Assembly (NCBI GenBank): GCA_007376385.1 | Contig: VMGC01000004.1 | Location: 71,207 to 135,206 of the forward strand | Reading direction: 5' to 3' | Source: Parcubacteria group bacterium Gr01-1014_8 | GTDB lineage: Bacteria; Patescibacteriota; Minisyncoccia; Phycocordibacterales; UBA2100 | Length of the DNA: 64,000 bases | Shown here: positions 1 to 64,000 of the stretch, one piece after another | Numbering within the stretch: the first letter of the stretch is position 1 | Layout of the letters: each line of letters begins with the position of its first letter | Translations under genes and position numbers: made by a program | The notes under the pieces: generated by a model | The model's input: only the letters and a program-made list of their open reading frames with translations | Database searches by the model: none | What the model was told of the DNA's origin: nothing

Positions 1-393
1 AGCGTGCAAAATAAAGGAGGCAATAAATGGTACGTCGTTGACGGAAGTTTTATGAACGACCTCACTGATACGTGGGCGCTCAAACAGAAGTGGCACGTGA
101 TACCGATAAACAACTTACATCATCCGAAGTTGGAGCGGGTCTGGTTTGCCGGCAGTTCCTGCGACAGTGATGACAAGTACACTCACGGCGGCGTTCATGT
201 TTTAGTGCCTAAGTTGTCAGATATAGACGAGCTGTTTGTCGGTATCCTCGATACCGGTGCATACCAGGACTCGCTTGCCTCGCATCATTGTCTTCTTTCA
301 TCGCCTTTGAAACTTATGGCTGCAAACGGCGAGATAAAAGTTGTGCGCAAGAGGGAGACACCAGAAGAGGTTGGGCGTCAGTTCGGGTGGTAG
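1..393 (+). CDS. C-terminal fragment of a fold-type III PLP-dependent decarboxylase (Orn/DAP/Arg decarboxylase family); 5' end is outside the window
   Basis: Motifs FAGSSCDSDD (catalytic Cys region) and DTGAYQ (GAY motif) typical of the C-terminal beta-barrel domain of this family; ORF runs to the window edge. Confidence 0.55.
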   Translation, partial: SVQNKGGNKWYVVDGSFMNDLTDTWALKQKWHVIPINNLHHPKLERVWFAGSSCDSDDKYTHGGVHVLVPKLSDIDELFVGILDTGAYQDSLASHHCLLSSPLKLMAANGEIKVVRKRETPEEVGRQFGW

Positions 394-578
394 GACACAG
401 ACTAGGCATATGTTCGGTACCGTCGCTGTCTGTCGCTGCTGCGACAGCGCTGACTCTCGATCCGGTCGGCCTGCGAGACACGGCACCGAACACATGCCCA
501 CGCTCGTTAAGGGGTGAATACAAAATGCAAATTCCACAGACTCGCTTATGATATACTTCTCGCATTAGACAATAATTA

Positions 579-1538
579 TTGTATATGCCAAGTTCACCGA
601 AAGTCACGCCGAAAGATTTCTTCCTCTGGGCAGGAGCGATGGTTGCCCTCTATGGGGGAGTCATTTCCTTCGTCACCCTATTATTTCAATACATTGATTA
701 CGCGTATCCTGATCCTCTTTCCAACTATTCATACAGCGACCCGTTCTCAGGCAGCATGCGGTTTGCTATGGCGACTCTCATTGTGCTCGTGCCCGTAGCT
801 CTCGTCATCATGCGCTTCATACGCAAAGACATCGCGCGCATTCCTGAAAAAAATGAACTGTGGGTACGACGATGGGCGCTCGTACTCACCGTCTTTATCG
901 CTGGGGCTGCAGTAGTGGGGGACTCGATCGCGCTCATTAATTCGTTCCTGGGCGGTGATCTTACGACTCCATTTCTTCTCAAGGTTGTTGCGCTTCTTCT
1001 CGTTGCCGGTGCCGCATTCTTGCATTTTCTCGCTGACTTGCGTGGATACTGGACGGCAAATCGGGGACGGGCACAGATGGTCGGTTACGGAGCAGGAACC
1101 GTTGTACTTCTTACCGTCGTCGCAGGATTCTTCATCATGGGAACGCCGGGCGATGTGCGATTGATGCGTTATGACTCGCAAAAAGTGACTGACCTCCAGA
1201 ACATACAATGGCAAGTGGTGAACTATTGGCAACAGAAACAAATGCTCCCGACAGCATTATCGCAACTTGAGGATCCTATCTCTGGTTGGAAGGCACCGCT
1301 CGATCCAGAGGACAAGAGAGAGTATACGTATGAGAAAACAGGCGATATGTCTTTCAAACTCTGCGCGGAGTTCAACTTCGAAGTCACCGAAGAAATGAAT
1401 GGGGTGAAGGTTGCATATCCGGAATACGGCGTTAGTACGGACAATTGGCTGCATGGGCAGGGTGAGCACTGCTTTGACCGAACTATCGATCCGGACCTGT
1501 ATCCAGTCTATCCCAAAGGCGTTCCCATCCGCGAGTAA
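579..1538 (+). CDS. hypothetical membrane protein (N-terminal multi-TM region plus C-terminal soluble domain)
   Basis: Long ORF with 4-5 predicted hydrophobic helices in first ~190 aa; no recognisable catalytic motif. Confidence 0.5.
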   Translation: MYMPSSPKVTPKDFFLWAGAMVALYGGVISFVTLLFQYIDYAYPDPLSNYSYSDPFSGSMRFAMATLIVLVPVALVIMRFIRKDIARIPEKNELWVRRWALVLTVFIAGAAVVGDSIALINSFLGGDLTTPFLLKVVALLLVAGAAFLHFLADLRGYWTANRGRAQMVGYGAGTVVLLTVVAGFFIMGTPGDVRLMRYDSQKVTDLQNIQWQVVNYWQQKQMLPTALSQLEDPISGWKAPLDPEDKREYTYEKTGDMSFKLCAEFNFEVTEEMNGVKVAYPEYGVSTDNWLHGQGEHCFDRTIDPDLYPVYPKGVPIRE

Positions 1539-1541
1539 TTT

Positions 1542-1796
1542 CTACGAGTCTGACTCGTAATGATCGAGTCGCCAGCGTTGGTAGGCGAGTAGCGCCCACT
1601 CTGAGCCTAGGATGAGCGACGAGATGGTTGCCGACCACAGATCGAGTGTCGCGTAGGTCGCAGCAAACACAAATAGTCCGCCAGCAGAAGCAAGTGAGGT
1701 GAGTAGTGCTGGCTTTTGTGCTCGATCAAATATCGTCGGTAAGATCGTCAAAATAAATCCCCACTGAATGATCGAGATAGCCCAATCTTGCCACAT
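1542..1796 (-). CDS. small hypothetical membrane protein (84 aa)
   Basis: 2-3 hydrophobic helices; divergent from leuS. Confidence 0.35.
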   Translation of the reverse strand: MWQDWAISIIQWGFILTILPTIFDRAQKPALLTSLASAGGLFVFAATYATLDLWSATISSLILGSEWALLAYQRWRLDHYESDS

Positions 1797-1917
1797 GATT
1801 GTTAGTATATCGTATATAGTATATCGTATCTCGTATTATGAAGAGATACGATCATCGCAAAATTGAGAAAAAATGGGCCTCCTTCGCTAAGGCTACGGAC
1901 GGGCAAACAGCAGAAGT

Positions 1918-4875
1918 ATGAAAAGTTACGATCATAAACGTATAGAACGAAAGTGGCAGGCACGCTGGAAGAAATCGAAGCTGTACAAGACTGCCGATAC
2001 GGTAAAAGGTAAGAAAAATTATTATTTGCTAACTGAATTTCCGTATCCGTCTGGCAATTTGCACGTCGGACACTGGTACGCTTTTTCTGTACCGGACATT
2101 TTAGCAAGAGCGCTCCGCATGCAAGGCAAGAATGTGATGTATCCGTTCGGCTTTGATGCATTCGGATTGCCTGCGGAAAACGCAGCCATAAAAAATAAGT
2201 TGAATCCTCGAAAATGGACCCTCGGCAACATCAAGTACATGAAAAAACAGATAACCTCGATGGGTGCATCGTTTGATTGGTCTCGAGAACTCGCTACGTG
2301 CGATCCTGAATACTACAAGTGGACGCAGTGGCAGTTTTTGCAATTTTTTAAGGCAGGACTCGCATATCGAAAAGAGACAGCAGTCAATTGGTGCCCTTCG
2401 TGCAAGACAGTGCTTGCGAACGAGCAGGTAGTGGATGGAAAATGCGAACGATGCGGAACGGAAGTGATTCAGAAGCAAATGCTTCAATGGAACTTAAAAA
2501 TCACCGACTATGCGGACCGTCTTATTGACGATTTGAGCACGCTGGATTGGCCTGAACAGATAAAGGAATCGCAGAAAAATTGGATAGGACGTTCTGAAGG
2601 CGCCGAGATAGATTTCAGGCTCACAGGAAATGTAGGCGATGACTCACGGTATCTGATCCTCCACGGCAGAGAAGGGAAGCCCACGAGCGTCTTTATTCCA
2701 TGGCTCAAAGAAGAACTGGAAAAAGCTGGACATGAAGTGGAAGTGCCACAGCTTCCCAACACGAATGAACCGAATGCATATGAACAGGCAGAATACATCC
2801 TCAAGAACTGCACCGTAGATGAAAAAACAGTTGTGATAGGCCACTCGATAGGAGGAGTTACAGCGCTGCGTCTCTTGGAGAAGGGCGCAAAGGTTAGGCG
2901 CGTTATATTGGTCGCGACACCGTACTCAGGAAGATTTTTGGATGGTAAGAAACGGCCGAGCGTCACAGATTCCGTGAAGAAGGGGTTCGATTTCGAGACG
3001 ATACGGAACAATACAAAGAGCATCATTGTTATGCCGGATGTAAAAGATGACAGAGTTCCATTTTCCGACGCCGAGAGCTATGCGCAGAAACTGGCCGGGA
3101 TGCTGGTCCATGGCAGGGGAGAGGAGAAGCATTTTATGGGTAAGATAGAGCCGGATGTATTGATGTGCCTTTGCCCCACTATCCGCGTTTTTACGACGCG
3201 AGCCGACACGCTTTTCGGGGCGACCTACATGGTCTTGTCCCCGGAACATCCATGGGTACGGTTAGCGATAGATGATGATCACAAAGTTTTAGAAAATAAG
3301 GATGAGGTAAAGGAATACGTCACAGCGGCGAATAAAAAAACTGAGCTGGAACGCCTCACGGAACAAAAAGAAAAGACCGGGGTGAGGCTGAAAGGCGTTG
3401 AGGGAGTAAACCCCGCTACGGGCGAGAAGATACCGATATTCGTAGCAGACTACGTGCTTGCGCACTACGGGACAGGGGCCATCATGGCGGTCCCGGCGCA
3501 CGATGAGCGCGACTTTGCATTTGCCAAGAAATTTGAGCTGCCGATACGAGATGTGATCTCTACTGGAAAGATGGAATCCGGCGTGTTCGCAGGAGAAGGA
3601 GTGTTGGTGAATTCCGGCGCGTTCAATGGGCTAAAAAGTATCGAGGCTAAGAGCACGCTCACCGATAAATTTGGCCGCAGTAAAATCACGTACAAACTCC
3701 GCGATTGGATAGTTTCGCGCCAGCGTTACTGGGGAGTTCCAATACCCATCGTCCACTGCGAAAGGTGTGGAGACGTCGCTATTCCTGATCCACAGCTTCC
3801 CGTTACATTGCCGGAAATCAAAGATTATTTGCCAACCGGAGACGGAAAATCGCCTCTCGCAAAAGCCAAAAAGTGGGTCAAAGTGAAATGTCCGCAGTGC
3901 AAAGGGACGGCAGAAAGAGAAACAGATACTCTCGATACGTTCGTCGATTCATCCTGGTACTTTTTGCGGTACGCGGACACAATAAACAAAAAAAAGTTTG
4001 CCGATATGAAAAAGATGGATGCATGGATGCCGGTAGATCTCTATTCCGGAGGAGCAGAACACACAACGATGCACCTCCTCTATTCTCGCTTCTGGCAGAA
4101 GGCGCTCTACGATCTAAAGCTCGTTAAGGACAGCGAGCCGTACACGCGAAGGATGAATCGTTCCATCATTCTTGGTCCAGACGGGCAAAAGATGTCGAAA
4201 TCCCGAGGCAACGTGATAGACCCGGATGCTGTTGTCGCGAAACTCGGCGCAGACACCGTGCGTATGTACCTTGCCTTCATAGGTCCGTATAATGAGGTTT
4301 CGAACTATCCGTGGAATCCGGATGGTGTGGTAGGTATTCGCCGTTTTCTCGAGCGTGTTTGGCGCCTCCGCGACCGACTTACGATATCGGTCAAGAAAAG
4401 TGACGGACATACGATATCGAACATCGAACGGATGCTGCATGTAACGATTAAAAAGGTGGGGGACGATATCACTGCCCTGAAATTCAATACTGCCATCGCG
4501 CAGATGATGTCGTTTATGAACGAAGCAGAGAGTAAAGGGATCACAAAGGCGCAATACGAGACACTGCTTCGGCTTCTTGCCCCGTTCGCTCCTCATATTG
4601 CAGACGAACTTTGGAGCATGATGGGACACAAGAAGTCGGTTCATATTGAAAAATGGCCCGCATTCGATCCGCATAAACTCGCGTCGTCGTCGTTTACAAT
4701 TGCGGTACAAGTGAATGGCAAGACACGAACTCAAATCACCATACCTGCTGCAGTGAAGGAAGACGCCGTGAAGGAACAGGCTGAAACAGCTGCAGGAAAA
4801 TGGTTGGAGGGAAAGGCTATAAAAAAGATCATCTACGTGCCCGGCCGCATCGTCAACATCGTCGCGGGCGAATAG
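1918..4875 (+). CDS. leuS: leucyl-tRNA synthetase with embedded alpha/beta-hydrolase domain
   Basis: HVGH (HIGH), CPSC...CERC zinc knuckle, NWIGRSEGAEIDF, TTRADTLFGATY editing threonine-rich motif, KMSKS; 985 aa with an extra ~184-aa insert (aa 238-421). Confidence 0.95.
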   Translation: MKSYDHKRIERKWQARWKKSKLYKTADTVKGKKNYYLLTEFPYPSGNLHVGHWYAFSVPDILARALRMQGKNVMYPFGFDAFGLPAENAAIKNKLNPRKWTLGNIKYMKKQITSMGASFDWSRELATCDPEYYKWTQWQFLQFFKAGLAYRKETAVNWCPSCKTVLANEQVVDGKCERCGTEVIQKQMLQWNLKITDYADRLIDDLSTLDWPEQIKESQKNWIGRSEGAEIDFRLTGNVGDDSRYLILHGREGKPTSVFIPWLKEELEKAGHEVEVPQLPNTNEPNAYEQAEYILKNCTVDEKTVVIGHSIGGVTALRLLEKGAKVRRVILVATPYSGRFLDGKKRPSVTDSVKKGFDFETIRNNTKSIIVMPDVKDDRVPFSDAESYAQKLAGMLVHGRGEEKHFMGKIEPDVLMCLCPTIRVFTTRADTLFGATYMVLSPEHPWVRLAIDDDHKVLENKDEVKEYVTAANKKTELERLTEQKEKTGVRLKGVEGVNPATGEKIPIFVADYVLAHYGTGAIMAVPAHDERDFAFAKKFELPIRDVISTGKMESGVFAGEGVLVNSGAFNGLKSIEAKSTLTDKFGRSKITYKLRDWIVSRQRYWGVPIPIVHCERCGDVAIPDPQLPVTLPEIKDYLPTGDGKSPLAKAKKWVKVKCPQCKGTAERETDTLDTFVDSSWYFLRYADTINKKKFADMKKMDAWMPVDLYSGGAEHTTMHLLYSRFWQKALYDLKLVKDSEPYTRRMNRSIILGPDGQKMSKSRGNVIDPDAVVAKLGADTVRMYLAFIGPYNEVSNYPWNPDGVVGIRRFLERVWRLRDRLTISVKKSDGHTISNIERMLHVTIKKVGDDITALKFNTAIAQMMSFMNEAESKGITKAQYETLLRLLAPFAPHIADELWSMMGHKKSVHIEKWPAFDPHKLASSSFTIAVQVNGKTRTQITIPAAVKEDAVKEQAETAAGKWLEGKAIKKIIYVPGRIVNIVAGE

Positions 4876-4878
4876 TCC

Positions 4879-6405
4879 CTATTTTTGGGAGATACGAGGA
4901 CCTTTGGTCGAGTCTTCGAGGTTGAATCCATGCGCAGCGACCATGCTGCGTAATTCGTCGGCCCGTTTCCAATCTTTTGCACCTCGGGCCGTCTCGCGTT
5001 CATCGACAAGTGCGCGAACTTCCGGCGGCAGCTCATCAATAGATACGTTGTTCGCTGCGCTGCCGGATTCAAGTTTCAGTCCTAATACCGCATCAAAATC
5101 TTTGAGAGCGTTGTATTTTTTGACGGCACTGACGTTTGGGTCTTTTACAAGCTCCCACACAACTGCGAGCGCTCCAGGAGTGTCCACGTCATCATTAATT
5201 CGCTTTCTGAACATATCTATATATGGATCAGCGTTCTTGCCAGTGTCTTTATTATCCCTGAACGAACCATACAAATTGTATAGGCGATTCAAAGACGTCT
5301 GCGCTGCAGTCATTCCGTCCCACGAAAAACTTGCTGGCGTGCGGTAGTGAGCGCCGAGGAGAAGATATCGGAATACGAGGGGAGAGAACCCGCGTTCGAC
5401 GACATTTGATACATAGATGGTATTGCCTTCCGACTTTGCAATTTTGGCGCCCTCTATCTGTACGTGGGCGCGATGAAGCCAGAAGCGTGAAAATGGCTTT
5501 TTACCTGTCGCAGATTCAGATTGAGCTATTTCGTTATTGTGGTGAATTGGAATGTGCTCTATTCCACCAGTATGAATATCTATCTGGTCGCCTAAGAGCT
5601 CTCTACTCATCACTGAGCACTCGATATGCCAGCCGGGATAGCCCTTTCCCCATGGCGAATCCCAGCCCAACGTATCCTGACTGCTAAGTTTCCAAAGCAA
5701 AAAATCGGTGGGATTTTTTTTGTCCGAAGTCGATGAGACACGTGCGCCTTCGCGAATGCCAGATAGGTCGATGTTGCCCAATGTTCCGTACGCCGGGAAT
5801 TTCGACGAATCAAAATACATGCCTTGTTTCCCGCGATACGCGAATCCTTTTTTTTCGAGGGTTTTTACCATCTCTATCTGCTGCGGAATATAGTCTGACG
5901 CGCGCGGGAATGAAGTGCTGGCAGTATTGATGTTCAGAAGTTTTAGGTCCTCCAGAAACAAGTCAGCATATTTCTTGCCAAGTGCGCGCATGTTCTCGAG
6001 CGTGAGTTCCATGCCCTCTCGTTTCAATCCTTTTGTCATGCGGTCTTCTCCCTCGTCCGCATCGCCCTGGTTATCTCCGGTCAAATGGCCGACATCGGTA
6101 AAATTTATTGCTTGTTTGACCTTGTAGCCGTTGAATTCGAGAGTGCGCCGCAATAGATCTACGAATACGAACATAGACAAGTTTCCGATATGTTGAGGAC
6201 CGTAGACGGTCGGACCGCAGTTGTACATTTTTACTTCTCCTCTCTGCAGCATCGTAAACTCTTGCTTTTTACCGGTCAGCGTGTTGTAAAAGAAAAGCGG
6301 CATATTCGCCGATGCTGAACCGCTTCTGTTCATACGAAACGGAAATGCAGACAGGATGTCTGAGATCACCTGCCCGACGACATCAGCGAGAGACCGCATG
6401 ACCAA
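4879..6405 (-). CDS. cysS: cysteinyl-tRNA synthetase (probable true start at internal Met ~6303, MPLFFYNTLTGKKQEF)
   Basis: CGPTVYGPQHIGN (HIGH region), KIAKSEGN (KMSKS-like), overall CysRS collinearity. Confidence 0.9.
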   Translation of the reverse strand: MVMRSLADVVGQVISDILSAFPFRMNRSGSASANMPLFFYNTLTGKKQEFTMLQRGEVKMYNCGPTVYGPQHIGNLSMFVFVDLLRRTLEFNGYKVKQAINFTDVGHLTGDNQGDADEGEDRMTKGLKREGMELTLENMRALGKKYADLFLEDLKLLNINTASTSFPRASDYIPQQIEMVKTLEKKGFAYRGKQGMYFDSSKFPAYGTLGNIDLSGIREGARVSSTSDKKNPTDFLLWKLSSQDTLGWDSPWGKGYPGWHIECSVMSRELLGDQIDIHTGGIEHIPIHHNNEIAQSESATGKKPFSRFWLHRAHVQIEGAKIAKSEGNTIYVSNVVERGFSPLVFRYLLLGAHYRTPASFSWDGMTAAQTSLNRLYNLYGSFRDNKDTGKNADPYIDMFRKRINDDVDTPGALAVVWELVKDPNVSAVKKYNALKDFDAVLGLKLESGSAANNVSIDELPPEVRALVDERETARGAKDWKRADELRSMVAAHGFNLEDSTKGPRISQK

Positions 6406-6455
6406 AAGTATGCCTGCATTTGCTTCAGACTACAAGCGGAGAATGGCTCGTTGTC

Positions 6456-7367
6456 CTACAGCCATTTGCGCCGTTTGAAATACCACACCATAAGCGCGCC
6501 CGCAGTTGCGACTATGCCGACAATGATCCAGAAATCGTAGGGCAGACCTACGATCGGATTGGATCTCGCATTGATGTCGAAAATAGCAACGAAAAGCGAA
6601 AGAGGGAATGTAAGGAGTGCCATGATGGTAAGAACGCGCATTGTCTCGTTCTCTTTCGTCGAAAGAAGAGAGTTATTGGTTTCGCGCAATTCGTGGAGGA
6701 CCTCTGTAAGTCTCATGACATGATTGTGTACTCGATAATATTCGTTCGACAAGGCGCGCAAATAACTGACGAATTCTTCTCCAAAGAACATCTGACCGTC
6801 TTTATCGAGCGTGTGGAGTACGTCTCTGTGCGGTTCAATAGTTTGCCTTAAATTCAGCAGGTCTCTTGCGCTTCTTGAAAGCCGCTCGACCATGCCAACT
6901 TCGTGGCCGGAAAATATGTTCTCTTCAATATGCGAAAGGTCGCTTCGCACGAAATCAATTTCATGCTCAACGGCCTTATAGAGACGCTTGAGCATGTAGT
7001 AAAAAAGAAAGCCGGCATGATCTCCCATGACGCTTTTATCAAGAATTGAATTCACTTCAAAAAGCTTGGAAAATGTATGCAGCGGGTCAATGGTGTCGTA
7101 GTGAGTAGTGATGATGAATGACTTGCCTATGACAAAATCTATTTCTTGCTCGATGGTTCTGTGCGTGTGTCGTAGAGCAGGGAAGTGGAGAATAGCGTAG
7201 ATGTAATCGTTATAGAATTCGACTCGAGGTTTCGCAGTCGGTAGAAGAAGTTCTTCCGCGATAAGGTGGGCAAGGCCGAATTCATCCATAACAGCGCGGA
7301 CCTCTTCGCGGGTAGGGGATTCGAGGTCTATCCACACGAGCGATGAATGCTCATGGCGTGACAACAT
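6456..7367 (-). CDS. CorA-family divalent cation transporter with non-canonical GMN motif
   Basis: CorA-like N-terminal cytoplasmic domain (WIDLESPTREE...), two C-terminal TM helices, C-terminal YFKRRKWL; the YGMNF position reads FDINA. Confidence 0.75.
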   Translation of the reverse strand: MLSRHEHSSLVWIDLESPTREEVRAVMDEFGLAHLIAEELLLPTAKPRVEFYNDYIYAILHFPALRHTHRTIEQEIDFVIGKSFIITTHYDTIDPLHTFSKLFEVNSILDKSVMGDHAGFLFYYMLKRLYKAVEHEIDFVRSDLSHIEENIFSGHEVGMVERLSRSARDLLNLRQTIEPHRDVLHTLDKDGQMFFGEEFVSYLRALSNEYYRVHNHVMRLTEVLHELRETNNSLLSTKENETMRVLTIMALLTFPLSLFVAIFDINARSNPIVGLPYDFWIIVGIVATAGALMVWYFKRRKWL

Positions 7368-7430
7368 GTGCTGAATTCTAGCACAAAAGCGACGTCATTT
7401 TTTCATCGTCTATGATAGAATACTGCCACT

Positions 7431-8681
7431 ATGTTATTTCAAAGAGAGGGTCAGCCGAGTGGAACTGTACGCTTCGGAACGGCATTCGCCATCGCACTTG
7501 TGGTGGGTGCGCTCGGCTTCACCGGGGGTATTTTTGCAGGTAATCGTACCTATGCGAATGGACCCCTGCTCGGCGACTCTCCGCCAGAAGGGGTCGACAT
7601 GACCCCCGTATGGAAAGCGTGGCGCATCATTGATGAAAAATTCGTTCCCGCAGCCGTTGCTACCACGAGCATAGCTGCAGCATCAACAACCGATGCGGAG
7701 CAAAGACGAGTCTGGGGCATGATCGAAGGACTGGCCAATTCATTGGACGATCCCTACACATATTTCATGCCGCCCGCAGAGCAAAAGCAATTTTCAGAGG
7801 ACATGACTGGCGCATTCGAAGGAGTAGGGATGGAAATAGCCGTTCGAGACGAAGTGCTCGTTATCGTCTCGCCCCTTAAAGGCACGCCTGCTGAACGGGC
7901 AGGACTTCGAGCAGGAGACAAGATATTGAAAATAGACGGCGATGACACGCGTGGCGTAGATATTACGTCTGCAGTCCAGCGCATCCGCGGACCAAAGGGA
8001 AGTACCGTTACTTTCTCTATATTTAGAGATGGATGGTCCGAACCCAAGGATGTACAAGTCGTACGCGACGTCATCAACGTCCCGATCGTCACGACGGAAA
8101 TAAAAGAGGGAGTCTTCGTTATTGAGGTGGCAAGCTTTACGGCAAATTCGCCAGGACTATTTCGAAATGCTCTTCGTGAATTTGTGGATTCAGGCACGTC
8201 GAGACTCATCATTGACCTTCGTGGAAATCCGGGAGGATATCTGGATGCCGCCGTGGACATGGCAAGTTGGTTCCTTCCTTCTGGAAAAATCGTGGTTGTG
8301 GAAGATTATGCTGGGCACGAGACCAATATAACGCATCGCTCGCGCGGCTATAACGTATTCAACGATAATTTGCGCATGGTCATTCTCGTTGATAAAGGCT
8401 CTGCATCCGCCTCTGAAATTCTCGCACTCGCGCTTAATAGCCACGGCAAGGCTCGGCTCATCGGTTCTCCTACCTTCGGCAAAGGTTCAGTCCAGGAGCT
8501 GATAGACATAACGCCTGATACGGGTTTGAAGCTCACGGTCGCGAGGTGGCTCGGGCCTAACGGAGAGCATATACCGCACTCTGGCATCATTCCCGACATT
8601 CAAGTTGAAAGAACTGAAGACGATATTAAAAGCGACAAGGACCCGCAGATTGATGCGGCTATCAAGGCAGTCAATGAGTAG
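7431..8681 (+). CDS. ctpA: carboxyl-terminal processing protease (S41 family) with PDZ domain
   Basis: PDZ region (GLRAGDKILKIDG) and S41 motifs (VDKGSASASEILA, GKARLIGSPTFGKGSVQ); N-terminal TM anchor. Confidence 0.85.
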   Translation: MLFQREGQPSGTVRFGTAFAIALVVGALGFTGGIFAGNRTYANGPLLGDSPPEGVDMTPVWKAWRIIDEKFVPAAVATTSIAAASTTDAEQRRVWGMIEGLANSLDDPYTYFMPPAEQKQFSEDMTGAFEGVGMEIAVRDEVLVIVSPLKGTPAERAGLRAGDKILKIDGDDTRGVDITSAVQRIRGPKGSTVTFSIFRDGWSEPKDVQVVRDVINVPIVTTEIKEGVFVIEVASFTANSPGLFRNALREFVDSGTSRLIIDLRGNPGGYLDAAVDMASWFLPSGKIVVVEDYAGHETNITHRSRGYNVFNDNLRMVILVDKGSASASEILALALNSHGKARLIGSPTFGKGSVQELIDITPDTGLKLTVARWLGPNGEHIPHSGIIPDIQVERTEDDIKSDKDPQIDAAIKAVNE

Positions 8682-8687
8682 CGTATG

Positions 8688-8823
8688 CCCGCACACCAAT
8701 GGTGGCATAATGTTTTTGTTGCAAATATACTATCTGACATGTATCCAGATTCGGAAACTCGTACTGCGACTACGGATAATATTCTGAAAACACGTGGCAA
8801 CCATGCCACCATTGGTGTGCGGG
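8688..8823. repeat. 136-bp element bounded by 21-bp perfect inverted repeats CCCGCACACCAATGGTGGCAT / ATGCCACCATTGGTGTGCGGG, filling the ctpA-rplI spacer
   Basis: Read directly: 8688-8708 is the exact reverse complement of 8803-8823; left arm starts 7 nt after ctpA stop, right arm ends 1 nt before rplI ATG. Confidence 0.8.
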
Positions 8824-8824
8824 T

Positions 8825-9274
8825 ATGAAGGTCATCATGCTTCGTGATGTCGCAGGTGTGGGACAAAAGGGAACCATAGCGCGCGTATCGGATGGCTATG
8901 CCATGAATTTTCTTATTCCTCAAAAATTTGCAGAAATGGCTACAGAAGAGAAGGTCAATGAGACGCATAAACGAAAAGCCGAAGCTGAAGCCATGGTGGT
9001 GAAGCAGATGGCAGAATGGAAGGAGCAAGCAACACGGCTTGCTAATGCATCAGTGACAGTTCGCATGGAGGCAAATGAAAAGGGACAGCTGTATAGTCAG
9101 ATACCTCACGCCAAAATTCTTGAACGCATATCGAAGGAGCTCGGCATCAACGTTAAGGAGGAATGCCTGGTCGATGTAAGGCCGATAAAATCACTCGGCC
9201 GTACTGAAATAGACCTTACGCTGGGCGGGAAACGGATCCCATTCACTGTTTTTGTGGAGAGAAAAGAGGATTAA
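8825..9274 (+). CDS. rplI: 50S ribosomal protein L9
   Basis: [34 protein letters not shown]-terminal L9 signature. Confidence 0.9.
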
Positions 9275-9543
9275 ACAACCTCTGCCATTCGGCGGATATT
9301 TCTGCGACCGTCGAAATTTATCTTACGCACTGTGCGGAATTTTACGATCCCTTTGATGAGTGAAAAGATGGTGTGGTCTTTACCGAGTCCGACGTTCTTG
9401 CCGGCCATTATTTTTGTGCCTCTCTGGCGAACGATTATCTCGCCCGGATTTACCGAGCTTCCATCAGAACGCTTGATGCCGAGGTATTTCGGATTCGAAT
9501 CGTTCAGGTTTTTTGCTGTTCCAGCGGCTTTCGTTGTTGCCAT
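9271..9543 (-). CDS. rpmA: 50S ribosomal protein L27
   Basis: [27 protein letters not shown] matches the L27 core. Confidence 0.9.
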
Positions 9544-9594
9544 AGTTGTATCTTTAGAGCCTTCCTACGCCCTTTTCTAGGGTATTATTGAGGC

Positions 9595-9957
9595 ATGCAG
9601 AGTATACCGGAGATGACTGGTAGTATCAAGGGCTACGTTGACAAGGGGACAGGGGAGTGGGGTATTCCAGTTATCGTCATTTTGGTAGGCATCGCCTCAT
9701 TTGGATTAGGACGATTGTCGACGCTTGAAGGCTCTACATCCGCAGTATCGGTCAGTTCTATCCCTATGCAGGCAGCTTCCGCATCGCTTGCGGTAGGAGG
9801 GCTTGTGGTGGCTTCAAGAACGGGCACTGCATATCATTACCCATGGTGTGCCGGCGCGACGACAATAAAGGAGAGTAATAAAGTGTGGTTCAAAGATGAG
9901 GAGGCAGCCAGAAAAGCAGGCTATACCCCTGCTAAAAACTGTAGGGGATTGAAATAG
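9595..9957 (+). CDS. membrane-anchored hypothetical protein with Ser/Ala-rich linker and small C-terminal Ada-N-terminal-like domain
   Basis: One N-terminal TM helix; low-complexity linker; C-terminal YHYPWC...SNKVWFKDEEAARKAGYTPAKNC resembles the Ada metal-binding fold (ENVxF...EAxAAGFRPCKRC) but has only 2 Cys. Confidence 0.45.
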   Translation: MQSIPEMTGSIKGYVDKGTGEWGIPVIVILVGIASFGLGRLSTLEGSTSAVSVSSIPMQAASASLAVGGLVVASRTGTAYHYPWCAGATTIKESNKVWFKDEEAARKAGYTPAKNCRGLK

Positions 9958-9984
9958 GAAACATAACGGGGGCAACTGTGCTTC

Positions 9985-10020
9985 GTACCATAATGGTGCC
10001 GGTCGGCACCATTATGGTAC
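9985..10020. repeat. perfect 16-bp-stem palindrome GTACCATAATGGTGCC-GGTC-GGCACCATTATGGTAC (terminator-like or protein-binding site)
   Basis: Read directly; lies 28 nt after the stop of 9595..9957; no U-tract follows. Confidence 0.7.
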
Positions 10021-10097
10021 GCATATAAATCAAAAGGAGACAGAAAATCCCCGAAACAAACACGACAGCTGGTATATCATGGGATATACTTATCGTC

Positions 10098-10700
10098 ATG
10101 TTGGTCGTCGATGTTGAAGCCTCGGGGACAGAGGCGCATACACACTCCATTGTGAGTGTTGGCGCACTGGACCTTTCAAACCCGACCAATCGTTTTTATG
10201 AAGAGTGCCGCGTATGGGACGGCGCGCACATCATGGATGAGGCGCTTGTCGTTAATGGTTTTACGCGAGAACAGATAATCGACCCAAAAAAGTTATCGGA
10301 AGCAGACCTTGTCCATAAATTTCTGCATTGGAGTGAAGATTTGACTAACCGCACTCTAGCTGGACAGAACGTGTCATTCGACAGAGATTTCTTAAAATAT
10401 GCATCGCAAAGGGCGGGGCATACGGATTGGCCATTCGCATATCGCACCATAGACACTCATACGCTCTGCTGGGCTCATATGGTGAATCGGGGATTGAAAC
10501 CGCCAATAGACCCGAAGCACCGGCGCTCTGCGCTCGATTTGGACGCTGTACTGAACTATTGCGGGATTCCGAACGAGCCAGAACCGCATAATGCTCTTAC
10601 GGGAGCGTTGTCGCATGGAGAAGTAATCTCAAGATTGTTGTATGGAAGGAAATTACTGCCAGAATTCACGCAGTTCGATATTCCGTGGAAAAAAGTGTAG
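10098..10700 (+). CDS. DEDDh-family 3'-5' exonuclease (DnaQ/RNase T-like)
   Basis: VVDVEASG (Exo I), HNALTGALSHGEV (Exo III with His). Confidence 0.75.
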   Translation: MLVVDVEASGTEAHTHSIVSVGALDLSNPTNRFYEECRVWDGAHIMDEALVVNGFTREQIIDPKKLSEADLVHKFLHWSEDLTNRTLAGQNVSFDRDFLKYASQRAGHTDWPFAYRTIDTHTLCWAHMVNRGLKPPIDPKHRRSALDLDAVLNYCGIPNEPEPHNALTGALSHGEVISRLLYGRKLLPEFTQFDIPWKKV

Positions 10701-10709
10701 AGGGTTTAT

Positions 10710-11306
10710 ATGACTGATAATGGAAACTTCGGCGGTCCAGATAAAAATCATACACCAGACGATACAAAACGAATGATTGAGGAGGCAGTCCGCAGAGCTC
10801 AAGAGCGACTGCAAAAGAATTTGCAGAGAACGGTGGATCAAGCTGGCGCAGACGTACGGAAGCAAGATGCAGAAGAGAAGGCTCGTACAGAAGAAACGCT
10901 AAAAGCACCCATTGAGGAGCGCGTTGCATATGCTGCAGGTGCCGTCATGAATTATTTTTATTTTACGATGGGTTTTCAACCGGACAAAGCAAAGAGGGCG
11001 CAGGATAGCGTGAGTCTTATTTCTGCAGCGATCACGACGGCACAGCGCGCGTCTGAAGATCTCTTCAAGACAAACCCGCAAGGATACAAAACGCCAGAGG
11101 AGCAAATTCAGCGCGTAACAGAGATGGAGGAGGTTATATCAAATACAGTTCTTAAATGGTACGAACGCGAGCGCGATACTCTTGTCGCAAGCGGTCACAA
11201 GCCGAAGGGGTATGCCAGTATGGAGGGGGCGTGGGCGACATTTGTAGAAGGCTATAGAGATTCCTTTAACACCTACGCGTTCCCGAAAACGAAGCCCTCG
11301 AAGTAG
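10710..11306 (+). CDS. hypothetical protein (charged, likely helical N-terminus)
   Basis: ORF only; no recognisable motif. Confidence 0.4.
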   Translation: MTDNGNFGGPDKNHTPDDTKRMIEEAVRRAQERLQKNLQRTVDQAGADVRKQDAEEKARTEETLKAPIEERVAYAAGAVMNYFYFTMGFQPDKAKRAQDSVSLISAAITTAQRASEDLFKTNPQGYKTPEEQIQRVTEMEEVISNTVLKWYERERDTLVASGHKPKGYASMEGAWATFVEGYRDSFNTYAFPKTKPSK

Positions 11307-11345
11307 CTAGACTAGCCAGAAACTTGTGGCACACTGTGCCTATAT

Positions 11346-12095
11346 ATGTTTGAACTACTCGCAGGCGTTGTTGTACTCATCGTGGTCGCGGTTCTTGTTT
11401 TGCGCCAGGTAAACCAATACGAAGGGGGAGTGATGTTCACCATGGGCAAATTTGTCGGCGTAAAAGCGCCGGGCTGGAGAATTGTCGTCCCGATATTTCA
11501 GCAGATGAAGAAAGTGGACATGCGCGTGAAAGCCGTGGACGTGCCAGAACAAAAGGCGATAACGAAAGACAATATCGCAGTCGGAGTAAATGCAGTCATC
11601 TATTATCGCGTGATAGACGCCGCGAAAGCAATACTCGAAGTCGAGAATTTTATTTATGCGATGAGCCAGCTAGCGCAGACAACGATGCGAAATGCGGTTG
11701 GTGAAGTCGAACTCGACGACCTGCTTTCCCAACGCGACAAAATTTCAGAACGCATAAGCAATGTCGTGGATAGCGCGAGCGAGTTATGGGGCATCAAAGT
11801 TTCGAACGTGGAGTTGAAAGATATTGCGCTCCCGGCCGATATGGAACGAACCATCGCAAAGCAAGCAGAGGCAGAACGTGAGAAGCGCGCCGTTATCATC
11901 AAGGCAGAAGGGGAGGTAATGGCGGCAGAGAATATGGCAAAAGCAGCCACTATGCTGGCTGCGGCCCCTGGGGCATTGCATTTGCGAACGCTCCAGTCCA
12001 TTAACGATATTTCATCTGACCAATCCAACACTGTTGTATTCGCAGTGCCGCTTGAAGTTTTGCGTGCGCTTGATGTGTTGGGCAAGAAATCATAA
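11346..12095 (+). CDS. SPFH/band-7 (stomatin-like) membrane protein
   Basis: N-terminal TM helix followed by a stomatin-like core (KDNIAVGVNAVIYYRVID...LSQRDKISERI...AEAEREKRAVIIKAEGE). Confidence 0.85.
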   Translation: MFELLAGVVVLIVVAVLVLRQVNQYEGGVMFTMGKFVGVKAPGWRIVVPIFQQMKKVDMRVKAVDVPEQKAITKDNIAVGVNAVIYYRVIDAAKAILEVENFIYAMSQLAQTTMRNAVGEVELDDLLSQRDKISERISNVVDSASELWGIKVSNVELKDIALPADMERTIAKQAEAEREKRAVIIKAEGEVMAAENMAKAATMLAAAPGALHLRTLQSINDISSDQSNTVVFAVPLEVLRALDVLGKKS

Positions 12096-12209
12096 GGGGG
12101 ATAGGATCTATCCCAATAATGGCAATGTCGCACAATATATCTTTTGCGACACGTAGCCTGGGCAAACGGCTGCCCTGGGGTCTCCCCCGGGTTCCGGTAT
12201 AATTTCGAG

Positions 12210-12848
12210 GTGACGTATGCCATACGTGTCAGAGACGTTCTTTCAACATCTGAACGTCGGATATTTTCCCGCCTCTCTTCCCCGCGGAAGCTTCAGGATT
12301 TCTTAGAATCTATTCCGATCAATTTTGAGCAAAAAGGAGAAACCAACCACTCCCCCGAAAACGTCCTAAAAACCGGGGAAGCCCATTGTTTTGAAGCGGC
12401 TGTATTTGCCGCCGCGGTACTTGCCTACCATGGCCGGAAGCCTCTCCTCATGGATTTTGCGACTGCATATGACGATGAAGACCATACAGTTGCCCTTTTT
12501 CGAGAAAGCGGCCTCTGGGGCGCGATCAGTAAGACAAACCATGCAGTACTACGCTACCGAGATGCTGTTTATAGGACTCCGCGCGAACTCGCACTGTCTT
12601 ATTTCCACGAATACTATATGTGGGATGGCAGAAAGTCTTTGCGCGCTTTTTCTAAGCCGTTTGACGTATCTCGCTATGCGCCTGAAAAATGGATAACGAC
12701 GGAAACGAGCCTAGACTGGCTCATGGATAGAATTTCCAAGTCTCCCTATTATGCGATGGCGCCGGAAAAAGCTCTTAAAAAGCTTCGACCTGCCTCGCCT
12801 ATCGAACTTCGTGCGCTGAAACTGACAGAATGGAAAAAGAAAGTCTAG
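12210..12848 (+). CDS. transglutaminase-like (cysteine-peptidase fold) protein; GTG start at 12210 preferred over the annotated upstream ATG (12144)
   Basis: GEAHCFEAAVFAAAVLAYHG...DEDHTVALF resembles the Cys/His/Asp core of the transglutaminase-like superfamily; a TATAAT box at 12198-12203 lies inside the longer ORF. Confidence 0.4.
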   Translation: MTYAIRVRDVLSTSERRIFSRLSSPRKLQDFLESIPINFEQKGETNHSPENVLKTGEAHCFEAAVFAAAVLAYHGRKPLLMDFATAYDDEDHTVALFRESGLWGAISKTNHAVLRYRDAVYRTPRELALSYFHEYYMWDGRKSLRAFSKPFDVSRYAPEKWITTETSLDWLMDRISKSPYYAMAPEKALKKLRPASPIELRALKLTEWKKKV

Positions 12849-14110
12849 AGATAATCCAATGGATTCAAATACCCTCCTACAGCTGAAACCGGAATGGTTG
12901 CCTTCCCACATGGAGTATTCGTACCAAGCTGGCGTACCTGCACCGCGTCAGAAGCATATACGGTGAAGTGCAAGTGCGGGCCGGTCGCATATCCCGTATT
13001 GCCAGAGTACCCTATCGCCTGCCCGGTAGAAACGGATTGTCCTTGACTCACATTTATTTGCGACAGGTGCGCATAGAGCGTCGTAAGTCCGTTGCCATGT
13101 TTTATCAGCACCCATTTTCCATATGAGTAACAACCTCTTACAGCGTCAGAATTGCCAGTTCCGATAACGTCTCCCGAAAGAGCGGTTTTTACAGGCGTAC
13201 CGATAGATGCACGAAAATCCACACCGTTGTGGCCTTTTCCGCTGTATGCTCCGCTGCGTGCGAAATCCGTATTTCCGAAGTTTTGCGTGATTGTCACGCT
13301 ATCCAGGGGCCAGCGCAGGATTCCCTTCCCGGATGGTGGCAAAAGCTTCGGGTTCAGTGTGTATTGGAGTTTTGATTCCAGTTCGTTCAGAGATTTCTCG
13401 AACGTTGCTTTGGCTGTACGTTTTGCTTCCAGAATTGCTTGGTAGTTTGCCTCTTGTGATTTTGTTTGCGCGAGAAGCGCGTTCTGCTCGCGTCTCGTCA
13501 CGTCCAAGGATTCCTGTTGCGAGGCCAACGTCTCCTTCTGACTGACAAGTTGCTGACGTTTTTTGTCAGATTCATCACGCGATACAGTCAGTTCTTCCTT
13601 GGCTGCCATCATTGAATCAATATGTTCGTTCACGGCATCCTGGAACGAACGGTTGGTCTCCAAGTCGTCCCACAGAGCGGATATAGAGTCGCTCGTAAGC
13701 ACTTGTTCAATAAGCGTCACGTTTTCTTGTTGATTCATGGACTGAATGGCCTGAGTCAAACCCTCTTCATCCCGATGTATCGCGGTCTCTTTATCAACGA
13801 TAGAACCGTCGAGCCGTTTGATCTCCAACTCTGTCGTAGCAATGTTTGCCTTAGTAACGTTTATCTTTGCGTTTAATTGTTTACGCTGAAGGTCAAGGAT
13901 AGAGACTGTATTTTGCAGTGTTTGTTTCTTCGCACCGACTTCCTGCAGCTGCTTTTCAAAAGCGGCAATTTCTCTGTTGAGTTGTTGAATGTGCGAATTT
14001 TGCGAATTTATCTGGTTCTGCAATTGATCGGCCGTTTGAGCAGACAACACGAAAGGCGTACTGGCAAGTACCGCCAGTGCAAGCATGAAGATACCGCCTC
14101 GTACGTGCAT
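12845..14110 (-). CDS. M23 (LytM) peptidoglycan DD-metalloendopeptidase with N-terminal signal peptide and long coiled coil (EnvC-like)
   Basis: C-terminal GHNGVDFRA...YGKWVLIKHGNGLTTLYAHL...GYSGNTGYATGPHLHFTVY (HxxxD / HxH M23 motifs); Q/E-rich heptad N-terminal half. Confidence 0.85.
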   Translation of the reverse strand: MHVRGGIFMLALAVLASTPFVLSAQTADQLQNQINSQNSHIQQLNREIAAFEKQLQEVGAKKQTLQNTVSILDLQRKQLNAKINVTKANIATTELEIKRLDGSIVDKETAIHRDEEGLTQAIQSMNQQENVTLIEQVLTSDSISALWDDLETNRSFQDAVNEHIDSMMAAKEELTVSRDESDKKRQQLVSQKETLASQQESLDVTRREQNALLAQTKSQEANYQAILEAKRTAKATFEKSLNELESKLQYTLNPKLLPPSGKGILRWPLDSVTITQNFGNTDFARSGAYSGKGHNGVDFRASIGTPVKTALSGDVIGTGNSDAVRGCYSYGKWVLIKHGNGLTTLYAHLSQINVSQGQSVSTGQAIGYSGNTGYATGPHLHFTVYASDAVQVRQLGTNTPCGKATIPVSAVGGYLNPLDYL

Positions 14111-14112
14111 AA

Positions 14113-15444
14113 TTACGAAAGAGAAGCTATGGCTTTGCTGACGCGCCGCACTGTCTCATCCTTACCGAGGATCGAAGCAACAAGAAAAGGGTCCGGTGAC
14201 TGTTCTTTGCCGGTAAGAGAGTATCGAAAAGGCCAAAGAACTGCTCCCCTTCCCTCTTTAGTGGCGTAGGGCCAAAGCGCATCTTTTATCGAGGATACGT
14301 CGAATACATTCAACGCTTCAAGCAGAGTCTTGATATCCCTAAGATGCTCGGCAGTTTTTGCGGCGCTGATCTTCTTCATTGGAATGAGATGTGCCTCTAC
14401 TGAGGGCTGAACGAAGAAATAGTCGTATTCGCCGTTCATTGATTGTTCGTGAATGTCGCTCCATACAGAAATTCGCTCGCGAACAAGCGGAATGATCTTT
14501 TTTGCAATGGATTCGTTCCAGTTCAAATGCGTAAGTGAATTTTCAAGCCACGACAGAGCCTCTGATGCGAACGCACTATCTGATAGTTTCAACATATATT
14601 CGCGATTGAACCATCGCAATTTCTCAACATCGAAGACTGCTCCGCTTTTGTGCAGATCTGATAGTTCGAATTCCTGTACCATCTCATCGAGCGACAATAC
14701 TTCCCTTCCTGACGGCGCAGTCCACCCCAGCGTCGCTAGGTAGTTCAAGAGCGCTTGGGGCAGATATCCCTTTTCCCTGTAATTCTTTACAGCAACGTCG
14801 CCCTTTCGCTTGGATAATTTTGCCCGGTCGAGGCTCAGGTGCAGAGGATAATGGGCGTACATGGGTCTTTTCGCGCCGAGTGCTTCTTGAATGAGAATTT
14901 GACGCGGCGTATTAGATATATGGTCCTCCCCTCTGATAACGTGCGTAATTCCCATAGCCGCATCGTCAACCACGACGGCAAGATGATACAGCGGGTCGTC
15001 CTTGGAGCGAGCGATGACAAAGTCTTTAAGCTCCGTTGTGTCAAACGATATATCGCCGCGTATGACATCAGTAAACGTGATAGTTTTGCCGGAATTCCGC
15101 AATCGAATAACGCTCACCATTGTACCGGGGTCCTTCTTACTCTCTTCGTCCGATACGTATGCTTTATCTTCATCAATAAGTTTTTCTATTTCAGCGCGAT
15201 ACACGTCGATCCTCTCGGATTGTCTATGAAATTCGTCCCATGAAAGCCCAAGCCACGTGAGCGAATCTTTGATGTCATCCTCGAATTCTCGGGTACTTCG
15301 TTCTTTGTCCGTATCCTCTGAGCGAAAAATGATGGTGCCATTGTTTTTTCGCGCAAACAAATAATTCACGATGGCCATACGCGCAGTACCTACGTGGCAG
15401 AACCCGGTCGGGCTCGGCGGAAATCTAACCCGCACGGAATTCAT
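14113..15444 (-). CDS. gltX: glutamyl-tRNA synthetase
   Basis: VRVRFPPSPTGFCHVGTARMAIVNYLFAR (HIGH region), KLSKRKG (KMSKS). Confidence 0.92.
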   Translation of the reverse strand: MNSVRVRFPPSPTGFCHVGTARMAIVNYLFARKNNGTIIFRSEDTDKERSTREFEDDIKDSLTWLGLSWDEFHRQSERIDVYRAEIEKLIDEDKAYVSDEESKKDPGTMVSVIRLRNSGKTITFTDVIRGDISFDTTELKDFVIARSKDDPLYHLAVVVDDAAMGITHVIRGEDHISNTPRQILIQEALGAKRPMYAHYPLHLSLDRAKLSKRKGDVAVKNYREKGYLPQALLNYLATLGWTAPSGREVLSLDEMVQEFELSDLHKSGAVFDVEKLRWFNREYMLKLSDSAFASEALSWLENSLTHLNWNESIAKKIIPLVRERISVWSDIHEQSMNGEYDYFFVQPSVEAHLIPMKKISAAKTAEHLRDIKTLLEALNVFDVSSIKDALWPYATKEGRGAVLWPFRYSLTGKEQSPDPFLVASILGKDETVRRVSKAIASLS

Positions 15445-15547
15445 ACCCCGTGAGAGAGATTACGCGAGCTTATGCAACAAACTCTCGGGATATTGAATTG
15501 AATGAATAGTATTGTCATATCTATTATTTTTTCTCTCATGGGGTCAT
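15443..15547. repeat. MITE/REP-like inverted-repeat unit (ATACCCCGTGAGAGAGA ... TTCTCTCATGGGGTCAT) filling the murG-gltX spacer
   Basis: Inverted arms read directly; left arm overlaps the gltX ATG, right arm overlaps the murG stop; same ACCCCRTGAGA core as units at 30712, 47342 and 48245. Confidence 0.7.
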
Positions 15548-16683
15548 AGCGGCTCGTGGGAGAGCGCGGTCTCGAGAAGAATGGTCGCAAGCTTCCCTCC
15601 CGCATCGGGTCGTGCAAATTGTGCGGCCGCGGCGGACATCTTCGCCCGAGTCATCTCATCGTTCATTACTCTGTCTATTTCTGCAGCAAGGAGATGCGGC
15701 GTCAAATTCTTTTGATCAACGACAACAGATGCTCCCGTTCTTGCATATGAGAACGCATTCTCCGTCTGATCATTTGAGATCTCCTTTGGGAGAGGAATAA
15801 TGATGCTCGGCAATTTCCACGATGCTATTTCAAAAATGGTGCCGGACCCCGCTCGGGCAACAACGAGCGATGCAATTCCCGCTGTCATTCGCAGAGCAAG
15901 CGTGTTTAGCAGTCCGAATGTACGGTAGCGTTCTTTGTACGGCGAATCTTTGAGGATGACGTTAGCTATCCCATTCAATTCTTCAAGATTAGATTTTCCG
16001 GTTTGGTGAACGACATTATATTTAGAGAGCAAGTCGGGGAGAGCGTTGAGTACGGCCTCATTTATTGCCTGTGCTCCCTGCGAGCCTCCCATGATAAAGA
16101 CTGTCGCTCGCGGCTGAAGTTTGAGAAATTCATATCCGCCCTCTTTCGTCGGATTCTCTATCTCTTTTCGTATCGGGTGTCCAATGAGAGCAATGCGCGA
16201 CTTCACTTTCGATGAATATTGCGCAACAGCTTCTGGATGAGCAACGGCGACCCATTTGGCGAATTTCGATGACCACAACGAGACTCGTCCGGGCTTTGCG
16301 TCTGCGTCGTATATGACAACCGGAATGTTTAAGGTGCGCGCTGCGTAGAGAGTCGGAAACGCCGCGTAACCGCCGGTAGAAAAGACGACATCAGGATAGA
16401 TTGAAAATAATTGGAAAATTGATTTGATTATGCCGACGAACGTCTTGAAAACGTCAAACACGTTAAGAATGCTCGGATATGTGCGCAACTTTCCTGCAGG
16501 CGAAGGCCGATAGGAAATATCATGCTCGACAAGCGCTGCGTCATCAAACGCAGGCGGACCAATGTAGAAAAATTCAGGCGAAACAAGCCGCCGCGCATCC
16601 ACGAGATCCTCAATGTGCTCCGCAACTGCAATGAGGGGATAAAAATGTCCGCCAGAGCCCCCTCCCGTGAAGACGATGCGCAT
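15544..16683 (-). CDS. murG: UDP-GlcNAc:lipid I GlcNAc transferase
   Basis: MRIVFTGGGSGGHFYPLIAV N-terminal G-loop; full-length collinearity with MurG. Confidence 0.92.
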   Translation of the reverse strand: MRIVFTGGGSGGHFYPLIAVAEHIEDLVDARRLVSPEFFYIGPPAFDDAALVEHDISYRPSPAGKLRTYPSILNVFDVFKTFVGIIKSIFQLFSIYPDVVFSTGGYAAFPTLYAARTLNIPVVIYDADAKPGRVSLWSSKFAKWVAVAHPEAVAQYSSKVKSRIALIGHPIRKEIENPTKEGGYEFLKLQPRATVFIMGGSQGAQAINEAVLNALPDLLSKYNVVHQTGKSNLEELNGIANVILKDSPYKERYRTFGLLNTLALRMTAGIASLVVARAGSGTIFEIASWKLPSIIIPLPKEISNDQTENAFSYARTGASVVVDQKNLTPHLLAAEIDRVMNDEMTRAKMSAAAAQFARPDAGGKLATILLETALSHEPL

Positions 16684-16722
16684 AGTGGCTTAAAGTTTAC
16701 CACGTTCCTCTCTCCTGAGGAC

Positions 16723-17817
16723 TTATTTCTTTGGCCTATATCTGGATATACCGAGCAAAATGCCGGCACTGCCCAGAGAGACAAGCATGGCAGAACCACC
16801 CTGACTTATAAACGTCAACGGAATCCCGGTTAACGGGGCAAGACCAAGCATTGAACCAATATTTATAAATGCCTCGCTGACGAAATATGTTGAAATGCCG
16901 ACGGCAGCAAGCGCTCCGAAATAATCAGGCGCACGAGCAGCTACCGCAAAACCGCGCAGGGCGAGTAGTAAAAATACTCCTATGATGGCGCTTCCGCCGA
17001 TAAAACCGATCTCCTCGGCCGCAACAGCAAATATTGAATCCCCCATCGGTTCAGGCAGATACGTAAATTTCTGAACGCTCTGGCCAAATCCGCGTCCAAA
17101 GACGCCGCCCGAACCTATCGCAATGAGGGACTGTTTTATTTGATAGCCTTCCGCGAGAGGATTTTCAGCGGGATTAATGAATGTCGTAACCCTATCGAGC
17201 ATGTACGGTCTTAGGTATGCAAGGCCCCCGAGCATGATGACGCCGATTGCGCCGATAATCGCGATATCACGTAATCGTGCGCCTGCCGCTACATATACTG
17301 CAAGTGCAGCGATACAGATGACGCCGAGCGTGCCTATATCGGGCTGTATGACAAGCAATAGAGTCGGCGGCGCAAGTATCGCCGCAAACGCGGCAAGACC
17401 TCGCCATGAACCGCTCTCCCCTCTCAATGTCGAGAAGTAGGAAGCAACCATAAGAATAGTCGCAATTTTAAGCGCTTCCGAAGGTTGAAACGTGAAGCCG
17501 AGTATCTCAATCCACCGTCTCCCGCCGCCGTGCATAAAGCCGACGTGCGGCACGAAAACGAGTGCCGTCAGCAACAGCGCACATCCATACAGATATGGCG
17601 CCCATACCCGCCATCTGCGATATTCAATGAACGTGGTAGCCGCGAGCGCTGCGAGACCAAGACTCACCCCAAGAACTAAGTGGTTAAAAACGACTGACGA
17701 AATGTGCGATGCTCCGCGTGCGAGAAGACCGAACGCCGCTGATATGAATACGCCAGCGCCGCCGACTACGAGTACAGCAATAATACTAGCGAGAGGTTTG
17801 TCGATATGTGCTTTCAT
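16723..17817 (-). CDS. ftsW: SEDS-family cell-division/elongation protein FtsW/RodA (start taken at internal Met 17817 abutting the upstream stop; ORF track extends to 18012)
   Basis: 10-TM profile; FTYLPEPMGDSIFAVAAEEIGFIGG conserved SEDS loop. Confidence 0.88.
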   Translation of the reverse strand: MKAHIDKPLASIIAVLVVGGAGVFISAAFGLLARGASHISSVVFNHLVLGVSLGLAALAATTFIEYRRWRVWAPYLYGCALLLTALVFVPHVGFMHGGGRRWIEILGFTFQPSEALKIATILMVASYFSTLRGESGSWRGLAAFAAILAPPTLLLVIQPDIGTLGVICIAALAVYVAAGARLRDIAIIGAIGVIMLGGLAYLRPYMLDRVTTFINPAENPLAEGYQIKQSLIAIGSGGVFGRGFGQSVQKFTYLPEPMGDSIFAVAAEEIGFIGGSAIIGVFLLLALRGFAVAARAPDYFGALAAVGISTYFVSEAFINIGSMLGLAPLTGIPLTFISQGGSAMLVSLGSAGILLGISRYRPKK

Positions 17818-17818
17818 G

Positions 17819-19327
17819 TCATCCGAGTGATTTTCGATACTTTGCCGCTGCAAGAGCATCGTCAGCGAATTCACTATTACCTTTCCAGAGATGGTAGATG
17901 TTCGATGTGTGGTTTCGATGCAGGAAATGCCGCTGCTTCTCCGGGCCAAGATCTTTTTCCACATACTCTTCAATGAGGGAAATATCTTCCGCGAGTACAT
18001 TAAATCGAGCATCTCCGCCCATAAGCAGTTCTAAGTTTTCCTTATTCAAAAACTTACCCGCGTGGACGAGGTCCTTTTTAAGATTTACATACAACCGCTC
18101 TAATAAGTTCATGATGCCCATCTCACGAGCGATCTTTAGCGCTCTTCCCGTAGCTATCAGCTCTGGCGGAATACCAAGGGAATAGAATGCGCCGGTGAAT
18201 TTAATGGCTCTCGGCAGTTGAATCCCGCCAACACCGCGTGAATATCCGAAGAGTCCGATGTGCTGCGCCCTCTCACGATGACTCGGCAGTGCAGACGCTA
18301 CATCGTTTATGACATCCGCAAGCGGCGTTATTGTGTCAGTAAAAAAACGAGCTGCCCGAGCATTGAACAGAGAGATTTTTTCGCTGTCCTTCTCGTTCAC
18401 TTTTTCATACCTGTCGATATTCTTAGGGATTTCTTTGTTGAGTTTTCGTATGGCTTTTTTCACGTCATCCAGCGGGTAATCCGAGCGAAAGGCTGATTGG
18501 ATCGTCAACGACTGGGCACCTGTATACTGCTCTATGGTTTCGTCAACATATTCCGGGTTTATCCCTCCTCTGAACGGTAAGCTGCCGCCGCCAACCCACG
18601 GATACATGCGTATACCTCGTTTTTCTCCTAGCTCATGTGAATCTGCAATAAGTTTCTTGACTGCGAGCACGGTCGGCAAAAGCCCCGCGTTCATTGCCGG
18701 ATCGGAGCGCGCTATAAAGACGCGAAAGTACTCTGGGACAAGAGCATGAGTGTCTCGCAGATAATCGAGATAATCACTCATGATGCGGGGAGCCTCTTCC
18801 ATGGTCTCAACGCTTTCAAATAGCGGTATAACGTCGAGAAATTTGAATTCGCTTGGCATATCAAAAATACTTTCTGCAGCTTCCGCTATTCTATGGAATC
18901 GCTCCTGCATCTGTTTGAGTTGCTCTGCAGAAGTCGTCATGGGCAAGATGAGTTCAAATATCGGAGGAATATGGAAACCGTATTGCCTCGCGGCATGTTC
19001 GGCCGCAAATACGTTGATAAGGCTCCGCGGAAGCCGGTGTGTTTTCTCGACCCAAACATTTGGAATGCGAAACGTGAGAAATATGTTCTTGCCAATTTGA
19101 TGTTTCTTGAAATAGTCAAAATAGTTTTGGTACAGCCGGTCAATAACCGCCTCATCAACCAACTTTCCTTCCCAATCCCACATGTACTCGTGCACTCCGA
19201 GCTCGGAAAAACATCGGTAGCATTCATCAATTTCCTCACTTGACGCAACAAACCGCTTCCCCGTAAAGGGTGACGGGCATGCGTTATCAGGATGCTGGGT
19301 GGCCATCGTGACGGGGATAGTGCGCAT
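17819..19327 (-). CDS. archaeal-type phosphoenolpyruvate carboxylase (PepcA/atPEPC family)
   Basis: N-terminal IPVTMATQHPDN (TQHPDN signature of atPEPC), ARSDPAMNAG and VGGGSLPFRGG (counterparts of the PEPC GYSDSxKDxG and GRGGxxGRGG motifs); ~500 aa. Confidence 0.72.
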   Translation of the reverse strand: MRTIPVTMATQHPDNACPSPFTGKRFVASSEEIDECYRCFSELGVHEYMWDWEGKLVDEAVIDRLYQNYFDYFKKHQIGKNIFLTFRIPNVWVEKTHRLPRSLINVFAAEHAARQYGFHIPPIFELILPMTTSAEQLKQMQERFHRIAEAAESIFDMPSEFKFLDVIPLFESVETMEEAPRIMSDYLDYLRDTHALVPEYFRVFIARSDPAMNAGLLPTVLAVKKLIADSHELGEKRGIRMYPWVGGGSLPFRGGINPEYVDETIEQYTGAQSLTIQSAFRSDYPLDDVKKAIRKLNKEIPKNIDRYEKVNEKDSEKISLFNARAARFFTDTITPLADVINDVASALPSHRERAQHIGLFGYSRGVGGIQLPRAIKFTGAFYSLGIPPELIATGRALKIAREMGIMNLLERLYVNLKKDLVHAGKFLNKENLELLMGGDARFNVLAEDISLIEEYVEKDLGPEKQRHFLHRNHTSNIYHLWKGNSEFADDALAAAKYRKSLG

Positions 19328-19336
19328 ACAGATCGT

Positions 19337-20398
19337 TTATAGTGCTGATAGCGCCAAAATGACCCCAAGGAACGCAAATACGATGGAGAGTACCCAGTAA
19401 CGCATGGCAACCTTATAGCCCGGCCAACCGATGGCTTCAAAGTGATGATGGAGAGGCGCGACGCGGAATATCTTCTTTCCGAGAAAGTATTTCGAGGTAA
19501 CTTGGAGCACATTTGACCCCACAGTAATAACAAGAAGCCCTCCTATAATGGGAAGAACGGCGACGCCGACTCCTTCGCCCAAGCTATCTGTCATGAATAC
19601 GACAACAGCGAGCGCGAGTGTGAGCGCCATTGTTCCCGTATCGCTCATATAAAAACGCGCAGGCGGGATGTTGAACCACAAAAATGCGAGAAGTCCCCCG
19701 ACCACGGACGCCGTAAATGCTGCGAGGTCTATCTGATTTTGCGCAAAAGCGATGACCGAATACGCCGCAAACACAGACATAAAAACACCGCCCGAGAGTC
19801 CGTCAATGCCATCAATGACCCCCGAGGCAAACAGAGCGAGGGAAAGCAGAACGAAAAAAGGAATAACAAGCCAGCCGATCTCGAGTGGTGAAGAGAAAGG
19901 AATATTTATCGTGTGAACATCAAGTTTTGCAAAAAACCATACGCCTATCATGGTCGACATGATGAGTACGACAACAAGTCGCACATTGAGAGGCAGCCCA
20001 TCGCCAGACGGGCGTATGACAAGCACATCGTCGATGAATCCGGCGATACCGCCTATAACGAGCGCCGCGAGAGGTATCCACGTTTGATTTCGACTTAAGA
20101 AATTGAGACTCGTTGTCACCGAGTCTTGAAAAAGACCTGCGAGACCAGCAAGACCAAGTATGGTAATAACGACGCTCCCCCACACGACGAGCCCGCCCAT
20201 GCGCGGCGCTCTCTGTTCGTGGGCTTCGTGAAGCCTATTGAACTCAGATGCGACATTGCCATCAAGACCATTTTTCCCGGGTTTTTTTTTCCACATCCTG
20301 TGCTTGTAGAGATAGTGTGTCAGGATAGGTGTAATTGCCATCCCAACAACGAAGGTGGCGGCAGCCGGAACAAGAATGCGTACCGTATCGGACAACAT
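19337..20398 (-). CDS. mraY: phospho-N-acetylmuramoyl-pentapeptide transferase
   Basis: GFIDDVLVIRPS (DDxxD), PLHHHFEAIGW, 10-TM profile. Confidence 0.92.
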   Translation of the reverse strand: MLSDTVRILVPAAATFVVGMAITPILTHYLYKHRMWKKKPGKNGLDGNVASEFNRLHEAHEQRAPRMGGLVVWGSVVITILGLAGLAGLFQDSVTTSLNFLSRNQTWIPLAALVIGGIAGFIDDVLVIRPSGDGLPLNVRLVVVLIMSTMIGVWFFAKLDVHTINIPFSSPLEIGWLVIPFFVLLSLALFASGVIDGIDGLSGGVFMSVFAAYSVIAFAQNQIDLAAFTASVVGGLLAFLWFNIPPARFYMSDTGTMALTLALAVVVFMTDSLGEGVGVAVLPIIGGLLVITVGSNVLQVTSKYFLGKKIFRVAPLHHHFEAIGWPGYKVAMRYWVLSIVFAFLGVILALSAL

Positions 20399-20418
20399 AT
20401 TTTCATTGTACCTCGCTG

Positions 20419-21393
20419 CTACAAGCTTTGCGCGATGGCTTTCGTGGCCCGGTCAACGAGACTGCGCATATCCTTAAATCGACCATCGTAGGATGAGCCA
20501 AGCACCACAACAACAACGGGGTGACCCGGTCCCACCTCAAACACGACCACAACATTACCGCCTGCCAGATCCGTGTACCCTGTCTTGCCGAGCACCAGCC
20601 CAGGAATATCCGGCAGAGCGTCATTCGTGTTAATAGTGGCGCTCGGACTGCCATTGAGCGGCCCAAGATCAGCATTCGGGTCGCTTGTCCCGGAAAATAG
20701 GTCCTGATCCACGGCCACAGCATGAGCAAAAAGTGTTGCGACATCTCGTGCTGAACCCATAGCGCCTGGCTGTGTCGTACCGATGTCCAGTCCGCTTGGA
20801 TTAGCAAAGTATGTTTTTGCGAGGCCAAGTTCCTGAGCAAGTTTGTTCATCCTCCATACGGCGGTATTAGTATCCGGAGCGTCTGGATATTTTGCACGAA
20901 GCAGCGGCTCAGCGGCCTCCGCCAGGGCCTCTGCGCCCGCGTTCGATGAGCGTATAAGTGTAAAATCCACGAGGTCGCGAACTCTCCAGCTATCGCCCGT
21001 GCCGAGTCCGCCGCCCTCTCCTTTTTCCACTGCGTCTCGCGATATCGTAACCGTATCAAATGGCTGCAAGACTTCGGAAACTACAAGCATGAGGGGCACT
21101 TTCGTCAAAGACGCAAGCGGTAGCTGTGTCTCAGCATTTTTTTCGAAAAGCACGGCACGTTCATGCATGTCGTATACAAGAGCCGCCTTGGCCTCGAGCG
21201 AAACATCGCGAAATAGAGCGTGTGGCATCGCAACAGCTGCAGTTTGGTCAATACGAGTCTCTGAGGATCCAATTGACTGCATACCAACCAATATCACAAT
21301 GGTAGCCGTCAAAAAAAGAGATATGCTGGCAAGCCATTTCTCACGAGCTATTTCCATCGTTTTGCGAATGAGCGTTTTCATTGAAAATTTCAT
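20419..21393 (-). CDS. serine-type D-Ala-D-Ala carboxypeptidase (S11 family, PBP5/DacA-like)
   Basis: ASLTK (SxxK), SSN (SxN), KTGYT (KTG) motifs in the correct order and spacing. Confidence 0.8.
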   Translation of the reverse strand: MKFSMKTLIRKTMEIAREKWLASISLFLTATIVILVGMQSIGSSETRIDQTAAVAMPHALFRDVSLEAKAALVYDMHERAVLFEKNAETQLPLASLTKVPLMLVVSEVLQPFDTVTISRDAVEKGEGGGLGTGDSWRVRDLVDFTLIRSSNAGAEALAEAAEPLLRAKYPDAPDTNTAVWRMNKLAQELGLAKTYFANPSGLDIGTTQPGAMGSARDVATLFAHAVAVDQDLFSGTSDPNADLGPLNGSPSATINTNDALPDIPGLVLGKTGYTDLAGGNVVVVFEVGPGHPVVVVVLGSSYDGRFKDMRSLVDRATKAIAQSL

Positions 21394-21967
21394 TCTTGCT
21401 CTTAAAAGCCTTTAGTTCGCGAGCGATTGTATCATAGTCGGGTAATTTTTCCGTGTTTGCTACACCGAGATGGGCAAGAAGCTCGACTGTCGGCCGATAC
21501 AGGTATTCTCTGCCGTCCTCGGGATTTCCTGCTCGTTCGGCAAGGCCCCGCGAAAGCAGCGTTCGGAGTGTTGACGAAGAATTCACGCCTCGAATGTAAT
21601 CAATGTCGGCTCGGGTGGACGGACCGTCGTATAAAAGGATCGTCAATACTTCGAGCCCCGCATCGCCTATTTCTCGTTCCTGCTCTTTCAGCTGGGCAGC
21701 AGCTACGGTGTCACGTATGCCGGCAGAAACGGCCAGCGCGACTTCTTTGTCAGTCCTGACGACAGTGAGCGGCGTATTCTTGAGCGTCTGTTCAAGTACG
21801 TTCAATGCACCAAGAAGCTCAGCCTGATCGCAGTCTAAGAATTGTGCCAATTTCTTCAGCGTCAGGGAATCGCCTTCTGCAAACAATAGTGCGTGAATTT
21901 TAGAAGCAAGGTCCATATGTTCAATATTTTGGCGCGCCAAGAGCTTCGGTTTCGAGAAGAATATCAC
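21341..21967 (-). CDS. scpB: segregation and condensation protein B
   Basis: IHALLFAEGDSLTLKKLAQ...winged-helix repeats typical of ScpB; operon with scpA. Confidence 0.85.
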   Translation of the reverse strand: MIFFSKPKLLARQNIEHMDLASKIHALLFAEGDSLTLKKLAQFLDCDQAELLGALNVLEQTLKNTPLTVVRTDKEVALAVSAGIRDTVAAAQLKEQEREIGDAGLEVLTILLYDGPSTRADIDYIRGVNSSSTLRTLLSRGLAERAGNPEDGREYLYRPTVELLAHLGVANTEKLPDYDTIARELKAFKSKNEIFNENAHSQNDGNSS

Positions 21968-22697
21968 TAAAAAGCTTCTCCTGCGTTGCGCTAATGCTGC
22001 CGCTGCGTATTAGTTCCAAGACCGCGAGAAAATGGACTATCATTTCGTGCCTTCCGGATGCCTTGGTTAATTCGCTCCACTTTGTGCGGATAGAGGATGC
22101 CAAACGGCGTCGCAGAGTCCCGATGACCTCTTCGAGTTGGAGAATGGGGACGACAGTCGCTTCTGCCAGGCGTTCGGGTTTTGGAAGAGTATTTACCAGT
22201 CTTTTTGCGGCGCCGAGCAGCATGGCAAGCGTCGTTTCTCCAGGATTGAAGGCCACCGCACGTCCTCCCGTATGCTCCGGCGTAGGCTGTCGTTTTGCGA
22301 ATTGCAGAGGCTTTTTCCTCCATATCTGCCGCAATGACTTTGACGACTTTCGTACCAACGCATACGCGGCAAGTCTCCTTTCCAATTCTCCGATGCTTTG
22401 CGATTCCTCTTCGGACAAATCGACCGACGGAAGCAATGTTCTGGACTTGATAAGCAGCAGAGTGGATGCAATGAGTATGAACTGCGCGGTCTCCGCGAGA
22501 GGCAATTGCGGCAAACTCTCAACGTATGCGAGGTATGCGTCGGTTACTTCCGCAAGAGAAACTTCGGATATCGAAAGCTTTCTCTCTTCTATCAAGCTAA
22601 GAAGAGCATCAAGCGGTCCAGAATATGTATGTGTAGCTACGGCAAAGGCGCTCATGCCCGCCACTCGAAATGGCATCGCAAGAGAGAACATTGCCAT
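21921..22697 (-). CDS. scpA: segregation and condensation protein A (kleisin)
   Basis: GPLDALLSLIEERKLSISEVSLAEVTDAYLAYV N-terminal ScpA signature; overlaps scpB start. Confidence 0.85.
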   Translation of the reverse strand: MAMFSLAMPFRVAGMSAFAVATHTYSGPLDALLSLIEERKLSISEVSLAEVTDAYLAYVESLPQLPLAETAQFILIASTLLLIKSRTLLPSVDLSEEESQSIGELERRLAAYALVRKSSKSLRQIWRKKPLQFAKRQPTPEHTGGRAVAFNPGETTLAMLLGAAKRLVNTLPKPERLAEATVVPILQLEEVIGTLRRRLASSIRTKWSELTKASGRHEMIVHFLAVLELIRSGSISATQEKLFSDILLETEALGAPKY

Positions 22698-22786
22698 TTA
22701 TTACGTCCTGCTGATAATTGCTCGATCATATATTTGTTCTGTATTTTATATCTGCTAAATTCCAAATGCCATTTCGCATGCTCGGA

Positions 22787-24181
22787 TTACACTTTCTTCT
22801 TTTTTATCTCAATGCCCAGTTCATTCAGCTGTTTGCCCTGAAGCGGCTTAGGTGCGTTCATAACTGCGGTTTGGCCGCCCCTCGTCATCGGGAATGCCTG
22901 CACCTCGCGAAGATAGCTCTCCCCCGTCAGGTTCATCAGAACGCGTTCAATGCCGATTGCGATGCCTCCGTGCGGCGGGGCGCCATAGGTAAAGGCTTTC
23001 AACATGTGCCCGATGCTATCTTCGATGCGTTCATCGCTGTAGCCCATTGTCTTATACACAGCACGTAATATGCCTGGTCTATGGGCGCGAATAGAACCCC
23101 CAGCGGTCTCGAAGCCGTTACAAACAAGATCATATTGCGCTGTCAAAATGTGTTCGATATTGCGGCCGTGCAACAGGTCATCCGCATGCTCTGGAAGCGG
23201 CGCAGAAAATGGATTGTGAGTGAACGTCCAACCGCCCTCAGGCGTTTTCTCAAAGAACGGGAATTTGTGGACCCACGCATACGCAAGAACCCCGGTTTTC
23301 TTCTCATCGTCTGTTCGAAGGTCGAATTTATCAGCGCCGAATTTTTCCATTGCTTCAGCATAGGTAAATCGCGGAAATGGTTTTTCACGAACTTTAAACC
23401 CGAGCTTTTCCACCGTCTCAGTCATCATGTCCTCCACGATGGCCATCACATCTTCTTGTTCGACGAATGACATCTCTATATCGATCTGCGAGTGTTCAAA
23501 GCCCCGGTCAGCCCGCAGGTCTTCATCGCGGACGGCGCGCGCAATCTGAAAATATCGCTCCATGCCTGCAACCATCAGAAGCTGCTTGTACTGCTGTGGG
23601 GACTGCGGAAGAGCATAAAATGAGCCTGGATGGAGCCGCGATGGAACGACAAAATCCCTCGAACCTTCCGGTGTTGACTCTGTGAGGAGAGGTGTTTCAA
23701 TTTCGGTGAATTTCTTTGCAAATAAATACTCTCTGCACGCTCTGACAAATTCGCTCCGCAATCGAATATTCTTTTGCATTCGTTCACTTCGAAGATCTAA
23801 ATAGCGGTACTGCAATCGAGTTTTCTCATCGACCATTGAGGTATCTTCAGTAATTTCAAATGGCGGCACATCGGATGCACCGAGAACATCGAGTGATCCA
23901 ACTGATACTTCTATATCGCCGTTCTCTACCCCGACGGTTATATTTTTTCCAGGTCGTTTGTTAACAGTGCCCATGATGGAGATAGCCGACTCGCGTGTCG
24001 TCGTCTTAGCGACTTCAAGAGCAGGACTTTTGGTCAAGACAACGGTTTGGACCGATCCGGTCATGTCTCGCACGTCAAAAAAGACCATTTTACCTTGGTC
24101 TCTCCGTACTGATATCCAGCCGCGTATGCAAACGCTTTCCCCGACATGATCTTTAAGATCTTTAATGTAGGTACGTTCCAT
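22787..24181 (-). CDS. aspS: aspartyl-tRNA synthetase, compact form lacking the large bacterial insertion domain (start at MERTYIKDL)
   Basis: N-terminal OB fold, QSPQQYKQLLMVAGMERYFQIARAVRDEDLRADR (class II motif 2 region), GFETAGGSIRAH motif 3. Confidence 0.9.
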   Translation of the reverse strand: MERTYIKDLKDHVGESVCIRGWISVRRDQGKMVFFDVRDMTGSVQTVVLTKSPALEVAKTTTRESAISIMGTVNKRPGKNITVGVENGDIEVSVGSLDVLGASDVPPFEITEDTSMVDEKTRLQYRYLDLRSERMQKNIRLRSEFVRACREYLFAKKFTEIETPLLTESTPEGSRDFVVPSRLHPGSFYALPQSPQQYKQLLMVAGMERYFQIARAVRDEDLRADRGFEHSQIDIEMSFVEQEDVMAIVEDMMTETVEKLGFKVREKPFPRFTYAEAMEKFGADKFDLRTDDEKKTGVLAYAWVHKFPFFEKTPEGGWTFTHNPFSAPLPEHADDLLHGRNIEHILTAQYDLVCNGFETAGGSIRAHRPGILRAVYKTMGYSDERIEDSIGHMLKAFTYGAPPHGGIAIGIERVLMNLTGESYLREVQAFPMTRGGQTAVMNAPKPLQGKQLNELGIEIKKKKV

Positions 24182-24185
24182 AGTG

Positions 24186-25121
24186 CTAGATCGAAACTCC
24201 AATCTTTTCACGAACGTCATACATCTTCTTGGATGCATATTCTCGCGCGTTCGCGCTCCCCTTTTCAAGTATTGTTGCTACATCTGAATCGCTGATCGAT
24301 GCATATTTCTCTCTCATCGGTTTTACAACGGCATCAATGTCCTCGATAAGCGCCTCTTTCAGGACCTTGTATTTTCCTTTATGTGCGCTATAGAGCGACT
24401 CAAGTTCTGCCTCAGCGCGAAAATGCCGGTGTACTTGGTACACATTCTCAGGTCTTTCTCCGGATGAGTCAGTGACAATGGACATCACCGCTTTTACGAG
24501 AACATCCTTTGGCTCAAAGAGAGGTATCGTATTTCCATAGCTCTTGCTCATTTTCTTGCCATCCGTGCCTGGAACGATAGCGACAGAATCCAATATCTTT
24601 GCTTGCGGTTCTTTAAATGTTTGGCCGAACGCAATGTTGAATTTCGACGCCGCTTCACGCGCGTACTCGAGATGCTGCCGCTGGTCAGCGCCCACTGGTA
24701 CAACATCGGTATCGTACAGCAAAATATCTGCGGCCATAAGCATCGGATAGTTAAAAAGTCCCACGTTCGCTTCGAGTCCTTTCGCAAGTTTGTCCTTGTA
24801 CGCATGCGACAGTTCGAGGAAAGGAACAGTGACAAGACATTCAAATATCCACGCGAGTTCTGTGTGCTCCTGGACACGCGACTGCTGGAATATGACCGCT
24901 TTATTGGGGTCAATACCGGCTGCAACGTAACTCTTGACGATATCGCGTATGTTGCTCCGAAGTTCATCCTTCTGGCGCAGAGTAGTAAGCGCGTGATAAT
25001 CAGCAACCATCAAAAAGCTTTCGAAGCTGAAATAGAGTTCGGAAAACGGCTTTAATGCGCCCAAGTAATTCCCAATATGCAATACACCAGAAGGCTGGAG
25101 TCCCGTCAAAAGTCGCTGCAC
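24186..25121 (-). CDS. trpS: tryptophanyl-tRNA synthetase
   Basis: TGLQPSGVLHIGNYLGA (HIGH region), KKMSKSYGN (KMSKS). Confidence 0.92.
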   Translation of the reverse strand: MQRLLTGLQPSGVLHIGNYLGALKPFSELYFSFESFLMVADYHALTTLRQKDELRSNIRDIVKSYVAAGIDPNKAVIFQQSRVQEHTELAWIFECLVTVPFLELSHAYKDKLAKGLEANVGLFNYPMLMAADILLYDTDVVPVGADQRQHLEYAREAASKFNIAFGQTFKEPQAKILDSVAIVPGTDGKKMSKSYGNTIPLFEPKDVLVKAVMSIVTDSSGERPENVYQVHRHFRAEAELESLYSAHKGKYKVLKEALIEDIDAVVKPMREKYASISDSDVATILEKGSANAREYASKKMYDVREKIGVSI

Positions 25122-25164
25122 CCCGCCACTATATCAGAAAACCAAGCCCAAAACACGCACTTTT

Positions 25165-26652
25165 TTACACGCCTGTCGGCAATTCAACGATGAACATAGA
25201 TCCCTTTCCCCTTCCTTCTGATTCAGCCCATATCTTTCCCTTATGCGCGTCAGCGATCTGCTTCGCAATGTAGAGGCCATAGCCAGTGGAATCAACATTG
25301 ACCTTCAGCGAATCTTTGCCCTTCCCCCCTTCTGTGAACAGCATTTTTTTATCATCTGCTGTCAGCCCAACGCCCGTATCTTTCACCATAAATCGCGCCC
25401 AGTTGCGTTTGCGCTCGAGCGACACATGTACCGATCCTTTTGGCGAATATTTTATCGCATTATCAATAAGATTTCTTATCAAGTGTTCAGCGACCTTCTT
25501 CTTGTCTCCAACAATGTTGCACTCATTTGCGGGAAGTGAGGCTTCTATCCTCACGCTCCTGTCTTCAGCCACTTTTGCCAGCGCCGCTAACTCTTCGCGA
25601 ACGGTCGCTGCTAAGTCAAACGTGCCCATAGTGTAGTCAACAGTCCCCTTCTGCATGTCTGAGGCAGAAAGTATCTCCATCACCGTTGCGACACCTTTGC
25701 GGGTATCTATCAGTTCCGCTCCAGCGGCGGCTCGAAGTGTATCCGTAACGTCTCCGAAATCTCCCTCCAGTATTCCAGCGAATGCCGCCTCGCTCTTCGT
25801 AAGGTATCCCTTAACTTCATGGCTGATGAAATGCAGGAGACTTTCTTGTTGCTTGTTCGCCGCTTCGAGAGCGAGTGAGAGTTTCGCAAGCATCACTGCG
25901 CGCCGGTCCCAGATAAATATCAGGGTGATGGACAAAATTGCTATGATGAGAGTAAGTACACCGATGAAAATCAGGAACGGATAGAGTGTCTGTCTTGTGA
26001 CTGTGAAAAAGTCACCAGCTTTTATGTCCGTTGCCAGGATTGCGACCACCCTCCCCTCTGAATCAGTAATAGGAGCATAGCCGGTCAGTACTTGTCCGTA
26101 TGAATCTTCATATAGCTCCGCAGCTGTAAGCGGTCCGTTATACGCTTCGTATGCTTCCGGGATATCGACTGCCTCGGGATAATCCTGACCGGGCCACTGA
26201 AGTTTATCCGCGCCATCCGCTTCCACCAGACCGTCACCGTTCGCGTCAACATCGTTACGTGGATTGTCATCAGTATTCGCGTACGGATTTATGGACTCTG
26301 CGTCGGCCACGAATTCCATCTGCAACGGGTCAGAGCTTTTCTTGCGGAAAATGTACATGAACACGATGCTCTCGTTCTGATCCTTGGCTTTTTTAAGATC
26401 CGATACCACTTCCCTCCATTCTGGCTTTACCCAATCCTCCTCGATCTGTAATTCCTGGAGCGCTTTGGCATCTATGTTGGCGGCCTGCGTGATCGAGATA
26501 GAAAGCAATCTTTCGCGTAGATTTTCCGTCAGCAAACTGATGGTTTGCGTATACAGGATCCACGCTGCTCCTACGGCGAGTCCAACAGCCACAGCTGCAA
26601 CGACGCCGCCTCCTACTACAAGCGCACGCAATTTTGTAGTTCTCGATTCCAT
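25165..26652 (-). CDS. sensor histidine kinase (two TM helices, periplasmic/extracytoplasmic sensor domain, HisKA + HATPase_c); no cognate response regulator in window
   Basis: HFISHEVKGYL (H-box), VEHLIRNLIDNAIKYS (N-box), DTGVGL / GTGYGLYIAKQI (G-boxes). Confidence 0.85.
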   Translation of the reverse strand: MESRTTKLRALVVGGGVVAAVAVGLAVGAAWILYTQTISLLTENLRERLLSISITQAANIDAKALQELQIEEDWVKPEWREVVSDLKKAKDQNESIVFMYIFRKKSSDPLQMEFVADAESINPYANTDDNPRNDVDANGDGLVEADGADKLQWPGQDYPEAVDIPEAYEAYNGPLTAAELYEDSYGQVLTGYAPITDSEGRVVAILATDIKAGDFFTVTRQTLYPFLIFIGVLTLIIAILSITLIFIWDRRAVMLAKLSLALEAANKQQESLLHFISHEVKGYLTKSEAAFAGILEGDFGDVTDTLRAAAGAELIDTRKGVATVMEILSASDMQKGTVDYTMGTFDLAATVREELAALAKVAEDRSVRIEASLPANECNIVGDKKKVAEHLIRNLIDNAIKYSPKGSVHVSLERKRNWARFMVKDTGVGLTADDKKMLFTEGGKGKDSLKVNVDSTGYGLYIAKQIADAHKGKIWAESEGRGKGSMFIVELPTGV

Positions 26653-26660
26653 ATAGCGTC

Positions 26661-28526
26661 TTACACGTCCAATAATGGTAGCATGACTTCCGCCTCGGTT
26701 TCCCGCAGGAATTGTGCGAGTCGCGGACCATGATCTTTCGCGAACAGCAATTGGTACACGTGTTGGAAGAATCGCAATTGAGCGGCGCGGTTCCGGCGTT
26801 CGGTTTGACCACTCTTGTTGGGGAGAGCGTACAGTGCAAAGGAGAATTCCTCAAGACTTTTTGAACCCTTGCGCTTCAGGAGAGTTCGCAATTTTCTAAG
26901 CAGGATCATGTCGCGCGACTCAAGTTTGGCAGCATGCTCGACGTTCGGTTTATCCAGCAAATGGTATGTATGCTTATCATCAATTCTGATGTATCGTCGG
27001 CCTTTTGGCCGCGCAATTGTCCGCACGTCTATATAAGAAATTTCCGCAGACGAAACGACCGATTGCCCTTGAATTTCCTGATTCATTAATCGCAAAAGCT
27101 TCGGAACATTTTTCTCCTTCACCTGCCTGAACTCATGCAATTTTGCTCTGAGCTTTTCCCCCTGCTTCTTTTCTAGAAGTGGCTTGGCAACGTGTTCATA
27201 GATATCCCGCTGGGGCAAAGTCGGTTTGCATACGATCTTGCCATGGATGGAGAGGCTTGATGCCCCGCTTCCGTAACCTCCGTAGGGCTGCGTGCCGCGT
27301 TCTATTCCGCGTGCGTGCAGATGAGTGTTGTGCAGTATCGTCCCTGCATCATGTATTTTTTTTCCGCTTATTACTTTTCCGACAAGCCCCGAAACGTAGG
27401 CACTCGTACCATAGACGGTCACATACATGGCATTATGGGCGTAACGTGGATCCTCAAAATATAGTGCGAGTTCGCGATCACCCCGATATTTCTGCAAATA
27501 GATAATAGGTGCAAATATCTCATTGAAATTACCTCCCTCGTTTAGCGGCTTGTTGACTATGGTCGGCTGCAAGATGGCATCGCGCGTGGTTACAGTGCCC
27601 GGCGTTTGCGGATCTATCCATTTCAGATTATGCGTGAGTAGGTCTTCTATCCGGACCAGATCTCTCGGGTCGCTGATAGGTCCCACGCGATTCGTACGAT
27701 CGCGGTAGTGCCCTACGTCCACCTCTCGAAGCTTCTCCCGTAACGCACCCAAAAAAACCTCAAAAATATCCTTGTGCACAAGAATAGTGTTTGGAGCTGC
27801 GCAGTCCTGTCCTTGATTGTACAGTTGCAGAGTGAGCACGGCATCGAGTGCCGCGGGAAGGTCGGCGTCCTTGCTGATGACTACCGGATTATGTCCCGCT
27901 CCGTTGGTGATGAACAGCGTACGGTTGTCGAATATGATGCGCAACTGATCAGCGTGCGCTGGCGTGCCTGTAAAAATAACGGCATCGGTTACGGGAAGAC
28001 TCTCTCCGGTTGAAGGATCAACGCGGAGTGCAGAGTGCTCTGTAAGAAAATCCAAACGGCCCTGATGGGAGACAGCGATGTTGGGGAAAAGGGTCCGTAT
28101 GTCGAGAAGTTCGAGGAGTTTAGGAAAGAATTGGCGCATGCTATGCGGAATACGGAAATGCACCTTATGTGCCATGAACGAAGGAATGATAACAAAGCAC
28201 GTAAACGCGTACAGAGGCTGATTTCTAGGTAGAAATGACGCCACTTCATTCACGCGTAGCTGAAAGTATTTTTTGTTCTCCCGGAGATTTCGCAGAATGT
28301 CGAGCGTGCGGAACGTCTCATCCTGAACGACTTCGTAACTCTCGTACTCAAGCAATATGTTGGTCAGTTCTTCAAATTGGCCTTCTATCTTATCCGCGAG
28401 CAATTTCGCACGATGCGCTATCTCGTCAAAAGAAAGAATTGAATACGGCGCAAAGTCCGCCGCAGGAACGGCCTTCATCGGCATGGCAGGCTCTCGAACA
28501 GAGACGATCGTCGTGTCGCCTTTCAT
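26661..28526 (-). CDS. divergent aldehyde-dehydrogenase-superfamily protein with ~170-aa C-terminal extension of unknown function
   Basis: ALDH-like blocks PRNQPLYAF..., FTGTPAHADQL, ITNGAGHNPVVISKDADLPAAL, NQGQDCAAPNTILV (catalytic Cys) and EIFAPIIYL; the general-base Glu of ELGGK reads TNGAG. Confidence 0.6.
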   Translation of the reverse strand: MKGDTTIVSVREPAMPMKAVPAADFAPYSILSFDEIAHRAKLLADKIEGQFEELTNILLEYESYEVVQDETFRTLDILRNLRENKKYFQLRVNEVASFLPRNQPLYAFTCFVIIPSFMAHKVHFRIPHSMRQFFPKLLELLDIRTLFPNIAVSHQGRLDFLTEHSALRVDPSTGESLPVTDAVIFTGTPAHADQLRIIFDNRTLFITNGAGHNPVVISKDADLPAALDAVLTLQLYNQGQDCAAPNTILVHKDIFEVFLGALREKLREVDVGHYRDRTNRVGPISDPRDLVRIEDLLTHNLKWIDPQTPGTVTTRDAILQPTIVNKPLNEGGNFNEIFAPIIYLQKYRGDRELALYFEDPRYAHNAMYVTVYGTSAYVSGLVGKVISGKKIHDAGTILHNTHLHARGIERGTQPYGGYGSGASSLSIHGKIVCKPTLPQRDIYEHVAKPLLEKKQGEKLRAKLHEFRQVKEKNVPKLLRLMNQEIQGQSVVSSAEISYIDVRTIARPKGRRYIRIDDKHTYHLLDKPNVEHAAKLESRDMILLRKLRTLLKRKGSKSLEEFSFALYALPNKSGQTERRNRAAQLRFFQHVYQLLFAKDHGPRLAQFLRETEAEVMLPLLDV

Positions 28527-28541
28527 TGTAGTGTCACGATA

Positions 28542-28877
28542 TTATGAAAATTGTAGAAAAACGATACCGGAAAGCACTAATGCCAGTCCGAAATATTGAA
28601 AAACGGATATCTTGCTCCATTCTTGGAATAGAAACAAACCCATAATGATAGTGCAGACGGTAAGCAAGGCATCTATCGTACCCGAGCCTATGGCGACGCC
28701 AAGTCTCGAGGTAACGAGTCCGAACGTAATAAAAACGAACGGCGAGACGGCAATGACAGCCAGCAACAGCAGGGAAAACTTATCATCTTTGCTTGCCCAC
28801 GTAGCCCCCAAATAGTTCCCAAGAAGCGCAACCGCCACGGCCAATACAACAAAAAGCCATGCCCCAAGTCTTTCCAT
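28542..28877 (-). CDS. small 4-TM membrane protein, SMR/DMT-like
   Basis: 111 aa, four hydrophobic helices. Confidence 0.5.
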   Translation of the reverse strand: MERLGAWLFVVLAVAVALLGNYLGATWASKDDKFSLLLLAVIAVSPFVFITFGLVTSRLGVAIGSGTIDALLTVCTIIMGLFLFQEWSKISVFQYFGLALVLSGIVFLQFS

Positions 28878-28944
28878 ATATTGCTCATCACACTAGCACA
28901 TAAACCCCTATTGGGAAGAGTTCGCTGTTTAGAAACGCAGGGTG

Positions 28945-29439
28945 CTACACGTTCCGTTCAAACGCCAAGGCTGCGAAAGAGCCGATGATCCACCAAAAGC
29001 GATATGCTTCACCGAAGATCGTTTGTATTTGTCCATTGAAGTTCCATACAGACGAAAGCGCTGGTACCTGAAGCCAAGTGACGATCAGCAAAATAGCCAC
29101 GGCCACCCCGGCAAAAATAGCCTGTATGGGCTGCCCACCCATCTCACTGTAATCAATCGTTAGACGGCGTACAAAAATGAACATCAAGACCAGAATGAGG
29201 CCGAATTGAAGCGCCTGAAGGACAGGCGTTGAAAACGTCCTCGACAGTGAGCCGAGGAATGCAGCGTTCGTGAGCGACGTAGACGCGAGGAGCGCAAGAA
29301 GCATACCGATGCCGAGCGAGGATATACGCCCGACCCCGACGCGTATGGCGTCAATGGTGAGCAGTAGCGCAACCGCCCCTAAAATTATCCAGTCCGCCGG
29401 TACCGTTGAAACATAGCTGGTGACTGAGCCTATATCCAT
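28945..29439 (-). CDS. hypothetical membrane protein
   Basis: ORF with 4-5 TM helices, no motif. Confidence 0.4.
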   Translation of the reverse strand: MDIGSVTSYVSTVPADWIILGAVALLLTIDAIRVGVGRISSLGIGMLLALLASTSLTNAAFLGSLSRTFSTPVLQALQFGLILVLMFIFVRRLTIDYSEMGGQPIQAIFAGVAVAILLIVTWLQVPALSSVWNFNGQIQTIFGEAYRFWWIIGSFAALAFERNV

Positions 29440-29521
29440 AACTTCTTAGACGCATTCTCAGTCTACCACTGAACAACTTCCGATTTATATGCTGCTGTTG
29501 AAAAACTTGTCAACCAGTATG

Positions 29522-30616
29522 CTACAGGCCTTCAGCGCGCAAGTTCTCAATGAGAATTTTCGCGCTTTTCGAAAGTTTTTTCGGAAATTCAATATTCACC
29601 CTAACCAATAGATCTCCTCGACTCCCTCGTCCTGATGGCACACCTTTTCCGCGTACTCGAATGAACTCTCCATGCGTAACGCCGGCAGGAACAGTGACCG
29701 TCGTCTCACCGTCCAGCGATTGTATCGTGTAGTCTCCGCCAAGCAGTGCGTCAGTAAGTTTTATCGGCAGCACCATAACGAGATTGCTCCCGTCGCGCGT
29801 AAATACTTTGTCTGCTTTTACGTGCAATTTCACATAGAGGTCTCCCGCTGATACTCCAGGAGCAGCCTCCCCCCTCCCCGGCATTCGTATCATCTCGCCA
29901 TTTTCAACACCAGCAGGAACACTCACGCGGATCTCTTCCTCTCTCTTTGCTACGCCTTCGCCGTTGCATGCCGTGCATGGCTGATCCGGCACTTCCCGTC
30001 GGCCATGGCACTGCGGGCATGTCCTCACTGATGTAAACGAACCGAAAAACGAGTTGCGGCTTTCGTGTATCTGACCTTTGCCATTGCACATCGTACACTC
30101 TGTCATCCGGGAACCCTTCTTGGCACCAGTACCAGTGCAGACGTCGCATGTTGTAACTTTTGAGATCAGAACTCGTCTCTCCGTCCCAAAGATAGCGTCT
30201 TTGAATGGTATTTCTATATCTATCGAGATGTCGCGGCCTCTTTTTTGCTTTCGGCCCGTAGCGCCGCCGAAAAATTCGCCAAAAATATCACCGAGGTCGA
30301 ATTCAACTCCCTCTCCGCTGAAACCGCTTCCTCCTGCACCGGAAAATCCAGCAAATTTAGAGAAATCAAATCCGCCGAATCCTCCCGCGCCTCCGCCGCC
30401 TGAAAATGTCTTCCCGTACGCGTCATACTCTGCCCGTTTCTTCTTATCAGACAAGACGGCGTATGCCTCACTGACCTCCTTGAACTTCGCTTCGTCTCCG
30501 CCTTTTTTATCCGGATGAAATTTATGTGCAAGCGAGCGAAAGGCTTTTTTAATATCCTCCTCCGTCGCAGTTTTCTGTATACCCAATATTTGGTAGTAGT
30601 CTTTCATATGGATCAC
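29522..30616 (-). CDS. dnaJ: chaperone DnaJ
   Basis: J-domain with HPD, Gly-rich linker, four CxxCxGxG zinc-finger repeats. Confidence 0.93.
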
Positions 30617-30711
30617 TTTAAGGAATATCTTTCGAAACTCCGTGCATTAGCGCTGGTAATACTTCGTTATCTCATGCGTACCTCCCGTACTCCAGAACCC
30701 TCTACATCGCA

Positions 30712-30817
30712 GTATACCCCATGAGATAATATCGCAACAAGTGCAACAATGCTGTTGATAATTTGATGCATTTCGAGTTTGATGTGTACGTGATTCATTC
30801 TATCTCACGGGGTATAC
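30712..30817. repeat. MITE/REP-like inverted-repeat unit (GTATACCCCATGAGATA ... TATCTCACGGGGTATAC) in the dnaK-dnaJ spacer
   Basis: 17-bp arms read directly with 16/17 complementarity; 73-bp interior contains CAACA-atgc-TGTTG mini-hairpin shared with the degenerate copy at 36818. Confidence 0.75.
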
Positions 30818-30902
30818 ATCCATGCTTCGTCACCCTACAAGCGATGGATACATGTGGATAGTGCGCCGCTTTGCACCTGCGCGGCACACGCTACCGACCC
30901 GC

Positions 30903-32759
30903 TCAATCTTTTTTTGGTTCTTGGCCATCCGCAGGAGGCGTCTCGCCGCCTTGGGCGGGACCCTTCGACATGGCTTCGCCGATGGCACTCATCGCGGCAG
31001 AAAGCGCATCTACTGCATTTTTTATGGCGACCGCATCATTCCCCGCTCTGGCCGTTTTTAGCGCATCTATCTTCTCCTGAACATTTTTCTTCACATCAGA
31101 ACCGATCTTCTCTCCATGCTCGCGCAGAGCTTTCTCCGCGGCGTACACAAGTTGGTCAGCGGCGTTCTGTGCCTCCACCAATTCCTTCTTTTTCTTGTCA
31201 GACTCGGCGTTGGCATCAGCATCCGAGCGCATTTTTTCAACGTCCGCATCAGTTAATCCGGAACGCGCCTCTATCCGTATTGATTGCTCCTTACCAGACG
31301 TTTTTTCCTTCGCTTTGACAGAGAGAATGCCGTTTGCATCTATATCGAAACTGACCTCGATTTGCGGCATGCCTCGTGGCGACGGCGGAATACCGTCCAG
31401 GTTGAACCGTCCCAAAGACTTATTGTCTGCAGCCATCGGTCTCTCGCCTTGTACGACATGTATCTCGACGGACGGTTGGTTGTCCGCCGCCGTCGAAAAC
31501 ACCTGCGATTTTGAAGTAGGAATAGTCGTGTTTCTTTCAATTAATTTTGTTGCAACCCCTCCGAGTGTCTCTATGCCGAAAGAAAGAGGTATGACATCGA
31601 GAAGAAGCACATCCTTTACGTCGCCCTGCAAAATTCCTCCCTGGATAGCCGCACCGATGGCAACGACCTCGTCCGGGTTTACTCCCATGTGCGGCTTTTT
31701 TCCGAAAAAATCCTCAACTGCCTTTTGAAGCGCCGGCATTCGTGTTTGTCCTCCCACGAGAATAACTTCATTGATATCTCCTATTTTGAACGGCGAGGCT
31801 TCCATTGCGCGTTTTGTTATAGCAATAGCTCTATCAACAAATTCGCGAGAAAGGTCCTCAAGCTTCCCGCGCGTCATCTTAATAAGGAGATGCCGGGGGC
31901 CGGACGAATCCGACGTGATGAACGGAATATTGATCTCAGTTTCTAGCGCGCTTGAGAGTTCTATTTTGGCTTTCTCTGCACCTTCATCAAGTCGTTGCCG
32001 TGCCAAGGGATCATTACGAACATCAATGCCTGACTCTTTTTTGAATTCATCAGCTATCCAATTCATGATATTCTGGTCCAGATCTTTTCCTCCAAGATGG
32101 GCATCGCCATCGGTTGAACGGACTTCTATCACGTCGTCACCCACTTCCAGAACGGAGATGTCGAACGTGCCTCCGCCAAAGTCGAACACAACGATTTTTT
32201 CGTTCTTTTTTTTGTTAAAACCATATGCTAAGGCAGCTGCAGTCGGTTCATTGATGATGCGCTTCACATCAAGTCCCGCTATCTTGCCCGCATCACGCGT
32301 TGCCTGACGCTGTGAATCGTTGAAATATGCGGGAACGGTAATGACCGCTTCCGTGATCGTCTCGCCCAGCTTCGCTTCAGCGTCCTGTTTTAACTTTTGC
32401 AGGATCATGGCAGAGATCTCCTCTGGCCGGTACCACTTAGAACCCATGTGCACCTCTATGCCGCCATTCGAGCTTTTCTGCATCTCAAAAGGCACCGCTT
32501 TCCTATCCTTTTCTACTGCAGCTTCGTCGAACGAGTGTCCGATGAAGCGCTTTATTTGATAAATTGTGTTTTTCGGATTCGTAACCGCTTGTCTTTTTGC
32601 AAGAAGTCCGACAAGCCGCTCCCCTGTCTTTGAGGTGGCGACAACGGACGGCGTCGTCCGAGCGCCCTCAGCATTTTCTATGATGTCAGGCTCGCCTCCT
32701 TTCACTATTGCAATCGCTGAATTCGTCGTTCCAAGATCTATGCCGAGTATTTTTCCCAT
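30903..32759 (-). CDS. dnaK: chaperone DnaK (Hsp70)
   Basis: [17 protein letters not shown], full-length Hsp70 collinearity. Confidence 0.97.
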
Positions 32760-32809
32760 ATTTTTATAATATATGTTTTAACCTGCATCATTTTATCCCT
32801 ACGCTGAGA

Positions 32810-33626
32810 TTGTGCAAGTCAGACTTGCACAAACATGACATATTTATGAGCTGTCGTCAAAATCCATTGCCAAACGGACAAATTCATTGTCAAACGCATA
32901 CACACCATTTAATACGTCCTTTGCTGAATTTAAGAATTTCCGTTCGTCGGTTTCAACGACCTCATCAAGAGCGTCGTAGTCGAGTATCTGGGATCGCCGC
33001 GAGCCTAGAACGTCTATAAGGCTCGCGAATGGATATGCTCGTGCCTGCTGTAATGCCTCATCGTATTTCTGAAAAGCACTATCTAAGCCGCCGGGGAATC
33101 TCTCGAACGGATTTTTGACGGTAATGTATGCAAGTAAATATTGCAGATATTCATCATCATGGACGGTGCGAGCTTTGTACGAACTCTGAAACAGAGTTCC
33201 CTCTTCGCTGTACTTGGCGTTGAAATATGCTGCCATACTCGTGCATAGTCTCTGCATAAAAGCGCTGATACCATTTTCTACGTTCTCGCGTACGAGCAAA
33301 TGGAAGTGATTATCCATAAGACAGAACGCTAAGATTGACACGTATGGCTTTTGCTTTCGCCAATGTTCAGGACGTGAAAATCCGGCACGAATATTGTCTG
33401 GGCCGATATCGCGCTCCCAATTCCGCGGCGTGTTGTCGTCGTTTAGGTAACGTAGGAGTTTAAGAAATCGCCACCGGTCGTCATCGTCTCGGATTATGCT
33501 CATGCCGCGTGTACCTCTCTTCATTACATGCACGTACGAGCCGACGGAATACGGTTCTCTTCTCATACTTGACAGATTACATTATTCTTCTGCACTTGTG
33601 CAAGTCAGACTTGCACAACGCATGAC
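32810..33626 (-). mobile_element. IS200/IS605- or RAYT-like unit: HUH Y1 transposase gene bracketed by two direct copies of a 30-nt motif containing the perfect palindrome TTGTGCAAGTC-A-GACTTGCACAA
   Basis: Copies at 32810-32839 and 33596-33626 are near-identical; the only gene between them is the Y1 transposase homolog; the unit sits between grpE and dnaK. Confidence 0.65.
32844..33566 (-). CDS. IS200-like / REP-associated tyrosine transposase (HUH Y1 superfamily)
   Basis: YVHVMKRGTRGMSIIRDDDDRWRFLKLL, LMDNHFHLLV (HUH motif), YKARTVHDDEYLQYLLAYITVKNP (catalytic Tyr region). Confidence 0.75.
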   Translation of the reverse strand: MRREPYSVGSYVHVMKRGTRGMSIIRDDDDRWRFLKLLRYLNDDNTPRNWERDIGPDNIRAGFSRPEHWRKQKPYVSILAFCLMDNHFHLLVRENVENGISAFMQRLCTSMAAYFNAKYSEEGTLFQSSYKARTVHDDEYLQYLLAYITVKNPFERFPGGLDSAFQKYDEALQQARAYPFASLIDVLGSRRSQILDYDALDEVVETDERKFLNSAKDVLNGVYAFDNEFVRLAMDFDDSS

Positions 33627-33636
33627 TTTTCCAGTT

Positions 33637-34242
33637 TCAACCCTCTAATTTGTACATTGTGATATGCGCCGGACGAAGAATGCGACCCCCTAACTTCCAA
33701 CCTCGCCTCACGATACGAGCAACAGTACCAGGCTCGCCCTCTTCATCAACTTCTTGCACGATGTCATGCATTGTCGGATCGTATTTCTCGCCCGGCTTTC
33801 CAAAAGGCACCACACTGGCACTTTCAAGAGCACTTTCGAGCTGTGCCTTTATCCCTTCCAAGCCTGCCCTCCACGTCGCATCCACAGTCTGCCAGGATGG
33901 TGAGAGGGATGCCATGTCAAAACTATCGAGTGCTGGGATGAGAGCCTCGATAAGGCGAGCTACCCTTGCAGTACTTGCCCTTTCGACCATACTCTCGGCT
34001 TCCTTTTTTTGGTTTACCGCATCAGCTTTGCATCTTTGCCATCCATCCAAGAATTCCTGCCGTTCCTTTTTTGCCTGCGCAAGTTCATCGCGCAACTTTT
34101 TCAACTTCGCTTTTGCGGCATCAAGATCGCTGAGCTCCGCCTCGTCGTCGACAAGTCGAGACGGATAGTCCTCGGGTTCGAAATCGATATCTTCCTTTAG
34201 GTCATCGTCATCCATCGCGCAAAGTATATCAAAATTGTGCAA
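33637..34242 (-). CDS. grpE: nucleotide exchange factor GrpE
   Basis: Coiled-coil N-terminal half; C-terminal GEKYDPTMHDIV GrpE signature; gene order grpE-dnaK-dnaJ. Confidence 0.9.
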   Translation of the reverse strand: MHNFDILCAMDDDDLKEDIDFEPEDYPSRLVDDEAELSDLDAAKAKLKKLRDELAQAKKERQEFLDGWQRCKADAVNQKKEAESMVERASTARVARLIEALIPALDSFDMASLSPSWQTVDATWRAGLEGIKAQLESALESASVVPFGKPGEKYDPTMHDIVQEVDEEGEPGTVARIVRRGWKLGGRILRPAHITMYKLEG

Positions 34243-34264
34243 CTTCGGAGAATGTCAGAGATAT

Positions 34265-34648
34265 TTAATGAATATAAAGAGTTGCATCGACGTACGATTG
34301 GAAAAAGCTGTAGATGATAAAGATCACAAATACAATCAGGGGCAACGCCGTCACAAGTGTGGTCCACATGTAGTATCGACGTGATATCCCGGCTCGTTTC
34401 ATCGCGAATAATATGATCACGCCGATGAGCGTCATCACGCCACTGGGAATAACAGCAAAAAAGATAAACATGACGGCAAAGACTAAAGGTATAACCAATC
34501 CTTCTAAACCCGTGTGTATCTTCTGTGCTTCAAGAAGGCTTCTGAACGTCAAAATTGTTCCAAGTATGGGAACAGCGGCACAAAGACCAAAGAGGATTTT
34601 GTAGGAGCGCGATATAAATTTCTCGCCCATGCTTATCGCTTCGACCAT
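34265..34648 (-). CDS. hypothetical small membrane protein (4 TM)
   Basis: ORF with hydrophobic helices. Confidence 0.4.
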   Translation of the reverse strand: MVEAISMGEKFISRSYKILFGLCAAVPILGTILTFRSLLEAQKIHTGLEGLVIPLVFAVMFIFFAVIPSGVMTLIGVIILFAMKRAGISRRYYMWTTLVTALPLIVFVIFIIYSFFQSYVDATLYIH

Positions 34649-35028
34649 TGCGGCGCACGTCGTGCAGCTTTAAGTCCGAATTTCTTTCTTTCTTTTGCTC
34701 GCGGATCGCGCTTCAGAAAGCCTCTTTGTTTTAGGTCTTTTCGGAACGATGCCTCTATATCAACCAGTGCGCGTGCAATGCCATGTCTCAGGGCATCTGC
34801 CTGCGCCTTTTTGCCTCCGCCCTTCACTTTGGCTGTAACCGCATATGTACCGCCTACCGCTTTGAGGGGAGAAGTCACGGTATCTACCATGAGAGGGATC
34901 TGAAAGTAATCGATAGCATCCTTGTCGTTCACCTGTATCGAAATATTCTTTGCACTCACGAGCCTTACCCGCGCCGTTGCTGTTTTGCGACGTCCGACTG
35001 CCTCCGTGTACGATGTGATTTTGCTCAT
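34633..35028 (-). CDS. rpsI: 30S ribosomal protein S9
   Basis: C-terminal GGGKKAQADALRHGIARAL...KFGLKAARRAPQWSKR. Confidence 0.93.
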   Translation of the reverse strand: MSKITSYTEAVGRRKTATARVRLVSAKNISIQVNDKDAIDYFQIPLMVDTVTSPLKAVGGTYAVTAKVKGGGKKAQADALRHGIARALVDIEASFRKDLKQRGFLKRDPRAKERKKFGLKAARRAPQWSKR

Positions 35029-35050
35029 GACAAGTTGGTGAGTGTAAAGA

Positions 35051-35404
35051 TTATTCCGTGATGTGCAAGCGCTTCATCCTGTTCGTTCGCGAAGCATTGC
35101 GCGGCAGCATTCTTTCTATTGCACGCTTTAATGCTTCGCCTCTGCCTTTTCGCGCAATAAGAGAACCGAGTGTTTCGCGCTTTAATCCGCCCGGATGCCC
35201 TGAATATGTGTGATACATTTTTTTCTGTCTCTTTTTTTCAGGTAGGTACAACTTTGCCGCGTTTGTGATGGAAACTTTGACTGCCGATAAGATATGCCTT
35301 GTATACGAAGGATCCGTCTTCCCCATAAGCGCCTTGGCGGCCTGCGATGCTACACGTCCAAGTTTTTTTCCCGCAGCATCGATGGTGTATTCAGTATGGG
35401 TCAT
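35051..35404 (-). CDS. rplM: 50S ribosomal protein L13
   Basis: IDAAGKKLGRVASQAAKAL...YHTYSGHPGGLK. Confidence 0.9.
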   Translation of the reverse strand: MTHTEYTIDAAGKKLGRVASQAAKALMGKTDPSYTRHILSAVKVSITNAAKLYLPEKKRQKKMYHTYSGHPGGLKRETLGSLIARKGRGEALKRAIERMLPRNASRTNRMKRLHITE

Positions 35405-35406
35405 AG

Positions 35407-35763
35407 TTATTGTACGAATTCAATGCGTGCAGACTCGCTGACTCGTTTGCCAATCCTGCCTAATTTTATGACCCGTGTGTACCCCCCGGCACGGGACATG
35501 TATCGCGGCGCGATGGTATCGTGAAGTCTCTTTACAGCATCTGCCGCGTTCCCCAATCGCTCCGATATGATCCTTTTTGATTGCAATGTATTCACCTTGC
35601 TTGCTGTGACAAGACGCTCCATGTACGGGCGAAGCTCCTTGGCTTTTGCGGCAGTTGTCGTAATACCTCCCTCAAGAACGAGCGAGCGTGCAAGGCCGCG
35701 AAGCAGCGCAACGCGCTGGCGCTTCGTGCGGCCGAGTGTTCGTGTGTTCTTGTGATGACGCAT
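35407..35763 (-). CDS. rplQ: 50S ribosomal protein L17
   Basis: MRHHKNTRTLGRTKRQRVALLRGLARSLV. Confidence 0.92.
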   Translation of the reverse strand: MRHHKNTRTLGRTKRQRVALLRGLARSLVLEGGITTTAAKAKELRPYMERLVTASKVNTLQSKRIISERLGNAADAVKRLHDTIAPRYMSRAGGYTRVIKLGRIGKRVSESARIEFVQ

Positions 35764-35766
35764 ATT

Positions 35767-36735
35767 TTATTGCGTGCGAAGAGTCAGTCCCAAATTAGAG
35801 AGGGCGCGCTTTATGTCCTGCAAGCCCTTCTGACCCAGTCCTTCGATCGAAAGCAGGTCGTCTTCTCGCTTCCTGACAAGACCTCCGACTGTTCGAATGG
35901 ATGCATTATCAAGCGCAGCTTCAACGCGAGGGGGAAGCTTGAGTTCAGATATTCGTGTCTTGAGCATTTCTGCGTCTGCACCCTGCAGCTTATCGTCGCG
36001 GTGCGCCGATTCATCCGCATCCTCATCCGTTGCTTCTGCTTTTTCTTCCTTGAACCCGACGATCGCACGCAGCTGATGTATCATCGTCTCCACCGAACGC
36101 TCGAGAGCCTCGTGAGGAGATATCGTACCGTCCGTTTCTATCACCATGCGAAGGCGGTTAAAATCAGTTCGGTCACCGACACGCATGTTCTCTACTTCAT
36201 AGTTGACGCGGCGGATAGGAGAAAAAATGGCGTCGAGTGCAATGGAACCGACTTCAACGCGTTCCTTTTGATGAATTTCTTTCGGTACGTATCCGAGACC
36301 CCTCTCTGCATGAACTTCCATCTCAAGCGTTGTTTTCGAAATTATTTCCGCGATATGCTGCTCTGGATTCAAGATTTCCACCTGCCCCGGCAGCTTAAAA
36401 TCAGCGGCGGTAACGGTATGAGGACCTTTTACAGAGAGCGTCAGTGTTTGCGGCTCATCAGTAAGGAATTTCAACCGCACACGGCGAAGATTGAGGAGCA
36501 TCGTGACCATATCTTCTCGAACTCCCTCGACCGTGGAAAACTCATGCGGTACACCGGGGATTTTTACGTGCGTTACTGCCGCCCCAGGAAGAGAGGAAAG
36601 AATGATGCGTCTGAGCGAGTTGCCGAGTGTATACCCATACCCCGGATACAGGCCATCTATTTCATAGACGCCGCTTCGCTCGTCTTCCGAGACAATACGT
36701 GGCTTACTGGGAAGAGCTATGTGATAGTCCAACAT
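35767..36735 (-). CDS. rpoA: DNA-directed RNA polymerase subunit alpha
   Basis: N-terminal dimerisation domain and C-terminal alpha-CTD (GLGQKGLQDIKRAL) collinear with RpoA. Confidence 0.95.
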   Translation of the reverse strand: MLDYHIALPSKPRIVSEDERSGVYEIDGLYPGYGYTLGNSLRRIILSSLPGAAVTHVKIPGVPHEFSTVEGVREDMVTMLLNLRRVRLKFLTDEPQTLTLSVKGPHTVTAADFKLPGQVEILNPEQHIAEIISKTTLEMEVHAERGLGYVPKEIHQKERVEVGSIALDAIFSPIRRVNYEVENMRVGDRTDFNRLRMVIETDGTISPHEALERSVETMIHQLRAIVGFKEEKAEATDEDADESAHRDDKLQGADAEMLKTRISELKLPPRVEAALDNASIRTVGGLVRKREDDLLSIEGLGQKGLQDIKRALSNLGLTLRTQ

Positions 36736-36817
36736 AAAAAAATGGCGCGTTAGGCGAAAGGAGGCTTAAAATCTGGATAAAAAAGCGATTAATAAAAGAT
36801 ACGAAAAACGCGAAACA

Positions 36818-36849
36818 GTATACCCCAACATAATGCTGTTGGCAATATT
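36818..36849. repeat. degenerate half-copy of the GTATACCCC... MITE family in an unusually long (189-bp) rpsD-rpoA spacer
   Basis: GTATACCCCAACATAATGCTGTTG shares the left arm start and the CAACA..TGTTG interior hairpin with the unit at 30712-30817; no right arm. Confidence 0.5.
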
Positions 36850-36924
36850 TACGTCCGTGGATAAGTTATGTTCATAAAGCTCGTTGGCATATGTAAAGGT
36901 AGGAATATATTCAAGATATACATT

Positions 36925-37530
36925 CTACCTGCTGTAAAACTCGAACACCGAAGGATAATCGAGAGCAGACTCCGTTGGTGAGTATTGTGCCTCGCCGGTA
37001 ATCTCTCCTTTCATCAACGACACGTCAACAGAAAGCCATGCAGGTATAGGACGAGAAGCAGTCTCAGGGTTTCCAAGATGCGCGAAAAGTGCGCTTTTGC
37101 GCGAGCCCTCTCGAACGGCAAAAACATCGCCCTTTTTTAGTCTGTGCGATGGGACCATTGTGCGAATGCCGTTCACTGTAATGTGGCCATGAGAGACCAT
37201 TTGGCGGCCTGCACGGCGTGTCAGAGCAAAGCCGGCACGATATACAACGCTATCAAGGCGCTCTTCCAGAGCGCGATGCAATGCAAGAGATGGGTTCTCG
37301 TTCTCGTATGCTTTCTTTGCATAATTTGAAAGACTCTTTTCAGTTAATCCATATGTATAGCGCACTCGCTGTTTTTCTATAAGCTGTCTTCCGTAATCGG
37401 AACCTCCGCCTCTCTTCTGTTTCTTTACCGTGCGCGCTTCCGAGAGAGCGAATTTTTGTGTTTGGCATTGTTCGAACACCGCAGGTCCAAGGCGCTTTCC
37501 GATCTTGTATTTTGATCTTACAGGCAGCAT
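36925..37530 (-). CDS. rpsD: 30S ribosomal protein S4 (start at internal Met 37530)
   Basis: SDYGRQLIEKQRVRYTYGLTEKSLSNYAKKAY...S4 domain. Confidence 0.92.
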   Translation of the reverse strand: MLPVRSKYKIGKRLGPAVFEQCQTQKFALSEARTVKKQKRGGGSDYGRQLIEKQRVRYTYGLTEKSLSNYAKKAYENENPSLALHRALEERLDSVVYRAGFALTRRAGRQMVSHGHITVNGIRTMVPSHRLKKGDVFAVREGSRKSALFAHLGNPETASRPIPAWLSVDVSLMKGEITGEAQYSPTESALDYPSVFEFYSR

Positions 37531-37531
37531 A

Positions 37532-37966
37532 TTATATTCGTCTTGGTTTTGGCGCTCGCGGCCCGTTGTGAGGCACTGGTGTATCATCCGCTATTCTCGA
37601 TACTTCTATCCCCTTGCTTGCAAATGCCCGAAGGGCCGATTCCCGTCCTGCACCCACTCCGCGAATGACAACATCCACTTCTTTCACGCCTATCATACCT
37701 GCCTTCTCGCCGACAAGTTCTCCGACCTTTGCAGCGGCAAACGGCGTTCCCTTCTTTGCTCCTGAAAAGCCAAGCGCGCCTGAAGACGACCATGCAACGG
37801 TATTCCCCTCTTTGTCGGACAGAAGTACTTTCGTATTGTTGTAGGTAGCATGAATGTGCAACGTTCCCGCTGTCATGACGCGTTTGGCTGTGCGCGAAAG
37901 CGAGCGCGATTTTAGCCCCTGATCGACAGTACCGCCTGATTTTCGAATGATGCGTTTTTTTCCCAT
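37532..37966 (-). CDS. rpsK: 30S ribosomal protein S11
   Basis: GVAHIHATYNNTKVLLSD...PHNGPRAPKPRRI. Confidence 0.95.
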   Translation of the reverse strand: MGKKRIIRKSGGTVDQGLKSRSLSRTAKRVMTAGTLHIHATYNNTKVLLSDKEGNTVAWSSSGALGFSGAKKGTPFAAAKVGELVGEKAGMIGVKEVDVVIRGVGAGRESALRAFASKGIEVSRIADDTPVPHNGPRAPKPRRI

Positions 37967-37969
37967 ATG

Positions 37970-38350
37970 CTATGTTTTCTCCAACTTACGCCTTCCGGAT
38001 GTCATCGTCTTTCGTACGTTGCCCCGGATAGTTCGAGAGTTTGTTTTTGTGCGCTGGCCTCTGACCGGCAATTTTTTCGCATGACGATTACCTCGATGCG
38101 CCTTAATGTCCTTGAGACGCCTGATATTCGAAGATATCGAGCGGCGAAGCTCACCCTCGACTTGAAATTGCTCTATTGCTTCTCGAAGCGACGACTCCTC
38201 TGCGGCTGTCAGGTCCTTTGGGTGTTTGCCTGGATCAATGCCTAGTTTCCCCAGCGCGGCGAGAGCACGGGGCCGTCCGACGCCGTAAATAGCCGTAAGC
38301 GCTATCTCAAGGCGCTTTGTGTCTGGAATTGTTATACCTGCGATACGCAT
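37970..38350 (-). CDS. rpsM: 30S ribosomal protein S13
   Basis: MRIAGITIPDTKRLEIALTAIYGVG. Confidence 0.95.
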   Translation of the reverse strand: MRIAGITIPDTKRLEIALTAIYGVGRPRALAALGKLGIDPGKHPKDLTAAEESSLREAIEQFQVEGELRRSISSNIRRLKDIKAHRGNRHAKKLPVRGQRTKTNSRTIRGNVRKTMTSGRRKLEKT

Positions 38351-38366
38351 GAAATATTGGGAAAAA

Positions 38367-38480
38367 TTAACCTTGCCGTTGCTTATGCCGAGGATTTTTA
38401 CAAATGACGCACAACCTACCGCGTCTCCTGACGTGGCGACAGTGAATGCACATCTTTTTTAGAGACGATTTGACTCGCAT
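38367..38480 (-). CDS. rpmJ: 50S ribosomal protein L36 (37 aa; absent from the ORF track because it is too short)
   Basis: Hand translation of the minus strand gives [37 protein letters not shown] (C..C..C..H zinc ribbon) in the canonical infA-rpmJ-rpsM position. Confidence 0.85.
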
Positions 38481-38490
38481 GACTCTGGGA

Positions 38491-38697
38491 CTAACTCCTC
38501 CTTGTAATACGAGCTCGTCCGCCATAGGGGTCAAGTTGTAGTGTCACCCTATCTCCGACGAGCACTTTTATTCTGTGCAGACGCATCTTTCCGGCCAGGT
38601 ACGCAAGCGTAACCTCGCCATTTTCCAGCTTCACCCGAAAGAGGGCATTTGGGAGCGCCTCATCGACAACTCCTTCAGCCATCTCTGGTTCTGCCAT
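38491..38697 (-). CDS. infA: translation initiation factor IF-1
   Basis: [50 protein letters not shown]. Confidence 0.93.
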
Positions 38698-38752
38698 ATG
38701 ATCCTGCGCGCAAAAGAGTATCAGTGTTTTAGCCCTAAGTCAACTAGACTAC

Positions 38753-40132
38753 TTAGGGGTTAGCCGGCTCGACCACGGTTATCTTGATATTGTTGGGATC
38801 GTTCGGGAAAGAATTCTTCCAGAACGGGGCGATGCTCGCTTCTGCCTTTTCCACCGATGAGAACGAGCCTATTATCGTCTCAAAAGCGCCCTGGTCCTTG
38901 CCAGCTAATGCCTGCGCGAGGGAGGAGGCATCCACATGCCATACCAATTGTGCACTGCCATTCAGGGTGAATGTGAGCGGATCTTTCCCGAGAACTTTCT
39001 CATCGCCCGCACGTTTCGCGCTCAAAACAATCTTGGGCTTCAGAGAAACCGCACTGTCGGACGCATCCGCACTCACGGCAGATGCTATTGAACGCGAAAA
39101 GGTTGATGCAGAAAATATTGGGATTATGACCGTCGCCCTCTCATTAACTTTCGCACTCCCCGCAGAGTCCGGCGTTGTCGGCAATGATTCAAAACGTACG
39201 CTTTCTAGATCCGGAAATGCGAACGCGTCAGCGGTGTTTCTTTCAGCCACAGTTACTTTGACCGCTTCCTGCAGTCGCGCGCGGATCTCGAAACGAGCCT
39301 TCTCTAAAGCCTCTTTGGAAACTGCCGGCTTTGTACCACTAAACCCTCCTTTGAAAGAATCTGTCGATCGGCCCCATACGCCTGCATACATATCAGCAGT
39401 TGACTTTAATCCCGGCAGGGTAAATTTATCCGCAGGCGCTATGTTATACGCTTCTCCCGGTTGGTCAGCGATGACCGTGATGCTGACTTGCCCCGGCGTC
39501 GAACCTTTTTTTCCAGGAATTTCGACTGACGCAGGTACGCGAAATATCATCCCTCCCGGAGATTGAAAACGCGTGTTCTTGATGAGCCGTACCGATGCCG
39601 TCGAGTAATCATTATAGACGGTGATAGTGCCAGTCGCCTTATCCTCCGCTTTTTCGCTTCCTGTTGCAGGCACCACGGCGGAATTCTCTAGGACTACGGT
39701 CTCAGTCTTATACGAAATAGTTCCGGTGGCGCTTGTGCCTTCTGGATACGCTGTGAATTGCGTTGAATCATCGAACGTCATCTGGTGTGTCCGTGGAGTT
39801 ACAGTCACCGTCGTATTCCCGAGGAAGAAGTACACCAAAGCCCCGACAAGAACAAGAACGGCCGCGACTGCGCCTATCCAAATGTATAAGCGCGAGCGCC
39901 GGCGGGGCGACTCCGCATAGCCTCCGAGAGTTGCTTGAGGTGCTGCCTCCGGTTTGATATCGCCGGCACCGATGCGCGCTGGCGCGGCAGTTATTGGAAC
40001 CCGGCGGACGGGAACCGCAATATTCCGTATTGAACGATCTCCCGGGGGATTGCTTGGCACAGGTGCAGGCGGTGTCTGCCCAGAGGAAGGCGGTTTTGGA
40101 GGCTGAATATCTGCAAAAAAATCTTTCGCCAT
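38753..40132 (-). CDS. hypothetical protein: Pro-rich cytoplasmic N-terminus, one TM helix, large extracytoplasmic domain
   Basis: ORF; TM segment LYIWIGAVAAVLVLVGALVYFFL; no known motif. Confidence 0.5.
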   Translation of the reverse strand: MAKDFFADIQPPKPPSSGQTPPAPVPSNPPGDRSIRNIAVPVRRVPITAAPARIGAGDIKPEAAPQATLGGYAESPRRRSRLYIWIGAVAAVLVLVGALVYFFLGNTTVTVTPRTHQMTFDDSTQFTAYPEGTSATGTISYKTETVVLENSAVVPATGSEKAEDKATGTITVYNDYSTASVRLIKNTRFQSPGGMIFRVPASVEIPGKKGSTPGQVSITVIADQPGEAYNIAPADKFTLPGLKSTADMYAGVWGRSTDSFKGGFSGTKPAVSKEALEKARFEIRARLQEAVKVTVAERNTADAFAFPDLESVRFESLPTTPDSAGSAKVNERATVIIPIFSASTFSRSIASAVSADASDSAVSLKPKIVLSAKRAGDEKVLGKDPLTFTLNGSAQLVWHVDASSLAQALAGKDQGAFETIIGSFSSVEKAEASIAPFWKNSFPNDPNNIKITVVEPANP

Positions 40133-40174
40133 ATGCCTGCTCAGTATATCACTTTTGACGTAGCACTCCTTGTA

Positions 40175-41362
40175 TTATGTGGATTGAGCATTCAGGTTCA
40201 GAAACGCTGATGCAATGCCGAGGCCTGTGTCCCCTTTTACTCCTGGATCCCACGTAACAGAGTTTGAAATATGTTCTGGCGTTATTGATTCAACCTTCAA
40301 AGGCTGCGTGGTCATTGTAAACGGTGAAAAATCGAGCCGCGAAAAGAAATGCTCGTACCACGGTGCAAAATCTTGTGCAACATGCAGAATGCACGAATTC
40401 GGCACGCGGCGAGGAGTTGCGAGCACGGAAAATGTCTCTCCAAATAGCTTAGTAAGTTCTGGTTCTGTTTTTGCAAGACCAGCTTTTAATTCGTCGCACG
40501 CCGCAGTGACACATGTATCGCTGAGGAGCATACGCATCAACGATACACTCTCTTCCGGAAGGCCCTTTTCACCAGCAACCCGGCGCGTCAACGTAGAAGT
40601 GCCTTCGGGCACACTCGCGTGTTCGGCTATCTCGTCTTTTCGAATTGCGATGCAATCAGTCGATTCACTGCCAACCGTTATCACAAAATACTGCCTCAGT
40701 GCTGAATGCTCGTGCAATACAGTTTGGAGCGCCCGCATATGGGAGCGGAAGTCTATCAACCTTCCAGGGAGATGTTTACCGAGTGCTCCTTCTATTCCCT
40801 GCTTCATCTGCGGCTCAATGTCACTCTGAAAGGCAGTAACGCCAACGCTTTTCGCTTTTTTCCCGAGCGGTTTTGCAGTTGGATATCCGTTGAGATATAC
40901 GCGTACCACGTTCGTCTCGAATAGCGAACTCACATTCAACTCACTGGGCTGCTCCAGCGCTTGCTTTGCCAAACCTTGGATGACGTCATTATTTATCGCT
41001 TGGACTCCTTCGAATATCTTTTCTGCATGCGCTGTGCGAGAACGAACCCATGGAGAACCGACGATGGCATGCACGGTCTTGGGGATGCCGAATGCTTTAA
41101 ATGTGTCTCCCTCTGCATATTTTTTGAGAACACGCTCTGAAGCCTCACCAAGGAGCGTCGGCAATCCGGCAAGGACTTGCTCCCTCGTACGCTGTTCAAG
41201 CGGCAATGACGCGCGTTCAGCAGATAGAACGCGCGCCGCGCTAGCCGAGTGCAGCACTACAACGGCTGCGGCTACAGAACCGCTTTCCACTTCACACACA
41301 AAGACTGGCTTCCCTTTTGATGCCCGCCCAAAGAACGACAGCATTAATGCCCAGAATAACAT
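40175..41362 (-). CDS. hypothetical protein, possibly actin-like ATPase (ASKHA) fold (FtsA/PilM-like)
   Basis: VFVCEVESGSVAAAVV and YFVITVGSESTDCIAI resemble ASKHA phosphate-1 / phosphate-2 loops; weak. Confidence 0.4.
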   Translation of the reverse strand: MLFWALMLSFFGRASKGKPVFVCEVESGSVAAAVVVLHSASAARVLSAERASLPLEQRTREQVLAGLPTLLGEASERVLKKYAEGDTFKAFGIPKTVHAIVGSPWVRSRTAHAEKIFEGVQAINNDVIQGLAKQALEQPSELNVSSLFETNVVRVYLNGYPTAKPLGKKAKSVGVTAFQSDIEPQMKQGIEGALGKHLPGRLIDFRSHMRALQTVLHEHSALRQYFVITVGSESTDCIAIRKDEIAEHASVPEGTSTLTRRVAGEKGLPEESVSLMRMLLSDTCVTAACDELKAGLAKTEPELTKLFGETFSVLATPRRVPNSCILHVAQDFAPWYEHFFSRLDFSPFTMTTQPLKVESITPEHISNSVTWDPGVKGDTGLGIASAFLNLNAQST

Positions 41363-41402
41363 ACGTTTTTCAAGATAACTTGAAAGTTATACAATTCACG
41401 CA

Positions 41403-41759
41403 ATGACAGATGACATTAAGAATGTGGGAAGGATAAAACCAGCTCCTCTGTTTTCACGCGCCGGATTGATATTCGACCCGACAAAGCTATCAATCACTTC
41501 GGAGACAGAAACCGCCATACTGTCGCTGTACGAGTGGAGGCTGCTAAACGCGCTTGTAGAGCAAGAAGGAAAAGCTGTCAGCTATGACGAATTGGGAATT
41601 GCGATGAGCGAGGACAGGCGACCCAGGTCCAAAAATCAACTTGCGAACCACGTCTTTGAGCAGCGCGAAAAACTCGCTCGTCTATCGCCTTTTCTGAATA
41701 TTCGAAACGTCGAAAATATTGGTTACGGTTTAAATTCCGGCTCGAATGACCGGACATGA
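41403..41759 (+). CDS. stand-alone OmpR/PhoB-type winged-helix DNA-binding protein (no receiver domain)
   Basis: SLYEWRLLNALVEQEGKAVSYDELGIAMS...NQLANHVFEQREKL...IRNVENIGYGL matches the trans_reg_C pattern. Confidence 0.55.
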   Translation: MTDDIKNVGRIKPAPLFSRAGLIFDPTKLSITSETETAILSLYEWRLLNALVEQEGKAVSYDELGIAMSEDRRPRSKNQLANHVFEQREKLARLSPFLNIRNVENIGYGLNSGSNDRT

Positions 41760-41763
41760 CCCT

Positions 41764-43677
41764 TTACTGAATTGTAGCCTTTATTCTTCGAACACCCGCT
41801 GCGACAGCTTCCTCCTTTTGGATCTTGAAACTTCCAACGATGTCGCCGGTGTTCTCGACATGGGGCCCGCCGCAGAATTCGAGTGAGAACGCCTGCTCAA
41901 ACTGAGGTTTCTCAAGCGTTGCATCCTTCGGACCGACTGAATACACCGATACCATATCCGGATACTTTGCGCCAAACTCGTGCTCTGCGCCCAACTGCTC
42001 TGCCCTATCTTTCGGGAGAATGCTTCTCGTCACTGGAAGCTGCTCACGGATTTTCTCATTCACTATGTTTTCCACTTCCGATATCTGTTCGGGAGTCATT
42101 TTCGCGGTATGCGAAAAATCGATACGAAGGCGCTCTTGCGTAATATTGCTGCCGCGTTGCTTTACGTGTCCGCCAAGAACCACCTGCAACGCCTTCAACA
42201 GCAGGTGGTGCGTCGTGTGCAGTCGCGTTGTCTTTTCCGAGTGATCGGCAAGACCACCCTTGAATTTCTGCTCGGAACTCGCTCGTGAAAGTTCCTGGTG
42301 CTTTTTCATGTACTCTCTGAAGCCCGCCTCATCTATCGCATGTCCTCTTTCTTTTGCTATCTCGAACGTCATCTCGAACGGGAAGCCGTACGAGGTGAAC
42401 AATACATATGCCTGTTCTCCCGTAATGTCCCCGGACACCATTCGTTCGAATTCACGCATCCCCTGTTCGAGCGTGTGCCAGAATTGTTTTTCTTCTTTCC
42501 AGATCTCGTCTTTTATATTGCTCCATTCCCGTTCATCGTTCAGTTCAGGATACGGTTCGGAATAATTTTCCGTGAACAACGTCGCGCATTTTACCAGCAT
42601 GCTCTCGTCCGATGCGCTCTCGGCAACCCCGAGTTTGTTGGCATGCTGAACGGCGCGGCGAATGAGACGGCGCAACACATATCCTCGTTCCGTATTTGAG
42701 GGTCTGATTCCATCGGCGAGCATGAATGTAGCCGCGCGTATATGGTCTGCGATAATGCGAAAAGAACGAATGTATCTTGCATCGGAATATGATTTCCCGG
42801 AGAAACGCTCTAAGAGCGAAATGACATTCTCAAATACATCCGTTTTAAAAACATCTGGGTCGTTATTGGATGCAGCCGCAATTCTCTCGAGCCCTCCGCC
42901 AAAATCGACATTTTGCTTCGGGAGCAGGCCGAACGTACCGTCTTTTTTCTTTATGTATTGCATAAACACCGAATTCCCTATCTCTAAAAAACGGCCGCAA
43001 TCGCAATTCGGATGGCACTCGTTGCCGAATTTTGTGTCGTGAGGTAGTCCGAAATCGTAAAAAACTTCTGAGTCTGGACCGCCGGGTTCACCGACAGGCA
43101 TATTTTCCGGCACCCCGGCACGAGACCACCAGTTCTTTTTCGCATCATAGAAAAAAATTCGTCCGCCTTGCATGCCCTTCTTGTAGCCTTCTTCTTCGGA
43201 GCCAACGAGGACATCCTTTGCGTCAATACCGACGGTTGAAAATATTTCTTTCCAAATGACGGCAGATTCAGTGTCCCTCGGCACATTATTTTTTTCATCC
43301 CCGATGAACACCGTGACGTAGAGCTTCTCCGGATCAAGTCCTATTTCTTTTGTAAGGAATTCAAAGAACCACGGCAGCTGTTCTTTTTTGAAATAGTCCC
43401 CGAGCGACCAATTGCCGAGCATCTCGAAGAACGTCGTGTGCCGGTTGTCCCCCACCTCCTCAATGTCCATGGCACGAAAACTTTTTTGAGAATTCACGAG
43501 CCGCTTCCCGGACGGATGATCTTTCCCGAGAAGATACGGAACGAGCGGCTGCATGCCGCTTCCGGTGAAAAGCGTCGTCGGATCGTTCTCCGGAACGACA
43601 GGAGCCGAAGGAATTACTACGTGTCCTTGCGCTTTAAAAAACGCCAAGTATTTCGAACGAATATCGTTGAGAGTCAT
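41764..43677 (-). CDS. alaS: alanyl-tRNA synthetase, short form (catalytic + editing domains, no C-Ala domain); start at internal Met 43677
   Basis: FFEMLGNWSLGDYFK, class II core, editing HTTHHLLLKALQ (HxxxH) and CGGPHV (CxxxH). Confidence 0.92.
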   Translation of the reverse strand: MTLNDIRSKYLAFFKAQGHVVIPSAPVVPENDPTTLFTGSGMQPLVPYLLGKDHPSGKRLVNSQKSFRAMDIEEVGDNRHTTFFEMLGNWSLGDYFKKEQLPWFFEFLTKEIGLDPEKLYVTVFIGDEKNNVPRDTESAVIWKEIFSTVGIDAKDVLVGSEEEGYKKGMQGGRIFFYDAKKNWWSRAGVPENMPVGEPGGPDSEVFYDFGLPHDTKFGNECHPNCDCGRFLEIGNSVFMQYIKKKDGTFGLLPKQNVDFGGGLERIAAASNNDPDVFKTDVFENVISLLERFSGKSYSDARYIRSFRIIADHIRAATFMLADGIRPSNTERGYVLRRLIRRAVQHANKLGVAESASDESMLVKCATLFTENYSEPYPELNDEREWSNIKDEIWKEEKQFWHTLEQGMREFERMVSGDITGEQAYVLFTSYGFPFEMTFEIAKERGHAIDEAGFREYMKKHQELSRASSEQKFKGGLADHSEKTTRLHTTHHLLLKALQVVLGGHVKQRGSNITQERLRIDFSHTAKMTPEQISEVENIVNEKIREQLPVTRSILPKDRAEQLGAEHEFGAKYPDMVSVYSVGPKDATLEKPQFEQAFSLEFCGGPHVENTGDIVGSFKIQKEEAVAAGVRRIKATIQ

Positions 43678-43987
43678 AAAAAGGTGTATGGCGTATAGGG
43701 TATAGCGTATTGCGGAAAAAACCAAATCATGCGACACGCAAAATAGCTCATCCCTCGTCCCAACAGCCAAAGCTCATTGTTTCGAGGGATGCTGGAGTGC
43801 CCGACCTTTCGGCCGTTTTTGTCTGTTCCGAAACATACCCCAGATCAGGTTCACTGCCAGAAATACTAGCAGTATCCCGAACCAGAAGTCGTAGGAACTG
43901 ACCGCGCTCCATACGCTTGTCAGCGTCATGCTGCGTCCACGCTACCACCTTTTTTGACTTTGCAACACGTGAAGGTACGATGCCCTG

Positions 43988-45259
43988 ATGCAATACAATG
44001 TACATACCCTCAAAAACGGCCTGCGCATCGTTCTCGTTCCGATGCCGGGCACTGAGACCGCGACTGTGATCGCAATGACCGGTACCGGCTCACGTTACGA
44101 GGATACACGCGAGAACGGCCTCGCACACTTCCTCGAGCACATGTTTTTCAAAGGAACTAAGGAACGGCCGAGTGCGCGCGCTATCAGTGAAGAGCTGGAT
44201 TCTGTAGGAAGCGTTTACAATGCCTTCACCTCCAAAGAACGCACTGCTTACTACGCGAAAGTCTCAAGCCGATACCTCGACACCGCGCTCGACGTCATCA
44301 GTGACATCTTTCTCAACTCAGCGCTTCCGAGCAAAGAAATAACGAAAGAGCGCGGCGCCATCATTCAGGAGATTGATATGTACGAAGACATGCCGATGCG
44401 CACGGTAGACAACGTGTTTGACGCGCTTATCTTCGGTGAAGAACACCCGCTCGGCCGCACTATTCTAGGACCGAAGGAAAATATCCGTGCTTTCACGCGC
44501 AAAGATTTCGCTGCATACCTCAAGCGCAACTACACGCCTCTGAACACCGTCGTGTGCGTTGCAGGCGCATTTTCTGGATCAAAAGTCCTTGCAACATTGG
44601 AAAAAGCCTTCGGTTCTCTCAAGCACGGCAATCCGCCTAATTACATTACGTTTACATCAGAGCAAAGCGCACCGCGCATTTCAATTAAGCACAAAAACAC
44701 AGACCAAACGCATGTCATGCTCGGCGTACCCGCCTATCCATATCTTCACAAGGATGAATTCGCGCTCGCTGTCCTTGCGACTATTCTTGGCGGGGGTATG
44801 TCCAGCCGGCTGTTTCTTGAAGTGCGCGAGAAGCGGGGCTTGGCCTATTCAGTGCGAGCAACAGTAGAGAATTACCCGGACACCGGGTATCTTGCGGTTC
44901 AGGCGGGCGTCGAACATGGAAAATTGGAAAAGACAGTCAAAACGATTCTTGCCGAATTTAAAAAGATCAAACGAGAAAAAGTATCTTCCACCGAACTCGA
45001 CAAGGCCAAAAACTACATCAAAGGCACAATGACACTGCATCTTGAAACAAGCGATGCGGTAGCTGAGCATGCGGCTTCGACAATGATTAACATCGGCAGA
45101 GTCCGGCCCCTTGATGAAATCCTAGCTGGTATCGACACTGTGCGAATTGATGATATCCAACGCGTCGCCAGCGACCTATTGCAGACGGACAAACTGAACC
45201 TCGCCGTCATCGGCCCACATACCAATGCAGAAGTATTGCAAACAGCGATGCGCCTTTGA
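43988..45259 (+). CDS. M16-family (insulinase-like) zinc peptidase
   Basis: HFLEHMFFKGT (HxxEH inverted zincin motif) and downstream Glu; two-domain M16 architecture. Confidence 0.85.
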   Translation: MQYNVHTLKNGLRIVLVPMPGTETATVIAMTGTGSRYEDTRENGLAHFLEHMFFKGTKERPSARAISEELDSVGSVYNAFTSKERTAYYAKVSSRYLDTALDVISDIFLNSALPSKEITKERGAIIQEIDMYEDMPMRTVDNVFDALIFGEEHPLGRTILGPKENIRAFTRKDFAAYLKRNYTPLNTVVCVAGAFSGSKVLATLEKAFGSLKHGNPPNYITFTSEQSAPRISIKHKNTDQTHVMLGVPAYPYLHKDEFALAVLATILGGGMSSRLFLEVREKRGLAYSVRATVENYPDTGYLAVQAGVEHGKLEKTVKTILAEFKKIKREKVSSTELDKAKNYIKGTMTLHLETSDAVAEHAASTMINIGRVRPLDEILAGIDTVRIDDIQRVASDLLQTDKLNLAVIGPHTNAEVLQTAMRL

Positions 45260-45850
45260 TCAAGCCGTTCGCAGGATTTGAAAATCTTTCTTGAGTGTCT
45301 CTTTTAGAGACTGATTGTAAATCGCTGCCGCTGGATGATAGAGCGGCACAACTTTGACAGTTCCGTACGACGCGGTTCCATCATACGACTTGCCGTGTGC
45401 GCGACTGATAGTTTCTATTTCCAGTGAAAGTCCGAGTCTCCTCATAATGTAGTCCATTGAAAACCTACCAAGAGTAGCAATGACTTTTGGCTGAATGACG
45501 TCTATCTGCCTGTCGAGAAACGGCGCATACAATTCAATTTCCGACGGAAGCGGGTCGCGATTTTCAGGGGGCCTGTCTTTGACAATGTTCGTGATGTATA
45601 CCTCTTTCCGAGGAACACCAATTGATTCCAAGAGAGAGTCTAGAATTTTGCCGGCAGCTCCGCAGAAAGGTCTCCCCGTCAGTGCCTCATTCTTCCCCGG
45701 CGCCTCGCCAATGAACATTATTTTCGAGTCGTGGCTGCCCTCTCCAAGAACGGCGTGGTTATTATTTTTCTTGCGATACTCAGCCAACCCGCCATCTATT
45801 GCGATGACTTCATCCCGTATCTGCTTCATCTTTTCGAATTTATCGCTCAT
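45260..45850 (-). CDS. family-4 uracil-DNA glycosylase
   Basis: MFIGEAPGKNEALTGRPFCGAAGKILD (GEAPG motif with Cys ligands of the 4Fe-4S cluster), C-terminal HPAAA. Confidence 0.85.
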   Translation of the reverse strand: MSDKFEKMKQIRDEVIAIDGGLAEYRKKNNNHAVLGEGSHDSKIMFIGEAPGKNEALTGRPFCGAAGKILDSLLESIGVPRKEVYITNIVKDRPPENRDPLPSEIELYAPFLDRQIDVIQPKVIATLGRFSMDYIMRRLGLSLEIETISRAHGKSYDGTASYGTVKVVPLYHPAAAIYNQSLKETLKKDFQILRTA

Positions 45851-47073
45851 GGTGCGTGTTGTATCTGCTCAATGAGAATATGCAAGCCCTCATCTAACTG
45901 CTCTTCTGAGATAGTGAGCGGCGGCATGAGCTGCATATTGTCTCCGCTTCCTACAACAACGTGCAGGCCTCCCGAGAGCGCTGATCGCTGGACGCGCACG
46001 CACGTTTCTGCATCCTTGAATTGAACTCCTATTTCCATTCCTTTCCCCCGAACAGCAACGACGACACCGCCGAGATCCTTTTTGATCGTTTTCATGATAT
46101 ATGCTCCTTTTTTCTCTGCCATGTCCCACGTCTTATCACGTTGATGAACCTGCAGAGTTTTTAATGCTGCCGCACACGCAAGCGGCGTCCACCCAAACGT
46201 TGAAATGAGCATCGCGTCCGGAAACGCTTTTTCAAAAATATCTCTCCTGCCCACCGATGTCCCTATAGCTACCGAGCCATTTGAGATCCCTTTTGCGAGC
46301 ACTATCATATCTGGGATGACGCTTTCGTGCTCTATTGCAAACAATTTTCCCGTCCGCGAGAATCCCGTTCCCACTTCGTCGATGATGAGCAACGTGCCGT
46401 ATGCAGCCGTCAGCTGTCGAACGCTTTTGAGAAAACCTGGGTACGCAATAGCGGTAGACCCCCAACCCGTAACAATTCCCGGCTCAGTTACTATTGCAGC
46501 GATATCTTCACCAGCGAGCAATTCTTCCAAGTCTGAAAGAAATTTCTCGAAAACTTCATTCCCGAGGTTTTCTTCGGGAAATTGTATCGGCGTTATTTCA
46601 GGCACAAGAGGTGCAAGTCTCTCTCTTGCCGCTCCAGAAGCGCCGAGCGCAAGTGAAGCGAATAGCTGTCCATGATAGTGCTCATTGAAACCGAGGATTT
46701 TCTTTCGTCCTGTGTAGGCGCGCGCCACTTTTATTGACATTTCTATCGCTTCAGTGCCGCCTGTCGCTTTCATGCATGCGTTAAGCTCTTTGGGCAGTGA
46801 CGCGGTGAGCGCTTTAGCATATTCTTCCTGAATGACATCACTGCCCCACAAGAGCCCTTGCACGTTCTTTTCAACCTGCTCGATGATCGCCTCAGATATT
46901 TCTGGATGATTCCAACCAAGATTTGTAACGTTCCAGCCAGAAGTAAAATCGATGAATCGTTTTCCTTCTCGATCCCAAATCTCCCCGCCACGCGCTTTCC
47001 CGAATGAGAAAAACTTTATTGGACCGCCCGTACCGTCCTTTGAGGCGCGGTAGACGATACTATTTTCTATCAT
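45847..47073 (-). CDS. class-III PLP-dependent aminotransferase (ArgD/GabT-like)
   Basis: LIIDEVGTGFSRTGKLFAIEH...VLAKGISNG (Lys for PLP Schiff base). Confidence 0.85.
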   Translation of the reverse strand: MIENSIVYRASKDGTGGPIKFFSFGKARGGEIWDREGKRFIDFTSGWNVTNLGWNHPEISEAIIEQVEKNVQGLLWGSDVIQEEYAKALTASLPKELNACMKATGGTEAIEMSIKVARAYTGRKKILGFNEHYHGQLFASLALGASGAARERLAPLVPEITPIQFPEENLGNEVFEKFLSDLEELLAGEDIAAIVTEPGIVTGWGSTAIAYPGFLKSVRQLTAAYGTLLIIDEVGTGFSRTGKLFAIEHESVIPDMIVLAKGISNGSVAIGTSVGRRDIFEKAFPDAMLISTFGWTPLACAAALKTLQVHQRDKTWDMAEKKGAYIMKTIKKDLGGVVVAVRGKGMEIGVQFKDAETCVRVQRSALSGGLHVVVGSGDNMQLMPPLTISEEQLDEGLHILIEQIQHAP

Positions 47074-47079
47074 AGGTAA

Positions 47080-47334
47080 CTAGATACGGGCTCCTTCACC
47101 CCTCAATAGAGCACGCTTACGTCTCTCTCCGCCGCGGTTATAATTGCCTAAGCTACCGTCAGAACGAACTACTCTGTGACACGGAATAGTCGGGTCATAG
47201 TTCGTCCGCATAATCGCGCCGACTCCTCGCGCCGCTTTGGAATTTCCCGCCTTTGTAGCAACCTGTTTATAGGTCATAGAACCCCCCTTTGGGATCGTGC
47301 GTACGATATCGAGGACTTTCTCACGAAACGTCAT
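47080..47334 (-). CDS. methylated-DNA-protein-cysteine methyltransferase, DNA-binding/catalytic domain only (start at MTFREKVL)
   Basis: IPCHRVV active-site motif (PCHR), preceding helix-turn-helix YKQVATKAGNSKAARGVGA. Confidence 0.8.
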   Translation of the reverse strand: MTFREKVLDIVRTIPKGGSMTYKQVATKAGNSKAARGVGAIMRTNYDPTIPCHRVVRSDGSLGNYNRGGERRKRALLRGEGARI

Positions 47335-47341
47335 GCACGCA

Positions 47342-47447
47342 TTATACCCCATGAGATAGATCTCAAGATATGCATTCTGAATCAAATCATTCGCAGACGG
47401 ATTTCTAAAACATCAAGTCAGAGAATGTATCTCACGGGGTTATATAC
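47342..47447. repeat. MITE/REP-like inverted-repeat unit (TTATACCCCATGAGATAGA ... GTATCTCACGGGGTTATATAC) between MGMT start and nuclease stop
   Basis: Arms read directly; right arm overlaps the stop codon of 47440..48237. Confidence 0.7.
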
Positions 47448-48237
47448 CCAGAGTACCCTGAACTTTCTTCGAGTTTTTGGGCGCAAATGCGAGCATTTTT
47501 TTGCCGACTGCTTCTCGATATCGGCAATAGTCGCACTCTTCTGATGCAGATGGCAACTCATCACGTTCCAGACACAATTTTATTTCTTTGAGCGTTCCTT
47601 CGACCCACGAATCGTCACCTTTATAAGGGACGAGAGTTACCTCGAACTCCAGCAGAGCATCAAATGCCTTTTTGTCCCTATCCGCGTTCGCATACACGAA
47701 GTACCCAGTGTCAGAGACCTTGAATCCGTTCTGCCTAAAGAGCCACTGGTATATTTCCATTTGCCGTTTGTATCCATCGTGCCACTCTTGGTCCAATTCT
47801 TTTATCGTTTCGTCTTTACTCGTCGCCTTGTAATCAACGATGATAAGTTCGCCCTTTGGATCTATCCATATGTCATCCACGCCGCCGCACACCATGAATC
47901 CTGTGCTGTGGCGATGGCAGATACCCCGCTTCAATGAGTCACGCCATTCATCTATGCGCGAGTCATCGAACGGAACCGCATCAACACCGTATTCTTTCAA
48001 GAGCGGATGCGTTGTCTTTTCTGTCCGATGAATATCGAATTCCTTTTTTAACAGCGCATCAACTGCACTATTCAGATTGAACGGAAAGCCCGGCGGACGA
48101 GCTGTCCCAAGCTTGTTATCAATATAAAAACACCTGGGGCACTCAAGAAAAAGCCCTATTTTCGAGCGAGAAAGACGGAACCTATCTCCGCCATAGTTCC
48201 AATTTGGATTTCTGTCTGGCTTGTAGTAGCCGCTCAT
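47440..48237 (-). CDS. RecB-family PD-(D/E)XK nuclease, Cas4-like (stand-alone)
   Basis: GGVDDIWIDPKGELIIVDYKATSK (RecB nuclease motifs II/III), N-terminal CPRC and C-terminal CDYC (possible Fe-S cysteines as in Cas4/AddB). Confidence 0.75.
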   Translation of the reverse strand: MSGYYKPDRNPNWNYGGDRFRLSRSKIGLFLECPRCFYIDNKLGTARPPGFPFNLNSAVDALLKKEFDIHRTEKTTHPLLKEYGVDAVPFDDSRIDEWRDSLKRGICHRHSTGFMVCGGVDDIWIDPKGELIIVDYKATSKDETIKELDQEWHDGYKRQMEIYQWLFRQNGFKVSDTGYFVYANADRDKKAFDALLEFEVTLVPYKGDDSWVEGTLKEIKLCLERDELPSASEECDYCRYREAVGKKMLAFAPKNSKKVQGTLGI

Positions 48238-48244
48238 GGGACGA

Positions 48245-48314
48245 GTATACCCCGTGAGATCAAGAAATCTAAATATTTCGAACGACGTATGGGAACTTAT
48301 CTCACGGAATATAC
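48245..48314. repeat. MITE/REP-like inverted-repeat unit (GTATACCCCGTGAGAT ... TTATCTCACGGAATATAC) directly upstream of the nuclease start codon
   Basis: Arms read directly; same family core; begins 8 nt upstream of the nuclease ATG. Confidence 0.7.
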
Positions 48315-48451
48315 CACCGCCTCTGTCTGGAACATCGCCTCTGATATTCAGGTTGGAGAATATCGGAGGCGATGCATTTTTTTGCGTCGACGGAGCCGAC
48401 TAACTTCCAGCAAGCCGACCCAGGTGCCCTCGTGTTAGCGAAGGATCGGCT

Positions 48452-48934
48452 TTACAAACTTCGCGAATCGCCTCGTTCTTTAACCTCGATGAACCAATGC
48501 TTGAATGTATTTTCCACGTACCACATGCCAAAAAAGATGGCGAGTGTCAGCAACGTCGAGAAAATAGCGATCTGATACATACCAAACGCGACTACGGCTC
48601 CTACAGCAGCCGCAACCCACAATCCCGCGGCAGTTGTTACGCCATGTAGCGAGTCGCCTTTGAAAATAATAAGCCCTGCACCAAGAAAACCTATGCCCTG
48701 CACCACGGAAGCTAAGACACGGGCCGGATCGAAATTAACCAATCCTATGAATTGCGAGTCAACTGACATACCAGTCAGCACGAAGAGGCACGAGCCGAGC
48801 GAGACTAATCCGAACGTGCGGCTGCCTGCCGCTTGATTTGCCATCAATGCCCGTTCAGTACCGACGATGACACCCAAGAAAGCTGCAAGCAACAACTTGA
48901 GCATCAGCGTGCTCGTCGGATCTACGAAATCCAT
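48452..48934 (-). CDS. MgtC/SapB-family membrane protein
   Basis: LLAAFLGVIVGTERALMANQAAGSRTFGLVSLGSCLF typical MgtC N-terminal region, 4-5 TM. Confidence 0.8.
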   Translation of the reverse strand: MDFVDPTSTLMLKLLLAAFLGVIVGTERALMANQAAGSRTFGLVSLGSCLFVLTGMSVDSQFIGLVNFDPARVLASVVQGIGFLGAGLIIFKGDSLHGVTTAAGLWVAAAVGAVVAFGMYQIAIFSTLLTLAIFFGMWYVENTFKHWFIEVKERGDSRSL

Positions 48935-48938
48935 AGGC

Positions 48939-49817
48939 TCATTTTAGAGTACTGTTACCGTGCGTCAAAACGGAAGTGGGTACATCCGACATGTCGGCCG
49001 TGCAGAGATTTCGCGCTTCATCAAGTACGGCAGGAATATGACTCGGCCTGATGCCAAATTCCTCCAATAAATGTCCGTTCTTTACGTCTTTGCAGAGCAC
49101 GATCTTGTTATCCATGAGCCGGCGCTTTTCACCTTCGGATAATGTCGTAAGGCACGTAAGCGGATGAACTTTTGCTTCCTCTATCATCGAAAGAAGCCCC
49201 TTCTCGTGCGGATAGTCCCACCCGATGAGCTTCAGATCCGAACATTGGGCGTATCGAATGGCATTGCGCGTAAATCGAGTATTCGTCACCAGCCAACCTT
49301 CGTCCACGCGCGAATGCGCTTCTGGAGACTTTGCGAGGTCCTCATATCGTGCATGCACGTAGAGCGCGTCTTTGATGTCAGTTCGCCCGCCCGGATCGTT
49401 ATGGAACTTCGCCTCGACCCCTATGCGCTTCCCGTCTTTTTCAGCAAGAACGTCCACCTCGTGAGGCGCGCATCGTCCGTTCAGAGCAACTCCAGTCCAC
49501 GTTCTCCAGCCATGAGCTTTCAGAACTTCCGCAAAGAATTGCTCGAAAGGAAACCCCGACGGTCCTAAAGCAAACAGTGCGCGTTTTATGGAATACCGTG
49601 CCGCAACAGCTGGAACATTTTGATGACGGAGCATGTCGAATGCATGCCGATATATCTCCTCTGTTGATGAACCGTCGCGTACTTCGCGAACGACGTGCTC
49701 GATGATGCGCTCCCTCGCATCCTTAGCGGCTCCAGCTCGTTGAAGGGATGAATCCAGCTTCGAACGCTCGAACAATTCACGCTCTCCATCCGCTTTTGTA
49801 ATAAATAACTTGGTCAT
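48939..49817 (-). CDS. ATP-cone domain fused to Mrr-like PD-(D/E)XK restriction-endonuclease domain (start at MTKLFITK)
   Basis: N-terminal ATP-cone (KLFITKADGERELFERSKLDSSLQRAG...); C-terminal HEVDVLAEKDGKRIGVEAKFHND (D...EAK nuclease motif). Confidence 0.7.
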   Translation of the reverse strand: MTKLFITKADGERELFERSKLDSSLQRAGAAKDARERIIEHVVREVRDGSSTEEIYRHAFDMLRHQNVPAVAARYSIKRALFALGPSGFPFEQFFAEVLKAHGWRTWTGVALNGRCAPHEVDVLAEKDGKRIGVEAKFHNDPGGRTDIKDALYVHARYEDLAKSPEAHSRVDEGWLVTNTRFTRNAIRYAQCSDLKLIGWDYPHEKGLLSMIEEAKVHPLTCLTTLSEGEKRRLMDNKIVLCKDVKNGHLLEEFGIRPSHIPAVLDEARNLCTADMSDVPTSVLTHGNSTLK

Positions 49818-49818
49818 G

Positions 49819-50220
49819 CTATTTCGTAAATTCCTCCAAGACTTGGATGTTAAGAGGCTTCCCGTCCAAGGTTGCGATAAAAGAAACACCAACGGAAGGC
49901 GCAAATACCACGGTCTCAAATTGCCGAACTGCCGACTCTTTTGAGCAATCGCGGTTTGGTTCTACCCACGTCTTGAAATCCACGAGATAGACAAATCTCG
50001 ATGGCTCTTGGATCGTGACGTGCAGCGTATGGCACTGAGATGGAACCATAAGCGCTCCTTTCAGATGATGTTGGCCTTGGCTTACATTTGAAAAGATCAT
50101 GAGCGGCTGTTCTACTTTTGTATACGTACTTAAGATGCTCCCAACGAACACAAATGTCGCGAACGCCACAAAGACGGATATTGTCGATATCCACAGGAGG
50201 CGCCACATCACCTCTGTCAT
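49819..50220 (-). CDS. hypothetical protein with N-terminal TM anchor
   Basis: ORF only. Confidence 0.35.
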   Translation of the reverse strand: MTEVMWRLLWISTISVFVAFATFVFVGSILSTYTKVEQPLMIFSNVSQGQHHLKGALMVPSQCHTLHVTIQEPSRFVYLVDFKTWVEPNRDCSKESAVRQFETVVFAPSVGVSFIATLDGKPLNIQVLEEFTK

Positions 50221-50303
50221 GTTCTGACATTATAGCCCGCCTGAAGATCGCCAGCACTCCGCGACTGCTATACAGTGGATTGCCGAGGGGCGTATCAGAT
50301 GCG

Positions 50304-51344
50304 TTACATCGCTATCCCGCCGCCAAGAACGCAAGACGAATCATAGAAGACGACAGATTGCCCGGGAGCGATAAGCTGCGGAGTATCGAATTGAATTGAA
50401 GTGCTGTTCGTTTTCATTACTGTCGCGCTCACAGGTTCCTCTCTATATCTGACCTGCGCCTCAACAGAAATCTCATTAGCAGGAGATGTTCGATGCCACT
50501 GCGTATCTGACAGTTGCACCTTGGTTCGCATTGCCTTTTTCCTGTCCGACGACACAACCAGAGTATTCGAGATAACATCAACCCGAATGCAATAGTACGT
50601 CGCGCCGCCCGAACTGTGTATTGAGAACCCGTGTCTTTGACCAACAGTGTACAGTGCGGCTCCCCTATGCCTGCCAATGACCTTTTCGCTTTCATCAAGA
50701 ACGTCTCCCGGCTTCATAGGAATATAATTGCTTAAGAATTCTGGCATCGATATATCGCCCACAAAGCAAAGGCCCTGGCTATCGGGCTTTTGCGCGACAG
50801 GGAGCGAAAAACGCGCAGCGAGCGAGCGAACCTCGGATTTTAAAAGAGCACCAACGGGAAAAAAGATCTTTCCGAGATCATTGCTCGACAACTGCCATAA
50901 AAAATACGACTGGTCTTTCTCTTTGTCTCTACCGCGATGTAATTCGAACTCATGTCCTTTCTGTTTGACTTGCGCATAATGGCCAGTCGCTATCATCTGC
51001 GCGCCCTCCTCCCAAGCCCACCCCGCAAAAGCGCCGAATTTGATCACTCTATTGCAGAGTACGTCAGGATTCGGCGTCACCCCCCGCGTGTATCCCTCTA
51101 TCATGTCGCCAATTACTTCTCGCTTGTATTCATCGGAAAGGTCAACTTCTTTGAACGGAATACCGAGCGTGGCACAGATGCGCATTGCGTCGAGTCTATC
51201 TCTCGCCCACGTACATTCTGTAAATTCAGGCTGCCAAATTTTTATGAACGCGCCGACAACAGTGAAACCCTGCTCTTTGAGTAGAGCTGCCGATACGGCG
51301 CTATCAACGCCGCCGGAGAGACCGACAAATACTACCTTTCCCAT
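50304..51344 (-). CDS. mnmA: tRNA-specific 2-thiouridylase
   Basis: VFVGLSGGVDSAVSA (PP-loop SGGxDS), catalytic Cys region, MnmA collinearity. Confidence 0.92.
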   Translation of the reverse strand: MGKVVFVGLSGGVDSAVSAALLKEQGFTVVGAFIKIWQPEFTECTWARDRLDAMRICATLGIPFKEVDLSDEYKREVIGDMIEGYTRGVTPNPDVLCNRVIKFGAFAGWAWEEGAQMIATGHYAQVKQKGHEFELHRGRDKEKDQSYFLWQLSSNDLGKIFFPVGALLKSEVRSLAARFSLPVAQKPDSQGLCFVGDISMPEFLSNYIPMKPGDVLDESEKVIGRHRGAALYTVGQRHGFSIHSSGGATYYCIRVDVISNTLVVSSDRKKAMRTKVQLSDTQWHRTSPANEISVEAQVRYREEPVSATVMKTNSTSIQFDTPQLIAPGQSVVFYDSSCVLGGGIAM

Positions 51345-51365
51345 TTACGGCACAATATACCTATC

Positions 51366-52400
51366 TTATGTGCCAAGGTACAATGCCTTTTTTCTCAGGT
51401 GCTCTTCGTAGGTCGTGCTGTAATACGTAACGCCATTGCGATCCGCGAGGTAATAGAGATATTTATGCTGCACAGGGGTCACCGCGGCTTTCAACGATGA
51501 CAAACTAGGAGAACCAATAGCACCCGGCGGAAGTCCTTTGTTGCGATAGGTGTTATACGGCGAATCACTTTTCAGATCCTCCATGGTCAGCTGAAATGTA
51601 CTTCTTCCTATCGTGTATAGAAATGCAGCGTCTACTTGAAGCAGCATGTTCTTGTGTATCCTGTTCCAGAGCACTCCCGCTATCATTTGGCGGTCGCGAA
51701 ACGTGTGTGCCTCCCTCTCTAAGAGCGATGCCATGATGACAACATCCTTAAGCGGCTTTCCGAATGATGCGACTTCCCCGGCTATCTGTTCCATGTGTTC
51801 TTCAAAGTTCTGGCCCATCGCTTGTATCACAATATCTTCGGTCGCGTTCGGCAAAAAGAAATATGTATCAGGGAACAGGAATCCTTCGATTGGCTGGGCC
51901 TTTTCGTAAAATGTCTTTTCGTTGACACGTTTTAGACGATTTGAGAATATCTTTGCCATCTCCCTCGTCGTTGCGCCCTCTGGGATGCGAACTCTTGTCG
52001 GCTCCAGTCCATATGCGCCTGTCGAGATCGCTCGCGCGACAGCAAAAAGACTTTTAGGTTCTTTGAAAAGATAGTCACCGGCTTTTACCGCCGTATCGCG
52101 TCCAAGCATAGTCACAACGATGCGAAGCGCCGCAGAGTTCTGCACAACGTGAGCATCTTTAAGAAGCGTGGCAACTTCATCAAGGGCGGCTCCCTGCGGG
52201 ACTGTGACAAGCTCATCGATAGGAAATTCTTGCGGAGGCGCGAACCACCTTGAGTATGCATACAGAACAACAAAACCGACAACGATGATGATAAGTATGG
52301 TCCTTTGATTGGCGCCCCGCCGCCACTGTTCGCTGAGCCTGGCCTGCACGACGCCAAACCGAGCATAAAATTTCTCTAAATAACGTGAGATCTGAGGCAT
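51366..52400 (-). CDS. mltG: endolytic murein transglycosylase MltG (YceG family); start at internal Met giving an N-terminal TM helix
   Basis: YceG-like domain (RVRIPEGATTREMAKIF...), single N-terminal TM. Confidence 0.85.
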   Translation of the reverse strand: MPQISRYLEKFYARFGVVQARLSEQWRRGANQRTILIIIVVGFVVLYAYSRWFAPPQEFPIDELVTVPQGAALDEVATLLKDAHVVQNSAALRIVVTMLGRDTAVKAGDYLFKEPKSLFAVARAISTGAYGLEPTRVRIPEGATTREMAKIFSNRLKRVNEKTFYEKAQPIEGFLFPDTYFFLPNATEDIVIQAMGQNFEEHMEQIAGEVASFGKPLKDVVIMASLLEREAHTFRDRQMIAGVLWNRIHKNMLLQVDAAFLYTIGRSTFQLTMEDLKSDSPYNTYRNKGLPPGAIGSPSLSSLKAAVTPVQHKYLYYLADRNGVTYYSTTYEEHLRKKALYLGT

Positions 52401-52414
52401 GAAGTTGCAGAAAT

Positions 52415-53884
52415 CTATTTCGGCAGATTCGAAGGCGGAGGGGCTTTGGTGAACGGTATTCTCTGGAGCCCTGGCGATTTGATGGCAGTCGTCGGCGGGT
52501 GGAAGAGCGACGCGATGCACTCAGCGCACATGATCATGCCGGGACTTATCCATGGAGCGTGAAAATAACTGCGTCTTCGGTACGCGTCAAGAAATCTTCT
52601 AATTGTCAGTATCCACCGAACTCCGTGAAAATCTTGCCACGGATAGTCGAAGTCTCCGTGCCATCGTTTCGGGCGCAGCCGATTCAAATACCACGAGTTG
52701 TACCCCTGCCAGAGCCATCGCATCGAGTTACGGTTCGGCGGGCTGTAGTCTTCGTACTTCGCAATGTAGGCAATTCGTATCCCAACCTCGAATAAACGCT
52801 TGCCCGCATGGCGCTCAATAGCTTGTATCTGCTCAGTCTGCTTCCACGTTCCCCTGGCACGAGCAGTTCGCTGTTCCTCTTCAGTCAGGTGCTTTCTGAA
52901 TGTTGCAGATTCGAATCGCAGTTCCTCAACAACAGCCTGCGCTGCAGCTTGAAAAGTTGTGCCGCCAATTTTGCCTATGTGTGCGCGAAATATGATCTGC
53001 GTCCACGCCTGTTCACTTTTCTTGAGATTGCTCATTCTCTCAACTATAAGAGCCAGTGGATCTGTTTTGTATTCTTCCTTTGGGTCCCTGTCCATTTCGA
53101 AGTCCAGGTAGGAGCGTATCGGATAAATACCCATGATGGGTGGCGCGCGGCCTGGAATATCATTGGCTACTCCCAAAGGATTGGGGTCCTTCTCTAAAAG
53201 CATTTGGTTAGCAAAGAGGTCTGTTACTTGAGGATCGAAGTGGAATTTCGTCGCATAATCCTCCACTTCTATCAACTCTATTTCCGGGTACTGCGCATAT
53301 ATGAATGTTTCGGTGCGGCTTCTGAATTTTTCCCAGCACCAAATGTAAAAGTGCACTTCTCCCTCGAAACCTGCTATCTCGAACGAATACCATGTTCGGA
53401 TACCGCCGTCCCAATAGCGGTCAATGAACGTTGTTTCTCCGTTTATATCCCAAAATCCAGCGAGGGCCGCCTCCATGGCTCTCGGCGATTTCACAACATT
53501 TGCCGGAAATTTCATCTCAAGCACAACAGTCTTTTGCTTACTTATGTTATATGCCCGGACATACCACACCCACGCTTTCCACATGCCGGTTATGAGCGCT
53601 GCAGGAAGCCCCAAAGGAGACAAAGCCAGCAGCCAGGAGGCGGAGATCTTTAGAAAGCTCGGCAGCATATACGAAGCAACCGAGGTGAGTATCACCAGAA
53701 ATACAAGGAGAAGACCTCCCCTTGAGACGCCAAATTCACCCATGAGATCTATGAATTCTTGAAAATATGTCGCATGGCCGCTATGGCCGCTGTGAGTGCC
53801 TCCTTTTCCTGTACTTAAGTCGGCAAGAACCTGAGCAACATCGCCGACGGGATCGAATCCGCCAGATTCTTTTTCTTCCGCCAT
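52415..53884 (-). CDS. large hypothetical membrane protein (N-terminal TM helices plus ~350-aa soluble domain)
   Basis: Long ORF; no recognisable motif. Confidence 0.5.
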   Translation of the reverse strand: MAEEKESGGFDPVGDVAQVLADLSTGKGGTHSGHSGHATYFQEFIDLMGEFGVSRGGLLLVFLVILTSVASYMLPSFLKISASWLLALSPLGLPAALITGMWKAWVWYVRAYNISKQKTVVLEMKFPANVVKSPRAMEAALAGFWDINGETTFIDRYWDGGIRTWYSFEIAGFEGEVHFYIWCWEKFRSRTETFIYAQYPEIELIEVEDYATKFHFDPQVTDLFANQMLLEKDPNPLGVANDIPGRAPPIMGIYPIRSYLDFEMDRDPKEEYKTDPLALIVERMSNLKKSEQAWTQIIFRAHIGKIGGTTFQAAAQAVVEELRFESATFRKHLTEEEQRTARARGTWKQTEQIQAIERHAGKRLFEVGIRIAYIAKYEDYSPPNRNSMRWLWQGYNSWYLNRLRPKRWHGDFDYPWQDFHGVRWILTIRRFLDAYRRRSYFHAPWISPGMIMCAECIASLFHPPTTAIKSPGLQRIPFTKAPPPSNLPK

Positions 53885-53944
53885 GGAGGCATTCTAACAG
53901 CTCCGCTGAATCGGTCTCTTACTTACTCACAGAAACGAACAAGA

Positions 53945-54964
53945 TTAATTCAGAGCGTATTTTCCGTCCGCCATGCGCGTGAACGAACCGTTCTGGAGAT
54001 TGACCATCACCGTCGCATCTTTTACATAGCGCTCGCGCTTTACGCGCTCCACTATCTCACTTCGCGTAAGCGGTCCTTCTCGTTCCAAAATATTGCGTAT
54101 CACCTCTCTGACGACCCCCGGCGCATAACCCCACTCCTTCAGAGCGTACAATCCGCGACCAACCAGTACGAACCGCTGGTCTTTGATGAGCTCATTGTGC
54201 GTAGTCGCCGGATGCGCATTGCGTCGGAACAGTTTTTCGATGCCGCTCGCTACTTCCGTAAAGTGCATCGGAGAGCCGTGGCGCTTCAGCGTCAAGTAGG
54301 CAAAGTCGCGTGTGTTTCGAATGCGGACGTGCGGCGATTCGGTGCGTCCCCATTCTCCGAGCGGATTTTTACTGATGCGCTTCGAAATCATGAGCCACCT
54401 CTCCATGTGGTCATTTGGTCTCGACTTTATGCCTTCTTCTTTTAGAAATTTCTCAAAAAGCGCCAAAAACTCATCTTGCGGGATAAGATTCTCAAGTTCG
54501 ACTGCCTCGTACAGTCTGATAAGTGCTCGTTCAATGGAATCGGAGAGACTTTCGTCCACATGCCACCTGGCGTGAAAATTGTTGTTCTCTCGCTCGTAAT
54601 TGAAATGATGCCCGACGGTGAGCAAAAATATGATGTGGTTCTTATCCGTCTCACTTTTTGGCACTTCCTTCAAGAGAACGTGTTCGGCAAGCACCCCGCC
54701 AAGTTCGTGGATTGCCCGCTTAAGGTCGTCAATTGCCTTAGTATGCGACGTATACGCCTCGGATCCCCGAATGCTTCCGAGTCCATGGCTCTCTATCTGG
54801 CGGATGCGCTCTCTGGTGATGCCGTATTCCTTGCCGATAGCATCCAACGTGCGCCTCTCTCCAGTATTCCCGAGCCCAAAACGGTGCGTCAGCACCTTAC
54901 GGGAACGGTCGGGAAGATTGGCCAAGAGATCCTTTGTTACTGCTTTTGGGGCGAAGGACAACAT
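53945..54964 (-). CDS. hypothetical protein with N-terminal sigma-70 region-4-like HTH
   Basis: RKVLTHRFGLGNTGERRTLDAIGKEYGITRERIRQIESHGL closely follows the sigma-70 region 4 pattern; remaining ~270 aa unknown. Confidence 0.5.
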   Translation of the reverse strand: MLSFAPKAVTKDLLANLPDRSRKVLTHRFGLGNTGERRTLDAIGKEYGITRERIRQIESHGLGSIRGSEAYTSHTKAIDDLKRAIHELGGVLAEHVLLKEVPKSETDKNHIIFLLTVGHHFNYERENNNFHARWHVDESLSDSIERALIRLYEAVELENLIPQDEFLALFEKFLKEEGIKSRPNDHMERWLMISKRISKNPLGEWGRTESPHVRIRNTRDFAYLTLKRHGSPMHFTEVASGIEKLFRRNAHPATTHNELIKDQRFVLVGRGLYALKEWGYAPGVVREVIRNILEREGPLTRSEIVERVKRERYVKDATVMVNLQNGSFTRMADGKYALN

Positions 54965-55107
54965 GTTTTTGGTTTTTGAACCATTTGACGGAACAAACTG
55001 GTTATGGCGTATGTTTTATCAGAATCTGAGAGGTGTGTCAATTTATTACTTGCGCAGAATACCCCGTAGCTCTGCTGCGGGGATAAATGCGCAAGAGCGG
55101 AGGGGGT

Positions 55108-55131
55108 CGGGGAACCGCGTTCGGTTCCCCG
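55108..55131 (+). promoter_or_regulatory. perfect 10-bp GC-rich hairpin CGGGGAACCG-cgtt-CGGTTCCCCG immediately 5' of the dnaB Shine-Dalgarno (GGAGGAG)
   Basis: Read directly; a second smaller hairpin CCCCG..CGGGG at 55062-55082. Confidence 0.6.
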
Positions 55132-55144
55132 TGGAGGAGAGCAG

Positions 55145-56491
55145 ATGGAGAAGGCTCTCCTTGGAGCCTTAATGCTTAGCCAAAACTCTATCTACGAGGT
55201 CGCAGACGTCGTCACGATCGAGTCTTTTTACGCTGGAAAACATCGCGAGATATTTGATGCAATGCTCGCCCTCCATGCAAAGGGTGAACCTATAGATCTC
55301 GTCACCGTCTCTGGCAAACTTAAGGAGCGCCAGAAGTTGCAGGACATAGGCGGAGGCTCATATCTATCTGAACTGGTTGCTTCCGCAGCCTCTCCAGGAA
55401 GCGCACGGCACTACGCTGAATCTGTTCAGACCAAATTCGTCTTGCGTACCCTCATAGACGCTGCTGCAAAAATAGGAGAATTGGGCTTTCAGGAAGACAG
55501 AGAGATAGAAGAGATACTGGACGAGGCCCAAGCAGCCGTATTTACCGTTTCGAATGCTCCCAGCCTCCGAAATTTCACGACTATCAAAGAGAGTTTGACA
55601 GAAGCGTGGGAACGACTCGAGCATTTGCAGAAACACGAATCCGCTCTTCGCGGCATCCCGACCGGTTTTCCACAACTCGACAATTTGCTGGCAGGGCTTC
55701 AGAAATCCGACCTCATAATCCTAGCCGCACGACCTTCAATGGGTAAAACCGCCCTTGCACTTGATATGGCGCGGCTGACCGCTACGAAGCATCAGACCGC
55801 TGTCGGCATCTTTTCTCTTGAAATGAGTTCGCAGCAGCTTGTGGATAGAATGCTTGCTGCTGAAGCGCGTGTTGACTCATGGCAGCTTCGAACGGGAAAG
55901 ATACGAAAAGACGAAGATTTTGGCCGTTTGCAAGAAGCAATGTCGCGGCTCTCTGAGGCGCCTATCTACATAGACGACAAAGCATCAAGTACCGTACTCG
56001 GCATGCGCTCAATTGCGCGCCGTTTAAAAATGGAAAAATCCCTGGGCCTCATTATCGTTGATTATCTGCAACTCATCACACCAGGCGCATCGAGAGGCAG
56101 CGATTCATTGGTTCAACAGATAACTGAAATATCGCGTTCTCTGAAGGCCATGGCCCGCGAGTTAGACGTTCCTGTTCTGGCGCTTTCGCAGCTTTCGCGC
56201 GCTGTTGAGCAACGACGCGGTCGCCCGCGTCTCTCTGACCTTCGCGATTCCGGCTCGATCGAGCAGGATGCGGATGTCGTGATGTTTATCCACAGAGAGG
56301 ACAAAATGAGCGACAACACTGATAGGCCCGGTATAGCCGAAATTCTTGTCGAGAAACATAGAAACGGTCCTGTTGGAAAAATTGAACTTCAATTCCAGGA
56401 CAAAATGGCAACCTTCGACACGCTCGCAACCGCAGATTTCGGCGATTTCACCACGGAAGCGCAGGTTTCGTCAGACGAGTCGCCGTTCTAA
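55145..56491 (+). CDS. dnaB: replicative DNA helicase DnaB (no intein)
   Basis: N-terminal DnaB domain, Walker A ARPSMGKTALAL, Walker B/arginine finger; normal length 448 aa. Confidence 0.95.
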   Translation: MEKALLGALMLSQNSIYEVADVVTIESFYAGKHREIFDAMLALHAKGEPIDLVTVSGKLKERQKLQDIGGGSYLSELVASAASPGSARHYAESVQTKFVLRTLIDAAAKIGELGFQEDREIEEILDEAQAAVFTVSNAPSLRNFTTIKESLTEAWERLEHLQKHESALRGIPTGFPQLDNLLAGLQKSDLIILAARPSMGKTALALDMARLTATKHQTAVGIFSLEMSSQQLVDRMLAAEARVDSWQLRTGKIRKDEDFGRLQEAMSRLSEAPIYIDDKASSTVLGMRSIARRLKMEKSLGLIIVDYLQLITPGASRGSDSLVQQITEISRSLKAMARELDVPVLALSQLSRAVEQRRGRPRLSDLRDSGSIEQDADVVMFIHREDKMSDNTDRPGIAEILVEKHRNGPVGKIELQFQDKMATFDTLATADFGDFTTEAQVSSDESPF

Positions 56492-56525
56492 AACAGGTTA
56501 GGCGTAGAGGGTCCGATTCGTTACA

Positions 56526-57146
56526 ATGTCACCCATGCCAGGGGATCCTATCGAGAGATTAAGCGCGCTTTTTGAACGCTTCCCCGGGATCGGACCGCGA
56601 CAAGCGCAACGATTCGTGCAATTCCTTCTGAGGTCCTCCCTAGCGACAAGAAGAGAGCTGATAGATTCTGTACAAGAATTGTCAAAAAGTGTTCACCAAT
56701 GCGTCTCTTGTATGCGTTATTCTACCGGAGCAAAGGGAGAGTGCTCTATGTGCGTCAGTACTGATCGTGAAAATTCGCTTCTCGCAGTTGTCGCATCAGA
56801 TGCCGATATCGCTGCACTCGAGAGAAGCGGAACATTTAAAGGAAAATATTTCGTTATGGGCACAACGATCTCTCTCGCATCGGAAAAAAAGAATGGACTA
56901 AGGGAGCGCGAATTACTTTCATCTCTGTCGAAGCGCGCAAGACTGGGACTTCAAGAATTGATACTTGCCTTCCCTGCAAATCCCGAAGGCGATTTTACCG
57001 CACTGCATCTTCGCGACTCGCTGAGATCATATGCCAAAGAACATGGCTTTAAGATAACGACACTGGGACGCGGTCTCTCCACCGGAAGCGAACTCGAATA
57101 TGCAGATCCTGACACCATCAAAAATGCTCTTGAGAGCAGAAAGTAG
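56526..57146 (+). CDS. recR: recombination protein RecR
   Basis: RLSALFERFPGIGPRQAQRFVQFLL (HhH), C4 zinc finger CVSC...CSMC, Toprim domain. Confidence 0.92.
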   Translation: MSPMPGDPIERLSALFERFPGIGPRQAQRFVQFLLRSSLATRRELIDSVQELSKSVHQCVSCMRYSTGAKGECSMCVSTDRENSLLAVVASDADIAALERSGTFKGKYFVMGTTISLASEKKNGLRERELLSSLSKRARLGLQELILAFPANPEGDFTALHLRDSLRSYAKEHGFKITTLGRGLSTGSELEYADPDTIKNALESRK

Positions 57147-57152
57147 CATGGA

Positions 57153-57587
57153 TCAATCCGTACGCCCTTTCTCAATTCCTGAAATTAATTTGAAGAATGG
57201 CTGACAGCGCTCTAACCAGCCAATTGCATTTTTTTCTGCTCGCGTGGCGCGGGATCGCAAAAGCATCTCCGCAATCCCTTCATGCGATCGCTGAGCGCAT
57301 TCCATCGCGGCAGATGCGAATTCTTCCGCTTGCCGCAGAGACGATCTCACGTTGTAAAGTGCGCCGGCTAATTGTAAATATGTTGTCATCGTGTTTCCTG
57401 CAATATTGCCACCTCGTTCCTGCAAAGTGAGGAACGTATTGCGCCCTCGTTCAAAGATCTTGTCGGGATCCGGCACAGAATATTTTCTCCCAAATACCTC
57501 AAAGTCTTCCTGTTCTATCCCGGGAACATTGAATTCAAGAATGTTGTCGTTGCTTGCATTCCGAACTACATCTGGAGACCTGTCCAT
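57153..57587 (-). CDS. hypothetical protein
   Basis: ORF only. Confidence 0.35.
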   Translation of the reverse strand: MDRSPDVVRNASNDNILEFNVPGIEQEDFEVFGRKYSVPDPDKIFERGRNTFLTLQERGGNIAGNTMTTYLQLAGALYNVRSSLRQAEEFASAAMECAQRSHEGIAEMLLRSRATRAEKNAIGWLERCQPFFKLISGIEKGRTD

Positions 57588-57591
57588 GTCA

Positions 57592-57912
57592 CTACGGTAG
57601 TGCAGTTATGCGCACTTTCGCATATGGTTGTCTGTGGCCTTTTTTGACGAAGTGACGGCTTTTCGGCCTGTACCGAATGATAGTAACTTTATCGTCCCTG
57701 CCCTCTTCTATCAGTTCCGCAGTGACTTTCGCCCCGGAAATGTGCGGCGCGCCGACTTTCGTCGAACTGCCATCATCAATGAGGAGCACTTTATCGAATG
57801 TCAGCTTATCGCCGACTTTGCCGGAATCGCTCAATTTTTCAATATCAAGAACGCTATCCTCTGTGACAACATACTGTTTGCCTCCGGTTTCAATAACTGC
57901 GATCTTAGCCAT
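57592..57912 (-). CDS. rplU: 50S ribosomal protein L21 (start at MAKIAVIE; alternative upstream ATG at 57933)
   Basis: MAKIAVIETGGKQYVVTEDSVLDIEKL ... KGHRQPYAKVRI. Confidence 0.9.
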   Translation of the reverse strand: MAKIAVIETGGKQYVVTEDSVLDIEKLSDSGKVGDKLTFDKVLLIDDGSSTKVGAPHISGAKVTAELIEEGRDDKVTIIRYRPKSRHFVKKGHRQPYAKVRITALP

Positions 57913-57937
57913 AAGTGAGGGGAGTATACTCATATTT

Positions 57938-58007
57938 GCCGAAAAATCAATTAAGAGGGGAAAGGAGAGGTCGCCAAGGAGCAACAAAGTCGGCAACCTC
58001 TCCCCCC
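57938..58007 (-). terminator. rho-independent terminator/attenuator-like hairpin (GGGGGGAGAGGT...ACCTCTCCTTTCCCCTC) followed by TTAATTGATTTTT, located between a 32-codon ORF and rplU
   Basis: Stem and T-tract read on the minus strand. Confidence 0.55.
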
Positions 58008-58027
58008 TTGTACGCAGCTACTTACGC

Positions 58028-58126
58028 TTATACCAGAGCCCAGACGAGCACTCCGAAGCCTCCACCTACAACCGCCACTAGACCGGCACATTGTAAATAG
58101 AAACGTCGGATCTCTTTCTTGGTCAT
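58028..58126 (-). CDS. candidate 32-aa hydrophobic peptide (MTKKEIRRFYLQCAGLVAVVGGGFGVLVWALV) with GAGG Shine-Dalgarno, upstream of the rplU terminator
   Basis: Hand translation; SD GAGG 5 nt upstream of ATG. Confidence 0.35.
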   Translation of the reverse strand: MTKKEIRRFYLQCAGLVAVVGGGFGVLVWALV

Positions 58127-58188
58127 GGTAGCCTCGTAAGGTCTAACGCGCGCACTAGTTGCAGTATACCACGTAGAGACTGGCCTGT

Positions 58189-59259
58189 CTACCCCTCCAT
58201 TTGAGGCTTGTCTAGAGCCATTTGTTCGAACCCTACGGTTTCATCCGTGATCCGAAGCACGTCCTTGTCAATTTTCCCCAATTCCTTGTACCCGGCATTG
58301 TAATGGTTTACTGTTGTCGATAGCGAAGTCCCCACTTTCCTGTAGAAATCCTCGTACGCCTTGAGGTGCCGAGAGAGACTTTCGACGTTCTTTGCGATGT
58401 CTTTCGCTGTCTCCTCTATCTTGAAAGCCTTGAATCCGTACAACACAGACTGCAGATATGCAGCAAAGGTTGTCGGAGAGACGATGATGACCTTCTTTTC
58501 GTTATAGGCGTAGTCAATCAGGTTACGAGTATTCACTTTGACCGAACCCACTTCATTGATAAGCAGGTCGTAATAAATCCCCTCTGCCGGTATATACATG
58601 AAAGCGAACGGGAGCGTACCGTCTTTCGGTCGTACATACTTCGCGGTCTCGTCTATGCGAAGCTTAAGATCGTTCTTGAAATCGCGTTCGAGTTCGGCCT
58701 TCCGAGATTCATCGTTTTCGTTGACGACGCGATTGTAATTATCGAGTGAGAACTTGGCATCAATGGGAATCAGTCCTTCTTTGGTCACGATAACTGCATC
58801 CACTGTTTCGCCGCCTGGAAACTGGTACTGCATTTTATAACTTCCTGGCGGCAAAATGTTTGCAAGCGTGAGCTCGAGAACTCTTTCACCCAAGTTTCCC
58901 CGTTGTTTCTGATGTTTCAGGACTTTTTCAAGATTCTGCAATTGCTCGGCAAGCGTAAATACTTGCTTTGTTGATTCTTTCGTCTCGGCGACTCCTTTTG
59001 CTACTTCTGTCAGCTGCGTATGAACAAGATCTCGGATGTCCGTGGCTAAACGTTGCGATTCTCCAAATTGTGTCTTCATTGACTCAAACATCCTATCAGT
59101 CCCTTGTCCGAGCTTTGACTCCATCGCGCGCTCAAAATTCTCGATACGCTGCATAAGCATCAGCATTGCCTGCGTATCCTCCGGCGTTCGGCGCGCCCAT
59201 AAAAGATACGCGAGAATGCCGACGATCGCTACAAGAAGCAGGATAGTTACCCATTCCAT
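58189..59259 (-). CDS. rmuC: DNA recombination protein RmuC
   Basis: N-terminal TM + coiled coil, C-terminal RmuC nuclease-like domain; family collinearity. Confidence 0.85.
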   Translation of the reverse strand: MEWVTILLLVAIVGILAYLLWARRTPEDTQAMLMLMQRIENFERAMESKLGQGTDRMFESMKTQFGESQRLATDIRDLVHTQLTEVAKGVAETKESTKQVFTLAEQLQNLEKVLKHQKQRGNLGERVLELTLANILPPGSYKMQYQFPGGETVDAVIVTKEGLIPIDAKFSLDNYNRVVNENDESRKAELERDFKNDLKLRIDETAKYVRPKDGTLPFAFMYIPAEGIYYDLLINEVGSVKVNTRNLIDYAYNEKKVIIVSPTTFAAYLQSVLYGFKAFKIEETAKDIAKNVESLSRHLKAYEDFYRKVGTSLSTTVNHYNAGYKELGKIDKDVLRITDETVGFEQMALDKPQMEG

Positions 59260-59292
59260 TGCAGCAGTATACCGCAGCCTGCACTTTGCGAG

Positions 59293-60183
59293 CTACGAGA
59301 GTACTTTCAGGAGAAACATGAGACCGACCGCAACGACTATAAGACCGATCTGGAATTTCGTGAGATGTTCTTTGTAAATTATCCAACCCATTATGACAGC
59401 AACGAATGTGGTCATTGTAGTGAGCCCCGACGCGAGCGCATACGGCCCTAGGTTGAACGCGAGCGCACTGCACGATGTGCCAAGGATGGTAAGTAGAGCG
59501 ATGCCAAGGATCTTTGCGGCATCAGAAAACGGGATTTTCGCAGGCGCTTTGTATGTTCCGGAGGCGGACAGAATAAGAAAATAAGCCAGCGCAAAAACTC
59601 CCACGCCAACTTCCCAAAAATAGCCCGCAACTAGTGGGTTCACCGCGCGCGAAAGCACGCTAAAGAAATAAAATGAATGCGCCACGATCAACCCCGCTAC
59701 GATGGTGAGTCCAAGGCCCTTCCACACCATGCGCGGGTCAAGGTGCGGGAAATCAGCTCGTGAGAGCGCGAGAGCGATAGCAGAAAAAACGATGCCGAGA
59801 AGCAGGAGGAACTGGTGGAATGTGAGCCATTCATTGAGAAGCACTATGCCGAGCATGAGTGATACGGACACCTGGATGACTTGCCGGAGCGCTGTCGAGA
59901 CCCCGATTGGCAGATATTTTGAAGAAGAGAGCGCGAGGAGCAAACTTATTGCACCAAGCCCAGAGGCGAGCATAAGCGTCCCCAGATGTTCTCGTATCGC
60001 TATTATCTGAGAGGGAGGCACAAGAAGGAGGACAGGCGCCATTGTGATGATGAGAGAAAGATTTCTGTAGAGAGTAACGACAAACGCGTCATATTTGCGC
60101 GCAAAGGTGGTCTGCAGCGACCCTTGAATGCCGTACGACAGAACTGCGATGACTATAAAAAAGAAAAAAGCCCCGCTGAGCAT
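59293..60183 (-). CDS. DMT/EamA-family transporter (10 TM)
   Basis: Two EamA-like 5-TM repeats. Confidence 0.65.
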   Translation of the reverse strand: MLSGAFFFFIVIAVLSYGIQGSLQTTFARKYDAFVVTLYRNLSLIITMAPVLLLVPPSQIIAIREHLGTLMLASGLGAISLLLALSSSKYLPIGVSTALRQVIQVSVSLMLGIVLLNEWLTFHQFLLLLGIVFSAIALALSRADFPHLDPRMVWKGLGLTIVAGLIVAHSFYFFSVLSRAVNPLVAGYFWEVGVGVFALAYFLILSASGTYKAPAKIPFSDAAKILGIALLTILGTSCSALAFNLGPYALASGLTTMTTFVAVIMGWIIYKEHLTKFQIGLIVVAVGLMFLLKVLS

Positions 60184-60368
60184 ACCCGTACACTAAATTT
60201 GCCTTAATTTCTGTCGTAACAATTCCAACAGCCACTGGAACTGTAATACTTTTGAGTAGGGCTCTATAGTTTGTCTGAACGTCTTCATGGTAAGAGACAA
60301 AGGCAAAATTAGTGTGCGGGCATATGGACAGTTTACACTAAAACCTATAACCTATTCCCTATACGCTG

Positions 60369-60842
60369 GTGGCTAATGGTACTGTTTTTATGTTAGTTCA
60401 AAACATCAGAGAAGAAATGAAGGTTGCGATGAAAGCGCGGGACGATCTTCGTGTGCAGACACTGCGGGGAGCACTTGCAGCATTCACCAATGAACTCGTT
60501 GCGAAGGGAAAAAAACCGACAGAGGAACTCGACGACGCGGGTGCAATCGTTGTCTTGAAGCGGCTTGCAAAGCAAAGAAAAGAGGCGGCGGTGCAATATG
60601 AAAAAGGAGGGCGCGCTGAACTTGCAAAAAAAGAAGCTGATGAACTAAAAATAATCGAATCGTATCTGCCTCAAACTGCAGGCCGTGAAGATATTGAGAA
60701 AGTCGCTCGCGCAAAGAAAGATATGCTTGGTATCACCGACGCATCCGGGAGCGGCAAACTTGTCGGAGCAGTCATAAAGGAACTCGGCGGAAGTGCCGAT
60801 GGCAATGACGTAAAGGCAGTGGTAGCGGCTCTTTTTGGCTAG
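60369..60842 (+). CDS. GatB/YqeY-domain protein (start probably at MLVQNIREEMK, 60390)
   Basis: REEMKVAMKARDDLRVQTLRGALAAF ... matches the YqeY family N-terminus. Confidence 0.8.
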   Translation: MANGTVFMLVQNIREEMKVAMKARDDLRVQTLRGALAAFTNELVAKGKKPTEELDDAGAIVVLKRLAKQRKEAAVQYEKGGRAELAKKEADELKIIESYLPQTAGREDIEKVARAKKDMLGITDASGSGKLVGAVIKELGGSADGNDVKAVVAALFG

Positions 60843-62011
60843 CGCACGGACGCTGAGCGCATTATCGAAACGATAGAAGCAAGCGCAGAAACAAAAAGCG
60901 CGCCCCCAAGGGCGATCAAGGGCGACGCATAGAATGCAAAAACCATCACAATGAGCGCGAGAAGCGCGCGCCCGGTCGCAAAGCCCATTTCCTTCAAGGC
61001 GGTTCGCTCATCGACAAAATGCGAACCATCGGCGGCTTGTTCATGAGCAATGTGGTCAATGCCGAACTTTTTCGTAGGGACACACGTATGGTAGAGCACA
61101 TCCGCGATAACTATCGTTGTCGGCGAAATGACCGCGAGCCGAAGTATCCACGAAGATGCAGCAAAAGCCGCTGTTACTGGCGCAGACCGATGAACGTCCA
61201 GAACACGCAAAAGAGTGCGTACAATTTTTCTCCCGAACACTGTCAAGAGAAGCGTGACCGTCATCACCAAGCCAAGAAGCTCATACGACCAGTCGAGGAG
61301 AAGAAATATCGTGAGCGGCCAAAGAAAAAGAAGCCCCGCTCCCTGTATTCCGTCGCGAATGGAGGCTGCAAACAGTCCTCTATTAATTGGCGAGAACAAC
61401 TGCTGCAGTGTCTGGCCGTAGGTCCACGCATATGGCTCGTACGCTTCTGAAACTGCTGTCAGCGGGATAGAGGCAAGAAAGGCCAGCGTTGCGACGCCGA
61501 CAAGCATCACCCATGCGCCTCCAGGATAGCCCGTAATCACAATGCTCGCAGAGAGCGGCAACAAAGCAAGAAACACCTCGAGTAGAAACGTTGTACCGGG
61601 AACCGTAGATGGCGCTGAAGACGCACGATACGGTATCCAGTAGAACGCCCGGTACACACCGGTAAGGATCGCAAAACCAACGATACCCCACCAAAGATTC
61701 TCGACATCGGGACCAAATACGCCGGCTGACGACGCTGCAAGCCAGAGATACGCGACTGAAATCGCAAGCGTCGCGTAAAGGATTGAGCGTTGCGTTCCGT
61801 GTCCTAGATTTTGCGCCGAGAGCGGCGTCAAAATGAACGTGAGAACCTGAGAAATGATATACAAAAAAGTTGTTACTACGAGAGCGCCCGTTTTTGATTC
61901 GCCGCTGAAATAAAGAGCGTGGTAGATAAGTATCCATGCAAAGACAGTACCAGCCGCGAGCGCGGCTCTCAGCAGAAATCTATGCGTTGCAAGTGCCGAA
62001 AGATTTGTCAT
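60839..62011 (-). CDS. hypothetical polytopic membrane protein (10-12 TM, possibly transporter-like)
   Basis: ORF with many hydrophobic helices. Confidence 0.45.
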   Translation of the reverse strand: MTNLSALATHRFLLRAALAAGTVFAWILIYHALYFSGESKTGALVVTTFLYIISQVLTFILTPLSAQNLGHGTQRSILYATLAISVAYLWLAASSAGVFGPDVENLWWGIVGFAILTGVYRAFYWIPYRASSAPSTVPGTTFLLEVFLALLPLSASIVITGYPGGAWVMLVGVATLAFLASIPLTAVSEAYEPYAWTYGQTLQQLFSPINRGLFAASIRDGIQGAGLLFLWPLTIFLLLDWSYELLGLVMTVTLLLTVFGRKIVRTLLRVLDVHRSAPVTAAFAASSWILRLAVISPTTIVIADVLYHTCVPTKKFGIDHIAHEQAADGSHFVDERTALKEMGFATGRALLALIVMVFAFYASPLIALGGALFVSALASIVSIMRSASVR

Positions 62012-62015
62012 TGAA

Positions 62016-62516
62016 TTAATTGTCCGCGTCCCTGGGCGATGGCAGCCATTTCACTGAAAGAATAGGAACGAGTGCGACGAGCGCATATCCAAGCCAGACT
62101 CGCCACTTGTAATAAATGCTCCATCCCGCGAACGGCACAGAAAAGACCATATCTAAAAGTGCGACCAATACAGACCAACTTAATGAATAGAGCAGCATAT
62201 CCTGCCAGGTAACGGCCCCAAGTGAACGCGCTGCTATCGTAGTAACGATGACGAGCGTTCCTATTTGCAGGAGCCATGCCCACGGAGCGCCAGCCACGCC
62301 ATAGATGACAAAACCCGACCACAGCAAAAACATGACCGCATAAATAACAACTGCCCAGCCGAATATCGAAAAATATTTCATGGCGAGATTGCCAATTGGA
62401 TACATGTAATCATACACCCCCGCAGAGCCGAAGCTCTGCGGGGGTGTAGATAGCCGGCTACGCCGACTTTTACGTCTTCGCTCGTGGATCAAAAAGCCAT
62501 GCTTTCGCGATTCCAC
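62016..62516 (-). CDS. hypothetical membrane protein (4 TM)
   Basis: ORF only. Confidence 0.4.
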   Translation of the reverse strand: MESRKHGFLIHERRRKSRRSRLSTPPQSFGSAGVYDYMYPIGNLAMKYFSIFGWAVVIYAVMFLLWSGFVIYGVAGAPWAWLLQIGTLVIVTTIAARSLGAVTWQDMLLYSLSWSVLVALLDMVFSVPFAGWSIYYKWRVWLGYALVALVPILSVKWLPSPRDADN

Positions 62517-62548
62517 TCGCTAGACGTGATAAATCTCCGAGTAGGAAA

Positions 62549-62893
62549 TTACCAGCGTCCGCCGCCTCCACCGCCACCTCGGTTACCTCCGTATCCACCG
62601 CCACCTCCTCCACCACCACCGCGGAAATCGCGGCGCGGGCGGTCTTCTAACGGACGTGCCTCGTTGACTGTAATGCTGCGACCACCGAAGTCCTTGCCAT
62701 TGAATTGGTCAATTGCCTTCTGTGCGTCCTCATCGGAAGCGAACTCTACGAAACCGAAGCCCTTTGAACGGCCAGTCATCTTATCCATGATGACGACTGC
62801 CGATGTTACGGCGCCAGCTTGCGAAAACGCATCCTTGAGCTCTGCGTCGGTAGTGCTGTAAGGCAACCCACCGACATATAGCTTCTTTGCCAT
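62549..62893 (-). CDS. RRM-type RNA-binding protein with C-terminal Gly/Arg-rich tail (start at MAKKLYVGGL)
   Basis: RNP-2 LYVGGL and RNP-1 KGFGFVEF motifs; C-terminal RGGGGGGGGGYGGNRGGGGGGGRW. Confidence 0.85.
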   Translation of the reverse strand: MAKKLYVGGLPYSTTDAELKDAFSQAGAVTSAVVIMDKMTGRSKGFGFVEFASDEDAQKAIDQFNGKDFGGRSITVNEARPLEDRPRRDFRGGGGGGGGGYGGNRGGGGGGGRW

Positions 62894-63162
62894 GAATGTA
62901 TACCCAATCACGAAAAATGGCATTCAATTGCGCTGTCATCCGTTACGTACATATGCACGAAAGGGAACGTGAACGCCATGCCATTATTTTAGTGCTGGGC
63001 TTGTCCTTTTTTCTATTCCTTTAAAAATGTAAACCAACCTTTCCTTTCCTCTCGTGCGGTCTACGGTTCGCGTATCCCCTCCTCAAGTATGGAAAACTTA
63101 CATTACGCGGGCAGTGTACAACTGCGCTGTATAATTGCAAGCCTGCATAACGTAGGCCGAAT

Positions 63163-63801
63163 TTAGTATTTTGGCAGGACTCCATCAATGGCATGATATA
63201 AGGGACTGTCCACGAATCTCGAACGCGTGACGAAATACGCGACAATAACGGCAAGTACAAAGGAAAGTATTATGCCCAGTCTGAAAACGGCAAGCGCAGC
63301 GCCTTCCCGCGCCGGGGCGCCCGACTTCTGAACACCGCCTTCTTGCACCGGAGAACTTGATTTCTCCTCACTATCGATCCATTGTCCGCTTATTGCCTTT
63401 ATTACAAACCATCCGGTAAGAAGAGTAATTTGGTGAAAGACAAGAAAGAACGCGTACAGGACGATCTCAGCGAGACCGACCAATCGCTTTAGAATGATGC
63501 GGGCGTTGTTGGTTCTCCTTTTTTTCTCATTTTCATTCGAGTCTTTATATACATCCAGATCTGTGTCACTCCAGTTATGGAGCCACTTCGTGATCACGCC
63601 GATGAGGAAATTTCCTAACGCTATAACCAATAATGCAAGAGAGAACGAATTGCCCCAGTTTGTAAACCTCAAACAGAGTTCCCCGACAAGCACCGCGAAT
63701 GCAATGATGGCTAGATCAGGAAGCCATTTGACATACCGATTCATGTGGTGTTTGTTTGAGAAAGTTAGAACCCATTTCGAGCAGAACCCCTGACTTCGCA
63801 C
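63163..63801 (-). CDS. hypothetical membrane protein
   Basis: ORF with 4 TM helices. Confidence 0.4.
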   Translation of the reverse strand: MRSQGFCSKWVLTFSNKHHMNRYVKWLPDLAIIAFAVLVGELCLRFTNWGNSFSLALLVIALGNFLIGVITKWLHNWSDTDLDVYKDSNENEKKRRTNNARIILKRLVGLAEIVLYAFFLVFHQITLLTGWFVIKAISGQWIDSEEKSSSPVQEGGVQKSGAPAREGAALAVFRLGIILSFVLAVIVAYFVTRSRFVDSPLYHAIDGVLPKY

Positions 63802-64000
63802 GCGCGGAGCGCGTGGTGGCTATGTACTGCATTGTACGCTCCGATTGCGTGGTGATGCGAACCAATGCGCCTCGGACACGCTCGCGGACTCGCGTGTGCA
63901 AAACCCAAAAATTTTCCTTACCTTTCTTATTTTCTTCGGCGGGGGGTGTGGGGGGAGCCGACAAAAAATGGAAAGGAAATTTTTGGTTTTGCTTCGCCGT

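Follow-up and report, generated by a model that had tools for sequence, protein, structure and literature searches.

Why a gene for a Cas4-like nuclease in Parcubacteria group bacterium Gr01-1014_8 should lie exactly between two inverted-repeat units is the question raised by this locus. A preliminary description of the window (the whole stretch of DNA analysed, 64,000 nucleotides long) had suggested either a small mobile or selfish element built around the nuclease or a repeat-insertion hotspot in a DNA-repair and defence islet. We find that the nuclease is an ordinary, conserved and vertically inherited resident gene and not mobile-element cargo, and that it is flanked by two independent insertions, of different ages, of a miniature inverted-repeat element. 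The complete reading, a resident Cas4-like nuclease with two independent MITE-like insertions that are ORF-less members of a GIY-YIG-bearing inverted-repeat family, has in our estimate a probability of roughly 80%. The genes and units occupy the following positions of the window, with repeats and duplications given without strand and loci designated by L numbers.

15446 to 15543: fourth unit (u15k), in the murG/gltX gap, GAGAGA arm variant, 98-nt core
30717 to 30812: third unit, in the dnaK/dnaJ gap, 96-nt core, TATA/TATA flanks
45260 to 45850: UDG gene, neighbour
47080 to 47334, minus strand: MGMT-domain gene, 84 aa, leaderless-type start, outside the element (Pfam DNA_binding_1, 1.7e-27)
47342 to 47346: TTATA, outer copy of the u47k duplication (from the sequence)
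47347 to 47439: u47k, downstream unit, 93-nt core CCCCATGAGATAG...TATCTCACGGGG, absent from L121 and L122
47440 to 47444: TTATA, 5-bp duplication copy of u47k that holds the nuclease stop codon (TAA, 47440 to 47442, minus strand; from the sequence)
47440 to 48237, minus strand: PD-(D/E)XK nuclease gene, resident, outside the mobile element (Pfam, homologs and synteny)
48246 to 48249: TATA, 4-bp duplication copy of u48k (from the sequence)
48250 to 48309: u48k, upstream unit, 60-nt core CCCCGTGAGAT...TCTCACGGAA, decayed outer arm (59-nt ortholog in L121; absent from L003 and L122)
48310 to 48313: TATA, second duplication copy of u48k (from the sequence and the L003 alignment)
48939 to 49919: ATP-cone/Mrr gene, neighbour

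The geometry described previously was confirmed in the sequence. Each arm next to the nuclease has an outer partner, and both pairs (47346-47361 with 47425-47440, and 48245-48260 with 48299-48314) are 88% complementary, the second with two core mismatches in its outer arm; the two inner arms (47429-47440 and 48249-48260) are complementary at 12 of 12 positions. The nuclease stop codon TAA (reverse complement of 47440-47442) falls within GTATCTCACGGGGTTATATAC, and 8 nt separate its ATG (48235-48237) from the start of GTATACCCCGTGAGAT at 48245. Target-site duplications, which had been proposed as a check at 47342 and 48314, are present as TTATA and TATA. On the minus strand, the inner TATA copy provides the first four nucleotides of the -10 hexamer of the nuclease, TATACT (48244-48249), followed by N6 and the ATG, and the outer TTATA copy is part of a TATAAT (47341-47346) followed by N6 and the ATG (47334) of the 84-codon MGMT ORF. 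With terminal inverted repeats, a target-site duplication, dispersed copies and empty sites, the units deserve the name MITE/REP-like that they had been given.

The 265-aa nuclease is also what it had been taken for, a RecB/Cas4-like protein of the PD-(D/E)XK superfamily, as it matches Pfam PDDEXK_1 at 3.6e-13 (50.4 bits against a cut-off of 22) and carries the IIVDYK form of the (D/E)xK motif within LIIVDYKAT, with CxxC pairs at both ends (CPRC toward the N terminus and CDYC toward the C terminus). Comparison with Cas4 models, proposed together with that with PDDEXK_1, gave scores below the curated cut-offs, namely, 41.1 bits for TIGR00372 (cut-off of 65) and 18.0 bits for Pfam Cas_Cas4 (cut-off of 22.7); the PADLOC Cas4 profile matched at 1.5e-12, and a sequence search against PDB gave zero matches. 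The cas1 or other partner gene that had been asked about did not appear: the L001 gene calls, which reach 10 kb to the left and right of the nuclease, and a Pfam sweep of the whole window contained no cas genes (neither cas1 nor cas2), and the window has no CRISPR array or array-like tandem repeats. The protein therefore shares with the Cas4/RecB family the PD-(D/E)XK core and the cysteines at both ends, as in Cas4 iron-sulfur clusters, and differs from Cas4 in its sub-cut-off scores and in the lack of nearby cas genes or a CRISPR array. It is Cas4-like yet without a CRISPR link, and because it is conserved beside MGMT and UDG, it looks like a repair-type solo nuclease.

Comparison with relatives shows how the units arrived. 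Homologs of the nuclease exceed 8000 in Parcubacteria (about 70 to 87% identity), where the neighborhood reads YceG-MnmA-ATP-cone/Mrr-MgtC-nuclease-MGMT...UDG, in agreement with the MGMT, UDG and ATP-cone/Mrr neighbours already reported. Synteny is conserved in L003, L004, L006/7, L121 and L122, the nuclease keeps the same neighbours in every locus examined, and the MGMT orthologs of L003, L004, L121 and L122 have 84 or 85 aa. Within the conserved order MgtC-nuclease-MGMT, L003, L004 and L122 have neither unit, and L121 has only the upstream one; the arm motif is missing from L003 to L007. Empty sites, which the preliminary description had proposed to look for, were seen in L003, L121 and L122. 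Relatives with an empty site retain GGTATACT-N7-ATG ahead of the nuclease, the left flank of u48k (GGCGGTGG-TATA) aligns to the L003 empty site GGCGG-TATA-CT, and in L121 and L122, where u47k is absent, the nuclease-MGMT spacer is only 12 to 17 nt. Since orthologous loci carry zero or one unit, the two units are separate insertions, u48k being the older, with a 59-nt ortholog in L121, and u47k the younger and lineage specific. Between the window and L121, the u48k arms are about 86% conserved and the interior about 56% (our own count on the alignment), which suggests constraint in situ, unlike a purely decaying relic. Nuclease identities among the window, L121 and L003 (87%, 86% and 86%) do not order the three lineages, so the age of the u48k insertion is not precisely placeable. 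Of the arms beside the nuclease, one closes its unit (...GGGG) and the other opens the following unit (CCCC...), and therefore the gene lies between two elements and inside neither.

The two units at the nuclease are real but do not exhaust the family, as the window holds four units of the CCCCRTGAGATA...TATCTCAYGGGG type. Their 12-nt arms, CCCCRTGAGATA and TATCTCAYGGGG, delimit the element proper, of 60 to 100 bp (60 to 98 nt for the cores in the window, without any ORF), and are the only conserved part, the four interiors being unrelated. With up to three mismatches, the arm 15-mer has 10 matches in the window against 0.88 expected, and ACCCCRTGAGA with up to one mismatch has 7 against 1.42; no shuffle reached either count. 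The duplications of the four units are TATA, TTATA, TATA and TCATA. The last of these is a non-palindromic 5-bp direct repeat (15441-15445 and 15544-15548) around u15k, which is inserted in the ATGA overlap of the murG stop and gltX start in such a way that TCATA...TCATA rebuilds the overlap. A tRNA/tmRNA scan of the window found none. With four units and about 60 intergenic gaps, two adjacent gaps would be hit by chance with a probability of about 0.2 (a rough estimate of our own), so, of the earlier hotspot suggestion, repeats inserted around a resident gene stand and the hotspot itself is not needed.

The same insertion signature was seen among 135 short units compared. Insertion takes place at T(N2-3)A sites, mostly TATA(A), and those 4 to 5 bp are duplicated: TATA in 36 units, a non-palindromic 4-bp direct repeat in 31 and a 5-bp direct repeat in 7. 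Non-palindromic direct repeats numbered 38, against a permutation mean of 2.7 (maximum of 9 in 2000 permutations). In 42/135 units, a TAnnnT hexamer begins with the flanking TNNA and lies 5 to 8 nt before a start codon (ATG or GTG, with an ORF of at least 60 codons), compared to 128/2494 random TATA sites. Genes of the source genome commonly begin 6 to 8 nt past a TAnnnT -10 hexamer, this leaderless layout is frequent within the window, the genome is gene dense, and stop codons abut the next promoter; because of this arrangement, the tolerated targets would be -10 hexamers and stop codons at gene boundaries. The precise bracketing of the nuclease would then be due to the target preference of the element. 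Since one intact copy of the duplicated target stays on either side of the insertion, neither flanking gene loses its stop codon or promoter. The two arms also differ in a regular manner, with G in one and A in the other in 81% of the duplication-flanked units and A in both almost never; which arm carries which base shows no preference with respect to the downstream gene (17 GT versus 16 AC). Tandem units in L014, L032, L073 and L094 share exactly one TNNA between ...GGGG and CCCC....

Arms of this type were found in more than 113 GTDB contigs from CPR lineages, Verrucomicrobiota, Planctomycetota, Omnitrophota, KSB1 and others. Full-size family members, of ~280 bp, have the same 12-nt arms around only one ORF, a GIY-YIG protein (UPF0213/Slx1-like) of ~80 to 86 aa, assigned by Pfam PF01541 and matching PDB sequences 1ywl (8.7e-07) and 1zg2 (5.3e-06). 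Arms 245 to 275 nt apart had at least 120 metagenome matches, and in 117/120 a GIY-YIG ORF fills the space between them. The Gr01-1014_8 MAG itself encodes one such protein (P0279, 80 aa), in a 277-bp element at L249 with arms identical to those of the units and the layout TTATA, CCCCGTGAGATA...ORF...TATCTCACGGGG, TTATA; no recombinase was found within 3 kb of this copy. Among GTDB loci, a search for long elements (arms 131 to 4000 nt apart with matching flanks) returned only neighbouring short units and the GIY element of L068. An arm pair 287 nt apart in L010 corresponds to a flank duplication without an ORF. GIY ORFs with other inverted repeats occur in L102 and L083, so the arms vary by protein lineage.

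GIY-YIG copies with TATA or TATAA duplications adjoin -10-N6/7-ATG promoters, and many copies interrupt conserved motifs of conserved genes, among them those for IntI-like recombinases (many copies), nucleases and RAYT-like transposases. Most GIY-bearing copies outside CPR are flanked by TTCA and TAAA, which look like an inverted-repeat extension with no clean duplication visible, and for this reason the insertion chemistry may differ between subfamilies. In this TTCA/TAAA subfamily, the frame of the interrupted ORF is restored by removing the core plus 0, 3, 4 or 5 nt depending on the site, and no single removal rule emerged for these inserts in host ORFs.

Most likely, then, the short units are non-autonomous forms derived from GIY-YIG inverted-repeat elements of a family that has apparently gone undescribed, and they reside in the same genome as a GIY-YIG-bearing member. 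They are not simple recent deletion derivatives, since their interiors have no similarity to the GIY-YIG element. The GIY-YIG protein would bind the arms and mobilise both ORF-bearing and ORF-less forms in trans, perhaps (this step is a guess) by a staggered cut followed by fill-in. No description of such elements turned up in the collection of papers that we searched for GIY-YIG in connection with inverted repeats, MITEs, integron integrase, transposase, COG2827 and UPF0213, and a 2006 GIY-YIG survey does not mention them. GIY-YIG nucleases are known, both from PMC1564403 and in general, for homing, repair or restriction, and prokaryotic Slx1-like proteins are treated there as vertically inherited. 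A broader proposal, which we put forward tentatively and at somewhat less than even odds, is that prokaryotes harbour a class of mobile element not recognised before, made up of the CCCCRTGAGATA-armed units together with their ~280-bp relatives; its sole gene would be an ~80-aa GIY-YIG (Slx1/UPF0213-like) nuclease. Such an element would be the smallest autonomous DNA transposon known, with MITE-like derivatives and a spread over CPR, PVC (Planctomycetota-Verrucomicrobiota) and other phyla, targeting leaderless -10 hexamers in CPR and, elsewhere, motifs conserved within genes for integron-type integrases, YhcG-like nucleases and RAYT-like proteins.

Other explanations of the locus fit parts of these data. 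The nuclease could be the cargo of a mobile or selfish unit of ~834 bp (or ~970 bp), with terminal inverted repeats or as a composite transposon, in accordance with the 12/12 match of the inner arms, the nuclease encoded by the enclosed gene and the existence elsewhere (e.g., L060) of two full units flanking a small GIY-YIG nuclease gene. This is very improbable, however, given that the two units have separate target duplications (TATA; TTATA), that the ...GGGG-gene-CCCC... polarity is the reverse of a real element, and that the nuclease family is highly conserved and has the same neighbours in all loci examined. The mobile or selfish element suggested at the outset and any composite version of it were rejected, as synteny of the gene holds in five related loci that have either no unit or a single one (none in L003, L004 and L122 and one in L121) and other units lie at unrelated positions. 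Host regulatory DNA, with the arms (TCTCAYGGGG by a -10 box) as operator or promoter modules for a transcription factor of repair and heat-shock genes and their pairing allowing looping or bidirectional control, seems unlikely as well, although less so. In its favor, the minus strand reads TCTCAYGGGG-TATAAT-N6-ATG before MGMT and TCTCACGGGG-TATACT-N6-ATG before the nuclease, 42 of the 135 units abut a leaderless promoter, and the promoter-proximal arm of u48k is better conserved than the interior between the window and L121. Relatives nevertheless use the same -10-N6/7-ATG promoter for the same genes without arms, u15k sits in a stop/start overlap that has no -10 hexamer, and the units face the downstream gene in either orientation at random (17 GT/16 AC). 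Presence/absence polymorphism, target duplications and the same arms in unrelated phyla and within ORFs also speak against it, and neither a conserved DNA-binding protein co-occurring with the arms nor a regulon-like conservation of their positions between species was seen. Individual copies may have been co-opted secondarily for regulation.

That the units are transcribed and act as hairpins (in RNA processing or stability, as terminators, or as genes for small RNAs) we judge improbable, somewhat more so than a regulatory role. The arms do provide a closing stem of 10 to 17 bp, folding z-scores range from -1.5 to -3.6, and the G/A dimorphism yields a G.U pair on one strand; however, which strand carries it is random with respect to the downstream gene, there is no common interior structure, and the arms are conserved by sequence and not by covariation. 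Rfam 15 gave no family for the units, with zero hits in the window and, in 15 other loci, only tRNAs and an FMN riboswitch away from the units, and the duplications and ORF-bearing form point to a DNA element. Less improbable than the preceding three, although still doubtful, are site-specific recombination cassettes, in which the arms would be core sites of a tyrosine recombinase (R arm-TNNA-L arm, dif/lox-like), the 4- to 5-bp repeats the crossover region and the GIY-YIG ORF the cargo. The single TNNA shared by the tandem units of L014, L032, L073 and L094, the many GIY-bearing copies inside IntI-like recombinase genes and the different left and right flanks of non-CPR copies, as in coupling sequences, would all be expected. 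Against this, no recombinase gene was found in the window, the GIY-bearing copy of the source genome has none within 3 kb, and recombinase genes are interrupted by the element, not adjacent to it, as are nuclease and RAYT-like genes; the attC-type GTTRRRY core is also absent. An integron attC site or gene cassette was rejected because the arms lack RYYYAAC...GTTRRRY cores and the window has no integrase.

The locus by itself is deflationary, as the nuclease neither drives a selfish element nor has a link to CRISPR. Its value lies in the repeat family, with near-identical 12-nt ends across distant phyla, clean insertion signatures and a minimal GIY-YIG nuclease as the sole gene of the partner. 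GIY-YIG nucleases are not known to act as transposases, and if the protein does mobilise the family, it would add a new nuclease class to the prokaryotic transposases and lower the minimum size known for autonomous elements. In leaderless CPR genomes, the preference for -10 hexamers provides a handle on how streamlined genomes tolerate mobile DNA and on where their promoters are located. Annotation pipelines miss the family, and its ORF is labelled "putative endonuclease," "GIY-YIG nuclease family protein" or "excinuclease ABC subunit C."

Among known systems, the units share with bacterial MITEs (e.g., Correia/NEMIS of Neisseria) a size of 60 to 150 bp without an ORF, many intergenic copies, terminal inverted repeats, a short AT-rich duplicated target, ends that adjoin or rebuild -10 boxes, hairpin-forming transcripts and presence/absence polymorphism between relatives. 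Unlike in MITEs, arms are conserved over many phyla with unrelated interiors, the duplication is T(N2-3)A (4 to 5 bp) and not TA, the two arms show the G/A dimorphism, and the gene carried by the identically armed partner is for a GIY-YIG nuclease, not a DDE transposase. REP/REPIN sequences and their RAYT (Y1 HUH) are similar in consisting of short, hairpin-forming intergenic inverted pairs of about 100 nt. The window contains a RAYT-like gene with its own palindromes (32844-33566). A REP/REPIN-RAYT origin was rejected since individual arms are not palindromes or self-complementary, the units are flanked by target duplications, whereas single-strand transposition of the HUH type produces none, and the RAYT-like gene is flanked by a different, 23-nt palindrome. 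Finally, the ORF-bearing relatives have in common with GIY-YIG homing endonuclease genes and UPF0213/Slx1-like proteins the minimal GIY-YIG domain (PF01541) and, with homing elements, the interruption of conserved motifs in conserved genes. They differ from homing genes in that there is no intron or intein context, inverted repeats of 12 to 16 nt bracket the ORF and overlap its stop codon, ORF-less miniature derivatives exist, and the CPR subfamily has target duplications.

The open reading frame of 265 amino acids at 47440-48237 (minus strand) carries the motif LIIVDYKAT, a CPRC near the N terminus and a CDYC near the C terminus, and matched Pfam PDDEXK_1 at 3.6e-13, bearing out the preliminary description of a nuclease gene with an IIVDYK motif and CxxC pairs at both ends. 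Cas4 models scored under their curated cut-offs (18.0 versus 22.7 for Pfam and 41.1 versus 65 bits for TIGR00372), and PADLOC Cas4 profiles matched at 1.5e-12. More than 8,000 homologs, at ca. 70 to 87% identity, were found in Kaiserbacteria and Paceibacterota. The window held no cas1, cas2, CRISPR-like array, DDE transposase or integrase.

As had been described, the nuclease stop codon lies within one repeat arm, GTATCTCACGGGGTTATATAC, the ATG is 8 nt from the start of another, GTATACCCCGTGAGAT, and each arm has an inverted partner 38 to 63 nt away. The repeat units number four in the window rather than the two originally recognized. The 15-mer arm motif (up to three mismatches) was found 10 times versus 0.88 expected, and ACCCCRTGAGA (up to one mismatch) seven times versus 1.42 expected. 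The features concerned are as follows.

15446-15543, repeat unit between murG and gltX
30717-30812, repeat unit between dnaK and dnaJ
32844-33566, minus strand, Y1_Tnp (IS200-like/RAYT-like) gene, 240 amino acids, between grpE and dnaK (Pfam, 2.7e-11)
47347-47439, repeat unit downstream of the nuclease
48250-48309, repeat unit upstream of the nuclease
48333-48382, plus strand, GC-rich hairpin of 17 bp with a T7 run behind it (CATCGCCTCTGATATTC...GAATATCGGAGGCGATG-CATTTTTTTG) between MgtC and the upstream unit, terminator-like, but the flanking genes are on the other strand

Conservation among the four units was confined to the arms, and their interiors could not be aligned with one another. 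The element itself begins at CCCC and ends at GGGG, with direct repeats on both flanks. The unit at 15446-15543 is flanked by TCATA, and deleting the core plus one copy restores GCTATGAATTCC, in which the murG stop and the gltX start overlap as ATGA. Target-site duplications were also found at both units beside the nuclease. The downstream one is flanked by TTATA, and its excision in silico gives GGTATATAATGCGTGCATG, in which the nuclease stop codon overlaps the TATAAT-N6-ATG promoter of MGMT; the upstream one is flanked by TATA, and its outer flank GGCGGTGG-TATA corresponds to the empty site GGCGG-TATACT of a relative, L003.

The gene order YceG-MnmA-(small ORF)-ATP-cone/Mrr-MgtC-nuclease-MGMT...UDG was kept in five related loci, and the arm motif was absent from L003 to L007. 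L004 shows a 4-nt overlap of the nuclease and MGMT genes, and L006 a MgtC-nuclease gap of 18 nt. L122 (79% identity) lacks both units; its nuclease start reads TTATACT-N7-ATG and its MGMT start TGA-TTTGC-TATACT-N6-ATG. In L121 (87%) the upstream unit has an orthologous counterpart of 59 nt and the downstream spacer is just 12 nt, while L003 (86%) is missing both units. The units appear as clean indels in the alignments of the two sites, and the arms of the upstream unit shared with L121 are better conserved than its interior. The presence of neither unit, or of the upstream one only, indicates two separate insertions of different age, independent of each other. Moreover, of the two arms facing the gene, one closes its unit and the other opens the following unit, which places the gene between two elements and not inside one. 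The proposal of a selfish or mobile element built on the nuclease is thus refuted by the unit-free syntenic loci (L003, L004 and L122), the one-unit locus and the arm polarity; its alternative, repeat insertion around a resident gene, is supported and explained. The nuclease locus itself is ordinary. In L003 the nuclease-MGMT spacer (6801-6937) holds a different inverted-repeat insert made of AATAACCAA / TTGGTTATT repeats, and hence the same tiny spacer was colonized independently by another repeat family. In a Kaiserbacteria relative of the locus (L006/L007, 8103-8801), UDG and peptidase M3 are separated by a weakly matching Y1_Tnp gene, so that RAYT-like genes recur near this repair-gene neighborhood.

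When one genome per species (GTDB) was scanned for ACCCCRTGAGA-N55-85-TCTCAYGGGGT, at least 113 contigs matched. The matches listed included CPR contigs (Kaiser-, Nomura-, Sacchari- and Peregrinibacteria) as well as Verrucomicrobiota, Planctomycetota, Omnitrophota, KSB1, Nitrospiraceae, Bacteroidota and others; among them, core lengths clustered at 93 to 99 nt, with smaller groups around 59, 78 and 85 nt, and interiors varied from genome to genome. Some genomes carried near-identical copies at different sites (L017/L070, L039, L060 and L032/L073). Flanks of the 135 units among the matches listed were TATA in 36 cases, a non-palindromic 4-mer (TGTA, TCTA, TACA, TGAA, TAGA and others) in 31 and a 5-mer in seven; non-palindromic direct repeats thus numbered 38 versus 2.7 expected with permuted flanks. 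Such flanks and the restoration of empty sites are signatures of a transposable element, inserting with a 4- to 5-bp duplication at T(N2-3)A sites. The two arms mostly differ at one position, CCCCGTGAGA versus CCCCATGAGA (for example, at 15446-15543, 30717-30812 and 47347-47439), and the 74 duplication-flanked units among the matches listed comprised 60 G/A, 13 G/G and one A/A. In a G/A unit the arms of one strand pair through a G.T wobble and those of the complementary strand have an A.C mismatch, and the orientation is random with respect to neighboring genes.

Many genes in the window start 6 to 8 nt past a TAnnnT hexamer (TATACT, TATAAT, TACAAT or TAGAAT), as at 12210, 20398, 34215, 43988, 48934, 53884 and 59259. 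Of 83 long open frames, 25 show this pattern, an indication that leaderless mRNAs are common in the Gr01-1014_8 genome. In 42 of the 135 units listed, the flanking TNNA coincided with the opening four bases of a hexamer of this kind preceding a real ORF, compared with 128 of 2,494 random TATA sites, and in a further 13 listed units a stop codon lay no more than 6 nt from the edge. This excess could stem from genuine targeting of -10 hexamers or, equally, from a preference for TATA together with selection that removes insertions from coding sequence. Either way, after the duplication one side retains a complete stop codon and the other a complete -10 hexamer, exactly the arrangement at 47342-47444 and 48244-48313.

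In loci of other phyla (L068, L060, L047 and L099), a small GIY-YIG ORF lies between these same arms. The last codons of that in L068, Y-L-T-G-stop, are the right arm itself (TATCTCACGGGGTAA); ca. 90 of its 120 best homologs end in YLTG or YLMG and several others in GFTP, a left arm read as codons. When metagenomes were scanned for the 12-nt arms spaced 245 to 275 nt apart (at least 120 matches), a GIY-YIG ORF filled the space in 117 of the 120 listed. The ORF product is similar to 1ywl and 1zg2, minimal GIY-YIG proteins of the UPF0213/Slx1-like type. Other inverted repeats bracket the GIY ORFs of L102 and L083, indicating a general architecture with arms that vary with the protein. A different insertion style within the same protein family is seen in a Saccharibacteria contig (L115, 2176-2520), where a divergent GIY-YIG ORF has the direct repeat AATATTCCGCGGTA (14 nt) on either side, and immediately beyond the second copy the sequence resembles the 5' end of a tRNA gene.

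Most GIY-bearing copies among the matches listed have TTCA|...|TAAA flanks and lie inside ORFs, and joining the two sides restored an ORF in 92 of 106 such copies. The interrupted genes, otherwise intact (L123, L126, L127, L068 and many of L129 to L248), encode integron-type integrases, YhcG-like PD-(D/E)XK nucleases and RAYT-like transposases; in integrases the insertion points recur at conserved motifs (LLGH|xDVxTTMIY, RLRV|KDVDF, RHS|FATH and W|xxIFP). This pattern is homing-like or intron-like. A minority of the listed copies (L151, L171, L174 and L239) have TATA or TATAA duplications, and two, L171 and L174, adjoin -10-N6/7-ATG promoters like the window units. No GIY ORF was found within the window. 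A homolog search with the L174 ORF retrieved P0279, annotated as a "putative endonuclease" of Parcubacteria group bacterium Gr01-1014_8. Its locus (L249), which shares its sample of origin with the window, reads TTATA|CCCCGTGAGATAATTAGGTAC-ATG...TAA-C-TATCTCACGGGG|TTATA, with a 277-nt core inserted at the TATAAT-N8-ATG of a divergently transcribed neighboring gene. This GIY-bearing element in the source genome is the decisive link between the units and their partner, and ORF-less and GIY-bearing elements with identical ends therefore co-reside.

The GIY-YIG protein would recognize the arms and mobilize both forms, perhaps through a staggered target cut followed by fill-in, which would fit the duplications, but no DNA-joining activity is known for GIY-YIG enzymes. 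A recombinase-type route, with right arm-TNNA-left arm as the core site, is a possible alternative, and tandem units sharing one TNNA speak for it.

The noteworthy result is the repeat family, and its unusual part is the GIY-YIG partner. The 2006 survey of the superfamily regarded the small prokaryotic proteins as vertically inherited (PMC1564403). The literature searched, of partial coverage, yielded no account of GIY-YIG genes that lie between inverted repeats and have miniature derivatives. We tentatively put at about 0.4 the probability that the family represents minimal GIY-YIG mobile elements of a new class. As to the identity of the units, attC sites were rejected, and so were known Rfam families (no match in the window or 15 other loci) and REP/RAYT repeats. 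The Y1_Tnp gene of the window has different palindromes: a perfect 23-nt one, TTGTGCAAGTCAGACTTGCACAA, stands on both sides of it (32810-32832 and 33596-33618) and nowhere else in the window. This is the classic arrangement of a RAYT gene with its REPs and has no relation to the CCCC arms. The units display the MITE features that were open to testing, and they resemble bacterial MITEs such as Correia elements in their short AT-rich duplicated target, ends adjoining -10 boxes and hairpin potential.

What the first reader, a model, noticed from the sequence alone, without database searches (positions are those of the whole stretch)
48939..49817. ATP-cone nucleotide-sensor domain fused to an Mrr-type restriction-endonuclease fold
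The N-terminal ~90 aa read as an ATP-cone, the allosteric ATP/dATP-binding module of NrdR and RNR. The C-terminal half has the HEVDV...GVEAKF (D...EAK) PD-(D/E)XK signature of Mrr-like nucleases. A nuclease gated by nucleotide-pool sensing next to a Cas4-like nuclease, MGMT and UDG looks like a defence or repair islet. The architecture is catalogued, but as far as I know it is functionally uncharacterised.
Basis: partly seen in the sequence, partly recalled or inferred. Interest (0 to 1): 0.5.

Follow-up and report, generated by a model that had tools for sequence, protein, structure and literature searches.

The report
ATP-sensing nuclease, housekeeping not defence
The gene really does encode an ATP/dATP-sensor domain fused to an intact DNA/RNA-cutting domain, but it is an ordinary member of a very large, ancient and still uncharacterised family that sits among housekeeping genes, and in other lineages beside nucleotide-breakdown genes, not in a defence island.

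Summary
The catalytic residues E92, D122, E135 and K137 are 99-100% conserved in 146 diverse relatives. The residues NrdR needs for adenine-nucleotide binding align to conserved positions.

The family is large. It occurs in at least 591 Patescibacteria species genomes, in Bacteroidota, on a Chlamydiota plasmid and in many Archaea. PDB 1Y88 (AF1548) is the nuclease plus C-terminal part of the same three-domain protein, crystallised without its ATP-cone.

The "defence islet" reading is not supported:
- The gene lies in a vertically inherited syntenic block (MnmA, this gene, MgtC, Cas4-like, MGMT) on a core chromosome.
- It evolves no faster than MnmA.
- It matches no whole PADLOC defence-system model.
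- It was not found on viral contigs.

Elsewhere it is co-operonic with a beta-CASP RNase-like gene, an AMP-phosphorylase-type gene, a PRPP-synthetase-like gene and universal stress proteins. [quoted passage not shown]

Best guess: an adenylate-gated nuclease for nucleic-acid turnover and salvage. This function is inferred, not shown.

The parts
48939..49817 (-). Whole gene: 292-aa ATP-cone / PD-(D/E)XK nuclease / AF1548-like C-domain protein. It is 100% identical to a protein named 'ATP-cone domain-containing protein' from Parcubacteria group bacterium Gr01-1014_8.
49569..49817 (-). ATP-cone domain, aa 1-83. I6, K8, E14, F16 and K20 align to S. coelicolor NrdR V48, K50, E56, F58 and K62, which are required for or select adenine-nucleotide binding.
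   Evidence: Pfam, 31.0 bits. After 1Y88, the family profile hits only the ATP-cones of NrdR, NrdD and NrdA in the PDB. Foldseek matches NrdR at probability 1.0. Residue roles are from PMC9110341.
49542..49568 (-). LGPSGFPFE motif, aa 84-92, the most conserved stretch of the family. G85 and F91 are 100% conserved, G88 and E92 99%. E92 starts nuclease helix alpha-1 and is inferred to be the first acidic residue of the active site. The 1Y88 crystal construct lacks this motif.
49224..49556 (-). PD-(D/E)XK nuclease domain (Mrr_cat), aa 88-198. Catalytic residues: D122 (49452-49454), E135 (49413-49415), K137 (49407-49409), plus E120 (49458-49460).
   Evidence: Pfam, 39.3 bits. 1Y88 at E=3.9e-31. 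D38/E51/K53 of AF1548 were predicted catalytic in PMC1821046. 100% conservation. Fold matches to the nuclease domains of NucS/EndoMS, MspJI and Can2/Card1.
49002..49223 (-). AF1548-like C-terminal helical domain, aa 199-272. In the archaeal orthologue it is weakly HhH-like.
   Evidence: Aligned to 1Y88 residues ~120-194. PF22357 scores 16.2 bits in the target (below its 23.9 cut-off) and 93.3 bits in P0396; HHH_5 scores 16.1 bits in P0396.
48939..49001 (-). Variable C-terminal tail (aa 273-292) and stop codon. It is not conserved and is absent in many homologues.
48452..48934 (-). MgtC/SapB-family membrane protein (160 aa). It starts 4 nt after the target's stop, so it is the probable operon partner. 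It is present just downstream in 68 of 77 evaluable Paceibacteria loci.
49819..50220 (-). Upstream 133-aa predicted membrane protein with no significant family match. Its stop lies 1 nt before the target's ATG. It is detectable only in the closest relatives (26 of 55 loci).
48333..48374 (.). 17-bp hairpin in the 214-nt gap after MgtC. It may mark the end of the target-MgtC transcript, separating it from the Cas4-like/MGMT genes.
   Evidence: -38 kcal/mol, z = -3.9. No U-tract on the coding strand, so its function is uncertain.
47440..48237 (-). Context only: Cas4-like PDDEXK_1 nuclease. It is syntenic in 65 of 74 evaluable Paceibacteria loci, but no link to the target is seen outside this clade.
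47080..47385 (-). Context only: MGMT C-terminal domain protein with the PCHR motif. Syntenic in 52 of 71 evaluable loci.

Best explanation
The gene encodes a catalytically competent endonuclease whose activity is set by adenine nucleotides. An N-terminal ATP-cone binds ATP/dATP or a related adenylate. As in ribonucleotide reductases and NrdR, binding changes the oligomeric state, which switches the attached AF1548-type PD-(D/E)XK nuclease on or off. The C-terminal helical domain holds the nucleic-acid backbone.

In this Paceibacteria genome the gene is a vertically inherited, single-copy, core-chromosome gene. It is probably co-transcribed with a MgtC-family membrane protein.

Its most likely cellular role is regulated breakdown of nucleic acid (RNA or DNA, not resolved) to supply nucleotides for salvage or catabolism when energy or nucleotide supply is low. 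It is not restriction or phage defence.

Shown: the architecture, intact catalytic and nucleotide-binding residues, phyletic breadth, synteny and gene neighbourhoods. Inferred: nucleotide gating, oligomer switching, the substrate and the physiological role.
For: Architecture and active sites:
- Pfam ATP-cone and Mrr_cat both score above their cut-offs.
- PDB 1Y88 matches at E=3.9e-31 and Foldseek gives 1Y88 at 1.5e-16.
- E92, E120, D122, E135 and K137 are kept in 145-146 of 146 representatives.
- K8 (143/146), F16 (132), K20 (140), T52 (131) and Y75 (140) are kept. They align to the NrdR residues whose mutation abolishes nucleotide binding.

Ancient, conserved three-domain family:
- It occurs in Patescibacteria, Bacteroidota, on a Chlamydiota plasmid and in Archaeoglobi, Korarchaeota, Bathyarchaeia and DPANN archaea. 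The same invariant residues hold across these groups.

Core rather than accessory in Paceibacteria:
- The block MnmA, target, MgtC, Cas4-like, MGMT is kept in 80 loci.
- Median identity of the target is 68%, against 56% for MnmA in the same genomes.
- The window is housekeeping.
- No phage or viral copies were found.

Link to nucleotide catabolism in three independent lineages:
- In Pontibacter and Criblamydia the gene heads a cluster: target, beta-CASP MBL nuclease, archaeal-type thymidine/AMP-phosphorylase family protein, ribose-phosphate diphosphokinase.
- In 78 further non-CPR (candidate phyla radiation) metagenome loci, a beta-CASP gene lies downstream on the same strand in 36 (31 of 53 evaluable). 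A TP-family gene is present in 14, a Prs-like gene in 10, universal stress proteins upstream in 23, and PFK, GAPDH and 2-hydroxyacid dehydrogenase in 11-13.
- In a Bathyarchaeia genome the gene overlaps the end of a bona fide AMP phosphorylase (TIGR03327, 617 bits against a 535 cut-off). That gene is preceded by ribose-1,5-bisphosphate isomerase (TIGR00511, 419 against 314).
- The pentose-bisphosphate pathway built on these enzymes degrades nucleosides and nucleotides, and its genes occur in CPR bacteria (PMC12628685).
Against: - Within the Paceibacteria clade that contains this window, no beta-CASP, AMP-phosphorylase or Prs-like gene lies within 10 kb of the gene in any of 80 loci or in the 64-kb window. 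The catabolic link is therefore borrowed from other lineages.
- Archaeal contexts are heterogeneous: only 1 of 6 has AMP phosphorylase. Some Bacteroidota copies stand alone.
- PD-(D/E)XK domains with HhH-like partners usually act on DNA. The Paceibacteria neighbours Cas4-like and MGMT would fit DNA repair.
- The AlphaFold model gives no reliable inter-domain geometry (pTM 0.46; the last ATP-cone segment, aa 68-89, has pLDDT below 50). How the cone would gate the nuclease is unknown.
- Position 9 is Ala or Ser instead of the common Arg of KRDG, so the ligand may not be ATP/dATP.
- There is no experimental evidence for any member.
Confidence: 0.45

Rival explanations
1. DNA repair or recombination nuclease. 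A structure-specific endonuclease, like Hjc or NucS/EndoMS, works with the neighbouring Cas4-like nuclease, MGMT and sometimes UDG. The ATP-cone ties its activity to dNTP/ATP availability.
For: - The fold is closest, after AF1548, to the NucS/EndoMS nuclease domain. The archaeal orthologue has a weak Hjc match, and JGI labels some members 'Holliday junction resolvase'.
- Cas4-like and MGMT are syntenic in 65/74 and 52/71 evaluable Paceibacteria loci.
- A Korarchaeota locus has a purine DNA glycosylase nearby, and one CPR locus has an AP endonuclease.
- The C-terminal domain is HhH-like.
Against: - The same synteny holds equally for non-repair genes (MnmA 72/73, YceG, a 489-aa unknown protein). 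It decays with divergence: Cas4-like 13/21 and MGMT 9/20 in the under-60%-identity group.
- Cas4-like, MGMT and UDG are absent from all 78 non-CPR loci.
- A strong hairpin and a 214-nt gap separate the target-MgtC pair from the Cas4-like gene.
- The Hjc and NucS similarities are at fold level only.
Confidence: 0.25
2. Anti-phage defence nuclease. This would be a Mrr-like type IV restriction or abortive-infection enzyme, unleashed when phage infection perturbs the ATP/dATP pool. That would make it analogous to the CARF/SAVED-nuclease effectors.
For: - The sensor-plus-PD-(D/E)XK layout resembles Can2, Card1 and Cdn1, whose nuclease domains are fold matches.
- There is a weak PADLOC hit to the ZorD Mrr-like nuclease domain (18.5 bits).
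- Two copies are on plasmids.
- One archaeal copy sits next to an MjaI-type R-M pair on the opposite strand.
- NCBI often names members 'restriction endonuclease'.
Against: - The gene is core and syntenic, and evolves more slowly than MnmA across the Paceibacteria sampled.
- No methyltransferase or known defence gene is a conserved neighbour.
- No relative was found on 2.9 million viral contigs, and only partial nuclease-domain hits among 50,697 phage records.
- It has the same three-domain form and invariant residues from Archaea to Bacteria, unlike fast-evolving, patchy defence genes.
- The plasmid copies sit in metabolic operons.
Confidence: 0.1
3. Non-catalytic, NrdR-like transcription regulator. 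The nuclease-fold and helical domains would only bind DNA, and the ATP-cone would make binding depend on nucleotide levels.
For: - The ATP-cone is most similar to that of NrdR.
- PD-(D/E)XK folds have been recruited as DNA-binding modules elsewhere (from general knowledge, not tested here).
Against: - All catalytic residues are kept in 145-146 of 146 representatives, which is not expected for a binding-only module.
- There is no zinc ribbon (TIGR00244 scores 18.7 against a 124.65 cut-off).
- No ribonucleotide reductase gene appears among the annotated neighbours in any locus examined.
Confidence: 0.05

Closest known systems
AF1548 of Archaeoglobus fulgidus (PDB 1Y88, 'protein of unknown function')
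   Same: It is homologous over the nuclease and C-terminal domains (E=3.9e-31 by phmmer, 1.2e-53 by family profile). It has the same D/E/K catalytic triad, predicted in PMC1821046. A 99%-identical full-length orthologue (P0396, 265 aa) has the same ATP-cone, LGPSGF.FE motif, nuclease and C-domain architecture.
   Different: It shares only 32-38% identity with the target. The crystallised construct starts after the conserved motif, so it lacks the ATP-cone and the E92 equivalent. No function has been determined.
NrdR (ATP-cone transcriptional repressor of ribonucleotide reductase genes)
   Same: It has the same sensor domain, with nucleotide-binding positions conserved. It provides the precedent that an ATP-cone controls DNA-related activity through nucleotide-dependent oligomerisation (PMC9110341).
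   Different: In NrdR the output domain is a zinc ribbon that binds specific boxes; here it is a catalytic nuclease. NrdR's cone sits at the C-terminus, here it is N-terminal. No link to RNR genes was seen.
CARF-nuclease effectors Can2, Card1 and Cdn1
   Same: They are a small-nucleotide sensor fused to a PD-(D/E)XK nuclease that acts as a dimer. Their nuclease domains are fold matches. They are a useful model for how ligand binding can align two active sites.
   Different: Their sensor is a CARF domain that binds cyclic oligoadenylates made by type III CRISPR. They are defence effectors in CRISPR loci. Here the sensor is an ATP-cone and the context is housekeeping or metabolic.
Mrr (type IV modification-dependent restriction endonuclease)
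   Same: The Pfam Mrr_cat catalytic domain scores above its cut-off.
   Different: No Mrr_N winged-helix modification reader is present, and the gene is not in a mobile or defence context. The family is much closer to AF1548 than to Mrr proper.
NucS/EndoMS and Hjc (archaeal repair and recombination PD-(D/E)XK nucleases)
   Same: They are the best fold matches after AF1548. They share the minimal alpha-beta-beta-beta-alpha-beta core, with an E...D...ExK active site.
   Different: There is no significant sequence similarity. NucS has its own N-terminal DNA-binding domain and a PCNA motif, and neither protein has a nucleotide sensor.

Membership tests
ATP-cone domain (PF03477) | Match to the family HMM above the curated cut-off | tested here: met
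   31.0 bits against 25.8, aa 5-79
ATP-cone domain (PF03477) | Beta-hairpin plus helical bundle fold, as in NrdR and RNR cones | tested here: met
   The AF2 model has two short strands then helices, with block-mean pLDDT mostly about 80-94 over aa 1-60. Foldseek matches NrdR 7p37, 9fvr and 9fxk at probability 1.0. After 1Y88, the family profile hits only the ATP-cones of NrdR, NrdD and NrdA in the PDB.
ATP-cone domain (PF03477) | Conserved inner-site nucleotide-binding residues (Lys of the K-x-x-G hairpin, Glu and Phe that read adenine, second Lys) | tested here: met
   I6, K8, E14, F16 and K20 align to NrdR V48, K50, E56, F58 and K62. K8 is in 143/146, F16 in 132/146, K20 in 140/146 and E14 in 104/146. 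Position 9 is Ala or Ser, not Arg.
ATP-cone domain (PF03477) | Actual binding of ATP/dATP with an allosteric effect | not testable with these tools
   Needs ITC or a filter-binding assay and activity assays.
AF1548-like nucleases (PDB 1Y88; Mrr_cat + PF22357) | Sequence homology across the nuclease and C-terminal domains | tested here: met
   E=3.9e-31 over aa 94-270; Foldseek E=1.5e-16.
AF1548-like nucleases (PDB 1Y88; Mrr_cat + PF22357) | AF1548-like_C Pfam domain above its cut-off | tested here: inconclusive
   16.2 bits against 23.9 for the isolated C-terminal third. However, the region aligns residue by residue to 1Y88, and relatives score 28-93 bits.
AF1548-like nucleases (PDB 1Y88; Mrr_cat + PF22357) | PD-(D/E)XK catalytic residues present | tested here: met
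   D122, E135 and K137 equal AF1548 D38, E51 and K53 and are 100% conserved.
Mrr type IV restriction endonuclease | Mrr_cat catalytic domain | tested here: met
   39.3 bits against 21.
Mrr type IV restriction endonuclease | N-terminal winged-helix (Mrr_N) domain that reads modified DNA | tested here: not met
   The N-terminus is an ATP-cone. No other Pfam family is listed even at E<=10.
Mrr type IV restriction endonuclease | Modification-dependent cleavage and restriction of foreign DNA | not testable with these tools
   Needs an in-vivo restriction assay.
Known anti-phage defence systems (PADLOC-DB 2.0) | Match to a defence-protein model together with that system's partner genes | tested here: not met
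   The only hits are a domain-level one to the nuclease end of ZorD (18.5 bits) and PDC-S02 (13.3 bits). The neighbours give only Cas4 hits, plus an MzaA hit that covers only part of a non-adjacent neighbour. No Zor, CRISPR or R-M partners are present.
NrdR | N-terminal zinc ribbon plus ATP-cone; equivalog model TIGR00244 | tested here: not met
   18.7 bits against a 124.65 cut-off; only the cone region matches.
   41.1 bits against a 65 cut-off. Pfam Cas_Cas4 scores 18 against 22.7, while PDDEXK_1 scores 50.4. No cas genes appear among the window ORFs annotated. It is 'Cas4-like' only.

The most novel reading that the evidence does not exclude
The AF1548/ATP-cone nucleases may be an ancient, cross-domain 'energy-charge switch' for nucleic-acid catabolism. 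When ATP, and with it chelated Mg2+, falls, the ATP-cone releases the nuclease. The nuclease then starts degradation of cellular RNA or DNA. A beta-CASP exonuclease and AMP phosphorylase pass the products into the pentose-bisphosphate pathway.

The recurrent pairing with Mg2+ and cation transport proteins would then reflect a shared ATP/Mg2+ homeostasis regulon. Those partners are MgtC in 68/77 Paceibacteria loci and in 8 non-CPR loci, CorA in Ferroglobus, P-type ATPases in 15 or more loci, and an F1Fo ATP synthase operon in another CPR lineage. This would be the first ATP-cone shown to control an enzyme outside deoxyribonucleotide synthesis.
Probability: 0.2. Interest if true: 0.7.

Novelty: new member of a known kind. 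Interest (0 to 1): 0.45.

Why it matters
The ATP-cone is known as the on/off switch of ribonucleotide reductases and of their repressor NrdR. Here the same switch is fused to an intact nuclease, in a family found from Archaeoglobus to candidate-phyla-radiation bacteria and Bacteroidota, and no member has been studied.

If the cone gates the nuclease, this would be a simple, widespread way of coupling nucleic-acid breakdown to cellular energy or nucleotide status. That is especially relevant for CPR bacteria, which are generally thought to depend on salvaged nucleotides.

The work also corrects two likely misreadings:
- The database label 'restriction endonuclease' is probably wrong for this family.
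- The only solved structure (1Y88) appears to be missing its regulatory domain and one conserved acidic residue (E92).

For this particular window, however, the gene is an ordinary member of the family in an ordinary housekeeping neighbourhood.

Tried and rejected
- **The listing of cluster members on ten distant representatives.** It gave no names or taxonomy. Taxonomy was instead obtained from plasmid tblastn and two further homologue searches.
- **phmmer of the isolated N-terminal 92 aa against the PDB.** It returned only spurious cullin-3 hits. The family profile was needed to reach the NrdR and RNR cones.
- **Literature searches.** Searches for ATP-cone with restriction endonuclease, Mrr, nuclease plus defence, or AMP phosphorylase found nothing on this architecture. 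The P. aeruginosa metalloproteome hit was irrelevant. A search for the USP/phosphoketolase/thymidine-phosphorylase island found nothing usable.
- **Defence hypothesis.** It was tested with PADLOC, phage records and three viral-contig scans using family-signature peptides. It was rejected as the leading explanation.
- **'Unusually strong conservation implies an essential function'.** The 65-81% identity among top hits looked striking. However, neighbours in the same genomes are similar (Cas4-like 69%, MGMT 70%, sigma/HARE-HTH 68%), so it is merely a well-conserved core gene.
- **A metal or Fe-S site from four cysteines.** Only C116 and C192 are near-invariant (141/146), while C242 and C272 are not. 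The tools return no model coordinates, so this was left open.
- **NrdR-like regulation of RNR genes.** No RNR gene was seen in any annotated neighbourhood.
- **Inter-domain geometry.** The AlphaFold model's value here is too low (pTM 0.46) to infer a gating mechanism.
Full report
**Observation.** The ORF list shows a minus-strand reading frame at 48939-49919. The ATG at 49817 lies one base after the stop of the upstream ORF (49819-50220), and all close homologues begin at the equivalent residue. Pfam places an ATP-cone at aa 5-79 (31.0 bits, cut-off 25.8) and a Mrr_cat nuclease domain at aa 88-198 (39.3 bits, cut-off 21). The quoted HEVDV and GVEAKF motifs are at aa 119-123 and 133-138. The protein is 100% identical to an 'ATP-cone domain-containing protein' of Parcubacteria group bacterium Gr01-1014_8.

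**Anatomy.**
- A sequence search of the PDB gives one strong hit: AF1548 of Archaeoglobus fulgidus (1Y88, 'protein of unknown function'), E=3.9e-31.
- An AlphaFold model built on 35 homologues has confident domains but no reliable inter-domain packing (mean pLDDT 75, pTM 0.46).
- Foldseek against the PDB returns 1Y88 first (1.5e-16). Next come the nuclease domains of NucS/EndoMS, MspJI and the CARF effectors Cdn1, Can2 and Card1, and then the ATP-cone of NrdR at probability 1.0.
- The GOS paper predicted D38, E51 and K53 as the AF1548 catalytic residues (PMC1821046). These align to D122, E135 and K137 here.
- In 146 diverse full-length representatives (36-53% identical to the target), D122, E135 and K137 are in 146/146. 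E92 and E120 are in 145/146, H119 in 140/146, and R157, D160 and N179 in all.
- E92 ends the family's most conserved motif, LGPSGFPFE, and begins the first nuclease helix. I infer that it is the first acidic active-site residue, as in Hjc-type enzymes.

**ATP-cone.** The N-terminal domain alone finds nothing in the PDB by phmmer. A family profile, after 1Y88, hits only the ATP-cones of NrdR, class III RNR and E. coli NrdA. In that alignment I6, K8, E14, F16 and K20 match S. coelicolor NrdR V48, K50, E56, F58 and K62. Mutation of V48, K50, E56 or K62 impairs nucleotide binding, E56 hydrogen-bonds the adenine 6-amino group, and F58 excludes guanine (PMC9110341). K8, F16, K20, T52 and Y75 are kept in 131-143 of 146 representatives. 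The cone is therefore very probably a working adenine-nucleotide site. Position 9 is Ala or Ser rather than the Arg of the common KRDG, so the exact ligand is open.

**Family breadth.**
- The family has 4071 homologues with E<=1e-3 in the 90%-identity cluster database and 1201 clusters at 50% identity. The best 150 clusters are all full-length.
- Full-length homologues also occur on a Pontibacter plasmid (42% identity) and a Criblamydia plasmid (38%), widely in Bacteroidota, and in Archaeoglobi, Geoglobus, Ferroglobus, Korarchaeota, Bathyarchaeia, Aenigmarchaeota, Nanoarchaeota and Altiarchaeales.
- A protein 99% identical to the crystallised AF1548 fragment is 265 aa and carries a canonical KRDG ATP-cone and the LGPSGFGFE motif (P0396). 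The 1Y88 construct therefore began at an internal codon and lacks the regulatory domain and the E92 equivalent.
- The three-domain form is the norm, and the same residues are invariant from Archaea to Bacteria.

**Is it a defence or repair islet?**
However, an MgtC-family gene and a class-III aminotransferase are interleaved with them.
- In 80 Paceibacteria loci the whole block is syntenic: sigma-r4/HARE-HTH, a 489-aa unknown protein, YceG, MnmA, target, MgtC, Cas4-like, MGMT.
- Split by divergence, MnmA is the most persistent neighbour (22/22 in loci below 60% identity). MgtC follows (15/22), then Cas4-like (13/21) and MGMT (9/20). UDG is rare (8/63 overall) and the aminotransferase is unique to this genome. 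The repair genes are thus no more tightly linked than tRNA-modification and cell-wall genes. This is vertical synteny, not a functional islet.
- Median identity of the target (68%) exceeds that of MnmA (56%) and YceG (54%) in the same genomes.
- The rest of the window is core chromosome: LeuRS, CysRS, GluRS, a class II aminoacyl-tRNA synthetase (D/K/N type), AlaRS, CorA, MurG, MraY, DnaK/J, RpoA, S4, DnaB, RmuC.
- PADLOC gives only an 18.5-bit match to the nuclease end of ZorD.
- No full-length relative is in 50,697 phage records. None was found in 2.9 million viral contigs with three sets of family-signature peptides. Only 2 of 72,556 plasmids carry it.

**Operon structure in the window.** The upstream 133-aa membrane ORF, the target and MgtC are separated by 1 and 4 nt. 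After MgtC comes a 214-nt gap with a 17-bp hairpin (-38 kcal/mol, z=-3.9) before the Cas4-like gene. The target is probably co-transcribed with MgtC, not with the Cas4-like and MGMT genes. This is an inference: the hairpin has no U-tract on the coding strand.

**Contexts outside the clade.**
- On both plasmids the gene heads the same four-gene cluster: target, beta-CASP metallo-beta-lactamase nuclease (Beta-Casp plus RMMBL; closest NCBIfam models are the aCPSF1 and Cas14 RNases, below cut-off), a ~500-aa archaeal-type thymidine/AMP-phosphorylase family protein (TIGR02645 above cut-off; AMP_phos 480-506 bits against 535), and ribose-phosphate diphosphokinase.
- In 78 further non-CPR metagenome loci with the gene called, a beta-CASP gene lies downstream on the same strand in 36 (31 of 53 with at least 1.5 kb of downstream sequence). 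The TP-family gene is in 14 and the Prs-like gene in 10.
- In the same loci, universal stress proteins lie upstream in 23. Phosphofructokinase, type-II GAPDH and 2-hydroxyacid dehydrogenase are in 11-13. P-type cation ATPases are in 15 plus 12, and an MgtC+DUF4010 protein is in 8.
- In a Bathyarchaeia genome the gene overlaps the 3' end of a bona fide AMP phosphorylase (TIGR03327, 617 bits against 535). That gene is preceded by ribose-1,5-bisphosphate isomerase (TIGR00511, 419 against 314).
- These two enzymes define the archaeal pentose-bisphosphate pathway for nucleoside and nucleotide degradation, whose genes are also reported in CPR bacteria (PMC12628685).
- Other contexts are mixed:
  - CorA, target, DUF389 with overlapping stops and starts in Ferroglobus.
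  - MscS followed by the target in an Archaeoglobus-like contig.
  - The target upstream of the F1Fo ATP synthase operon in another CPR lineage.
  - HIT hydrolase, target, signal peptidase among housekeeping genes.
  - A universal stress protein followed by the target, next to P-type ATPases.
  - Stand-alone in Sporocytophaga.
  - Next to an opposite-strand MjaI R-M pair in one archaeon.
- None of the beta-CASP, TP or Prs genes lies within 10 kb in the 80 Paceibacteria loci or anywhere in the window.

**Interpretation.**
- Shown: an intact nuclease and an intact adenylate sensor, fused in a fixed order, are under strong purifying selection across two domains of life. In this genome the gene is core and syntenic.
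- Inferred: nucleotide binding gates the nuclease. By analogy with RNRs and NrdR this probably works through a change of oligomeric state, and PD-(D/E)XK enzymes need paired active sites.
- The only functional signal that recurs in independent lineages (Bacteroidota, Chlamydiota, Bathyarchaeia) is nucleotide catabolism and salvage, together with stress and energy-metabolism genes. A second recurring theme is Mg2+/cation transport.
- I therefore favour an adenylate-gated nuclease for nucleic-acid turnover and salvage (confidence 0.45). That role would suit CPR bacteria, which are generally held to depend on scavenged nucleotides (general knowledge, not tested here).
- A nucleotide-tuned DNA-repair nuclease is the main rival (0.25), defence is unlikely (0.10), and a non-catalytic regulator is very unlikely (0.05).
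- The substrate (RNA or DNA), the ligand and the direction of regulation are unknown.

**Comparison and novelty.** The protein is a member of the AF1548-like family and carries a genuine ATP-cone. It is not Mrr proper (no Mrr_N reader), not NrdR (no zinc ribbon), not a Cas4, and not part of any PADLOC system. It 'works like' a sensor-nuclease fusion such as Can2 or Card1, but with a housekeeping sensor. The architecture is already catalogued in Pfam and NCBI names, and half of it is in the PDB, so the window's gene is a new member of a known, uncharacterised kind. The new points are:
- its non-defence, core character;
- the cross-domain link to the AMP-phosphorylase pathway and to beta-CASP nucleases;
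- the recurrent Mg2+/cation-transport partners;
- the recognition that 1Y88 is a truncated protein.

Interest is moderate (0.45): the family deserves an experiment, but nothing about this particular locus is unusual.

Noticed in passing
PDB 1Y88 / P0396 (not in the window): The only solved structure of the family (AF1548) appears to come from an ORF annotated with an internal start. A 99%-identical 265-aa protein has an N-terminal KRDG ATP-cone and the LGPSGFGFE motif, both missing from the crystal construct.
   Followed up: yes
window 48333-48374: A 17-bp hairpin (-38 kcal/mol, z=-3.9) sits in the 214-nt gap between the MgtC stop and the Cas4-like start. It has an A-run before it and no U-run after it on the coding strand. 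It may be a transcript-end or stability element. Conservation in related loci was not checked.
   Followed up: partly
window 1918-4875 (+): The leucyl-tRNA synthetase (985 aa) carries an alpha/beta-hydrolase-like insertion (Pfam Ser_hydrolase, aa 245-398, 33 bits) between the catalytic core and the editing domain.
   Followed up: no
window 52415-53884 (-): A 489-aa protein has no Pfam or PADLOC match, yet it is syntenic upstream of the target in 56 of 60 evaluable Paceibacteria loci at only ~34-42% identity. It is a conserved unknown.
   Followed up: partly
window 53945-54964 (-): A protein with sigma-70 region 4 plus a HARE-HTH domain. Its PADLOC 'MzaA' hit covers only aa 14-67, the stretch Pfam assigns to sigma-70 region 4. 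It is syntenic in 52 of 56 evaluable loci.
   Followed up: partly
window 48452-48934 (-); also L087 and 7 other non-CPR loci, L172, L084: There is a recurrent pairing of the ATP-cone nuclease with Mg2+/cation transport proteins. MgtC lies immediately downstream in Paceibacteria, MgtC+DUF4010 in 8 non-CPR loci, CorA overlaps it in Ferroglobus, and P-type ATPases overlap or lie nearby in Flavobacterium, Pontibacter and Criblamydia. This is unexplained.
   Followed up: partly
L089 and 12-13 other non-CPR loci, position +1: An ORF of ~84 aa, whose one printed example (L089) ends in ...PPCCGGHQK, sits between the ATP-cone nuclease and the beta-CASP gene.
   Followed up: no
window 49470-49472 and 49242-49244 (C116, C192): Two cysteines are near-invariant across the family (141/146 each). 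C242 (105/146) and C272 (73/146) are less conserved. A possible metal site or disulfide could not be tested without model coordinates.
   Followed up: partly
window 32844-33566 (-): An IS200-like Y1 transposase lies between the DnaK and ribosomal-protein/RpoA regions. It is the only mobile-element gene among the ~40 window ORFs annotated.
   Followed up: no
window 17819-19327 (-): An archaeal-type PEP carboxylase (PEPcase_2, 430 bits) in this CPR genome. The same family lies near the ATP-cone nuclease in Ferroglobus (L172).
   Followed up: no
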